Program-made: the position numbers and the translations under genes | Shown here: positions 1 through 64,000 of the stretch, piece after piece | Layout: each line of letters begins with the position of its first letter | How positions within the stretch are numbered: position 1 is the first letter of the stretch | Notes under the pieces: generated by a model | What the model saw: only the letters and a program-made list of their open reading frames with translations | Databases searched by the model: none | What the model was told of the DNA's origin: nothing | Source: Penicillus capitatus | Lineage: Eukaryota > Plantae > Chlorophyta | Direction: 5' to 3' | Assembly (NCBI GenBank): GCA_965649825.1 | Contig: OZ287707.1 | Span: forward strand, 774,292-838,291 | Length of the DNA: 64,000 nt

Positions 1-560
1 GATACGCAGTCAAGCTGAGTCGCTTTGTGAGAATCAAACCAGCAGCTACGGTTAGTAAGGCGGCAACACAGGTTAACAAACCAGGCGTAACACAGTCGAT
101 GATCTTTAGAGACGTAGAAGTTGTTGTTCCAAATCGCTGTTTCTGCCGTCCTTCACGAGCAACAAGCTTAGTGCTTTAGATGCCGTCTGTTCTAGGAACT
201 CGATGTATGAAAGATCGTGTTCTCTTCGACAGCGGATTCTTTGTTGTCTACCCACATGTTTTGCAAAGGAATGTTTCTGAAACATACTGTATAACCCCTT
301 CCGTTCACATCGCATACCTGAAAACCGTTGCGTTGATACGAATATGTACTGGGCCTTACAAGGGGGATTAAGAGAGAACGCCCACCCTTGTGCCAGACAA
401 ACATGAAGTAGTTGTGCAGGAAATATGAAAGGCTCTTCGAGTGAACATACGAGTCGGACGCTGGTTTCCAGCTATCAAACAAGAAGAGATAAAGAAACGC
501 TCTTCAAAGCATGCTAGCAGGACTTGATGCGCATGTTCACAGGAATAAAATACAGAAGGG
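1..560 (-). CDS. Partial multi-exon hypothetical protein (runs off left edge)
   Basis: Plausible GT-AG introns join ...YFLHNYFMFVWHK|AQYIFVSTQRFS|VCFRNIPLQNMW; no family recognised. Confidence 0.3.
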
Positions 561-596
561 AACGCATCTGTTTCAAATGGAAAACAGTTTGCGTGC

Positions 597-617
597 TGGT
601 TGGTTGGTTGGTTGGTT
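597..617. repeat. Short (TGGT)n microsatellite
   Basis: ggt tggttggttg gttggttg visible in sequence. Confidence 0.6.
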
Positions 618-908
618 GTCTGATGCATGTTTCCTAGAAAGGTCGCCGATTTGGGTCCATTCGGACGAATGCCTTTACCTCCACTCGCTAATTCTAACGG
701 CATGCCGGCGTGTTGACCATAGAGTGTATCTCGCAATGACACGCTCAAGCGAAACAGCCAAACTGACACAGCAAACACACAGGCCGAATCATCTGTTGGA
801 CGAAACTCAGAAGATCGGAAGTGAAAAGCAGCGACATTTGTCATACAACGAAAAAGGGGCACCAGCCAAACGGCGGACACATAGTATCATTCCACCACAA
901 AGATGCTG

Positions 909-3900
909 TTACGCAGATCGTATCAACTCCAAGATTCCTGGGTACTCATCTTCGAAGCAGCTCTCGACATGCGATACAAGTGAATGGGCCTCGTCTCTTT
1001 TGTATGCGCCCAAAGATTCTGACGTCTTTGCGTGGAGGACGATGTTCACTTCGTCGTTGTGTATAGTTTCTTCTATTGTGACAGGAAATTCGAACAGAAG
1101 CTCGACAAGGTGTCGTGTGCTTTCGGGATATTCCCCTGTGATGACTTTCGAAATCAGGTCTCGAAATGTATCGCGTATGATGTCATCGTCTTCCGTTTTC
1201 GCGTCCATATCGCCGTTGTCGTTTGCCTCTCCAAAGGCACCGCTAGAAGAGGACGGTCCTGCGATCGAGGCGTGACGGTTGATATCTTCTTCCGTTCGGT
1301 AGGCACCTCGGCGAGTATCTTGCCAAACATCATTGGATGCCAAGTAACCGTCCGGTATTTGACGTGCTGCCGTTTGAACGGTCTCCTTGGCGTCCTTCGC
1401 CGCTCGGCCGACATCTTCGCTCTCGTCTTCCGTTCCTCTTTCGAGCATCGGCATCAGAAAGGCGGCGCAACTAGGCTCTGCCTCCACGATCTTCCCGACG
1501 ACCTCCATCGCTTTCTCTCGCACATCTTCATGTACATTTCCGCATGCCAATTCGATCAAAGGCATGACATCACTTAGGAGCGACGGGTTCGCCATCAAGA
1601 CGCGGCCGATCATGAGTGTTGCTACGACTCGCACGCCTTCTTCCGGATCTGAGATACCGCGTTCCAATAACGGCAGAAATTCATTCAAGAGCTTAGGCGA
1701 CCGGGACAAAAATGCCTCAGACGACAGCATTGCCATGATTCTCACTCCCTGATCCGCATCCACACATCCTCTCTTGAGAATGGACATGAGTTTCACTGCA
1801 TAACGGGGCGCCTTCTTGGCGATATTTCCAACGACCATGATGATTCTCTGCCTAACATCTTCGTCTAGATCCGTGTATCTGACGTCAAGCATAGAAAAGA
1901 GCTCGGCAGAGAGCTTTGGAACGTGTGTCATAAGATCTTGTATCATGTCTAAGGCTTGTTTGCGGATGCGAGGGCTTCGATCTGACAATTTGGCACGTGC
2001 CATTCCTACCAAGGTAGTCAAGTGACGTGGCGCGTGTTTTGCAAGTTTTACAACATCTTCAAATATATGCGTGCCGATGAGATCTTCAGTTCTTTGGGTC
2101 TCTGTGAACGTGTCAAGAACCGTAGAGAATCCGGATATCAGATCGCGATATTGATCGAGCTTGTCCATGACGAGGTTCCAAAGTCGAGTGCTCGGTTCCA
2201 ATTGCATAAGCACATGCACCAATGCATCCATCACTTGCGAAGCCGTCCCACCAATCCAATCATCATCGACAGACGAATCCACCAATCCAGCTGCCCACTC
2301 GTCAAGAATTTGAAGCTTCAAGAAAAAGTGTTGCACGCCGAGGATCTCGACCGGCGATCGATCGATCGACGAGAACACTTCGCGAACGACAACTGTACCG
2401 CGCCAGTCTGCAAGGGCCTGTGCCGTGAGAGCAACGATCATCCGGCTCTTTCTCTCATATTTTCTCTTTGTTAAGAAATCCGCCGATTCCTGTCGCTCTC
2501 TCGAAGTTCCTTTTCTCAATCGATATGCGATATATCTTCCAGCAAAGTACTCTTGGAACGTCCTATTAGGAAAATAGTACTTGTCTTTTTCCATATCAAA
2601 AAACACGTATCCGCTGTCCCTTAGCATTCCCATGACCACCCCAGTTGATGCTTGCTCTTCGAAAAGGCTTCGATCGATCAGCCTCTGGTCCTTTTGGACG
2701 GCACGGAAGGCGATGACATCTATGCGTCGCAAAACATCTTCGCGCAAAACTCTATCCATGCGTGGCCGTCTTGAAAATCGAGACCACAGCATGTTAACAA
2801 TCTTCGTGTACAGTGAGAAGACGCTCTTTCTTCGCTTTTCGTGCACGAGTGTCTCTTCATTGTCTGCCCAGAAGAGAGATAGAATATAGGCCATCACTGG
2901 GATATGCATGAGCGTCCACAACTCGGGATTCGATTTGAAGTACTTCATGAATTCGTTGAAGGAGCTGGTCGAGAGCTCACTGCTGGCAAATGTCTTCACC
3001 TGTTCATCATCCATACCCAGACACTCGACCACACGATCGGCAAAAAGCAGTTCCCCACGAAGACCGTAAGAGGCACTGAACAAGAGTATCTTGCACCGGC
3101 ATTCTTTGGCATGCGTTATGATTCCGCTGGCGAGTTCGTCAGCTTTGTCGATGCCATCGAGCACCAACAATGTCCGTTGTGAATTGAGGTTGTCGTGTAT
3201 TTGCGTGCGGAGCGATTGACTGATAGGGTCCCTGCGGTCTGAGTAACAGATATCTGCTATGGCTTCTTCCAGCGTCAACGAACCCCTTCCGCCTTCGTCC
3301 ACACTGCACAGCTTTCTCACGGGAAGAACGTACATGGTCTTGAATTCTCTCATAAACCCGCCCTGTGTCCAATTGTATGCCAACATTCGACTCAAGCACG
3401 TCTTTCCGGAGCCAGAATTTCCGTAGATGAGCACTTTCCTTATCACGGCAGCTCTCGGTCCCGATTCGCATGCCTCTCTCAGTCTAAAAAGGTACTCCGG
3501 GTTTATGCGTTTTCTTGTATCGTGAGCCCAAGTGAACTGGGCATTTACTGGATCGTATCCAGATCCTGCTTCCATACTCCACTCGACCAATTTTTCATTA
3601 TCGGGATTGTCATAGGCAACAATAGAGAACTCCATATCCTTCACATGCCTGCACGCACCGTTGTTGACAAGAGACGGCGCCTTTAATGACCAATGCATCA
3701 GCGAATGGATATGACAAGGAGGATCGATGATACCTTGGTAAAGTCATACTGATTGTAGGCTTTGACGAGATCCCGCAAACCGCGATAAACTTCCTCAAGG
3801 GGAATGTACCCTATCATCTCTCCAAGCGTGATTGAGAGTTCCTTGTTCCAATAACTTCGTGGTCTGCTCTCGCGTTGGATTTTGAGTTTCTCTTCAAACG

Positions 3901-5275
3901 TGCCAAATCGCAGCCATCTATCCAGAGTCTTGTCGGACGCCGCAGTGCGGTTGCCATGCAGATGACGAAGTGCTGCTTCCGTCTCTTCTCTTAGCACGCA
4001 GCGCACATGGACTCGGTAGATGGATTTGAACAAGAGGTCAAAGAGATCTTCATCTTCCGCCCATGATTCATCGGTCGCACGTGTCACACATAGATCCGTT
4101 AGCATTTTTGCCGCTCTCTTTCGGACATCCGTGGCATGTGCCCCAATGGATAACTGCCGGAGTTCATAAATGATACCGAATCTCAGTGCCTTTTGCTCTT
4201 CCTCTCCCTTCAGGTCGTGCTGAATCTCGATTATGGCGTTACACCAATCGGTGAAACTCTCCATATCCTCAGCTCTTTGCAGTGCCTTCATTCCGGCGTC
4301 GGCCAGTTTCTGAATCAGATAGAGCCAGTGTTCTTCTTGGATGCCAGCAGTGCTTCCCGCTTTTATTTTTTCGACTGCATTCTTCGGTGTCAGTTCACGG
4401 AGGTCCATGGAGGACATCGATGGCATCAGCTTCTGAATCATCTGGTGCATTCCAAACGCCTCTGCGATGCTTTGTCGTAACGATCGCCTGCGAAGAGAGG
4501 AATCATCCGTCGCTGTCAGACGTTCAATGCTCTTTTCGATAATCATGAAATGAAAATGCACAGGGTAGTACTTAAACGAGCTCCCCAGTTCTCGACGTTT
4601 TTCTACGACCAGCTGACGGAATTCCTGTTTCTTAACGCGAGACAATCGAGGCTGCGAGAACGTTTCTAGATATCCGAGAATAAACCTCAGAGAAAAGAAA
4701 GTCGATTTATGATCTTTGAAACTGGATCTGTTGAGAATTGGCCTTCGCGCCAGACTTGAGAGAAGCTTTTCGGTTAAAGACAGCAATTGGGTCGTATCTT
4801 CGAACACAACGGGAGGCATATTCAAAAGGGTCTCGTACAGAGCCTTCCCTGTATTTGTCTCTACAAACTGGTCGGGCTTGAAACGGCTACTGATGTTGAC
4901 CAGCAAGGTTCTAAGCAGCTCTTCGTCTTCTCGTGTCTTCGGGACAATTCTTGAAATTTCAGCGTAGTCAAGGACAGCTTCCGGATGGAGGGATTTTTCA
5001 GTTTTCTCGCCGTAGAGACGCAGCCACTTGTACAAGGCGGTTCTCTGGTGCTCGGAACTTTCTCGGTTGTACACAGCAACCAGTGACGACGTTTTTCTGA
5101 TGTTGTTGTCAATAGACAGCTCACGCAGCAATCGACGCTCATCAGTTTCGCGGAGCGAAGAAACAACCCTGTCCTCGGGAGGCTTCGAAACGACCATGCC
5201 GCCAGGAGGCTTCGAAAAGGGAGATGGTCCTTGAGGGCGAGGCCGTTCGCTTTGGTCAACGATTTCGGATGCCAT
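909..5275 (-). CDS. NLR-like STAND protein: helical N-terminal domain + NACHT NTPase + HEAT/ARM repeats (~1430 aa)
   Basis: ORFs 3698..5275 and 909..3698 are joined in frame by a 53-nt GT-AG intron 3733-3681 (FTK|APSL). Walker A GNSGSGKT, Walker B LLVLDGID, FQEYFAG motif, then HEAT repeats of the (D)xxxxVRxxA type. Confidence 0.85.
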
Positions 5276-5708
5276 GGTCGCGTCTGTCTCCTAAAAGAAG
5301 ACGACAACAAAACGACTGAGGCGTTTAGAAAAATTGTGGTAGCAATTGGTTCATTCGACAACACCAAAACAGTGACCGTCGTGTCGCATGACACGTCAAT
5401 TCTATTCACGCGGTACGTGCTGTTATTCTAATGGTTCTAATGCATGGCACAAAAGGCATGGGTACTGCATGGAGTACCAGTCAGCATACCAATTACAATC
5501 AACTCAACATCATCGACAATTGTGTGGACCGCCGCCGGTTGGAAGCCAGCCTCAAATGATGGAACTTTGCTTTATGGGTCTAATGACACGATTATATCCA
5601 TTCCTTGTGGAAGTCTCCGTGACTAGGAGGTATTCAGTGGACAAGAGCACAGAGGGTGATGATTAAAACACGTCCACAAAGTCACTGTTCCTTTTCCGCA
5701 TTCGAGAT

Positions 5709-6371
5709 CTACTTCAGTTTCAGAATCTGCGACAGTTCTCCGTTCTCGTGCATCTGTCTCAGAATATCACATCCGCCAACAAATTCCCCATCCACGAAAA
5801 CCTGCAAAGTCGAAAAGGTTATCAACGATCGGCGTCCTGTAGATGGAAACGGAGTGACCTGTGGAATCGTTGGCCAGTTCGAGAATTTCTTGATGCTTTC
5901 GCGCAGATCGGGATCGTCCAACACATTTCGACTCCCATACTTTGCCCCTGTCACATCACAACAACCTTACAGCAGTCGCACGTCAGTGATCCGAGCACCG
6001 TATGCTTCCAGGATACGACAAGCGACGTTGCTAAAGCCGCACATAGGTGCCTCAGGAACTCCCTATATGCATCACCCATTCGTCCATAAGTCTATCCATG
6101 ACATAACCTTCATATAAACGAAGATCTTGTTCGTGGAGATGTCGTTTTTGATAGTCTCAAAGACATCTGGTGCTGTTTCTGGGTCTCTTGTTTGAGGCTT
6201 AAAGTCGTCGTGGGTGCCTTCACTGCCAACAGTCTCCGAGAGCATGCGGGGCCACTGCCATCCCTGCTCTGCAAACGCATTCACAAAATAGAGCAACGTT
6301 CTCGTACTGGAGAAATGTGTGGCGGCGGCAATCCGTCCTCCCAGGAACGCACTTCTGGCGATAGACAACAT
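5709..6371 (-). CDS. GRXS15: Monothiol CGFS glutaredoxin, probably mitochondrial (Grx5/GRXS15-like)
   Basis: Spliced IFVYMK|[11 protein letters not shown]...NWPTIPQ|[12 protein letters not shown]; N-terminal presequence-like [13 protein letters not shown]. Confidence 0.92.
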
Positions 6372-6406
6372 CGATGAAAGGTTTAATGACTTCGTGGAGG
6401 GCGAAG

Positions 6407-8613
6407 ATGACGATTGCAGAAAGCAGCAGCGCAGCTCGTCCATGGATCCATACACGACATACTACACCGGCGTGTTCCCAGCTGCGACGTCAGAAGGAAG
6501 TCGCGACGAGGGGACCAGTGCGACGCTGGGGACCTCGGGGCCCAAGGCAGGATCCTCGGCGTCCGTGTATCATCTTTCAAGCTGTTTCGGATACCGGCAG
6601 TCGAGAAACGGCACAGGAAGTCGTCTTCGGTGACGGCAAAGTGATCAAAGTACAACAGGATTGCTTGCTGTCCTGCTTTGCTGCAAGACGTGAGTGAGAT
6701 CAGGTCCCTCCATCAAGGATTCGAAATTTCTCCATCATTGCCCACATCGACCATGGCAAATCGACATTGGCAGATCAGCTGTTACTCAAAACGCAGACCG
6801 TCAGCGATCGCGAGATGCAAGCTCAGTTTATGGATATGAATGCGATTGAGCGAGAGCGAGGCATTACGATAAAATTGAACACAGCCCGAATGAAATATAA
6901 AGCACAAGATGGCCACCTCTATGCCCTGAACCTGATTGATACGCCAGGTCATGTGGATTTTGGCTACGAGGTCTCGCGTTCCTTGGCGGCATGTGAAGGA
7001 GCTCTCCTCGTTGTCGATGCTGCTCAAGGCGTCGAAGCACAGACTCTGGCAAATGTCTATCTGGCATTAGAGAATAACTTGGAGATCGTCGTTGTCCTCA
7101 ACAAGATCGATTTGCCAGGCGCAGCACCGGCACGAGTGAAACAAGAGATTGAAGATGTGATTGGATTGGATGCCTCGGATGCTCTGTTGGTTTCGGCAAA
7201 GAACGGAATTGGCATTGATGAGCTACTGGAAGCCATCGTTCGCAAAATCCCTCCACCCCAGGTCTGCAAGGACCCCTATGCACTGAGTGCATGTCTGTCT
7301 GCAGGCATTGATAGATGATCCTCTAAGAGCACTGATTTTTGACAGCTACTATGATGATTACAGAGGAGTGATCTGTCAGTTTCGTGTGACGGACGGCGAG
7401 ATTCGTTGCGGCGATCGCATTCGATTGATGAACACCGAAAAGGAATTTGAAGTGGATGAGCTCGGCGTACTGGCTCCACATCGTGTCCAGGTCGATTGCC
7501 TTTTCTCTGGCGAAGTTGGCTACCTAGCAGCTTCCATCAAACAAGTCTCCGATGCCCGTGTGGGTGATACCATTACCATGCAGAAGACACCGGCCAACGA
7601 GCCCCTTCCCGGATATGCCGAAGCGCGGCCCATGGTGTATTGTGGACTCTTCCCAACCTCGGCAGATCAATACCAAATGCTGAGGACGTCACTCGATAAA
7701 CTGCAGCTCAACGATGCAGCTCTTGTCTTCGAACCTGAGAATTCTGTGGCCATGGGATCCGGTTTCAGATGTGGTTTTCTGGGTTTGCTGCACATGGAAA
7801 TTGTCCAGGAACGCTTAGAACGCGAATACGATTTGGATCTGATCATTACGGCACCCACTGTTGTGTACAAGTGCACGACATTGGATCATCAGGAAATCAT
7901 TGTTTCGAATCCCAATGACCTGCCCGAGCCACAAAAGAGGAAATCGCTGTTTGAGCCTTTCTGCAGAGTGGAAATCATTACACCCAAAGACTATGTCGGG
8001 CCAGTCATGGATCTCTGCCAAAGCAGAAGAGGAGAATACGTATCCATGCAGTATCTGAACGAACAGAGAACATCGCTGGTGTACTTCATTCCTCTGGCAG
8101 AAGTGGTCACAGATTTCTTTGACGCACTGAAGTCCAGAAGCAAAGGATATGCATCCATGGAGTATACACTGGGCGATTACCGAGAGAGCGATCTGGTCAA
8201 GTTGGAGATTCGGATTAACAACGAAGCGGCAGATCCGCTGGCCACGATTGTCCACAGAGACAATGCCTATGTCGTCGGCAAAGAACTGGCAATCAAACTG
8301 AAGGAGCTCATTCCCAAGCAACAATTCCGAGTTCCTATTCAGGTAAACCATGGCCATAGCTCCCTGGAGGTGTGCATTGGCTGGATGGTAGGCAGCGATC
8401 GGGTCACGGGTCATTGCGTCGGCGGTCATTCCTGCTTTGAGGAAAGATGTATTGGCCAAATGCTACGGAGGCGATATTACCCGCAAAAAGAAGCTACTGA
8501 AGAAACAGGCCGCAGGGAAGAAACGCATGAAATCTATTGGAAAGGTGGCGATTCCGCAAGAAGCCTTTATGGCTGTACTGCAGGTTGGAAAGCCAAAGGA
8601 GAAGGAGGAGTGA
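6407..8613 (+). CDS. lepA: Translation factor LepA/EF-4 (GUF1), plastid-type with transit peptide
   Basis: [64 protein letters not shown]; introns near 6650, 7261 and 8343. Confidence 0.97.
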
Positions 8614-8743
8614 GCAATGTCTTCCATCGTGTTCTTGACAAGATAAAAACGTGTTCTATGCATATCGAGAACAATGTGCAAACAGACAGCCAAATGGCCT
8701 CATATCGATGAACGTTTGATGATTTTCTTCGCAAAATGATAGG

Positions 8744-10522
8744 CTATGTACCAGGAATGCCTAAGAATCCTGCTTTCTCTAGAAAGGCGTTCAGTTCTTC
8801 ATCGCTGTTAGCATCCAGCTCTGGGATTTCCCGATCGAAATGCTTTGCGATCGCTTCCATCACTTCGAGGTCGTCACCCTGTGGGGCAGATACAGAAAAC
8901 AAAGAGAGATAGAGTAGCTTAGTACCCGATCGCGTTCGACATCGGCGAGATTGAAGGCCACTCCGCGTCGTCGAAATCGTCCACTTCTGCCAACTCGATG
9001 AAGGTAAGTTTCGTAAGCAGGTTCACCCGTTTCGTAAATCCTGGGAATGTCGAAGTTGATGACAACATTCACCTAACAGATCAGAATTGCAACGATCCGA
9101 TTTCGATGGAGAGTGGACAGACATCGAAGACATCGAATCCACGAGCCAAGACATCGGTAGAGACCAAGATGCTTGTCACAGATTTCCGGAACTCGTCGAT
9201 CACCCGATCCCGATCGTCGAAATCCATTTCTCCAGAAATGGCCGTCACACTCCAACCGTAGCCTGTACAGCACGATCCACGACGCCCCACTTTAAGTCAG
9301 TCTCACGTCCAAGGACTTTGTGCAGCGTCCGTGCTGAAGACCGTGTGCGCACAAAAATGATACACTTTCCATTTGTACAGCATTCCAGGATGCGTTCGCT
9401 GACAACTCTGATCTTGTCATAATATCCATCCACCTTGACAACCACCTGAGCGATCGTATCCAACGAGAGCTCCTCCTTTGGCAAGTAGATCTGTCACATC
9501 AATCTTCCATTCCAGAATGGATCGATGATCAGGGGCGTCGTTGCCTTCTGAACGTCATGTCTCTGAGGGAACGTCGAAAAAATGATCTGCGCGTGCTGCT
9601 TAACCTTCTCGTTAAAGGTCGCCGAGAAGAGTAGAATCTGAGGCGAATCTGTTTCCCCATGCAGTTGGATCAGTAGCATCATGCTCTCGGTCTTGAAACC
9701 ATCCTGATCCAACATGACGTCCGCTTCATCAAAAACCACAACTTTTAAATGCTTGAAAGACAGCCGTCCCTGCGCTCTCCACCTCAACAATGTTCCCATC
9801 GTACTCACAACCACCTGGATGCGGTATTAGTTGAGCAGATAGGCGGAATCCTTGCCATTTCGGTAATGGGCCGCCGGAGCTTGTCGATTTCAGTCGATCG
9901 GCCTGTAGAAATGGTCGTCACACCTGTGTGCCCTCCCATCTTCCGAACCACGTCTTCGTTCTGAATGGCCAACTCCCGTGTCGGGACAACGATCAAAGCC
10001 TGGGGTTCGCGAGTCTTATATTCCAGGCGCGTCAAGATACAGAGAACGAAGCAACACGTCTTGCCAGAGCCATTTTGCGCCTGTTATCATTTTTCCACGA
10101 AATTACTCACTCCCCTTAGTGCCAGATTCCACCTGTGCCACGATTGAGTGGAATGGCGATTTGCAGATCAATGGCAATGAGAGCGCTTGAATCTCGGATG
10201 GCCGATCGAAACGCATTTCCGAGTAGAGGCCCCTCAAGACGTCTTCAGGGAGATTGAATGCTTCAAACGACGTAACTTCGCGCGCTTCAAAGATCGCGTT
10301 ATGTACATAGGTCTTCTTGAGAAGCTCTTCTGTCCAGTCGTCCGGCCGTTCGGAGACCTGATGCCGCAGAACATCGTCTCAGAGCAATCGAAGATGCTAT
10401 CTTTTTACCTCCTCCCCATGCGTAGACGTGACTTGCTCGAAACGGGATGGTGTGGGGAGAGGGTGAACAAGGGCTGCCGTCAACGGAGGTGGTAGTTCAG
10501 GAAACGCGAAGGGAAACGCCAT
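8744..10522 (-). CDS. DBP5: DEAD-box RNA helicase Dbp5/DDX19 (mRNA export)
   Basis: [56 protein letters not shown]; start codon tentative. Confidence 0.92.
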
Positions 10523-10678
10523 TTCGATAAACGACACCTTTGACGACAGCAAACGATCGGACAGGATAGGACAAGAGCGTTCGCGGTACAATGACACGCG
10601 TTCTCACTGAACACGTTATCACGGAGAAAAGACGAACCCTTTCAGGCGGTTATCTCTCAGCGCACGAACATACCATTC

Positions 10679-11700
10679 TCAAAAATCAAGCCATTTGTCA
10701 AAGTACACGCAGAGCTCCGGCGAAATGTGTCCACCCGGTCGACAGTCGTGGAACACGGGACAGACGCCGCAGGGAAGAGAAGTGAGGGCGGATGATTCGG
10801 GAAGAGTGAGGAGAGTGGGGCGGTAATGCACGCCGTCAGGCGATTCCACTTCATCGATGCGGCCTTCATAGACAAGAGTGTCCAACACACTCTTGACATT
10901 CTCATCGCGCAAATGCACTTTAGAAAGGCGCTTGTCTTTGATAAACGACGAGATCTCTGCCAGAGAAGCCGTACCAGAAAGCGTGATCTTCTTGTAACAT
11001 GCTTTGCGCAGAACTTCAATGAATTCCGTGTCTTTTTCCGTATCGGTGTACCTGAGGTGGCAAAAAGGCGTAAAGGTAGGTGTCTTGTCTTGGGAATTAA
11101 TACCAGGCGCCACCGGTGAGATGCTCTGCTGGCTCCAGTGTAAAGAGAATGTACATTTTGCGGGTTTTGTTCTCGACGGGACGGAATGTCTTGACGAGAT
11201 GACGGTTTTCTAGATTCTTCAGAATCTTATTCAGAACAGGCTGTGCAAATTTCGTTCGGTATCGCAGATCCCTCGTCCAGATGCCTACAATCCACTCCTC
11301 TATGTCACGCGCCTCCCTTTTTGCCATCTACCCGAGTTGCCCGTCTGTTCGATGGTTTGGTAAACGAGAATGTCTTCCGGAGTCAGACCTCGAAATCTAA
11401 ACCGCTTGAGGCATAACAATCGAGGAAAGGGCATTCACTTGACGGCCTGTTCCAAATTGACGAGTTTATAGACCAATCCATCCCCTGAGCTAAAGAGTTC
11501 GATGCGTGAGGTCTGGAGGAGTTTGTTGATCGTCGCTGCACGTTCTTGCAGGGACAGTTTGTGTCCCACCTCTTCATGCAACGTCTCATCGTTCACTCCC
11601 TTCAGCGAAGATGCCGTCATAGACGACGTCGGCAGGATAGACAGACGTCTGGGTGTTTTTTGCAGACATCGAGAATGAGCTTTTCGGCATCGGTGGCCAT
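10679..11700 (-). CDS. RPC34: RNA polymerase III subunit C34/RPC6
   Basis: GIWTRDLR, LVKTFRPVENKTRKMYILFTLEPAEHLTGGAWY, C-terminal CGVCPVFHDC...C Fe-S motif. Confidence 0.93.
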
Positions 11701-11746
11701 GATATGGAACAGATGATCGCGTCGATGACGACATGAATGCGCGCCG

Positions 11747-12942
11747 ATGGCGATCGACATCACCGATGAATTTCGAGCCTTGGCGAGACGGACCGTCAAG
11801 AAGGTTTCCCTGTCGGACGCATGTGTTTCTTCTCTCATAAGATATCATTTCGGCGCAGGAAGGCAAAGGCGTCGACCAGTCCATACTACGTCCAGTGCGT
11901 CGACCGACAGAGTTCACGATGACAGTCCAAGACGTCGTATGTGTTCCACTCCTGTATCTGTGATGTAAAAAGAGATGCGACCCGCGACAGAGTCTCCAGA
12001 TTTCGAAGAGTCTTCACTTCATGCAGGGCTATCACCAGAAATACGTGATTCCAGGCGGGTTCTCCCAATGGCATAAGAATGATCTTTTGACATTTGGATG
12101 CACAGGAATGATATCGGATGCGGAGCGGGACAAAGTGGAGGCAGAGATGGTGTCCTTTATCAAATCGTGCTCCACCAGTGTTGAGCATTTGAGCCGAACG
12201 GTGGCGGCCATGCAGGAGAAGAGAATCGTTGGGCAGCTGGATATCAGCGAACAGGCACTTGCACATCGTCATGGGATGGTACGCCTCGAGAGGTCAGTTG
12301 TGGCGATTTCTTCGCTTTCTTCACCGCGTCAAGACCTCTCACACATTTCTCTTGTCACATCACTATGGTGTTAGGTGCTCATTGTCAGCGAAGAGCTAAA
12401 AGAGTTGACACTTTTGCTGGACAAGTATCGCTCCGAACACGCCATTCAGCTCAAAACGCTTACAGAGAGACGTCTAAGGCAACAAAGAAAACAGGAAACG
12501 AAACTCAAGACACTCAAACAGGACCACGTAAACTGCTCGCAACTCGTTGCCGTCTGCAGAAATGTCTTTTTAGGAGATACTGGCATCACGGTCAGAGATT
12601 GCAGAAGAGAGTGGAAGCGCGTTGCAGCAGGAAATGCTGCAGCATGAGAATCAAGCCCTGTTCGAAGAACTGACGAATCTTTCCTCCCGCGTCCACGATA
12701 CGGAGAAGATGATGATCGAGATTGCGACACTGAATCAGATGCTGTCATCACAGATCATGAACCAGTCAGAGCAGATCGAACAGGTCTACACCGATGCTAT
12801 TCAGGCATCCTTCAATATGACCAGAGGAAACGTGCATTTGAAAAAAGCAGTGGATCTCAATAAGAGCACAATGAAATACGTCGCCGTCATTCTGATCTTG
12901 GCATCTCTCACTCTTCTGTTCTTTGATCGATTTTACAGCTGA
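11747..12942 (+). CDS. SYP81: ER syntaxin (SYP81/STX18/Ufe1)
   Basis: MAIDITDEF start, ERDKVEAE, AHRHG, SNARE helix QMLQHENQALF...IEQVY, C-terminal TM ending FFDRFYS. Confidence 0.88.
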
Positions 12943-12952
12943 TCATGGAATC

Positions 12953-13700
12953 TCATCTGGACGATGATTGCCGGAGATATTCTTGCATGGACTGCAAAGA
13001 CTGATGAACAAAGCGAGACTGTAGAAGATAAACAATGGGGTAACCCACGAAACTCAGAATATGATCTGGACGCGAATAGCTGTAAATCTCATACCTACAA
13101 ACGCGGCATGACTGAGCCAAAGAAGGCTGAAGAGATAGCGAGCTACGTGACATTGTTCGTCACTGGATTCCAGTCCAGTGCAAAACGTTCTTCTCCGGCC
13201 AGTAGATGGCCATGGAGTGATGTGGTGCCATATGCAAAGCGTTTCCCTCCGTGCAATGTCTTTTCGGCATCGTCAACGTACTCGACACGCAACGGATTGG
13301 CCACCCATGGCAGGCAAACCTGTTGAGCCCAATCTGTGCAGGAGATCACCAGACAGACGATCGGACTCTGGTGAAATTGCAGTAGACATGCCAATTGTGC
13401 AATGGAGTGTCCAGGGGGACAAACGCCCATTTGAGTTGAAAATGTCCCCATCTCTTCATCAGAGACCTCGCTCTTTGAAAATCGTCTTTCCCTCTTCCAA
13501 TCTGCAGATCACAGCCGCATCGATCATTCTTTCCACTGGAGTCATTCACGCACCACTAAAGACTCCTCGACGACGCGCCAAAAGGCAGATCGAATGGCAT
13601 GAGTAAGGGGTGGTGCCGTGCGCGTTCCTCCCGGAAATGCATGATTTGGACCTAGCCTACGAAAACGTATCGTCAAGCAGGTGCATGTCTATTTTGCTAA
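12953..13700 (-). CDS. DUF1990 / UPF0548 family protein (5' end uncertain)
   Basis: IGRGKDDFQRA...RWGHFQLKWAF, NPLRVEYV, FAYGTTSLHGHLLAGEERFALDW, YEIYSYSRPDHILSF. Confidence 0.8.
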
Positions 13701-13827
13701 GCTCTATACTCTTTGGCACGCTGACAGAGCCGAATTTCCTGATCGCGACGTGGACGACCGAGAGTGATCAAGACCATCCCGCAGAATGACGTTTACGAGC
13801 AAGGAATCGTCAGTGCGTCATGTATGG

Positions 13828-14923
13828 ATGCGACGAAGCAGCTGGTGCCGAGCGACGTCGAAACCGGTGAAGCATCTCCCCGTCGATCGATCCACGACTC
13901 GACGACGTGCCCGTTTCCGACCTTGTATCGATATCCACAAGGCACACGGCTTCGTATGGCACTCCCCATACCATCGTGCCCTCCTTAGGGGAAGGTGAAG
14001 CAGATTGTGGGATCCACTTTAAGCGACAAACGCAAGAAGAGGCGAGGATATGTGATGCGACGGGACATCCAATCCCGAGTTTGTGTGCAGTGAAGATCTG
14101 GTGACGAATTTTGTCTCGGAGAGACCGGCAGAATGGTACAGTCATCTGTATCGATCAGATGATCTAACGGGTGGACACATTGTGATGCTGGACCGAGACC
14201 CAGCGACAAGGTTCATGTGATAACGGATACATGGTCTGTAAGTAGAAATGGTGTTTAGAGAAATGGCACTTAGAGCAGTACAGGCATGGCCTGGCGGTAT
14301 GCATGTTGGGGGAGGAATCTCTCCGGACAATGCGCACGTCTTCTTGGATGGCGGTGCCAGTCACATCATTGTCACATCTTACGTTTTCCACAATGCTCGA
14401 CTCGATGCTGAGCGATTGCAGTCCCTCGTCGTACACGGCAGACCTTCTTCTGCTTGAGATAGGCCGGTGTTTAGGTGAAGACGGTGGGTACCAGCAGGAT
14501 CGTCTTGGATCTCAGTTGCCGTTTCAGGGATGGCCGTTACTGGGTCGTCACAGACCGATGGCAGAAATTTAGTGAATTGGCGGTCGATGGTGCTACACTC
14601 GAGCATCTCTCTTCGTTCTGTGATGAGTTTCTCGTTCATGGGGTGGATGTGGAGGGCAAGCAGTGTGGCATCGATGAAGATCTCATAGGCATCTTAGGTG
14701 ACGTCTCACCTATCTGTGTGACATATGCCGGCGGCGTGAAAGACACGGTCACTCTTACGATCACACTTCTGCCAAACTGGGATCGTCTTTTCAGGAGGAC
14801 TTGGAGAGAGTGTCTATCGCAGGAAAGGACCGAGTTGATGTGACAGTTGGCAGTGCTTTGGATATCTTCGGCGGGTCTCTTAAGTATGAGGACGTGATTC
14901 AGTGGCATTGCAGATCAGACTAA
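13828..14923 (+). CDS. hisA: ProFAR isomerase (HisA / His6 type, plant HISN3), transit peptide likely
   Basis: [10 protein letters not shown]|[74 protein letters not shown]. Confidence 0.95.
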
Positions 14924-15035
14924 AGAGAAGGCATCATCAAAGGCTGTTTCCAAACACCATTTTTCTGGAACTCATAGTTTCTGCCCAGAGAAAGGATCCG
15001 ATTATTGAGCAACGGCCTTCGGCTTCAACCATGCT

Positions 15036-15885
15036 CTATTTGCTCTTCGATTCTTCTCCATTGGGAGAAGCAGCGTGCTGCTGCACTTGCTGTGTCATCT
15101 CCGCCGCCTTTTCTTGAGCCTAGACAACAACGGTCTCTTTCGCAGAGCAGCGTGCGTGTTGCTAGGCGTTACGAGTTTTAATGCCTGTTCTGCAATGTCT
15201 GGACCGTACGCTTGGGCCAGTGACAACGCCGTTCCCACATAGGAGCTCTCAATCACCTAAAGGCATATTATGAAAAGACAGGTGGGGGTTACCACACATC
15301 GCCGTTTACCGTCTGAGCTGTTTTGAAAACGGGGTCAATCCGGTATCCATACTTTACAAGCAGCGGCTTCAGGTATTTATCATACAAAACCTTAGCCCCC
15401 TGACACACTCTATTCTCAGGACGACTATTTATCACTCTGTTGCGATGCGTACCATAAACTGAGGCGCCATCAGCCAGACAATGAAGACCAACTGAACCTC
15501 ATAGAACAACGGAATCCTGTTGGAGCACAATGAACAGTGCTCCAGAATAGCAATAGGTTACCATCCAAGGATAAACCCAAAGAGACTGTCAGCAGTCGAG
15601 ATGACGGAGTAGACCACCCAATACGTCAACCACTGCGCAAAGATGTCGAACAACGACGCTTGCGAAATCGAAACGCACTTGGATATCGTCCGACGGGTCT
15701 TTCGTCTCCAACGCCTTGAAACTCGCATACCTAGAAGACGTTTTACTTTTTATTCCATTTAGAAAGAGCCTACGCGGGATAGACGAATCCAACGATGTGG
15801 CTAAAGCGACAGAGAAGGATCGTTAGATAGGTAAGAAGAGATAGCAGCCTTGCCAGAGATAGTGTGTGATTCCTAGAGACAACAT
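15036..15885 (-). CDS. HVA22/REEP/Yop1 ER-shaping protein
   Basis: Spliced MLSLGITHYLC|HIVGFVYPA|YASFKALE...DDIQ|WLTYWVVYS...IPLFYE...WLMAPQF|GAKVLYDKYLKP. Confidence 0.88.
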
Positions 15886-16069
15886 CTTGCGCAAAACACG
15901 TGAGGAATAGCCGCGGTGCTGAACGCTTTGATAATTGAGTTCGAGGCAACCCGGTCATCGTATCAGGGCTGACACGACCGTGATGTGACGTCCATCCATC
16001 CACGGTATATGAAGCCGACTGGCGATCGATCGATGATGTGTCCAGGAAAGCGCCGTCTTTTGTGAGGGC

Positions 16070-19000
16070 ATGGCTGGTAGCGCTCCGAGGTTCCACCCTA
16101 GACGTGTTTCGTCCGAACACGTCATCTCAAAGTATGGAGAATGGGAGAGACCATCGGAGATAGCGGCGAAATCTTCGACGCTCTATTTCCGAAGTCATCA
16201 CGAAACGCCGGTCCTCAAGACACGCATCGGCGACCTGCACGAATTCGGTGAAGGCCATACGCTTTACTTCTTCTTCCTGCAGTTCATCAGTCGTCTCTTC
16301 TTTTTCCTCTTTCTCTTCTCCGGGCTGCCAACCATGGTCATCAGCATGATTGGAAATTTCTACGAAGGCGATGTGAGGTGATCGACGTCTGACGCGTTCG
16401 AACTCTTGTCTGTTTGACAGGGACTTGGTCTGGACTCGGCCACCCTCGGCAACATCGGTCATCTTCGTCATCTCAACACATCCATCTCCAATTTCACAAC
16501 AGATATCAGCAGTGCCACTATTCGACAGTGACGGTGCGGTGGTAGGTGAAGTGATGGATGGTCGTTGCAGGTGTGGAGAATGAACGCGCCTTTGTCCGTG
16601 CCTTTCGCCATCGCACGAATGGCACACTCGCGGAACTGTTCAGCAACAGCCCCCTATCCAAACAGGACAGTCTTGTCTTCATCTCCATTCTGGATGCATT
16701 CGGGTAAAGATGGCCACCTCTGCAGCGAATGGTGTTTTGGAGAAATGCTGTTCGAAGGGCTGTCTTCTTCTTCGTCGGGGTCACAATTCTGTCCAGGATT
16801 CAGGAGCGCCTGTCGGCAGATGTCGAATCCAATACAGTGACGGTGGCGGACTACGCCGTTCGCGTTGAGAATCTACCTGCCGATACGACGACGCAGGAGT
16901 TGAGAGAGTTCTTCTCTGTATGGGGAACGGTCCACTCGACGGAACTCGTCAAGACGGATTGCGAATTGATCGAGAGAGCACGCATCGACAAAGCAATTGC
17001 CGAAAACGTAAGGGTGTCCATTGCCCGCGCAGCAAGGCAGGCCACAAAGGTAGGTATTCGTTTCTGCGGCAGCGTCGACTGGATGATACCGCAGCGTCCG
17101 AACGGGAAGATCTCTTTGGTTCCGCTTGTGCGCATCAAGATTCAGGAGAAGAGGCAAGAGAGGGCGGGTAACTATACAAGGAATCTTTACACCGAGCGCC
17201 AATCGGCGAAGGTTGTTTGTGCGTTCGTGACGATGGAGAGTGCACAGCAACGCATCGACGTATTGAATGCCTACCCCAAAAGCTTCGGCAGACGATTGTT
17301 CATGCGTCGTGATCGCCGTTTCCGAAATCGCTATCGCATCAAAGTATTTGATAACCGTCTCTTGCCATACCACACGTAGCTATCGATAGATGTCCCCTCT
17401 AGGCGCTTTCTGCACCGGAGCCGGCGGATATTATTTGGGAGAATCTGCAGTTTGGCTTCTTGAATCGAAAATTTCGCAGAGCGGTGACGACGAGCGTAAA
17501 GTACATGGCGCTGTTGGTTGGCTTTATCATCGTCAACCTCTCAACCTCTCTGCGGCACAACAATCCATCCACCATGGATCAGGATCAGTGCGACGACGAC
17601 TGCGGCTACTTTACAGGAGACACGTTCTCGCTGACAGGCGATCTGAAAGACACATACAAGGATTGCTACAAAGCGTCATCAGCCGATTGCTCGATACTCG
17701 AATCCTCGTGCTACCAATGCTACTGCGACAATGCGATGATCAAGGGACTGGATCGCGATGAGAGTGGATACTGTTCAACCTATCTGGCCGATTTCGCCAC
17801 AGCCACTTTCAGCGAAGTCCTCTCCGTGATCGGTTCGCCACTGTCGTCTTGAAAGTACCTCGACGGAGAGAACGCACTTAGGCATTGTTTTTGTCAACCT
17901 CTCGCTGGCGGCGGTCGCCACGCGTCTGTCCAAAAGCGAGCGACATCCGACGAGAATTCTTGAAGAGACATCCACTGCCTCGGCCCTCTTTCTCTTTCTA
18001 TTCATAAACACGGCCGTGTCGACACTCGTTGCGACGACACACATTCCTCGCCTGACCCACTGGGCCAAACGCAGTTCTCTGAAGGGACATCTCTTTGCTG
18101 GCGTCTACGTTGACACGACACCGAACTGGTATCGAGAGGTCGGTCGGAGTCTCATGATCACGATGATCGTGCATTCGGCCGCCAGATTTGTCAGAATCAT
18201 CGTGCGATGGCTGATCTACAAAGTCAAATTCTGTTGCCGCGGGAGAGCACTGACACAGAACCAGCTCAACAACGCTTACATGGGGCCAGAATTCACACTG
18301 GCTCCTCGTTATGGCGAGCTCCTCAATCTCATCTTCGTTGCCATGTTCTTTGGAGGAGGTCTGTTTCTACTGGAGACCTTCTCTCCTTCCAAGATTGCCT
18401 TTAGGTATTCCTCTGCTCTATCTGCTGACAGCGATCTCATTCAAACTGCAGTTCATGGTCGAAAAGGCCGAGCTTCTTCGCTTAAGTCAGCGACCCCCGA
18501 GTTTTGGCCGGGATCTGGCTAGAATGGTTGGATGGTTGCTGCCATATGCCACATTATTGCACTGTGGTTTTTCTGCCTGGGCTTTCTCTTTTCAGAAGAC
18601 CTCACGTAGTCCCTTGGTCACTCAATCTGCAGAGGAATGGGCAGAGTGGATCGAAATCGTCATTGGATACATCACGAAGGGAGGAGACAAGAATCGGAAA
18701 CAGCAAGCTCGGCGTTTTGGTGCACGCCTCATGCAAGCGACCTCTGCTCACCACGTCATCCTCTTTCTCATCTTTGCCTGCATACTTCTCGCCAGAGTAA
18801 GCGGATCTCACACCTCACTCTTTTTGAAGAGACATGTCACTCAGTTAACGATGTCTATTTGGGTAGCCGCCGTCAAGAAGATGTGTTCATTTCTGGGAGT
18901 CATTAAAGATACTGGACTGCTCAATTGCGACAGCCGTCGTTTGCCGGACATTTCCAGTGCGATATCGTCGGGATTGCTCATTGGCCCCACCTCCTATTCG

Positions 19001-19162
19001 CTAAGAAGCAACCCCAAATACTTGGGTGCGTTGCCGACCAAGACATGGACGACAGAAGACACTGAACTGCTGTCGTCTCCCATCAGCGTCACCCAGGACG
19101 AGACGCCATTTCTCATCGAACACAGATCGCCGTCATGCGAATCTGGATCCGACTCTGCGTAG
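16070..19162 (+). CDS. TMC/OSCA(CSC1)-like multi-pass membrane channel
   Basis: LHEFGEGHTLYFFFL, TVADYAVRVENLP, CAFVTME, LFLFLFINTAV, PNWYREVG, LTQNQLNNAYMGPEFTLAPRYG, GIPLLY, EKAELLRLSQRPP; many hydrophobic segments. Confidence 0.7.
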
Positions 19163-19360
19163 GCGGCGCTGCCAGTTTTTTGAAACAATTGTGCACGTGT
19201 AACGTGATCCTATCCATCCATCTATCGATCCATCTCGCACGGCGCTATGAGAAGAGGTGTTCCATTCGGCGATTATGTGACAACGACGTTCGTGCTTGTT
19301 CGTCTGTCGTAGCTGCGTTTCGTGGTCATCGATCGAACGACGATCGTCGACAATCGACAC

Positions 19361-20442
19361 ATGGATCGAACGATCCGCAAGAAGAGCACCGTCACGAAAG
19401 CCACGTCTTCAAGATCTTCTGCCATGCCGTGGAGGTCTGCACAATTTTTTCTTTTTTCCCTCCATAAAAACAAAGCTGTATGTCTCGTGCAGGAATATGT
19501 GGCGCTGCGCAGAAGCTATTGCTATACGGCGGGATTTGTCATCTTTACTACTGTCTATCTCCTCACCCTATACTTTGCAGTATCGCTCAATACCACGAAT
19601 CCTCCGGCGTCTGCGTTTCTAAAGCCGTCGGGCAATAGGGATCGCGTCGACACTGCTTTGAAGTGCGCAGCAGTCTGCGCGAAGCGTTTGTCCCTGGACC
19701 CTCGATGCACACAACTTTTCACAACAACGATCAGATGCTCGCCTATATCGCACAGGCTGTCGTCTTGCCCGTTTGGCAAGATCCCGTCTGCGGCGACGAC
19801 AAATGCGAATGGCCTTGGGAATTCCCGGCCTTCGGTCGCTTCGGTTGTCGGGCAGATTGCGGAGAAGAGAAGAATACCACTCGGATCATGATCCAAATCA
19901 AAGCCAACTTTGCTGGGCAGATCTCGCCAAGTCCACGGATCCTCATGTCGAATGCCAGATGGAATCTGTGCCTTGACGATCCGGAGCGTCAAAAACGCGG
20001 ACAGGAGGAACTCTGTTGGTGCGTTCGTGCCTCCTCTGAACGTCCTTAACGGTCAGGAACGACGCGAGGGGCTTAGGTTTGCCGAAGATCAGAGATTTAC
20101 AGAGGTGGTTGCGCTTCGTTTAGAAACAATGAATGTGATTCAGGGAGAATGGACTGTTCGTGTCAAAGGCGACTATGCGCGCAAAGTCCATGGGCAGGTG
20201 TTTGACATCTCCAATGCTTCGAATCCTGTTCCGATCGATACCCACGTACGCACATCACTCGGCCAGTACGCAATCTTATCACACTTTGATGAATGTAGCC
20301 ACCATGGACGAGATGCCGACCAGAAAAGAACAGCGTATCACACATGTCTGCCGAAATCGAACATGGACAACGCAAATTGAAAGCACTTTTACTTATTCCC
20401 TACGCTAAGTCGAATCGTCGACAGAAAAAAGTGACCCTATGA
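19361..20442 (+). CDS. Polycystin(PKD2)-like channel N-terminal fragment, apparently truncated
   Basis: One TM segment followed by WQDPVCGDDKCEWPWEFPAFGRFGCRADCG, which I recall from algal polycystin-type channels; no channel core before the stop. Confidence 0.5.
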
Positions 20443-20592
20443 TCAGAGACCTCTGGAAAGAATTGAAACGCTGTTCGAGTCACTCTACGATTCATATCTT
20501 TTCGGCACAGCATCCATCTCATGATCAAAAATAGCAGACAGAGACAGAGACGATAAATGCGCGTCATGCAGAGGACTTAGGATTGAGACGCT

Positions 20593-22267
20593 TTATTTTT
20601 CAGATTCTTTCGTCGCAGATGTGGATGGGCCCCCGGATGTGCGGTTTTGAAAATCCTGCTCTTTCATTTTTCGCTTGTTCATGAGCAGGTGACTCGTTCC
20701 GTTGTGAATAACATCGATACTCACGATTTCCTGCTCTGTCACAGGAATGCGTTGCTTCCAGGGTTCTCCATCGATTTGCATGTACATAGATTCGATCTCC
20801 CCGGCCGGATCTGTTTTCATTCTTTGTGCCCGAATGCGGGCGGCTTTTCCCTGACCCAAGCGCATACAGTGTGTCATACCCACCATCACGAATCCCGTAT
20901 GCCATCCAGTGCGGAAACCGACCACTTCAAAGAGGCCATCGTCCAGAGAGGGATCCGCTAGACCCCTTTCCTTTTCTGTTCTGGAAAGCTTCCCCTTTCC
21001 CCAGATGTTGCGTCCACCAGCATAGCTCTGCAGATTGACCAAGACAATGGCCTTGACAATGTCGGGGATTTCAATCGCTTTCCATTCGTTGCTGTTGGTC
21101 AGAATCTCGATCTTTATAAAGCGATTGACGGGAGGATTGAGACTATTGCAACAGCAAAACCATCCTATGTAAACAGCCATCGCTGTGAGCTTGAACAGAC
21201 GGCTGCTTAGATGTACCTACCTGATTGAACGCCATAGAAGCTGTACCAGAATTGATTGACCAATCGTCCCGATGCCAATTTTGGATGGTCTTCTCTCAAA
21301 TGATGAAAACCATACGCCGATTGAGCATCCATGCCAATACTCAGATAGTTCCAAGCGCAACCGGTAACGTGGCTTTCCTCTTCGGAGACGACTCTCAGAC
21401 TGTGGGGCAGATCTGCGAGATACTCTTTGCTAGGGCCACGGATGTCAATCTGCCAGCAGTCCAGTTGCTTGCTCATGCCATCGGACATCTCTTTCAAGTG
21501 GTCATACAGTGCATCCGTATTCTTGATCCATTTAGGTTTGAACGTGTGTCCCCATTTGTAGGTCCTTGACAAATCATTGCCTAAGAGTATCAACCGTCGG
21601 ATAGAAGAAGACTGAGCACAGATCCAGTCACCTGTTCCTAACGGGACAATGGCCACGGCCGGTGGTGGGTCGAGATTGAGATCTTTAATCACTTTCAACA
21701 CCCATGCCACTGTTCCGTCTCCACCGCAAGCCACAATCTTCATCCGCTTCTTCATTTCGGACACCCTTGGATCTTTCATCTTCTCTAGTTTGTCAAGATT
21801 CTCCCAAATCTTCTTCAGAATGACATCGGGTCTGTCTTTCAACACATCGTACACCTGGCAGAGCGCGCCATTGGACATCTTCTGTGCATGGAACATTGGT
21901 ACTTGTGCATTGCCAAGGGCGCGATGGAGTGATGTGAGGAGCTCTGGACCTGCTCGTCCACCAGACCTTGCATTAATGAATGCAATCATTGGGGACTCTG
22001 CAACATCGTAGAGCGCTCTGTCCTTTGTGCCTTCCAAAACTTCTGGAGGAAACCTACTCCCACAGACGCGTTGTCACATCGACGTCAATAAAGCCAACCA
22101 ACCAATAAGGCTCGCGTAGGTCTGTTTCTTTTCTTGAAGCCTGGTACGATGCATCGTCCACTACTGGCAAAATCAACTACGCCAACCGCAAGGACGCATT
22201 GGGATTGAAACACAGACAGCAACAACGGAGACACCTCGTGTCGAGGGGATTTCGATGAGGACGACAT
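20593..22267 (-). CDS. DGK: Diacylglycerol kinase (plant cluster III-like); start uncertain
   Basis: PMIAFINARSGGRAG, IVACGGDGTVAWVL, VPLGT|GNDLSR, WNYLSIGMDA, NLQSYAGG, DDGLFEVVG, YMQIDGEPW. Confidence 0.93.
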
Positions 22268-22353
22268 GTTACAGAGAATCACGAAAACCGCAGGAAAGCG
22301 CCTTAACAGCACAGTATTGACGAAGGTTTAGGTAATGACGCCGCGAGATGATG

Positions 22354-23923
22354 TCATTCGTCGCGTCGAGATTGACGGATTTTCTGCTCGATACCGATGA
22401 GCGACGACTGAATTTTCTGCAACTCATTCTCGAGCTCCGCCGTCGAAGAACAGGCCTTGAGGTAATCGCGCCCGTCTTCGCTATCGAACATCGGCATTCG
22501 GTTCTCCAGATCTTGCAGCATGCGATCCAATCGATCGTCTTCGCCGAGGCGTTCGATAAGTCGCATCTGATGGAGGCGGCGATCGATCACAGACACTTTT
22601 TTTCGAAGAAGCGAAACGTCGTTGACGAATCCCTCGACGTCTTGACTGCGACGCGTTTCGAGCTTCTTGTTCACAGATGTCAACTTCGATAGTTTATTCT
22701 CGAGCTGTGTGATGCGTTCCTCATACTCTCCTTGTGCGCATTCAAATGTCTTTTCGAGTGCAAAAATCTTGTTCTGCTTGTCCTGAACCTGTTAAAGGCG
22801 AAATGTATGCACTTGAGTCGAGCATCCCTGTTGTTATCTTACCTGTTCCTGGAATTTTGCGACGTAGGTATCAATCGCTTGCTGTGTCGTCCGTTGGATA
22901 TTCAGCATCTGCGACGTTGCGCGTTCTTTCATCTCACAGAATCTGCTGCCGAATTCCTCTTTCGTCTTCGAAAGGTCCGTTTCGGCCGTGACCGCCCTCG
23001 CCTCGTTCTCTTGTTTCTCCCGGCGCGCTACGGAACGAAAGAAAACTCAAGATCGCGAGAGCACAGGAGAGAAGACAGATACCTATAATGTAATCGCGTG
23101 TGCAGTGCCGCAGCATTTCTTCGAGTTTCTGAACCTTGTGCGCCGACAATTCGATCTGCTGTTCATAATTCTGTCGATGACTCGCCATTCTCTCCTCACT
23201 CATACGTTTGTCACGAAGCAGTGCCTCCTCTCTCTCTGCCGCGTATTGTCTCTAGAGTCGGATGATGTGACGGCATCGAGCAACAAGCATACAATACCTG
23301 CTCGTTCAGTTGAGCCTGCAGCGATTCCACTTTCAGTATCAGCGAATCCGCATTGGCCGTTGGCAAGTAGACCGTCCGCAGCATCCTTTCGCCTTGTGCA
23401 TCTCGTGGGCGCACTTCAATGGCGTCCGGTTTGTTGTTTCGAAGATAGGTGATCTCCTGTTCTCCAGTTTTCGTCAACGACAGCAGGTACTGGATCTTCT
23501 TCCGATCTTCTTCGCTTCGCAGTTTGAGGTCGTCGTTTTCGCTCTGAAGTTTCAGCAGACGACTGCGTTCGCAGAACAGAGCGTCGTTTGCTGAACTGAG
23601 TGCCTGGATGAGGGGATACTCAGGTTCCGTCTGTTTCTGCCGGATATTGACCGTACCTTCTGCAGTTCCCATATCTCGCTCGATCTCTGTTTGTTCTCCC
23701 ACTCCAATCGATGGTGGTCTTTTTGGTCGACAGACAATTGTTCAATTCTTTTCAGCAGATCCTCTCTCTCCGAATCGAAATCTCCTAATCCACCACCCAT
23801 TGTGATCACAGCCAGACCCCTGTCGGCATTATGACCGATGCGCTGTTTGTAGTAGTTAAGGAGCTCTTTAGCTGGAAGAGACGCCTCGATGGATACCTCA
23901 GAGGCATCACGGTCGTCTGCCAT
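22354..23923 (-). CDS. CCDC77: Coiled-coil domain protein 77-like (centriolar)
   Basis: PAKELLNYYKQRI, HRLEWE, ELQK|ALS, LQSEND.LK...EDRKKIQYLL, TVYLP, DSLILKVESLQAQLNEQ, CTRDY. Confidence 0.75.
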
Positions 23924-24025
23924 GACGTGCCTGTCCACGAAACGCGTCAAATCGTTTGATGTGACACATTGTGGCTGTCTCGTCTGTGCCTTTCATTCTC
24001 TGTGCGTGTGTGTCTTGTTTTCTCG

Positions 24026-24863
24026 ATGGCATCGAACCGTCTTCCCGTCGTCCCCACCGTCACTGTTCTCGCACAAATCAAGACGCGCCTCGTCGCTGCT
24101 ACAAAGGGCCATGCACTTCTCAAGAAGAAAGCAGACGCCCTTACTGTCCGTTTTCGCGCGATCCTAAAAGAAATCATCGCCGCCAAAGAAACGATGGGCG
24201 AATCTCTGCGCGACTCCTTTTTCTCCCTCATCGAAGCCAAATACGCAGCAGGCGATAAAATGAAACATACAGTGCTGGATAATGTCGACCAGGCCAACAT
24301 TCGCGTGTCTGCCCATACAGAAAACGTGGCAGGGGTCAAGATTCCCAAGTTCGCACAATCTGAAGGCAGTGCCGACTCGAAGATGGAACTGACTGGACTG
24401 GGATCCGGAGGACAGCAGATTCAGAGCTGCCGAAAGGCCTTTTCGAGTACCATCGAGCTCCTGATTGAACTGGCCAATCTCCAAACCGCCTTCATGACAT
24501 TGGACGAAGCACTCAAAGTCACCAACAGACGTGTGAACGCCCTCGAGAACGTTGTGAAACCGCGTCTGGAAAACACCATCTCCTATATCAAGGCACGCTT
24601 TCTTGCTCTTGTTTAACCACAATGACACGTGTGTAGGGCGAGTTGGACGAATTGGAGAGAGAAGAGTTTTTTCGACTGAAGAAAGTGCAGAACAAGAAAG
24701 AACGGGACTTGAAGAAAAAGATACAGGCACAGAAAGCGGTAGGCTCTACGGTTGCCCATTTGCTGGTTGGGATATGGTTGGTGCTTCTTAGGCGGAGCTT
24801 GCACATGCCGCACAGGTTGAGACGATGATTGCGACGGGCCAAGACGAGGATGTGGTTTTCTGA
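24026..24863 (+). CDS. VHA-D: V-type ATPase subunit D
   Basis: KTRLVAATKGHALLKKKADAL, ENVAGVKIP, LTGLGSGGQQ, TNRRVNALENVVKP...YIK|GELDELEREEFFRLKKVQ. Confidence 0.97.
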
Positions 24864-25442
24864 TTCCTCCCGCGCCGTGTCTTGTTATTTCTTTTGGCGT
24901 ACGTCTTTCGTGTGTTTTGAAGTGCTGTTTGTTCTACATGAGATGAATGTCTCATTCACATGATGTCAGGAAAGGGATCTAAGGTCTTGGTAAATATTCT
25001 TCCGAATACGATGCCGCTCACAAAGTCATGTTTGAGAAAGGCACAACGTCATGTGTCGTCATGAAACAAAGCAAAACGGCCGAATGAGAAGCGCTACGAT
25101 TCTGTGGTCGTGTATCAATAGATCAATCGTCTTCGTCACATGAACCAGTCAGGGGCAAAAACGATGATAAGGTAAAAAGACCTTAAGAGGATAGGTGGAT
25201 GAATATGACGAAATCAAAAAGGGTCTCCCAAACAGCAAATGGGAAGTGGTATGACAAAATAGATGCGTATGTACGAACTTGATCGCTTGGCTAAGTCGAT
25301 GATGATTTTGTCAGTCGAGCTTGTGATACTTTGTTGCGCTGTGCATCATGCGTTTGTTGGATAACGGCCTTTTGTGTTTAAGGACAGACGCCAACATTCG
25401 ATTCAGGCCGCGTAAGATCTGCATGTGTGACATGTATGAGTT

Positions 25443-26639
25443 TCATGTGGAGGACAACATTTGATTTACCTCGGTTTTCGGATTGAATCCCTCACTGGTA
25501 TCTTTGCGAGAAGCCGGCGGATAATTCACCCACTCCTTCGACAGTTCATACAGTTTCTTACGCAAATCATGATTCCTCCTCCCTCGGCGTTTTGTCCAGC
25601 GACAGTTCGAGCAGTGAGGACTGTCTCTTCGCGGTACTTTACGATCCAAGCAACCAAAAAGAACAGTCGCCGCTCCTGCCATCAGCTGCCTTATGCACCA
25701 TCGATGCGTCGGGCAATGTGCCGTACCTTGTTGAGGTTTCTTCATGAACATGCTGACGAACGCTATGACTATGAGAATGAGGGGATTCAGATTCTTGATG
25801 ATCCATGTGTACGTCAGCCCTGGATCGGCACTGACGACTGTCACATCAGTGTCACGAAGGCGGGCGCCCAATTCCTGCACGGCAGTCATACGTCATCTCT
25901 GATGGATGGATGCATGCGTAGAGAGAGACTTCTGCAAAGAGTTGCAGGGCAAACTTAGACTGATAATATGCCTTGTACAAATTGTGGCCCTGTTTCTTGC
26001 CGACTGGCAAATGCTTGAGTTTCAGCTTCGGGCGTTTCTGCAGCAACGGTCACATCATCCGCGTTAAAGTGGTAGGTATAATTATGGTCAAACTGGTTGA
26101 GAGCAATTGACAACGATGATGCGGGAAGGATGTTCCTTTTGCTGCAACAGAAACGGCAAGAATTCCTGCACCAGGCAGAAATGTCCCAGGTAGTTTACAC
26201 CAAAATGCATTTCGAAGCCATCCTTCGTCTGTCGATACGGCCCACCCAGGACCGCGGCATTCAATACCAAGTAATGCAATGGATGGCCAGAATTCTTGAA
26301 ATTATCCACAAAAGCTCTGACACTCAGAAGAGACGACAGATCCAACTCGCAGACGCGAATCTTTTCTGCAAATCTAAAAAAAGACAACGGCACTTGGTAA
26401 GTCAATAAGAGGGAGTTGGCCGACCTCTCTCCTATCTGTTCGAGAATCGTACGTTTCGCTTTGTCTCCATTCGAAACGTCACGACACGTAAGATAAACGA
26501 GGGCGCCACGTCTGGCCAAAGCCCGAGCCGTTTCGAAACCAATACCGCTAGAGGCGCCCGTAACAACTGCCACTTTCCCTTCCAGGTTATGGCCACGGGT
26601 CACTTGGTCAGCAGTGAGGCTGGCAAAAACGTTTCCCAT
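25443..26639 (-). CDS. Short-chain dehydrogenase/reductase (RDH12/Tic32/WWOX-like)
   Basis: VTGASSGIGFETARAL, LDLSSLLSVRAF, LVLNAAV, FGVNYLGHF, YYQSK, VVSADPG. Confidence 0.9.
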
Positions 26640-26710
26640 TGAGGCTGATTCAAGTCGTGTGGCAAAACAGTTATCACATCATACAACATTATGCCTGTCC
26701 TGTCTTGCAA

Positions 26711-28400
26711 TTACAGTTTGTCGATGTGGATTTGGTTCTTGAGATCGTCGACGATCGTCTGGTCTTGACAGGCCTTCATCGTCTTGACGTGCTCTCCTTC
26801 GTCATCCCGGATGTTCACAAAGACATCGTAAAGACTGGAACAACTTGGACGGCGAATTTCATCCTTCCCCTGAGATGTCTGAAACTTGTCAAACTATAGA
26901 CAGCATCACACTTGTGAAAAATGCGTGTCCTCTTGAGGTACAGACCATGTAAAGATCATCGCCTCGGTAGTACTGAACGGCAACGAATGGGGGAGGGAGT
27001 TTTTTGAGCAGTGCCTCGTTTGCATCGACAAATTCGCCGTAGGTGTCCACAGCGTGCGCTTCAATGAGCTCGCTGAAATTGTATGCCAGTTCAGGAGAGA
27101 AGACGTAGAACAGGAGCAGCACCCAGTAATAGAAGATAGCGGCGTGTTGGCCCATAAAACGATCGATCCAGTACTGATCCCCGCCAAGAGATTCCATAAT
27201 CTGCAAATGGTGCAATTCGTTCCATTCCTCTGCAAAATGGATCTTTCTAAGTGCAGAGCCCTGTCTCCACCACCCCAGCGACTCATAGAGATGCAGCATG
27301 GAGATGTAACTAAAGTACGGCATCCGTGCTACTGTCTCCAAAAACCAAAACCGTTGCAATGGCCTAGCAGCACAACCTGAGACAATAAGAAGGCGCCTTA
27401 TGTGCCCACCTGTTGTTGAAGAGAACGTCCAGGAGATAGCAGAGGGTGTAGTAGGCAATCTTGATGTACCATGGCGCACGGATCTCTCCACCGCGTGCAT
27501 GTCGTTGTCTTTCCCTTTCCCAAACCCCATCGTTGCTGAGGGTGAGGAGTAAAAGGCGTTCTCGGATGGCCTGACATTCATCGTCTGGCAGGGCAATTAA
27601 CTCAGTCACGTCCTGCTCGGCATCAACGGAGTCTGTAAAGGTCATAGGTCTGAGTTCTGGATCCTTGATCTCTGAGACGATCTTGTTTTCTTCTAGTTTT
27701 TTGTCCAGCGCTGCGAATGCCTCTACAAATCGACTGGCAACCCAATAGTAGGCCTAGTCTTAACATTTATTCACGATCGATGGACATCTTGATGTGACGG
27801 ATGTGACCTTTCCAGCTATATTGGTCGCCGGGTTTTGTTCGGAGATCTTCCTGAACACATCTTGACGGAAAGCACGACGCAGTTCATTGTATTCATGGCC
27901 AAAGTTCTGAATCGCCTGCAAAGCATCTCACACGTGATCACACTCTCTGAGTGCATGGAACGTCAAATCACCAGTGACCAAAGAGATGATGGAATTTTGC
28001 CGAACTCGTCTCCATACATTCGATCCTTCGAGCGAAATCCATAATCGCAGCAGAGTACCTAATGACTTCCTGCTGCTCCGATCGATTCCTTCGACAGATT
28101 TCGTCATCTCACTTGCACGAGGTTGCCATCTCTATCGACGAAAGGCACGCAAACTTCACCATCATCGACGGATGCTTCCTTTTCTCCATCACTGCACAAT
28201 GTGCATCACCCTTTGGTGTCGTAACTGCTGCGGAACTTGTCGATGGGAGAACGCGTTTCTTTCTCCACTTCTTCGGGACTGGCACGTCGGACAGCGAAGC
28301 GATTTCGCGTCAACGGTCGATTGCGAACATATCGATTTCTTAACCCGGATGGCTGCGGTCGCGCTAGGCGCATCGAGAGTCCCCGATACGATAACGCCAT
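26711..28400 (-). CDS. PTOX: Plastid terminal oxidase (plastoquinol oxidase, AOX family)
   Basis: [48 protein letters not shown]; transit-peptide-like MALSYRGL... and CCDYGFRS extension. Confidence 0.95.
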
Positions 28401-28578
28401 TCTATCCGACGCTCCGAATCCCCAACAGCGAAAAACCAACGACGTCACATCATGCACGAACAAACAGGACATGCGACACCGCGACGTAGTAGTCACCTTG
28501 CACGTATGTCTGTCTAGCCGTCGCTTGGCACAGTTATATACTTTTAACAATATTGCCATTAAAACTTCTGTTTTCGAC

Positions 28579-30421
28579 ATGGCCGACGCGTATAACGATC
28601 TAGTGGACGAAGGTCTCTCTGGCCCTTCCGTTCCCAAATCTTCGCCAACCGAACCCGACGCGAAGAAGCAGAAGGTAAGTGACATCGAAGCGTCGTCCGT
28701 GGACGACGGTGCAACAAAAGAAGACATTGTGGCAAAGGACGCCGAGAGGGCCACTCTCGACTCTTGGTTGGCCAAGCTGCCCCACATCGAGCGAGAAAGT
28801 GAAAATGCCTTCGTCATCAGAAGAGGCCACTCTGCTGGAATGCATGTCGATGCTAAGTTCTTCGCTACGCCGCCGTTGTTGCGGCAGCTGTTAGTCGAGG
28901 CCGATAAATCCACAGGCGGATTCCTCTCGGCGCTGACGCAATTGGCAAACGTCGCGACGCTGCCCGGGATCGTTGGGTACTCGCTTGGGATGCCCGATCT
29001 CCACAGCGGTTACGGATTCGCAATTGGAAATATCGCGGCGATGGATATGAACAATCCCGCTGCGGTCGTGTCTCCTGGCGGCGTCGGTTTCGATATCAAC
29101 TGCGGTGTTCGATTGATCCGAACGAATCTCACTCATGCAGATATCACACAAAAAAGGGAAGTCCTGGCCGATGCTATGGCACGTGCGATCCCTGTGGGTG
29201 TCGGCAACACCTCCAACCATCGACTGACCATTCCCGAACTCGATGAGATGTTGAGGGACGGAATGGAGTGGGCAGTGCGACGCGGATACGCATGGGAAGA
29301 GGACCTGACGGTGGTCGAAGAGAACGGCCGCTTCAAGAATGCAAATCCAAATGCAGTCACCAGCCGGGCAAAACAGCGGGGTAAATCACAAGTCGGAACA
29401 CTGGGATCAGGAAATCACTACATCGAAGTGCAGTACGTCGAAGAGGTCTACGATCAAGAAGCAGCGGCAACGATGGGACTGTTCAAAGGACAAGCATGCA
29501 TCATGATCCACACTGGCAGTCGTGGTCTTGGCCACCAGGTCACATCGCCGTGTACTTAAGTGGGCAGTGAGGGATGGTGGTTATGCAGGTCTGTTCCGAT
29601 GCGTTGTGTACGTGCGAAAAGGCAATGGCTCTGAGAAATGTCCGTTTGGTGGATCGTCAGCTGGCTTGTACGCCGATCGATTCGCCTGAAGGAACGCAGT
29701 ACTTGGCGGCAATGGCATGTGCTGCGAATTTTGCCTTCTGCAATCGAACGTTAGTCACATACGATACTCGACGGGTCGTGAGCGAAGTCTTCGGCCGAAC
29801 GGAGCGAGAGTTGGATATGCATGTCGTGTACGATGTTGCACACAACATTGCCAAAATCGAAAAACATATGATCAACAGTATGTCCGCCTTCTTCCATTCT
29901 ACAACATCTATAAGTGTGGACATCTGCTTATATCTAGATGAGGAGAAGAGAGTATTGGTACATCGAAAAGGAGCCACGCGAGCTTTTGGTCCAGGACATC
30001 CCTGTTTGCCAGAGAAGTATCGTGCTATGGGTCAACCAGTATTGATTGGCGGATCCATGGGAACATGCAGCTATGTCCTGATTGGAACACAACGAGCAAT
30101 GGAAACGTCCTTTGGCAGCACCTGTCATGGAGCTGGAAGGTAAAGTGACCCCCACCCCTCCCTGTTCCTGCCCCACACAAGGTATTGGAATTTCCTAGAT
30201 GTATGAGCCGCAACCAAGCAAAACGAGAATTAGACCAACGGTCGGTGTTGATGAATTTAGAGCGGCAAGGGGTGTCCTTGCGCGCAGCTACGCCAAAACT
30301 AGTGGCAGAAGAGGCACCACAGAGCTACAAAGATGTATCCGAAGTGGTTGATTGCTGTCATCTGGCTGGAGTCTCCAAGAAAGTTGTGAAACTGAAGCCC
30401 ATTGTTGTCGTAAAAGGATGA
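28579..30421 (+). CDS. rtcB: RtcB RNA 3'-phosphate/5'-OH ligase (tRNA-splicing ligase, HSPC117 type)
   Basis: MPDLHSGYGFAIG, GGVGFDINCG, GTLGSGNHY, IHTGSRGLGHQ, YDVAHNIAK, HRKGATRAF, GGSMG, STCHGAGR, EEAPQSYK. Confidence 0.97.
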
Positions 30422-30692
30422 TGACGCTGTGTTTCAAAGAGTTGAATGAACGACGTCGTCTGAAAAGCTTTTTTCTTAAAAGAAAATCCCACAGTCTAGT
30501 AAATAACATTCAGAAACAAAAGATGATAAAACGGCGATCTGCACAAGGCAAGCAACAAAAAAGGCGTACCACCAGACATAGCAGGGGTATTAATCAGAAC
30601 AAAAATATATCAGCGAGTGATCCTGCGTCAGGGGTAACATTGATAATATCCTGGTTTGTCCTCTCGGTCCGCAACAAATCCCTACCCAATGT

Positions 30693-31709
30693 CTATTCAC
30701 AGGCGCTTTCAGCCTAAAGGAAAAAAATGTGTGAGATTCGATGGAGAGTTTGTGTGATGAGATCGATACTCGTAAAGCGATGGCGGCAGCAGCGGCCATT
30801 CTTTCCAGGTTCGTCATCGACTTGATGCGATTGTATTCCTGTCTGCTAAACAGACTCATTTCTTGATAAGGCATTCTTTCTTCTGGAGTCATCGATCTCC
30901 ATTTCTCTGTCGTCATCCGTCCGATCTCGGCAGACGACAGCTGAACGCCTGGATGTTCATGCTACAACACAGAGCAGTCACATCACAGATCAACGAGCAA
31001 TCTGTGCTTAAGTACTTCGAAAGCGGTTCGGAAAGTTTGAAGAAAAAAGAGATAGGCACTGGCAGGTCTTCGTATCGTTTCACATGAACGCTTTGCCCGT
31101 TTGTTTTCACGGGGATTTTTTGAGAGATACTCAGCCATCTCTCGTTTGTAAACGAGCTAAAGCACCAACCACTTCGTGAATGAGTGAGATGCCTCTATGT
31201 GCGAAACATGCTTTTGAATTCAGTGAGAGATTCTCAAACTTCTCTTTCTCTGTGGGAGTCATCGATCTCCACTTTTCACCCGCCGCCTGAGCAACGGCAG
31301 ATACCCGTTTCTGTTCTGGATACTTTTCCTTCAACACACAGCTGTCACATCACAATACTTAAGCCACTCGTACACTTCTTCACACCTTCCATGCCTGACG
31401 AAATTCGGCAAGAAAGAACATGTAAGCAGATTTGGGTCGACGCGGTGCATCGAGCGGCTTCTTCGCACGTTTACGTGGGACAGGCTTCGTCGCCACGGAC
31501 GGTCTGCATTTCAGAAAGGGCATTTAGGACACCAACCATCATCGACATTGTTCTTCTGCCTGATAGGAATCGGATCATTCCGTCCCAGTTGAACCGATGG
31601 AAAGGACGACGTCGATGAAGTCTTCGATGATAGCGCCGTCGACGCACTGGAGCCTTCTGCGCTATTCAGTGACTCCATATTTCCTAAACGACGCATCAAT
31701 GCTGACATG
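30693..31709 (-). CDS. Protein with two HMG boxes
   Basis: DAPRRPKSAYMFFLAEFR...AAGEKWRSMT; second box RRPASAYLFFLQTFR...TEKWRSMTPEERMPY. Confidence 0.85.
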
Positions 31710-32175
31710 TCTGTCTCCGTTTGAGGGACGGCCGTTCTATCCAATACGTGTGTGTTGGTTGTATGTACGTGCAGTGTATGTATGATACAGAAAAGAACAC
31801 ACCGTCTTCAAAACGACGCAGAGGACAGACGGGTAGGTATACACAAGCGCCGCCGCGTCGTTCGTTCCACGCCGCGATAGTGCCACGTAGACAAAGAGCC
31901 ATGGTCCACGTACTTGGTTCAGTGCGAAGGCGGTCCGTCAGAATGGATGGCAGACGGAAAGGAGCAGAACCGTTTGTTGAGAGCATGAGCTCGACCTTTG
32001 AGAACGATACTGTTTACTTTTCGTTGGAGTTTTGACGGCTACCGACGAGAGAACCCTTAGATATGAGACGTCGACTTGGCTTAAGAACGAGTATAAGATG
32101 TCACATCCCCTGCGCGCCTGAATTGTGCGGTGCCCCTTCGTCTGTCGCATCGAACGAGTTTTTTTGCGAATTTTC

Positions 32176-32588
32176 ATGGATAAGAATCTAAGGGACGCTT
32201 TTAAGGACCTTCTTGAACCCGGAACCGTCGAATTGCTTAAGGAAGCGCAGTTTACGACGTCGTTCTCGACCAGAAGGTCAATTAAGCGTACTTATCCGAA
32301 ATGTGTACCCTAGTTTTATAGCGCTGAAAGAAGCCGAGGCGAAGTTGCAGAGCTTTAATGCTCGTTCAGCGACCACTTACGCAGAAGTGCGATGTCAAAT
32401 TGAAAAAAAGGCCGTGATGTTGCAAGGTATGGCAGCAGATTTGAAACATATCTATCGTCAGCTCAAGTATGCACTTCACACCGTGTTCTCACACTTTCTC
32501 ACTCTTTCTGACGTGTAGTAACATCGAGAACAAACTGTCGAAGCTGGAGCATTGCAAAGAAACGCAGAATAAGGAATCAAGTGCTTGA
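32176..32588 (+). CDS. KxDL-motif protein (KXD1/BORC-like)
   Basis: LQSFNARSATTYAEV...MLQGMAADLKHIYRQLK|NIENKL. Confidence 0.65.
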
Positions 32589-33512
32589 CCGCACCATGAT
32601 CAAGACCTTTTTTCTAAGCAGACATTCGTTATCGATCTCACTGACAGTCACACATGAATTTAGATGACAGAGCGTCCGTCATAAAGAGAACGTGATGAGT
32701 GATTCGACCTTTTTGCTGGATGTAAGGCACATCACTTGTCTCTGAAAGCCGAATTGCAGAAGTTTGTCGCATGCGTCGTGCATTTGACTGTTGTGTACTC
32801 CATGCATTTCTGCAGGAATGGCATCTCTATGTTTTCATCTATTTAAGCGCGCACTTGAATGTAGTTTGTCTCACAGATATCTCTCTTCGACCACGTCTCT
32901 TCTATATTCAATAATGAACTGTCTGTCGTGGAAGGCAATTGTGAAGAAGACCTTTTAATCCGAGAAGCTTCAGAACCCAAGGCACTCGGCATTTCTTGGA
33001 CGCCTTGAGTGAACATCCCATTCTACGCAATGGACTCGATCGGAACGGAAGAGAAGAGCACCGTGTTTACCGAGCGCCTTCGAGGCATTGCTCCGAGACA
33101 CCCGTTTTACAACGCTCTAGACGACCGAGTCGGTCCGCTTCATCGCGAAAGACCTGTGAAAAGTTGGGAGGCAACGGCAGGAAGCGATCGGACCAGACGG
33201 TCGGACAATGCATTCGTGTCCGGAATGCGGACAGGCGGTAGACTGGGACGATAGATGTGAATGTCGAGTTCTTCCTCTACGGTACTGTCTTCTTCCTTCA
33301 TGGAGTTGCTCCTTGTGAGAGATGGCGTCTGTCGCTGTCATCCCTCGGCCGCTTATTGATGAGTAAGCCACTGCGTTGTCGTCTGCCGTCAATATACCAA
33401 CCAGCGTATGTCTGACCTTCGTCCGTCGCTTCGTAGGAAACGCCAGATGCGCATCAAACCTCTGACTTTCCAGTTGCCACATATGAAACAGAATCGTTCC
33501 GAGACTGCCGAG

Positions 33513-34389
33513 ATGTCAAGCCAATCAAACAGTCAACCGTACCAAACAGCGAACGACGAACAGGGAGCAAACGAACAGAAGGTCGGGAAACAGGAATGTG
33601 TGTATCCATCCGCTTCGCCGAGTGCATTTCTCTAACGCAGGACCAAGGTGCGACACAGGATGCAACGCCACTGGAGTGTTCGAACGACGAAGAGACGCCG
33701 GTCAACACACCTAATAGACGACGGGCGTCTCTGTCAGCGACTGGCTCATCTGTCTTGGTCGAAACCTCTTCGCTGGGCGACGCTGCCGAAGCATCGGTCT
33801 TTTCGTGGAAGCCGACGTCGTCGCAATTGATCGATGGACATTCGAAGCTGGTGATTGCTTTGTCTACTGACACTCTGTTCGCAGAGTATGATGTCCGTTT
33901 TCAAAAAGAAAGAAACAGATACGCGTCCGAAATTACCGCCCAGCAACGCGAGATTAGCTCCTTGCAACGTGAACGAGCTTCTCTCTCGTTGGCAATTCGC
34001 CAACTGATCAACGAAAAAGACAAAGCAACGAAGCAATGCCATTTCTGGAAAACCGAATGCGATGAATACAAAGTGCACCTGCCACGCTCGATCACACCCA
34101 CCTCACGATGGCGTGTAGAAATCGGCCTTACAGAGCAAACAGGAGTTAACCGAGGCAAGGAAAGTGATTCGGGGACAAAGGGAGGAACTGAAGAGGCGAG
34201 AAGAAGAACTCGTAAAGAAGAAGTCCTTGATGAAAGCGCATCGCGATGAACTCATATCCATGTGCGCCGGATTCATCCAAAATCTTTCCCCTTGGGAGTC
34301 GGGTTCGCTGTAGGATGCCTCTGGAAGAAGCACAAGCGGCAGACGCATCGGCAAAACGTCCTCGAATCGAACCATCTGGATGCCGTTAA
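33513..34389 (+). CDS. Hypothetical coiled-coil protein, paralogue A
   Basis: ORF 33596..34249 plus flanking exons; VFSWKPT...KLVIALS motif, coiled coil, C-terminal AKRPRI. Confidence 0.55.
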
Positions 34390-34878
34390 ACATTTGCCGC
34401 GTGTCTACGCGGCCCGAACTGTTTAGATTTTTATTTGCATTGTTCCGCGTCCTGTTTATGTCTGTCTCCGCGGCAACTCGACCGACTACCGTGTGACACA
34501 GTGTTCTGTTGTCGTGGGTATATTGCTCTCCTCGACCGATCGAGCAGCCAGAATCCAAGACAACACGGCAATCTTGAATGCGCTGAGTAAACGAAAGCCA
34601 TCAGCTGAGATGGACTCGGGCAAAAAGCAAAGGCCATGAAGTGTCTATGCGTCGTTGAGAGGCACATCTTTGCAAGACGCCCGTTTTGCTTTGCTGTATA
34701 AACCCTTTCGGTCCGTTTTAACACGGAAAGCCTTTTTGCGGTTAGACGATGTCAAAGAGAAGGGATGGAATGCGACATTTGAAATCGCATGCGTATCCGC
34801 ATGCGAAGGAGAAGGGCAGCGACTTCTGTTTCCACCGTGTTAGATCAATGGCTTGTCACTGTCATTACGTTGTTGACG

Positions 34879-35947
34879 ATGGACCGCCCACGTCTACCGC
34901 TGTTGAATCGCCAGAGCGCGTCGCCGGATGCCTATAAGGCAAGCCGAGTACACTCTTGCCCATACCGGCCACCTTTCGCCGTCGTCTTGCCGCGGACGAC
35001 ATCACCACAAGTCGCAACTTCCGTGACGCCAAACCAATTGAACCAACCGAGTGTCGTTGTGTCGGAACAACTCGACCGCGCGACAGGCGCCGCACACTGT
35101 GTCCGAAACGAGGTAAGGCGCAAAAGAGCTGTTCCACGAATCTGCGTTTTCTTACAAGACTATGGAAAAGGTACCTCGGACGAAGCGCAAAGTGATCCCG
35201 CGACAGTCGTCTGGCCAGATCCCCATGCCGCGCGCTCTGACTGGGCTTCTGACATGCCCACCGAGTGGCCTATCCGCATCCGACTCGCCCTCTTCGGGCA
35301 ACGAAACTACCAGCGAGGAGGTTTTTGTGTGGAATCCAACGACAGAGCAGCTGAGTCAGGGACAGACCAAGTTGGTAATTAATTTATCTGCTGAGAGTAT
35401 TTTCAAAGAGAGAGAAGCGCGACACAACCATGAGAAGTATCAGTACGAATGCCAGATCAAGCGACTCCACAGCGAACGAGATAACATAACGAAACTGAAT
35501 CATGCCCTCGAACAGAAATGCAGCCAGCAGACACTGGAAGTCAACCAATTGAAGCGCTCGCTGGAAATAGCCCAAAAGAATTTAGCATCGTACGAATCGC
35601 ATTTGGCAAAACAGAAGGTACGGTCACACGCAACAGCACCCTTGATCACAACATATCCTTCTATTTCTGCAGACAGAAGACATCCAGAGCCAGCAAAAAT
35701 TGAAAATAGCTTGCAAGACGATCGATGAACAGAAGACAATGTTGGATAAGGCCAAGAAAGTTTGGCAAGCCATGAAGAGATGGGTGGAAGTGCATCTTGA
35801 TGAGATGCATTCTATGTACGTGTATCAATCGACGCCACTGTTCGCCTGCAAATGCGTTCTCTCTTCTGTAGGTTGCCTCCAGAAGCGAGGTCAAGTTTGG
35901 AACCGAAGGCCAAGAAACAGCGCATCGATCGGTCTCTCATAAGCTAG
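34879..35947 (+). CDS. Hypothetical coiled-coil protein, paralogue B
   Basis: VFVWNPT...KLVINLS motif, coiled coil, C-terminal AKKQRI. Confidence 0.55.
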
Positions 35948-36090
35948 TCGACCATGATTGGCCGGTGCTCTGCCGAGATGTTGTCAATAGAATCATTTGT
36001 GTTTGCACGCGTGTGTGCTCTTATCGTTTTATAAAGCCTGCTCTATTCTGTTCCTCTCTTCGAAGCGACCCTGCACGCAAGGTTTGCATC

Positions 36091-39000
36091 ATGTCGGATG
36101 GAAAATACTTCTCGACGACAAAACGCGGTTCCACTAATTCGCCTCTGACGCTGCCGGATGGCACAGACGTCTGCGTTTAGGCGAGATTAAGGAATTAAGT
36201 GAAGAACTGCGCAGCTTGGATAAAACAAAAAAGAAAGAGGCGGTGAAGAAAGTCATTGCGGCTATGACTGTTGGAAAGGACGTCGCGATGCTCTTTCCGG
36301 ACGTCGTCAATTGTATGCAGACCGAAGACCTAGAACTAAAGAAGCTCGTTTATCTCTACCTCATTAACTATTCCAAATCTCAACCGGACCTCGCCATCAT
36401 GGCTGTCAATACCTTTGTCAAGGTGCCTTGAAATGGCACTCTATTAGACTGCTGTCTGAGTGAAGATGTAGGATTCCCAAGATCCGAATCCATTGATTCG
36501 AGCATTGGCTGTGCGGACCATGGGGTGCATTCGTGTGGACAAGATAACGGAGTACCTCTGTGATCCATTGAATCGTTGTCTGAAGGTCGAATGCCGAAAG
36601 GCAGACGTCACATCATGATGACGCAACTGTATGGTACAGGATGATGATCCCTATGTTCGAAAAACGGCCGCCATCTGTGTGGCGAAGCTGCACGATATCA
36701 ATGCAGAGATGGTGGAGGACAGAGGATTTTTGGATCAATTGAAAGCGAGTTATCTTCCATGAGATGGCCTAGGGAAGACGCTGTCTGAACTGCAGGGAAT
36801 GCTACAAGACTCAAATCCCATGGTCGTTGCCAATGCCGTGGCTTCCCTCGCAGAAATCCAAGAACTGAGCGGAAAAGAAGTCTTTGAAGTGACAAACACG
36901 GTCGTTTTTAAACTCCTGGCAGCACTGAATGAATGCAATGAATGGGGACAAGTGTGTCGACCACCATCCAGTGATGCGCTCCATAGATGTGATGTGACGG
37001 GTCTAGGTGTTCATCTTGGATGCGATGACGTCTTATGTGCCTTCGGATCCTTCTCAAGCAGAGAGCATCATTCAAAGAGTCATTCCCCGTTTGCAGCATG
37101 CCAATGGAGCAGTCGTTCTCTCATCTGTCAAAGTACGATTGATCCATCGGTATGTGTGAGATCTATGTTGTGTTTGATGTGACAGGTCATTGTCAAACAA
37201 ATGTCCTTGGTCCAGGATGCATCGGTTCTGCGAACGTGGTGTCGTAAGATGGCACCACCGCTGGTGACACTCTTGAGTGCCGAGCCCGAGGTGCAGTACG
37301 TCGCATTGAGGAACATCAATCTCATCGTACAGAAATTCCCAGAAGTGTTGACAAATGATGTCAAGGTATCGACAACGTCACACTTTCTCTGCACCAAGTA
37401 GGGATCGTGTCACAGGTCTTCTTCTGCAAATACAACGATCCATTGTACGTAAAGATGGAAAAACTGGAAGTCATGATTAAACTTGCAACAGACGACAATG
37501 TCGACCAGGTCTTGCTGGAATTCAAGGAGTATGCACAGGAAATCGACGTAGAGTTCGTTCGAAAGGCAAGCCGCTTCTGTTCCGTCTCTTTGCCTACAGT
37601 CTCTGTTCATGTCTCTTAGGCAGTCCGTGCAATCGGGCGTTCTGCTATTAATTTGGAGAAAGCTGCAGAGCGGTGTATCAATGTTCTGCTCGAGCTGATC
37701 GAGACCAAAGTCAACTACGTCATCCAGGAGGCAATCGTCGTCATCAAAGTGAGAACAGAGCAGCAGGAAAAGCGATGCTCACTTCTCTCGGTGTTGCACA
37801 CCAGGACATCTTTCGTAAATACCCCAATAAATACGAGTCCATTATTGGAACCCTCTGCGAAAGCTTGGACCGATTGGATGAACCTGAAGCAAAAGCATCG
37901 ATGATCTGGATCATTGGAGAGTATGCAGAACGCATCGACAATGCAGATGAGCTGCTGGATACATTCCTAGAGACATTCCCCGACGAAACCAGCGTCGTGC
38001 AATTGCAGTTGCTGACGAGTTCAGTGAAACTCTTCCTCAAGAAACCAACAGAACTTGCTCAGCAAATGATTTCCAAAGTCCTTTCGGCTGCCACTTCCGA
38101 AGCAGACAATCCAGATCTGAGAGACAGAGCCTTTGTGTACTGGCGATTGCTCAGTACAGATCCTGAAGTGAGACGTGTGGTCAGGAGAGTCAGTTGTTCT
38201 TCACAGGTTTCTTTAGGCAGCAAAGGACATCGTGCTCTCACAGAAACCGATCATCTCGGATGACACCAACAATCTTGAGCCATTGTTGTTGGAAGAGCTT
38301 CTCGCGCAGATGTCCACACTGGCGTCTGTCTACCACAAACCTGCTGGAACTTTCGTGAACAGGGCACACTTGGCTGTGCAGAGAGCAGAAGATATGAAGG
38401 CACGCACCTTTAATCAGGATACCTCGATGGAGCCTTCATCATCAGTAGACACCTGTCTCTGCCTCTGCTACAGAACACATGCTTTGTGTGACATAGATGA
38501 ACGAGAGCGAGGTTCAGCCAACACAAGAGGCTGTCGATCTTGTAGATTTCTTAGATCTTGACGCTCCGGCACCACCTGCTGCTGCACAAACGACGGCGGA
38601 ACCTGTGGTTGCTCAGACAACGGGCGGGACAGGTGTGAAATCGTAAGTGCTATCACATGCGCATGTGGTAACGGATATATAGGGGGAGATATTATGGATC
38701 TGTTGGGCGATCTGGATATCTCTGTTCCATCGCCAGCTCCCGTTTCTCAAATCGATGCCGCCATTCCAACCGCGGCAGCCACACCTGCTGTTGTGGATCC
38801 GTTCGGCTTTGATGACTTCAGTTTGGCACCCACTCCGGCTCCTTCCCTACCCGTCCCCGATTACCCAGTCGTGCTCTCTAAAGAACAGTTCAATGGAATG
38901 GAAGTGCGAGCAACGATGGCACGCGAGAACGGTGTGGCAGTCTACAAGATCGCGATTGTCAACAGCTCGTCGTCACAGTTGAGTGGCTTCATGCTTCAGT

Positions 39001-39658
39001 TCAATAAAAACTCCTTTGGCCTTCAACCTGCCGATCAGGTTCTCTTGTATGTCTCGTTTGTCTTCAGGCGCATTAAGATTCTGTTTCAGGTGGTGCACAT
39101 CCCTGGTGTTCAGCCAGGGGCATCTGGCCAAGGACAGGTTCCTCTTGCAGAAAATCCGGCTCGTTTGGCCCAGGGAGCTGCAAGCGATGTGCTCCAGGTG
39201 GCACTCAAGACCAATGAACTCAGCATTGCGTACTTCGCAGACACGATTCGCCTTGAAGCTCTGCTCCAAGAAGACGGATCTATCGATACCAACGCTTTCC
39301 TGGAACTGTGGAGGAGCCTGAGCGGTACGAACGAATCAACACAGACCCTCACCGTTACCGTTCCTACTGTGGAACCAATGACACAGAAACTTGGATCCGC
39401 TAACGTTTTCCTCATGGCCCACAGAAAGGTAGGATGCGTATATCGACGAGATCCCCTTCTGCTTAGTTTGTGCTGTCTTAGGTCCCGACTGGAAATCAGG
39501 AGGCTGTCTATGTGACCTGTCGTGCCATGAATCTCCCTCAGATTTTGATCGAATTGCGTTTCAGCTGCGGAGTCCACGGCGTGAACTGCGTGATCAAAAC
39601 AGAGCGTCCAGATATTGCCCCCTTGATGTTTGCTGCCCTTCAGAGATTGATGTCTTGA
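36091..39658 (+). CDS. AP1B1: AP-1/AP-2 adaptor complex beta subunit (beta-adaptin)
   Basis: [70 protein letters not shown], appendage domain. Confidence 0.96.
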
Positions 39659-39963
39659 CAATGTTCACACGAATGTGTCTCAAAGAACGGACCAACGTGC
39701 TTAAATGGAGGATAGTCTGCAGATTCTGTAGAGATAGATGTCTGCGTTACACTCAGGGTTAGGATGATCAACATTCAGAACAGCAATAAAATCTCTTTCA
39801 AACTTCAATGACCTCCTCCGAATCCACAGGAGAAGCAGAAGGATCAGGCTTTAACGCCACTGCCTCAAAGAAATGCCAAATGGGTGATAAAGGTTATTCA
39901 GAATAGGGTCGGTCTTTAAGAATCCATTCTCGCTCGTTGTGATCAAATGCCAATGAAAGAGTC

Positions 39964-41202
39964 TCAGGCTCGAAGCCCTTTGAAACTCCCTCCTCTTCCG
40001 GGTAGCATTCCAAACTTTGACTTGGTCTTCTCTGCCGGCTTCAGTATCTACCACCATCACCACGACGTCCCATCTCGCTCGTGGGAAATAATAGATGGCG
40101 GCGTTACTTGGAATGAACACATGAGAGTTTCGTCGACGCTCATCATCGCACCAGCGTTGTCGAACTCGCCACAGTAGTTAGGAGCAGAAAATACAGTGAC
40201 TAATTGTCTCTTTGCAAAGAACTCATAACCGTCCTCCACCACCTCGATGGCATCAGACGGATCAGTATGCGTGTATGTATGATTGGGAGGAGGGTATGGA
40301 CGCACTTGGTGTGCTCGGCAGATCAAATCGAGGTCGTGTTCTTCGAGGAAAGCGCTGACACAGTCTGTTCCAAAAGTGTAAGATACACCTCTATCATTGT
40401 CCCCCCATCCATCAACGTCTTTGTCGGGATCGGCCCAGAGCAAATCGCACAGCAGCCCAGAATCCGGTACATCTGTTGGTCTTGGGATCTGTTTTATTTG
40501 CTCCAGTGACTTCAGATCCGGAGAAAGGCCACCGTGCATGCAGAGTATCTTTTCATCGATTAGGGCAGCGACAGGCAAACAGTTGAAACAATCCGTAAAC
40601 GTCCTCCACAGTCGAACATTGTACCGCCGTTTGCATTCATCAAAGAAACCATAGATTCGGTTGATCGATGCACATTCATGATTTCCGCGCAGCAGAAAAA
40701 AATTCTCACGGTACTTGCACTACAACAACAGCAGCAATATCTCACTCAATAGCACCTCTGTGATGTCTTTCTAACTTTGAAAGCCAGTAACAGGCATATG
40801 GTCTCTAGACTCTGCTTGCCTCGGTCAACATAGTCTCCCAGAAAGAGATAATTGGAAGCAGGTGGCAGCTGGCCATATTCAAACAGCCTTAGCAAATCAT
40901 TGTATTGACCATGAACATCGCCTAGCGTCCTTCTTTACATCAGACATACGCATGATTCGCAGACTTACCGCAAATTTTGATGGGAGCTTCGAGCTCGAGT
41001 AGATTCGGCTGTGATAGAAATATGGTTTTGGACGCCAGACAAAGCTGTCGAATTTCCTGTTCCGATAGGTGCGCGTTTCTTCCTTGCCGACCGTGTCTGA
41101 ACTCTACCAGTCGGTTTATGATACTATCGAGTACTCTATCGTCCTTGAAAACAACGACTGTGAGTTCGAGCGCGGCACGAAGCCGAGAGAGGCGCGCACC
41201 AT
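39964..41202 (-). CDS. PP1: Serine/threonine protein phosphatase PP1 catalytic subunit
   Basis: [60 protein letters not shown]. Confidence 0.97.
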
Positions 41203-41562
41203 AAGAGACGTCGTCGATGCAGTCTAATGGACAGGAATCCTTACACACAAAGCAGCTTTGCCGCGAAGACAGATGTCTGTGTTTGATCGGCGAGATGGCT
41301 TAGTTAATACACGTTTTCTATGACGCGGCTATCCAACACCTCCAAACCTGACGGTGCGCGCACCGCACAGTGATCGCGTTGAGTTTAGAAAACAGGCCAT
41401 CTTACAGAGAAGCCTCGACCGCTCTCTCCACAGAATCATCGCCATCGCGTCTGTGATCCCGACTCGCCGTAGTGTTCCCGTCTGTCTGTCTAGTCTCCGT
41501 ATTGTCGAACTCTCCCAACAGCATGGGATCCTGTGACACCTGATCGTGAGTATTGAATGAAG

Positions 41563-43310
41563 TCATTTGCGTCTCTCTACCGCGAGTTGAGTATGACAGC
41601 AGTTTAGTCGACTCTCAAGACATCCAAGATGCAAAAGATATTCGAGTCTAGCCACAGTGTCCCATTCTCTTTGAACAGCATTCAGAGAATTCTCTTCTGC
41701 TGTGCCTTTATCACATGGATCGATGCCATCTGGTCTAGCTGTTGTGCATGAAGAACGAACGCACCATTCGTTTCGTGTCGAAATCTGCATTGCACAGCGA
41801 AGGTCGTGAAAGACGCGTGAGCCTCGGTCTTGGATGGTTCTTGCCGAAAGGCTCCATGAATAACGAGTGCTGGACTGAAATCCGCTTCACAGTGTACCAA
41901 TGCCTGACGAAATCGGCAATGCTTTTGATGGGACGGCCGTATCTGATTGATACTTGTGTTGTCGACCAATCCAATGATGTGACGTCTCTCAGATCCACGC
42001 AGATGCTGCCATCGGTCTCGCCTTCTTGAGTTCCGTTCTCTTCATTCTCACCGACTCGGCCGTCGGGAAATGTCTAAATTCGACCGACTGCTGCAGATGG
42101 ATCCATGCCATTATCCATACCTCTGTCATCAGCAGGGAGTACCGGAATGGATGCTTTGGCCGTGGCGTATCCCAATGAACAGATAACGAGATCGAGCAGT
42201 CCATATACTTCGTTCGCCATTCCTTTCTTTCTAGCCACAGCATTGTTCCCTGAAGAGGTGGATGCGTGGCATTCCGCTGTTGTCAAGCAGAACAGGCAAC
42301 AGATCTGCAAACCTCCGAAAGGGAAAAGATCTCAACGGGGTGCCCTTCGGAGCATTTTCTTCTCAAGTTCTGCAAACGACCTGCCGCCCACATGAGACGT
42401 GACAGTCGAGGCACTCTTTTCGCTATGGATGCATTCTCTGCTTTATCTCAACGTCACTGTATGGCATAGTGCTCTCACTTTTCATGGATTCCATACTGGC
42501 TGTGCTGATGGCGACGTTAAGGTAAGGCATCATACTGTCCAGTCTCTGTCTGAGCTGCTTCAGACGGCGTGCCCATTCCGCAGGCGACGTTGCATCTTCG
42601 CCACGTCTTTCCTGTCGTGCCTAGCCAAATGGGAAACTCTACTTTCCGCGAAGAACAGTGCTGTTTGTCGACTTCTCGAATTTTGAAGTCGGTAATATCT
42701 TGTGTGATCTTGTCAATCTCTTGTATGATAGCCACGGCAACATCTCGAGCTCCTTCCATCGCCTTTGCACGCACAGTGTATCTGTCGTCGCTGTAGATAA
42801 AACAGCCCCTCTTGACCTGATTCCCCTTGGCGACGTGCTGTGCCACGATGTCTAGAGGCTGCTGTATCACACGGAGCTTAATGTCAAGATCTTGACTTTC
42901 ACGCAGGATCTATACAGATACGAGATGTCGTTAAGTCATATCTTATGCTCTTGGACATCGGACTGCGCTCACTTCGGGCTCGGCGCCATATTTTTCCGTA
43001 CAGAAATCTGTCACTTTCTTCCAGCTCCCACGAATGAGGAGGCCTATTCCTTGATTGACTGCCTAACGCATCAGGAATGCGACTTGGCACAGGGATCGGT
43101 GATCGGTAACCTTTGTCCCGATTGGACTGTTTAAAATGGCGACGGCTGCTCCGAGCATCGTGTCAGAAACGACGACGGCGGACGAAGCGTGGAAGACAGA
43201 AATGCAAACGAACGGTACGTCACATCATCACCAGAAAACGAACGGTCGCGTTTAACGGCGCCGACAGATACCAATCGACCTCGATCGTTTCGCATTGCTT
43301 TTCCACCTGA
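41563..43310 (-). CDS. Multi-exon hypothetical protein(s), family not recognised
   Basis: Protein-like exons such as ARDVAVAIIQEIDKITQDITDF, SISLSVHWDTPRPKHPF and RHWYTVKRISVQHSLFMEPF; structure unresolved. Confidence 0.35.
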
Positions 43311-43352
43311 CGTCGTTTCCCGTTCTTCGAAAGAGTGATAGACATCGAGAGA

Positions 43353-44743
43353 ATGATGCGATTTTGTGACATCCAAGAGATTTGTTGTTCTCTGCGTCAT
43401 GATCGTTTTGCTGCCGTCTTTGGCGTCGCTCTGTCAGAGCTCACTGATTTCAAACATCCATCGTGCCCCTTTCGTCGAGAAGAAACCGCTTTTGGAACAG
43501 CTTTCGGCACTCCCTGTCGCAAGGAGATCCGATATACTTCGACATCTTGACCTCGAACTCGATCTCGAACTCGCGGGAACGTGGATCGATGACGAGACCT
43601 ATTGGAAACGACGTTGCGCTGTCTGCTGGAAAACCTGCATCCTTGAAAGTAAAGACAGCGACTGCTGCGAGATCCGTTCTTAACGGATCGCGATTTTTTC
43701 AAGAGCATGGGGGTTCGTGGAAACAAGCTTTCTTCGAAAAAACCGTCAGCAGGCGAATTGCATCGTTCGACGCATCGACAGAAAGCATCGCAGAGCTTCA
43801 GCGTCTTCTCGCCTATTCCAAAAAATACATCCGACGCTTAGAGATCGACAAACTGCCGTCGCATCTGAATCTCGAACTCGTGTTTGATCACCTGGGCCAT
43901 GGACCTACCTCTCTCGTTCTTAAGTATGGCCCAGGGGAGGTCGGTATGAAATACGAACGCACCCTCTTCGGGATGAAACTCTCTGACAGTCGGTAAGAGG
44001 CAGATCCGTTCGATTCTTGTTCAGCCCTTGCATCCAGGTCGCTGTCAAGAGTCCTGGAAAGTACAGAAGTCTTGACGCATCTGGACATCAGTAATAATTT
44101 GATCGACGATGACAAGTTGAGGATTCTGTGCAGTGGAATGCTGGACAATATCTCTCTGACTCAGCTGAATCTCAGCAAGAATCGGATATCGGACAGAGGC
44201 ACACGTGCCTTGGCCAAAGTACTGCAGACAAACGATATCCTCATTCATTGCGATGTCTCCGACAATTGCATCTTCCTCGACGGCGCTCGTGCAATGGCTC
44301 GTGCTCTTCGCACCAATCGTGCGCTCCGTCATTTAGACATGAGGTGATGAGATGTTGAGCAGCAGGATGTGTTCTGATGCGTTCGTTGTCTCAGTTTGAA
44401 TCGATTAGATGATGACGGCGTGAAAATGATTCTGGACGCTGTGGTTGGACACCCCAACCTCATTTCACTGAATCTCGATGCCAACAATGGAGGGAAGGAA
44501 GCAGCAGAGGCGCTTTGTATTGTGATCGATGCAAACAAGACGCTGCAAAGTATTGGCATGTCAGGAAACAATATTTCATCGAAAGGCGATGAAATTCGCG
44601 AAGCTGTCCTCCGAGGCCGTCACATCCAATGTCTGGATTTGTTCTGTTCCCAACTGAGAGAAGACATGGGGATGGATATCAAAGAATGTCTCCTACAAAG
44701 AGCTGAAGCGAAGGCTGTACAAGAGATACGCCCAGCACTATAG
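43353..44743 (+). CDS. DRC5: Dynein regulatory complex subunit 5 (TCTE1), LRR protein
   Basis: IDDETYWKRRC, GGSWKQAFFE, LPSHL, VGMKYERTLFGMKLSD, RI-like LRRs (LTHLDISNNLIDDD, LNLSKNRISDRG). Confidence 0.88.
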
Positions 44744-44929
44744 AGATGAAATACGGAATTCCAGAAACGCGCCCTCCAGCCGTGTCTTTTCCATAAGACA
44801 TCAATAAGGAGTCATTACCTGCATGTCGCACGATCACACGTGGCATATTCGTTGTCTGCCAGAAAACAGGATGCTTCGCACCTTGCGTTTGTGCACCACG
44901 AGATCTGTCTTTTGCAAAGCAGTTGGCAG

Positions 44930-46228
44930 TTACAATGGAGGTAGGTCTGTGTGCAGCGGTATGTTTGTCTGTGGAGATCCCTTCAATCTCTTTATGTTGT
45001 ACTGGATACGCGCTGCAAGCTTTTGGATCTCTTCTTCTTTTTGGGGGTCACTGTCATCGTCCACAATCTTCTCCGAGACTCCATCAACATCGATGAATCT
45101 GCCTTTCCTCTCTGGCAGAGTGTTCGGGATTTCGTATGCTTCGTCATCGTCGGACTCGTGACACCTCAAGTGCTCTATCTCCTGGATCTCTGCCTCGGAA
45201 TCACTCAGATCTTCATCCTCCGAAAAATCGTTGACCGTCTGCATACACATTCCCTTAGGAACGTTTTGTCGCCATTGCTGTCTAGCTGTACATAGTGTGC
45301 CATCTGTCGTGTCTGCTGATTTCTAAATGCATGCTTCTTTCTTGGTTGTCCCTGTGATTTCGATAATGACATGGCGTTCTTGATTCTCATCTGGTTCTCT
45401 TTTTTCTGTCTCCAAGCATTCAGATCCCCTTTCATCTCATTCAATGTTGCCTTCGACCGTTGACTCGCTGCATATTCGTTTCCGACATTAAAGTAACTGG
45501 GATCGTGCAGTCCTTTCCGTGCCAGATCTGCATGGGTGAATCCACGGTACAAAAAGACTCGAGATCCTAACAAGCACACTTGCTGATATTTGGCCCAAAA
45601 GAAGAGACCTTTCTTCGGACCTGCCCGATCGAGCACCACTGCTCCTGTTCTCAGTTCAAGTCGTTCAGCAAATTTTGCAGTATTATCTGTCCATGGCGAT
45701 CCCACTTCGATGCGCACCATTTCATAAAACCGAAAAGCACTTCGGATGTGTTTCACCAACTCCTTGTTCAGTCCATAGCGTCCCACAAAGAAATGAGGCT
45801 CCATTTTCATGCCGTCTGCAATCAATCTCTGACGGATTCTCTATCAAACAAGACACTCTGGACGGGAATGTGTCGACCGGACTGACATAAGGGATATCTC
45901 GATTTGTGAAACGGAGGCCGATGTTGGTCCCTGTTGCGTCGTATTGTGGCTTCTTTTTTCGAGGAGGGCGTTTTCCAGCACGTAAGGCTGCTTGTTGTAT
46001 CTTGGTGTATTCATCCAAAGCATCTTCCAGGCTCACATTGTCCGGGTCTCTGGAAAAGGCAGCGTGTAGATTATAGGTCGTGGTCGGGTCTTCTTGCACA
46101 TTTACACGCACGTCGCGCGAACGATCGATCGAGAAACGACGTCCATGTTCTGCCAAGGCGCCGCGGCAGGCGATCTGTGGCAGAATACGGTGGCCATACC
46201 TCAGAAACGAAAATTGATGCGGCTTCAT
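44930..46228 (-). CDS. CRM (CRS1/YhbY) domain RNA-binding protein, organellar
   Basis: FFVGRYGLNKELVKHIRSAFRFYEMVRI...ERLELRTGAVVL...VFLYRG; transit-peptide-like N-terminus, acidic C-terminus. Confidence 0.75.
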
Positions 46229-46360
46229 TTGCGAAAAGCGACAACGTCTCTTCTGTGTTGCATCATGGCTCTGATCGTTCGGTCGATGCCGACCTGGCAG
46301 CAGGGTAAGCTCCTGTCCCCAAACAACAGGACGCTCGAGATATCGAAGAGAATTTATGGG

Positions 46361-47816
46361 ATGGCACGGCTGACGAAGAAGAGGCCATTCTCAGTCGTCT
46401 CTGCCATGGACGATCCATCTACCGCCGACATTGTTTTTGCCAATGTGCCAGCTGCTCAACACGACATGGTAGAGGTCAAGCATCCTCTGATGAAAAAGCT
46501 ACAGTCTGTTTTGAGGGAGGACATCCAGAATGCGCTGCCAGAGTACCTGCCATTATGGACGCACTCAAAGAGCATCACTTGCTGGACACCCCTTTCGCCA
46601 AACAGGCAAGGAGTACATGCGTCAACGCGACGTGACAGGTAGAGATGGCGCCTGTCCCAGGTGATCGAACTGAAAGAGTTTTCACAAGCAGTAGTGGAAG
46701 ATATCATGGAGGTCCATTCGCGTCAGTACGTTCTTGGACTGGAGCAGTACACACAGAAGAATCTCTCCACAGTAGCACGACGTCATTTCTGAGGTGACAG
46801 GGGAAAGGCGATCTGTCTGTAGACAGCGTCTATCGTTGAGAATTTGGCGCCGACATATGCCACAGCTTCGACATTTGAAGCTTCTCTTCAGGCAAGCAGA
46901 TCCAGATGCTTCCAGAAGTCTTGACCTCGAGCATTAGGCAGCAGGTGCTGTCATGGCTTTGGTCGATGCATCTGTGCGATCGGCTGAAGTGACGGGATCT
47001 GGAAGTGTGGGATTCGGAATCTGTCGTCCTCCTGGTCATCACGCCGTCGCATCTGGTCCCATGGGCTTCTGCATTTTTGGCACAGCGGCCGTCGCTGCCC
47101 GCCACGTTCAGAAACGACATCATCTGAAGAAAGTACCTTTCCCTTTCAAAGGCACCCAAAAATCGTGCGCCGTGATTTTGGCAGATCATGATCTTCGACT
47201 TCGATGTGCATCATGGAAACGGAACACAGGATGTCTTCTACAACGATCCTTCTGTTCTCGTCATCAACACATTTCAGAATAGATCTTACCCGGGTAGGAG
47301 AGAAAGATGATGCCACTAGAGAAGCTTCCATAGCTAAACCTATTACCTGAAGGAACTGGCCGAAAAGAAGATGTGGGATCGGGAGACGGCGAAGGAACAA
47401 ACATCAACATTCCGTTTCCGCCGGGATCGGGCCACAGGGCTGCACTGAAGACATTCGATGACATTGTCGTTCCAGCAGCTGAGCGCTTTCGTCCTGATAT
47501 GATCATCGTGAGCGCCGGATACGATGCCCATCTGCTAGACCCGCTGGCCTCACTGCAGTTTACTTCATCGACGTATCACGCTCTCTGTCAGCGGCTCCGG
47601 CAGCTGTCACATCATCTCTGCCGCGGCAGATTGGTGTTTCTACTAGAAGGGGGTTATCATCTGAAGGCCCTCGGAGAATCGGTCACAGATTCGTTTCTGG
47701 GTCTCATCGATGAGCCGTCGATCGATTCGATCCGTTCCGACGCGCTTCAAGATGAGCCACACGAAGAAGTGAACGCTCTAATAAAACAAGTGGCGCTTCT
47801 ACATCAGATCTCGTGA
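46361..47816 (+). CDS. Class II histone deacetylase family protein (HDA14-like); 5' end uncertain
   Basis: [65 protein letters not shown]. Confidence 0.92.
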
Positions 47817-47999
47817 GGAAGAGCATAACACCACCAACGAAGATGACACGTCTTTTGTCGAGACATCATTATTGTTCGAAGCTGTTTCTATTGCAGTTCC
47901 AATGTTTTCACGATGTAGCTGTGATGTACCGTCTCTGAACAGTGGTGCTCAAAAACACCGCGACGTGAGACGTTCTTGACCCTTATGAACTTGGTATTA

Positions 48000-48712
48000 C
48001 TTTGGAGATCATCCTCTAACCGTCGAGGGTGTCACATCATTGAGTATTGGGTGACACAGTCCCAGAACATACTGCTCAATTTTGACGCTGATTCTTGACT
48101 TCCTTTTTGAATGGCACGGCTCCAACTATTCACCTAATACACGCACGAACAAACATACACGTTATGTATGTAGGGAGGGAGGAGGTCGTGAAGAACAACT
48201 TGATGAATAACTTTGTCCGTGAACACAATTGCCGATTCCGCTCCGGTGGCAAATCGGTTGAGCCAGACGGGTACCGGATCCGATTCCAATCTCATGGCAA
48301 AGGCTTCGCAAAAATTACAACAGTTATGCGTCAATAGATTGTAGGATCGTCCCGGCCACTCTCGCTTTAAACGCGTGATCATGGCGGCAACCTGCACAGC
48401 AATGTGTTGTCCTCCCTCCCCATCTCCAACGCATCATCATCTCACTTCTTCTGGAGATTTATTAGTTATTCCCAAGGTTACGGACTGTCTGTAGGTGTAA
48501 CAGGGGTTCTTGCGCGGGGGGCAAGCGTAAACACCACTACCGCCATCGCAGTATCCGAAGGACCATTCTTCGCCGTAGACTTCGATAGCGCCGTGGAAAA
48601 TGCCGCCGAGCCCAAGGGAGTGCGTGATACCGTTGAGGGTCGTAATCGTCGTGTTTGTGCGTTCGCTTTCCGACGTTGTAACGTCGTAAACGTTCAAGAC
48701 CACTTCGCACAT
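48000..48712 (-). CDS. PPPDE/DeSI deubiquitinating/desumoylating isopeptidase; 3' end approximate
   Basis: VVLNVYDV, GGIFHGAIEVYGEEWSFG, YNLLTHNCCNF, VPVWLNRFA. Confidence 0.9.
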
Positions 48713-49321
48713 TTTAGGAACAAGAATTTCAGCTGCCCGTCGCTCGCGGTTTCTTTGTGATGTGACAGCGATGTCGATGATGGTCGACCAACGGGGCACA
48801 GAGCAAATGACAGAAGCTATAGACACACGGGTGACGAGACAGATTCTCGATCACGCGAAAACCGCCTAGATGCTATCGAACATTGCATTCTTCATCTGCC
48901 GATCGAAATCTCATCCCGAAATCCAGACATGATGATCCGTGCATTCTCCATCAGCGAAAGAGATTCCCCTTGACGATGATGATCGACTAGGCGATCTGTA
49001 TCGGAGTCGTGCACATACAGGTTCTGTTTTCCGTGGGCAGAAGAGAGAAGTGCCTCATACGGACGGATCTCTATGGGATGGTGTGTTTGTGTGTGCGTAC
49101 GTGCGTGCGTGCGCTGTCGATTAATGACAGTCCTGTCAAAATCGCAGCATTCTTCACTGTGCATCCATCAATTTGGCTATCCTTACGTTTTGCGCATTGC
49201 AGAGATATTGCGTTTAGCTCGTTGCTTGAGACCGAGACGGCTTTAATCGCACACGCGTGTCTCTCGGAACACAACACGACTGGTCGTGCTTCGCCCCTTC
49301 TCTTCGCAGGCTGCTTCGGAC

Positions 49322-51091
49322 ATGGACGGAAGTCGAGAACCGAGGGATCCTTTCGCGGACCCGAGCACAACCAAGAAAATAGAATCGCACCAACAGAGCA
49401 CGATTCCGCCCGTGAAACGTCCACGACAGAAAGGACTTCAGTTTGACTTAGCAAACGTGCAACAGCAGCAACAAGCGCGCAACGATTGTACTGCGGACCT
49501 CTCTATGCAACTACATGGTTAGCCTCGTTTGTGTTTGACAATGAGTCGATATGTGTTTGTTCGTTCGTGCGGTTCAGGGTTCTATCAAGATGTCGCTATG
49601 CACGGCAATGATGTTTCACAATGGTACCCAGACTTGCCACTCCAGCATTATCCCCGAAGGGATACCCCGGTGCCAGATGTAGAAATGGAAGGTGCACCAT
49701 ATGCAGAAGACCATGCGTTATGGAAAGTGCGATTCCCTCTCTTAGATGCACAAGAGGAGCCTTGTCCCCCGGCGTCTGTTCATCACTGGTTACGAAAATC
49801 ACCTCAGCCACGACAACACCGTCCGCTTCAACCAGTTGAACGTTTCACCCCGCGAAAACCTCGTGAAGGACCGCCTATGATGATGGGACATGTCCCCTTC
49901 GCCGTAGAGACACTTGAAGACCGGATGGCGACGTCACCTTTTTCGGCTGTACGCACAGAGCGTGATAGATTTATGGAGATGATGAGTGGACCACCACCTC
50001 CGGCGATATTCGATCCGCAACCCCGTCCTGGAATGGCGGCCATGCCGCAGCCACACGCACGAAAACTACCGTCTCATGCGGGAGGGCTGTTCGGCGAGGA
50101 TGGCGTTTACGATGAATTCTCGTCTGCTTTACCAGCTGGAAAGGAATGGGGAGGTAACTGCAAAGAAGCTGAAGCTGCATTGGCCGGACAGAGACTCCGG
50201 CAACCCAGGCGGTCACGTGCCCCTGGTCCAAACAGAGAACCAGATCTGGGAGGGTACTTCGCTCGACAGAATAATCTATACGACTTCGGTTGCACACCTG
50301 TCGAAGTGGCTCACGAACGCAGCCAGGGTCGCCTCTCTGTCATGAGAGAGAGGCTAAGACGACTGGAGCATAGACATAGTCCATTGGAAGACAACAGAGA
50401 ACAGGTACCCTCCTCCATCACTGACAGATGCACCTCTGTTGCTCACATGGTGTGATGACGATGCAGGAGAGTCGAGCAACCATAGAGCGACATAGAGCAA
50501 GACAGCAATCCCGTGAACGCCGTTCTCCTTGCAGAGGCAGCGAGTTCGGCGCGCTGATGAATGTGTTAGGCCTGGTTCCGGATGACGATGGTCCAAGCAG
50601 CACGAGAGACACAAGTTCTGGCATTTCGCGCATGCGAGAAGTGCGTTCTTTGCTTCAAGAATGCTGTTGGTATGTGCAACGAGATATGTGTGTACGATTA
50701 GGCGATGTTTGGTATCGTCAATTCGAGATTGCCTCCACATCTGTTGTTTTCTGACCGCGACTTTGATGGAGACGATTACGAGTTTCTCTCGCGACTGGAC
50801 GATGCTGTCGAGAGCAAGAAGGGAGCAGATGACAAGATCATCAATAAAATCGATTTGTGTGCCTTTGATTCTGGAGGACTGACGCGCTATTCATCCGAGA
50901 AGGCCGAATGTCGATGCCCCATCTGTCTGGAAAACTTTGCCGAAGGAGAGGAGATTCGTGTGATGCCCTGCCAACACCAGTATCATCGCTGTTGCTTGGA
51001 TAAATGGCTCAAGATCAAGGCTGTTTGTCCAATCTGTAACATGAACATAAAAGACAAGTTTTTGGAAGATGCTGACAGCCCTGACATCTGA
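49322..51091 (+). CDS. RING-H2 E3 ubiquitin ligase with disordered N-terminus
   Basis: DRDFDGDDYEFLSRLDD followed by CPICLENF...PCQHQYHRCCLDKWL...CPIC. Confidence 0.85.
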
Positions 51092-51629
51092 ACAACATTA
51101 AAGCAAGATGACGAATGATCACTGCCTAGGCGCGGCCGACCGCGTCAGATTTTTCTTCATTATTGTCTTTAGTGCTGTTACCGGTGCATACACACTAATT
51201 AAGTATCCGCTTTTCTAGACATGTGACGCCGTAATGTCTAAGAGTCCAAGGAAGATACAATGTCCGATCGTATCTGACAAACACATACGTATCCACGGGT
51301 TTCTTTCTCAGAGTGGGTTTCAGATTCTTGTTCCAACCTCAATGCAGGAATGGTACAGATCGTTCTGGTTTGGCGGAGTGCTGTTCTGTCATGACAGACG
51401 ACCCAAAAATAACAACTGTTTATGTTCTCTCTTTCCTAAGCTAGAAAAATCGGGTGTCGCCCTTTAACGTTCTCTGAGACGGAGTAGATGCCTTAAGAAA
51501 GGTTTCGGAATGCTCACGGGATGATGCCTTTCAACAAAAAGCTTCTTATTGAGATCCGCCTCGAGTTCTTCAATTTCCAAGGAAGGATAGAGTTTAGTCA
51601 TGACAGCAGATGTAAAGGTCGTTGCAGAT

Positions 51630-54078
51630 TTAATCAATACCATTCCTGTGTGCTACATCGAGATCACGAGCGACGGCGCATGGGACATCGAGAGAAGAAG
51701 AGCATGCATCGAACAGAGACAGTGTCTCCGTCCGTCCCTCGATGTTGATCTCAGAGATCGTATCGTGAGATGCACTATCGCTGCTGATGGAGACGAGACT
51801 CTCATCCGATTCTTCGAGAATCGTCTCCAGCAGCAAAGAATCTGCCAAAGAGGAAAGATGCGTTTCGGCGGAGACGGCAGAGGACTCTGCTTCTTTCCCA
51901 CTCGTGCACAGATCTTCGTTGGTGTCTACTGATGACGTGTCTGAGAGACGTGCAGATTCGTTATCCGTCTGCGATGAGCCCTCCCCTGTTGAGAGAAGGG
52001 ACGAGAGGCGTGACAGCAGAGACAGCGAATTCTCGGAAACTCTGTCCAGTCCTCTTAGCAGCGCATTCGTGTCTGAGATGGTCTCTGGTGGCGGCGGCGG
52101 CAGTTCCGACGACTCTGATACCGGAGACGATATTATCGTTTCGGACACCAGTGGCGTTTCCGTTTCAGATGCTACGGACTCCCATGGAAGTGGAACGAGA
52201 GGGTTGGAGGAGACGTGCGTGTCTGGGTTTGAAAGCGGTGGAGTTGTTAACCATAGAAAAGAATCATCGAATTCAGATGGCGGCGTTTTTGCCACTGCGC
52301 CGCCACCATCCACCTCGGAACTGGACGAAACGAGCAGCGCAGCCAAATCTTCCAGCGACACGACGTCGCTGCCGTTTGAGATTTCGGAGAGCGATGCGTC
52401 GAAGTATGTCTGCATGAAGAGATCTGTGTCCATAGAGAGAACCTCAGACAGAGCGTCCTCATAATCACGAAGTGGCCGGGCCTCGCTGACTTCGAGGTCT
52501 TCCAGTGCGTCCTTTTTTCTGTGTTTTTGTTTTTCTCCCGAAACGATTTCGTTCTGTGCCTTGGTAATAGCATTCGGAATTGGATTTTGCTCTTCTACCG
52601 CCGTCTCTGGTTTTCGTCGCGTTTCTCTTTGTCTGCACTGCACAGGATTCGATATCCGTCTGCTGGATGTGATCTGATCGCTACGAGGGTCAGAACGACG
52701 TAAGGATACACTCTTGTCAGCGTTCGCATCGACATGAGACTTATGCACTGGCACGACCGTTTCTTTCTTCTTTGAGTGTGTTGTTCGTGAAGGCACTCGA
52801 TATCTCTTCCGTGGGAGATCCCCTTCGTCAAATCCAGTCATCATTCCTTTCGTCGACGTTCTCGGCGTTTGCAAGACCACGGGCTTCGATCGATACGATA
52901 TATGAGGTCGCTGCAGAGGAACGCTATCTCTTACCTCCGCATCGGCGTCGGTTTGGATTCCGACATCAGTGCAGAGATGAGTCGGCGAAGGTCTCTTTTC
53001 ATTTTGCGGTTTGCGTGAGAACTGGGGTCGATTGACTGTCGGAGAGGATCTCTGACGCTCAACGTCGTTTAGCGATTGCCGAACCGCTTCCTCTGCCTCT
53101 GCATCGTTTGCCAAGTGCTGTATACGATGAACGAGCGGAACGCGATTGGCTAACGATTCCTCCTGTTTTCTGCGAATCTCCGATTTTCGCAGGCTTTCCA
53201 AATGCGTCTCGCGAATCTGACGTCGGACAATGGCGTGTTCCCTGAGCAAGGCAACTTCTCCTCGACATCTCGCCTTCTCGTCCGCAAGAAAACGCTCCTT
53301 TTCGGCGACGTGCTGTCGTTTTGTCACTCTACGCAAACAGCCATCGTCAACACGATCGCAGATGCGTCGCCACTAACCGAATCTGCTCATTCTTCGCAGC
53401 GGCCATTGCATTCCCTTGCTCTTTGCAGGTGAGATGTTTATAGGCTCCGTCCGCAATGCCCAGTTGTTGGTGCGTTCGGCTAAAACGGAAATCGATGGCG
53501 TGGTCTGTCCACCGTTGACACGCTCGACTCTGCGTCCATTCCTTTTCGTCGTTTGATACAGATCGGCCTTCTGTCACGAGCGACGCCCCATACTTATTCG
53601 CCATTTCTCGACATTGCCTTTTGCTGGCTTCTCTTTTCTGGAGCAGATGCACCAGGAAACGCTTTTTCTCTGCATCCGCCTTCCGCAGTAAGTGCACGGC
53701 TCGGTTAAAACACTGATGTCGATGTCGATCGTCGATTCTCTGCTGCCGTTCTCGTTTTCTCTCATCCGATCGTTCCGTTTGCGCAATGCTTTCTGCGTTC
53801 TTCTGTGCTCGACCGATGTCTTTTATCTCACGACTGTACTGACGCATCAACGCCGTCACCATTCGGTCACGCGATGCATCTTGTGCGGCGCGTCTTTGAC
53901 GATTGTTCAATGCTTTGGATTCCGTCTCAGAGCATTTGTGCTTCTGAAGCTGCTCTGCCTCAAACAGTCGTGCCTGTCGACGCACGCGGACAATGCGTTC
54001 CAGACGCAATGCTTGAGAAGCTTCGGCAACGCGCTTCTGCTGCTCGTCAAACGACAGTCTATACGATCCGAATGTCAT
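51630..54078 (-). CDS. Large coiled-coil/disordered protein with CEP295(Ana1)-like N-terminus
   Basis: ORFs 53347..54210 and 51630..53336 joined by an intron near 53370; YRLS...LRLERIVRVRRQ...YSREIKDIGRAQKNA pattern; Ser/Glu-rich C-terminus. Confidence 0.5.
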
Positions 54079-54253
54079 TCGGGCAATGTTCACGGTCATG
54101 TGTCTCTTGCTTAACACATCGACCGACGTAACCGCCTTGCGGAGATTTCGAGGTTCCCACAATGCCGCCGCACTTTCTCGCAAATTGCACTCAAGCATTA
54201 ACAATTCCACAGAACGTTGCGGTCTTCCATGACGACACCGTCACGCGAGGAGA

Positions 54254-56981
54254 ATGGCGACAATCAAGGTCACGTCGCGAACAGATGACCGGAGCACTGA
54301 CGTTTCTCCAGGATCGCAGCCCTCGGTAGACATCTTCAAGGAGCTGGACCAGATTACGCCGTCTGTGACAGATCAGTTACAGGTGACACGTCATTTGGAG
54401 TACCATCCGTTTCACGCTTCAGCCTGATATATACCAAGGCGTTTTGCTCTCTGGCTGTTCACCAGATGAAGCAGTACCCTTCGATGGTGCAAAACCTGCA
54501 GAGCAGTATTCAGACCCTCTGCGAAAACGTCAACAAGATCCATTCGCGCATCGACTCTCTCGAAGTTCCGTCTTAGAGAGACGGACAACAGATATCATCA
54601 CAAATGCGTTTAGTCTAAAGAGAAGGAAGAATTTCGATTGATCCGAGAGGAAAGCGCTCGGGCAGATCTCAGACTCAGAGACATAGAGGACGATTTCCGC
54701 AACGTCTTCAATTGGCAAGGCATGCACACGGAAGAGATGAAACAGGGACGCGTGGCAGCATCGCAGCGGTTTGAAGATCTATCCTCGAGGCTGGATAACG
54801 TCGATCAGAATCTCAGAGATGTTCACCGAGTACTATGCTGTCCGGCTTCCGATGATGCATAACGTCGACAGTGATCAATCAGGAGGCGGCAAAGCGCATG
54901 GACGCCATCGAATTGTCTGCCTGTACGAATGCAGAGATCAGAGATGATATGCACTGCCGACTGAAGCATCTCACCGAAGAGTTTGAGACGCAGAGAGACC
55001 ACGAAATGCAGAAACGGCATTCGATGCAATCGCATATCGAAGGTGGCCATTACCATATCTATCGCTCTATCCTTACGGCAAAATCGATGCTGCTAGAACA
55101 CGATGCTCGCTTGATTCTGGTAGAAGAGAGGGCGGAAACGTTGGCTGCTGATCTCAAGGGGGCCAGAGATGGCATCGATCGCTTGGATGGTAAATGCGGA
55201 CGGTTGGAGACCGCAACAGATTTGCTCAGGACGGATATCGCTGCAACGGAGAGAGAACTGACCAAATGCGAAAGTCATACGCACGAACTGCAGTCTTTCC
55301 GGGAAACGGCAGATCTCCAAATACATACCGTGGAGAGAAGGCTGACCGATCTGGAAACAGATGGTCGCATCGAACGACTCGAAGAGCTCTTCCCACGCAT
55401 CTCCCAGATCGAGAAGGCCGTCCAGGAAGATGAGCAACGCATCACCGAGCGGCAAGATAAAACCGAGGCTGCGGTAAACCTGCAGGACTAGGATTCTTCG
55501 ATCCGTGCATGGTTGGGTGACAGATTCAAGATTTGACCCTGCAGACATCGCAGGCGCATCCCAAAGTGTGGTCTTTGCTCTCAGAGATGAAGACAGCGAC
55601 GAACGAGTTACTGGAGCTGCGACATACGATGGATGGTCTCGTCCTGGATGCCGAGGATTCTCAGCATGCCTTGATGTCTCTCAATGCCAATAACGATCAA
55701 CTGAAGGAGAACGCCGAACGACTTAACGGTATCGTGCAGGAAATGCAGGAAGAAAGAGTAAGTCGGATTCTGTCGATGGAGTGACGATGGAGCTTACTTG
55801 AAGGCGGTGGAAACGAAGAGAATCTGGAGCTTCATTGACGAGACTATGGTCAAATCTGCCCCACGGATGTATGAGATTGAGAATATCCATAAGAATCTGG
55901 CAGCGCTTCGAATGGAGCTTCTGGACCAGATTGAAGATTCGAAGAGTACGGTCAAGTTCGATCTCTTGCATGATCAATCGCCTCAGATCAGTCGGATCAA
56001 GGTATCTGTGTGTGTCTGTCTCCCCATGACACTCCTCATTCAAGGAATACATCGAACAACAAGAGAATGGGCAATCCAAACTGAAGAAACGGGTGCTGCT
56101 ACTGGAAGAGAACTTGAAGGCACAGACAACGTTACTGGGCAAAACGGAGCGTCAGTTAGCCGATGCCATGCAAAGAATGCCTGCCATTGATGCCGCTCAT
56201 GAAGAGATCGCTGATATTCCAAAGATCAAACAGAGACTCCAGCAACTCGGTCATTCGACACAGAGTGTACAGGAACAAATATTGCTGTTGAAGAGACAGA
56301 CGGCCGACGTCAATGATCGTTCGCTTTCGAGATGCTCAAGCCTGAGATCTTCCGTCATGCTCAATCCTGCCATGATGGGACTGTCGAATAAGAGAGCCAG
56401 TAAAAGCCTAAGTCGGTTCTTCGTTGCAGAGCAGGAATCGCAGCAGCAGTCATCGAAAGGAGGACCGAGTCCCCTGTGGACGGCAGACACAGTGCCGGAG
56501 AAATCTGAGCAAGAAGAAACGTCTTCTCACGCTCGCGTTCTGCCAACAACAGAAACAAAAGAGAGTCAGATAGAGGAGTGCAAACAGTCGACGCCTCGCC
56601 AACGTTCACACCACGTCGATTTCACACTGATATGTTCATCTATGTACTGCAGATGTGGATCCACGTCTCTGCAACATACTGGAGAAGCTCGTCGAGTGGC
56701 TGCAGTGTGGATCTGACGTGTCAACTAAGGGGTCGCCCTTCTTGGGTGTCTCCAAAGAAGACATGGCGTATCTCCTTCACCGATCGGAACGGTATGGATG
56801 GATGCAGATGATGACGACGAGCTTGGCGCTGATAACGTCTCGGATGCAGGTATACACAGAGGGTCTAATTCGTCAGGTCTTACATAATTGTCATCATCCT
56901 TGTTCATGCGTAGCTTCTACACTGATTGTTGGCCTGTGTCTATTAGGAAGCCACACTAAACAAACATCTCCACGATGTTGA
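54254..56981 (+). CDS. Long multi-exon coiled-coil hypothetical protein
   Basis: Consecutive heptad-rich exons (54638, 54871, 55533, 55798, 56093, 56655) with GT-AG boundaries. Confidence 0.55.
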
Positions 56982-58002
56982 GTCAGAATCCTGGAACATT
57001 AGAACTTCTTCCGTATGCCAGCCTTGTATATTCTCAGCGTCAGAGTGTCAGCAGCAGGAGAATAAAGTTGAAAAGAATGTACGCCAAGACAACCCACAGC
57101 CCAGACTAGACAAAAGACAAGACGACAGCCCCACAGCGGCACAAACAAAGCATCCAGCTCCGTAGGTCGTGAATTCACTCATTCAGCTGAGAGCGTCTCC
57201 TTGTTTGATAAAAGGGCTGTACCACTCGCCATGACAGCAACAAGATATGGCCAAAGATCGGAATCGGTGGCTCCGCTCATTTTGATGCCGACAGCTCGTT
57301 TTTACACACAACGAAGAAACATTGCTGAAGAGCAGCAAAAGATTCTGGCATCTATGCAGAGTGAGGACTCGACATAGTCCACCGAGCGACAGATTTGCCA
57401 GAGTATCACCGTGTCACACTTGTAATATGAAGCAATTGGCCGCCTCTCATCGACCCCTCGATCCTCGAAGGCTGATAGGCCTGCACAAATGAAACATACA
57501 AAAGTGCAACATTTGCACAGTAGTAATGATATCATGAGAATCAAACAGAACAACGCATTGGCAAAAAAGCATAAGCAGTATTATAAAACGAATCAACGTC
57601 CGTCAAAACGGATGAAAGAGGGAGAAGGTCGACACGTAAGCTGTCTCATATAACAACAGCCTGATAACGGCAACCTAACAACATGCATGCTCGGCGTGTT
57701 ACAGCGATGAACAACGATGAAAAAGTCGTCTTCAGTAACGGAGATCCAGTCATGTTCTTGTGCCAAGCAAAAAGAACACTTGCTCCGCCGACATTCTGTT
57801 CGGGTCCAATGCAAGAAAAAATTTTGATAGGTGCGAATGAAACAGTAGGTGAGCAAGGAGCTGACGACTATTAGGAAACAGGAAACGTTGTTGGCAAAAT
57901 CCACGAACATCAGTTCTCTCTAAATGAAAGGGCTTCATTGTGTTTGTTACACATAATAATGTAAGCAGTGGGTGGCGGCGGCGGGTGGGATTCGAGATTC
58001 TA

Positions 58003-58638
58003 TCAGCATGCTCGAACCATATCTGGAAGCGTCGGTAGAAATTCCATGACGACGTCCTCTTCTTCTTCATAAAACAGATATGGATGGTGCCTGTAGTCAC
58101 GAGACGACATAGAACACGATGATGCACTGGAGCTGCAAGATCTGCAGCCTAATGGACTCGATGGACAGTTCTGTTCCTCTATGAGCGATCGATAGCAGTC
58201 AGCTTCCAAGGCCTCTAAAGAAGGAAAGGCAATGGATGGTATATCTTCATGTCGAATATCGACGCTTGGGCAGGAGAGGGCGGCGGGGTTTAGGGAATCT
58301 GTTGAGTTCAGAAGATAGTTTGCGTTCCACAAGGGGCATTCCGATCTCGCCGCCTCACCGACTTGGCTGCTGTGCTGTGACGAGCAGTACTCCTTGCGAA
58401 CCTCTGCTTCAATTCTTTGACCGATCCGCTTGAGTCTCTTATCGAAGGGGGATTTTGGACGAAGAGCACAGGGGCGCTCGTTCTGAATATCTTGGGGGAA
58501 TCGAGGGGGTCGTTTAGGCACGGAACGTTTTTTCAACGATGGCCTTTCTGCTACCATCGGCACATCGTCGTCTTCAAATTCGCAAACCACTTTTCGCCTT
58601 CCAAAGCAGTTTGAAAACAGTCGAGTGATTCTTCCCAT
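58003..58638 (-). CDS. Single-exon hypothetical protein, possibly N-acylated
   Basis: 211-codon ORF starting MGRITRLFSNCFG; no family recognised. Confidence 0.5.
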   Translation of the reverse strand: MGRITRLFSNCFGRRKVVCEFEDDDVPMVAERPSLKKRSVPKRPPRFPQDIQNERPCALRPKSPFDKRLKRIGQRIEAEVRKEYCSSQHSSQVGEAARSECPLWNANYLLNSTDSLNPAALSCPSVDIRHEDIPSIAFPSLEALEADCYRSLIEEQNCPSSPLGCRSCSSSASSCSMSSRDYRHHPYLFYEEEEDVVMEFLPTLPDMVRAC

Positions 58639-58824
58639 TCCGTACACACCAGAAAGAAGCTTTTACAACACTGAAACACGACAACAAGCGCGTTTCGGCC
58701 GCAGTCGTAGGCAATCTTACCCGACAGATGTTCAACTCGGGCGAACTCAGACCAAAGACGTAATTCGGCTAACCGTCTGCCGCGTCCCGTGCTATCGGCA
58801 TCCAGACCACAATCGTGCATCATT

Positions 58825-60169
58825 ATGTCCGCGGAGCAGCTCCAACATCTACAACAGTGTGGGTGGAGATGTCGACCGACCGTTCGTCCATAATGACGCA
58901 TGCCGCTGGCGGACGATCGAAAGTGTTTTAGTTTTGGGAGGAGTTATGTGAAGGAGAGGCTCTGACGACAACCGCCATTCAGGAAAAACTCCTTTCAGCC
59001 GATTTGCGTGAGGTCGAGCATCGCTGACAAATTTCTTCTCGGAACCGTCGATCCTTCGAAGATTGGCATAGGCTCTCTGTCCGATGTATTGGCCAAAGGA
59101 CGCGAATTTGCCATTCGCGAAAACTTTGTCCTTCAGCTCGTTTCCGCGAGAAACGTTGCGCAATCCGAGCAGCGAGATGCAAATGACGAAACGCCTTACA
59201 AGAGAAGGACGATGTTGTTAGTCTTGACGGACGGGAGAGCACGCATTCGCTGCTTGGATGCCAAAGATGTGGTATCGCTGTCCTCTCAGATACCACCGGG
59301 AACCAAGATGCTCCTCAAAGGAGGGATGGTCAGGAAAGGTGTCGTTCTATTGGAAGCCGGATGTCTGGAGGTCGGTCGGTCTCTGTGCACGGGCACACTT
59401 TTGAAGGTCATGTCACGAACAGGTTCTTGGTGGACGCGTGGATTCGTTGGCGGAGGAGTGGGAGTTTCAACAAAGATACGGTAAGCTTCGGCCCAAGGCA
59501 GACGAGGAAGACGAAGCGCCGTCATTTGAACATTTTGATCCGAAAAAACCGCGAACGACGGTTGGGATTGGATCCTTCAGTACCTTCGATATCCTCAACA
59601 AGAATCTAGAGGTCCACTAGGCGAATGCTCTCGATCAAGATATTAGGGAGATGTTTAGGGAATGGCAGCCGATCGCGAAAGACCTCCATCGTCGTCGACA
59701 CAACGGACGATGGCACCTTCATCGGGCGCACGCATTTTTCAAAATCGCCAACAGATCAGAGCGAAGCTTCTGGACGAAATGCCGGATCTCCCTTCCTCCT
59801 CAAATGTATATCCGCCCATCGTCTTGTACATTGGACATGTTCATTTTTCAGATGCCTCGAGGGAGAGGACGCGGAAGGGGGAGAGGACGTGCTCGAGATG
59901 CCTCCCAATTTCAGTCCATGCAGCAGACGCTCACACTCGAAGAATACGAAGCAACGCAACAGCCTTCACACAATACAGCTCGTGATGCAGATTTGGCTAA
60001 AGAGTTGGATCGACAGTTGAATACAGAAGAGTCGCACACTGCCGAGAAAGATCTGATGGCATCGATGTTCTCCTACGCACCCAAAAAAGAACAACCCACG
60101 ACGCAGTCGCATCGTTCGGGTCGAGGACGAGGCCGCGGTAGGCGCGGTCGAGGACGCGGCAGAAGATGA
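58825..60169 (+). CDS. TDRD3/RMI1-like protein (DUF1767 + OB fold, RGG/RG tail)
   Basis: LLSADLRE|IG, FVLQL, RRTMLLVLTDG, IPPGTKMLL, GVVLLE...|VLGGRVDSL, APSFEHF, C-terminal GRGRGRG repeats. Confidence 0.75.
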
Positions 60170-60201
60170 TCCTTAAAAAGTGTGACCGATCTAGCAAAAT
60201 C

Positions 60202-61074
60202 TCACTCTTCTTTTTCCGGGCCATAGAATCCCTGAATGTATTCCAGTGCGCCCTTTTCGATGACGATTTTATCCGCCCTCAAGATGTCGTAGACATTCAG
60301 GTGTTCTGTGCTGTTAATCACCAGTTTCTCGATATTTCGACCGGCAAGATACAGGTCTCTGTTTTTGTTATCTGTGATCAGAAGACAGTGTTGCGTTCGG
60401 GAGACACCCCATCGTTCCAGAGCCGCCACGACTGATTTGGTCTTGATGTCTGAGAACTTCCCCTCAAGACTTTCTGTAATGATAACATCTTCTGCGGCAC
60501 TTTGCAGAGCTGTTGCCAGGGCCAACCGTCGCTCCTTTTTGTTCATCTTGATACTCCAATCCCGCGGCTAAAGAGTAAAAAAGTGAGATGGTGTGTCCAG
60601 TAGATCGATGGGCACCTTTGGGCCGAAGATCACACCACCGCCGACAATGAGTGGTGAACGATTTGATCCTCGACGTGCTCTGCCTCCTCCTTTTTGTGCG
60701 TAAGGTTTCCTTCCGCCCCCGCGGACCTCGCCTCGTGTCTTTGTACTGGCATTGCCCTGTGAGGGATCATCAATGCTTGAGTCTTTTCCTGAATTGTTTA
60801 CCTTTCGCATATCGCGTCGCACTTTGACGACATAGCGATGCACCAGTCCCTTGGCCGTTTCCGGATCGGCGACTTTGAGGGAAAGGGAATCGTTTCCGAC
60901 GACTTCCCCTTCAAAACCCTTGATTTCCAACGGAACTGGCGGCGCAACGATCGACATTCGTATGCAGGGGGTCAACGTGCGCCCAACCGTGCGAGAAGAG
61001 GGGAGAGGCGACACCAAAGGGACGCCATAGATCGGCTTCGGCGTCGCCAACTGGGTTCCGATTAACTGACGCAT
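60202..61074 (-). CDS. rpl4: Plastid 50S ribosomal protein L4 (nuclear-encoded); first exon probably further upstream
   Basis: [40 protein letters not shown]|[21 protein letters not shown]. Confidence 0.95.
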
Positions 61075-61262
61075 TGCAAAAAGAAAATGAAAGGACGTTT
61101 AGATTGAAAGCTCTTCTGTCATTCCACTCACCAAAGCGACATTTCCAGAATCAAAGGCAGATACTCGTAAACCCGTGCATACAACACTCCATAAACATCC
61201 GCTTGATTGTGAGAAGGTAAGGATGGCCCGGTGTGGATAAGGTATCCCCGGGGTAATGGGAA

Positions 61263-62421
61263 TTACAAAGCGCGTTCGATGATCATTGTGACACTTGCGT
61301 TTTCTTCAAGTGCACTACCTATAGCGTTTTTGAACTTTCTCCATGGCTGGCCATCGGCACCGAACACAACCTAAGGCATCATTCACCACTGCATAGATAG
61401 AACGCGAAGCACGACGATGTGTTTCTCTGGCAGATTCATGCCAAGCAAAGCGGCGGTTGGGTAGACAAAATTGGTACAGGTCAGAGCTCGTACGACATCG
61501 CCTAGAACACATTCTCCCATCGTGTTCGTTTTGAGTGGCCACAAGCGAGGCAACCTTTCATCGGAGCATTCATATCAGGTGCATCATCGCTCAGTTGTGA
61601 GATCTACAGGCCGTGACTGAGTAAAAGGTTGAGTGGTCGCGATTTTGGGTAGACTCTTTGTCGTTGTTCTGCTGAACTGCCTGGAAGAATCTCCTGAACA
61701 ACAATGCAGTTCTGTTCCCTGTTCTCTGAAAATGCGATGCCTAATGGGCGAGACAACGAAAAGACGAATAGCTTGGATGGAAATCTTAAGATCTTCGAAA
61801 AAAGGTACGTCCTGCAGCCGAATCATCTATCAGAAAGCTCTTCCCTGAAAAAATATGATCAAACCGAGGTTCCAATTTCTGTACAGGCCCGACATCAATT
61901 CGAATGCGTTCGCCTCTTTCGTCAGAAGCGACGGGCCATGGCGTGAATCCGATAGCTTTGAAAACAAGTTCTCCCTACGGAAGAGTGAGCTAAGTGAGTG
62001 ATGGGACAGCATGCGACCTTGGCATCGCGTTCTGGTCGCTGACCCTCATCTCCTTGAAACACGACGCCTGTGACCGGATCCTCAAAGATCTCATCATTCG
62101 CCAGCAGAGATTTGGGAATAGGCCGAAGGAGATAGGCCACCCAGATGGCCGCAACGCAGAGTGGGATTCCAATGACGACGAGAGATGTCTGATCAGCTGT
62201 GGTCTGGCATTCCTCGAGCATCACGCAAACGTCACATCACAGCACGACTCTTGAATAAGGACTTCGGTGAAACAGACAGGAGGGATAGCGGTGATATCGA
62301 AAAAGCATCTGAACTCGTTATGACGTCGGAGACGGCGCTCCATCATCCGATGTGGTATAGATCGGTTTGTATGCGCCGTCGGCGTGATCGCCTTCGTGCA
62401 CAAGGAGAGACTGCCTGCCAT
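61263..62421 (-). CDS. Plastid-targeted single-TM protein with PDZ-like C-terminal domain
   Basis: Transit-peptide-like start, TM VVIGIPLCVAAIWVAYLL, then LSRPLGIAF...LPGSSAEQ...GDVVRALTCTNFVY...FGADGQPW...VTMIIER. Confidence 0.55.
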
Positions 62422-62682
62422 ACCTCCCTGACGAATTCACGTCTGTCACATCAGCCGTTTCACTCGGCGCTCCACAGCGCCTTTCTTATCCGACGTCTTC
62501 TATAGATCAGGAGAATTTGGCGCATTTCCGTTCAGGCGACGTGTCTTTGCACAGAAACCAAGCATCCCGAGCCGAGCACTATGACTTTTCATCCATCCAC
62601 TACCAGTCAAGATCTCCATAGCCGTTTACTAAGTCAGACGAGGCATGTCATCTTTGCGTTCGAGTTAGAGAGCGACGAACAG

Positions 62683-64000
62683 TTAAAGAGATAACCGGGA
62701 TGAAGATGTTTCTGTCTTTTTGTGAATGAGCAAGACGTCACATCGCAATCGAACATGTGGCTTTTCGCCAGAAGTTGGTGGTATCATATCGAAGTACGGC
62801 AGGGCAACGAGATCTTTCTGTTTATCTGCCAGAATGAGTCTCGCATGCGACAGTGCCGTGAGTAATCGAGCCACAGCACGGGCACCAGCAGCCGTGCAAT
62901 CCAGTCGATGACTGAACTGGATCTGCGCCGCCATCGCCGTTCCAACGCTCTTGGCGTCATTCGTGTTATTGAGTCGAAAGACAATCTTGTCTGCATCCAG
63001 CAAAGCAACACGTTTGGATACGTCCTGCATGAGACGGAGCCACGTCACCACCTGACACTCACCGTTGCGACTTTCGCGCGGAGAATGGATACACTGAATG
63101 CCCAGATCATAACCAGCGATTTCGCGCACACAGGCACGGGATATTGCAATGGATTTGAAGTTCTGGTTATGTGCTGCCAGTCCTGTCGAAAAAACCTGCA
63201 CTCCAGCGCATGTTCGCAGAAATGTAACAAAGGTTGCAGCCGATTTTCTGGGATCTGTCTCGGCAGCGACTTTCACAATGGGCAGGCGGACATCCAGCGT
63301 TTCAGAAAATGCTTCTTCGAGAGGCGGAAGATCTGCAACAGGAAGGTGGAATCGCGGAGGTCGGACAGCAAAGATAGATTTTGAGTCAGTCACCTCCTCA
63401 TCCATCTGCCTCTCCACGAGAGTGAGACACGTGGCATGATGGACCTTCGAATCTTCAAGTCCATCAATCTTAGTGACAGAGGGATAGCAGTCAACGTCGT
63501 GCCGATGACTCATACAATAACGTCGTGTCCAGATAGATGCGATAACACATCGCGCCAGAGCACTCGTTCCCATTGCTAGCACATCCACTCGTCCTTGTTT
63601 GGAGAGCGCTGCTTTCATGGACTTGGCCAACTTACGCATGTCTGTGTCACGCCGGACACGTAGCCTTTCTACGGACCAAGAGGAATCGTTCAATGGAGAC
63701 GATCGTTTCAGCGTGAAGAAGACTTGATTCGAAGAATTGCGATCGATCCTGATCGGCAACGAAATCGGATAGAGATGTGATTGCGAATCGCCTTACCAGA
63801 AACAATGATTGGCTTGGAAATGGATATCATCTGCCTCTTGCATCCTCGCTTTATAACGTGCAATCGAGACGCCCTTGATAAATCGAGACAAAGATTCGTC
63901 GCCTGAAGCGATCGTGTCACAGACGCCATGCTTCTGAAGATGTAGGAAGATCGCCGTCGCTAGTGAACGGTAATCCGTCTTGTTGCTGACACGGAACTCT
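62683..64000 (-). CDS. Protein with at least four tandem SpoVS-like (Alba-fold) domains; 5' end outside window
   Basis: Four repeats of the SpoVS pattern hhKV..(T/S)D...hA.Ah...h...G.h.h.A.G..A....hKAhAIAR; intron 63796-63749 joins the edge exon to ORF 62683..63759. Confidence 0.7.

Follow-up and report, generated by a model that had tools for sequence, protein, structure and literature searches.

Gene structure at the window edge

The window, by which we mean the whole 64,000-nucleotide stretch of Penicillus capitatus DNA that was analyzed, carries at its end a minus-strand gene that encodes tandem SpoVS domains and continues past position 64000. The minus-strand reading frame starting at 63999 is the same as that of the ORF 62683..63759 and is open to a stop codon at 62685..62683, save for one TAA at 63795-63793. 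This sole in-frame stop is located inside a 48-nt spliceosomal intron of phase 2 (63796..63749, minus strand, GTAAGG...CAG). Exon 1, of which the in-window part spans 63797..64000 on the minus strand, encodes the last residue of an N-terminal leader and most of the first domain (D1) and runs on to an ATG beyond the window, and exon 2 (62683..63748, minus strand) encodes the end of D1, the domains D2, D3 and D4, the linker between D2 and D3, a short tail and the stop codon. The intron splits a Trp codon that corresponds to the tip of the hairpin between beta3 and beta4 of D1, and removal of the intron joins ...HCFW to IDRNSS... in frame.

The preliminary description had quoted four units, which we found in the sequence exactly as given, and had proposed a GT-AG intron at 63796-63749 that joins D1 in frame. 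Comparison with relatives bears this intron out. Uninterrupted homologues match the spliced junction (HLFWLDRNSS in P0002 and HSFWHDRNST in P0003 of Caulerpa), and introns are found at the same position and in the same phase in two related genomic contigs, L003 (ERR4592244, 44 nt) and L004 (SRR31575927, 41 nt). Since neither of these lengths is a multiple of three, the frame is kept in these contigs only if the introns are spliced. One relative, L001 (JGI 3300008031), has no intron at the D1 site. Protein databases also hold ORF fragments that stop right after '...FW', namely P0013, which is the window gene's own fragment, P0014, P0015 and P0018. The size of 48 nt is typical for this genome, because the chloroplast-type LepA/GUF1 gene of the window (6578..8604) has an intron of 43 nt. 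As judged from these comparisons, the D1 intron is real and the gene is a nuclear, intron-containing one.

To obtain the remainder of the gene we followed it past 64000 on the public contig L002, an ENA metagenome contig of 894 kb, which was reached via fragment P0001 and on which the window coordinate equals 73640 minus the L002 coordinate. The reading frame runs 218 nt past the window end to an ATG (window-equivalent 64218; L002 9422), and 12 codons ahead of this ATG there is a stop in the same frame. The N-terminal extension encoded there is 73 aa long (MALRTAASRIYWQSFVSQGTKSFPFSGRWRSFSD...) and has no repeat character. The full protein thus comprises 495 aa and the spliced product encoded within the window 422 aa. 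When the entire window, and 10 kb past its end on L002, were scanned with the HMM in six frames, neither a SpoVS unit outside the gene studied here nor a nearby paralogue turned up. The earlier suggestion of "at least four" units, with more to be found past the window edge, therefore has to be revised: because the extension adds only a non-repeat N-terminus, the number of SpoVS domains in the protein, as read from the sequence, is exactly four. The deposited gene call is a three-domain protein of 318 aa that starts from an internal Met and carries a weak SpoVS flag, and prokaryote-style gene calling on this contig has masked the true four-domain architecture.

Behind the 73-aa N-terminus, and all on the minus strand, the gene encodes D1 (aa 74-157, 63700..63999, pI 9.2, split by the intron), D2 (aa 168-255, 63406..63669, pI 9.7), an acidic D2-D3 linker of 40 aa (aa 256-295, 63286..63405, pI 4.4) with the conserved pattern A..P..F...L...E.AF, D3 (aa 296-384, 63019..63285, pI 8.9) and D4 (aa 394-486, 62713..62991, pI 9.8). 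D1 and D3 are SpoVS domains of a type that we call N, and D2 and D4 of a type that we call C.

SpoVS domains and their predicted fold

The spliced 422-aa product matched the Pfam SpoVS family (PF04232) in four stretches with E = 8.3e-30 and 102.8 bits, the cut-off being 24. When the units were scanned singly, D2 (4.6e-09, 36.4 bits), D3 (1.1e-06, 28.8 bits) and D4 (1.1e-08, 35.2 bits) all scored above this cut-off, whereas D1 stayed under it with 17.5 bits and reached 45 bits only with a SpoVS HMM rebuilt from eukaryotic relatives. Against 88-aa single-domain SpoVS proteins, each unit beat shuffled copies with z = 4.5 to 17. The Pfam scan of the protein gave no match to the Alba HMM (PF01918) at E <= 1 and none to the CRM domain. 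Searching the PDB with the 422-aa single sequence (phmmer) returned a marginal SpoVS hit (E = 0.035) along with spurious globins; a profile search of PDB sequences returned SpoVS only (6.7e-10), with no solved structure of any tandem-SpoVS protein among the entries found.

These matches also bear on whether the gene could be an artefact, that is to say a chance similarity, a bacterial assembly fragment or a decaying pseudogene with a real stop. The truncated public call with its weak SpoVS flag and the stop codon that breaks the frame would fit such an explanation. Against it stand the strength of the four-stretch Pfam match, the conservation of full-length orthologues, which are 44-52% identical over their full length with many invariant columns, the location of the stop inside a canonical intron that occupies the same position, in the same phase, in three genomes, and the size of the carrying contig (894 kb), which holds other intron-containing eukaryotic genes. 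We consider an artefact extremely improbable.

AlphaFold2 was run on the 422 residues with an input alignment of 16 sequences and returned a model with a mean pLDDT of 86 and a pTM of 0.82, in which the protein forms four beta-alpha-beta-alpha-beta-beta units; confidence is lower at the D2 hairpin tip, in the D2-D3 linker and in the C-terminal tail. Foldseek comparison with the PDB gave as best matches the SpoVS protein of T. thermophilus (2eh1/2ek0, TM to target 0.89, rmsd 2.1 A) and that of B. subtilis in the YunD-SpoVS integrative model (9a7h_B, TM 0.92). Alba, Rpp20/Rpp25 and Pop6/Pop7 ranked next, with TM to target of 0.35-0.66. The whole-model search also returned EPSP synthase, AROM and RtcA, which are built of repeated beta-alpha-beta-alpha-beta-beta units; we rejected them at TM 0.14-0.15 and rmsd 17-24 A.

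The proposal that the units are SpoVS/Alba-superfamily domains is hence upheld by the PF04232 matches and by a predicted fold that superposes on solved SpoVS structures, with the qualification that D1 on its own is recognized only by the family-tuned HMM and that the match to Alba is at the level of the fold. By sequence the domain is the same as that of bacterial SpoVS (PF04232; B. subtilis, and T. thermophilus 2EH1/2EK0), and its predicted fold superposes at TM 0.89-0.92. Shared with the bacterial proteins are the helix motif ...G.....N/R....K...A..AR and the beta3-beta4 hairpin. Bacterial SpoVS is however a single domain of 86-90 aa with no extensions, whereas the algal protein consists of four fused domains of two diverged types and has a leader and an intron. 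The protein is a SpoVS member at the domain level and not an orthologue of bacterial SpoVS, because four fused domains make up a protein of 495 aa encoded by an intron-containing green-algal gene, and the sporulation role of bacterial SpoVS does not apply to it.

The confidence scores of the model bear on how the four domains are arranged. A pTM of 0.82 over 422 residues would be out of reach for four free-floating domains of 85 aa, from which we infer that they form one compact body rather than an open array. The description of the protein as a "pre-assembled polymer" was accordingly overstated, given two alternating domain types and a compact four-domain model. The high pTM, taken with the evolutionary pattern described below, in which the N-C pair is the unit, suggests that each pair (D1:D2 and D3:D4) folds as an intramolecular pseudo-heterodimer. 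Such a pair would correspond to the dimers of Alba-fold proteins such as Rpp20/Rpp25, but with its two halves covalently joined, and the two pairs would pack together into the single compact body as a fused dimer of pairs. Archaeal Alba1/Alba2 and Rpp20/Rpp25 (Pop7/Pop6 of RNase P/MRP) share the fold superfamily with the algal protein (TM 0.35-0.66; PMC11621453). Alba heterodimers are formed by a diverged paralogous pair whose hairpins bind nucleic acid, and by analogy we propose that the algal N-C pair may be alike; it differs from them in being covalent, in being duplicated and in having no Pfam Alba sequence match.

Relatives and the two domain types

Close matches to the protein were restricted to five clusters in a collection of 5.8 billion proteins, and all of the relatives that carry a name are Bryopsidales (Caulerpa, Bryopsis, Ostreobium). 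Both g817.t1 of Caulerpa lentillifera (EukProt EP00210, 505 aa, 44-46% identity) and BSKO_00292 of Bryopsis sp. KO-2023 (GMH32458.1, 542 aa, ~31% identity) have a leader followed by N-C-N-C, with the same hairpin tips and linker. They show no difference in kind from the window protein and are deposited as hypothetical proteins. Two-domain paralogues are present in Bryopsis (BSKO_00288) and Ostreobium quekettii (CAD7704206.1). The assignment of the gene to an alga agrees with these relatives and with the LepA/GUF1 gene of the window, whose best named matches are EukProt g766.t1 (76%; named in the style of the Caulerpa entry), Ostreobium (67%) and Bryopsis (66%), with other chlorophytes lower. 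The two genes point to a siphonous green alga of Bryopsidales type as the host.

A wider HMMER scan of 1.84 billion representatives yielded 192 clusters at E <= 0.001, and we counted the domains in the best 150 of these with our own SpoVS HMM. Two domains were found in 113, four in 10, three in 8 and one in 23 of the best 150 of the 192 clusters, and seven of the eight three-domain clusters in this set are truncated ORF calls of the same intron-containing gene family. The two-domain clusters are mostly eukaryotic (~110 besides the window protein). Two-domain proteins such as BSKO_00288, CAD7704206.1 and those of Chlorarachnion, Sanguina, Creolimax and Amoebidium carry once the N and C pair that the window protein carries twice. 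The Bryopsidales members among them have leader-like N-termini, as does the window protein, whereas in many members from outside this order the place of the leader is taken by a UBM-like motif, a PY motif and RGG boxes. Scanning 140 relatives with Pfam for co-occurring domains revealed SpoVS only, with the exception of FumaraseC_C (3 members) and Fe-ADH (2 members).

We built an N and a C HMM from 106 two-domain relatives, the former from their first and the latter from their second domains. In this in-sample comparison the HMM of the own type scored better for 99 of the 106 first and 104 of the 106 second domains. Applied to the window protein and three orthologues, the two HMMs assigned D1 and D3 to the N type and D2 and D4 to the C type, which gives the order N-C-N-C. 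The pattern is not clean in raw pairwise scores between units and becomes visible only with the type-specific HMMs and a tree. In a neighbor-joining (NJ) tree of the domains, built without bootstraps and with distances near saturation, D1 and D3 fell into a clade with the N domains of leader-bearing two-domain proteins, those of Bryopsis and Ostreobium included, and D2 and D4 into the matching clade of the C domains of the same proteins. The same tree indicates that the pair was duplicated independently in three other four-domain lineages: the P0020/P0090/P0152 group, the euglenids Neometanema and Chasmostoma, and the diplonemid Namystynia. The HMM typing, the NJ tree and domain counts of two or four together argue that the repeated unit of evolution is the N-C pair. 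The ancestor would have been a two-domain protein whose pair was later duplicated.

In the literature searched we found no study of eukaryotic SpoVS proteins, the Caulerpa and Bryopsis orthologues included; the only trace is the use of the name for a marker gene near the mating locus of the volvocine algae Gonium and Chlamydomonas. Relative to that literature, what is new is the tandem architecture in eukaryotes, the N-C-N-C order of the domains and the leader; the domain family and the deposited hypothetical orthologues were already known.

Leader, surface and proposed function

The first 33 aa of the N-terminus contain no acidic residue and five R/K, are rich in S/T and aromatic residues, and include an R-S-F|S motif, which we take to resemble the -3R cleavage motif of mitochondrial presequences. 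Comparable leaders, poorly conserved in sequence, are present in the Caulerpa, Bryopsis and environmental orthologues, and the orthologue leaders have high helical hydrophobic moments (0.48-0.83). Taken together, the 73-aa N-terminus looks like an organelle-type leader, and this resemblance to an organelle presequence fits the earlier suggestion of an organellar role. Plastid and mitochondrial leaders of chlorophytes are difficult to distinguish, and the hydrophobic moment and charge of the leader do not separate the two. The mature protein would be located inside an organelle, for which the mitochondrion is a somewhat better candidate than the plastid.

Alternatively, the N-terminus could be disordered and have no targeting function, in which case the protein would be an RNA-binding protein of the cytosol or nucleus. 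In most eukaryotic relatives the N-terminus is indeed not of an organellar kind and shows RGG, PY-NLS-like and UBM motifs. These UBM, PY and RGG motifs are however absent from the window protein and from its Bryopsidales relatives, whose N-termini are instead acid-free and rich in Arg, Ser and aromatic residues, with the hydrophobic moments given above, and the two-domain paralogues that group with D1-D2 have leaders too. We regard a cytosolic or nuclear location as quite unlikely and retain the organelle-type leader.

All four domains are basic (pI 8.9-9.8), as is the mature protein (pI 9.3). Conservation peaks at the beta3-beta4 hairpin tips of the N-type domains. The tip of D1 reads FWxDRNSxNQ, and that of D3, IHxPRxxRNGECQ, is conserved more strongly than any other part of the family. 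Conservation extends to the beta1-alpha1 loops, for example NxxDAKxVG in D4, and invariant R, N and K residues are located in the hairpin tips and in these loops. In Alba proteins, the equivalent elements contact nucleic acid. We know of no SpoVS protein with a demonstrated nucleic-acid ligand. DNA binding by SpoVS is a prediction (PMC2732212), and the function of the bacterial protein, in late sporulation of Bacillus, is defined by genetics only (PMC8510167). SpoVS has been assigned to the Alba superfamily (PMC11621453), and the link between the Alba-like fold class and the binding of nucleic acids is a strong one (PMC2732212, PMC11621453).

The basic mature protein would thus expose conserved Arg/Asn-rich hairpin tips on D1 and D3 and may bind nucleic acid through its basic surface, RNA being more likely than DNA. 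It could act as an RNA chaperone, as a processing factor or as a nucleoid-type factor. Building on the gene structure, the four domains, the predicted fold, the N-C-N-C alternation and the orthologues in Caulerpa and Bryopsis, we give an even chance to the reading that the gene encodes an organelle-targeted, basic, nucleic-acid-binding protein of two fused pseudo-dimers, with putative binding and putative location both drawn from sequence features.

The conserved surface could instead serve protein contacts, so that the fused SpoVS pairs would be an adaptor or regulator that docks onto an enzyme partner, as in the YunD model. This model (9a7h, TM 0.92), the one structural model that places B. 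subtilis SpoVS in a complex, is among the best structural matches, no SpoVS protein is known to have a nucleic-acid ligand (PMC2732212 offers a prediction, PMC8510167 genetics), and the invariant residues C237, C246, C389, C442, H379 and H459 (Caulerpa numbering) could suit a protein or metal site. A literature search for YunD-SpoVS gave nothing useful. The basic character of all four domains, the strong tie of the fold class to nucleic-acid binding and the existence of relatives in which the SpoVS module is joined to RGG boxes and to a motif of mRNA export speak against such an adaptor, which we consider unlikely.

A comparable route from a bacterial domain to organellar proteins may be provided by the plant CRM proteins (CRS1, CAF1/2, CFM2/3), which derive from bacterial YhbY, occur in multiple copies, and act in the splicing of organellar introns and in rRNA maturation (PMC4021458). 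In both cases a single bacterial domain, which for CRM/YhbY is of ~10 kDa and has an IF3-C/Alba-related fold, would have given rise to multi-copy organelle RNA-binding proteins. The comparison is one of analogy only and not of membership, as CRM is a different domain family with no sequence relationship to the four-SpoVS protein. The mitochondrial genomes of Bryopsidales are inflated with introns (PMC6944098). It is conceivable, if doubtful, that the four-SpoVS protein and its two-domain paralogue are a lineage-specific, CRM-like organellar RNA factor of siphonous green algae that serves the intron-rich, inflated organelle genomes of Bryopsidales, and that tandem SpoVS pairs are an unrecognized eukaryotic RNA-binding module that is also found in an ALY/REF-like nuclear mRNA-export adaptor of many protists and green algae.

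If binding were confirmed, SpoVS would gain a biochemical function, eukaryotes a new RNA-binding module and the little-studied organelles of Bryopsidales a candidate factor. The literature presents SpoVS as a small, biochemically uncharacterized protein of bacteria (PMC2732212, PMC8510167, PMC11621453), whereas in eukaryotes it is a fused pair. This pair is duplicated behind an organelle-type leader in the protein studied here, and in other lineages it stands behind motifs of the kind found in nuclear mRNA-export adaptors.

The latter motifs were recorded among 130 multi-domain relatives (two- or four-domain). The sequence K-L-D-M-S-L-D-D-I-I begins 21 of the 130, where shuffles led us to expect 0.01; a [RKH]x1-5PY motif is present in 39 and at least four RG/RGG motifs are present in 13. 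The window protein has none of the UBM, PY and RGG motifs of these relatives. One UBM-like N-terminus, used as a single-sequence query against the PDB, gave no match. A profile of the 21 N-termini, searched against all PDB sequences, gave as best match the N-terminus of REF2 and THOC4/ALYREF (MADKMDMSLDDIIK, E = 0.016), a stretch through which mRNA-export adaptors bind UAP56 (PMC5095910). ALY/REF-like SpoVS adaptors are not described in the searched literature since 2015 that mentions SpoVS. By their sequences, the motif-bearing relatives look like ALY/REF-type adaptors in which the SpoVS pair replaces the RRM of ALYREF, and the relatives with UBM and RGG motifs support a probable RNA-related role of the eukaryotic SpoVS pair in general.

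Public annotation of the SpoVS gene

The minus-strand gene encoding the four-domain SpoVS protein is divided in two by the public, prokaryote-style gene calls. These calls lie at window positions 62683..63639 (P0001, the deposited protein fragment) and at positions 9404..9847 of L002, the public contig that carries the gene past the window end; one is the exon-1 ORF of 141 aa and the other is a 318-aa fragment begun at an internal methionine. Because of this split and of the internal start, the deposited annotation contains three domains and carries only a weak SpoVS flag.

N-terminal motif of SpoVS relatives and a possible protein partner of bacterial SpoVS

Outside the window, the sequence KLDMSLDDII opens many eukaryotic SpoVS proteins of two or four domains (P0022, P0031, P0047, P0072, P0085, P0088, P0090, P0106 and others), and RGG boxes and an R..PY motif come after it. 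The top PDB match of a KLDMSLDDII profile was the UAP56-binding motif at the REF2/ALYREF N-terminus (E = 0.016). This similarity suggests that the SpoVS proteins bearing the motif would form an ALY/REF-like family of mRNA-export adaptors, in which a SpoVS pair occupies the place held by the RRM in ALY/REF. As for bacterial SpoVS, PDB entry 9a7h is an integrative cross-linking model of the B. subtilis protein complexed with YunD, and this model may point to YunD as a protein partner.

Genes for ribosomal protein L4 and LepA/GUF1

Downstream of the SpoVS gene, at a distance of 1.6 kb, is a gene for ribosomal protein L4 (about 60200..61074, minus strand), in which a short intron separates two ORFs. 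Its product has an N-terminal extension rich in Pro, Ser and Thr and is probably organellar. The plus strand at 6578..8604 carries a LepA/GUF1 gene of the chloroplast type. At least one GT-AG intron interrupts it (43 nt, about 7260..7302), and the frame changes a second time near 8392-8426. The best-matching named relatives of this gene come from Bryopsidales, and it served to place the host organism. The distance between LepA and the four-domain SpoVS gene is 55 kb in the window. In Bryopsis sp. KO-2023, the two-domain paralogue BSKO_00288 and the four-domain orthologue BSKO_00292 stand four gene models from each other on an 11.4 Mb contig, which also carries the LepA orthologue BSKO_01269. 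Numbering in the Caulerpa style gives g766 for LepA and g817 for the four-domain SpoVS gene. Taken with the 55-kb spacing in the window, these positions may reflect conserved linkage of the two genes.

Other genes in the window

The minus-strand ORF at 909..3698 (929 aa) has an NLR-like layout, here in a green alga: a STAND NTPase of the NACHT/NB-ARC type forms the N-terminal part, and HEAT/PDS5-like repeats come after it. The plus-strand ORF at 28237..29559 matches the tRNA-splicing ligase RtcB (E = 3.6e-75) in its C-terminal half, the N-terminal 234 residues being unassigned. Since the match spans only profile positions 1-197 of 426, further exons should lie downstream of this ORF.
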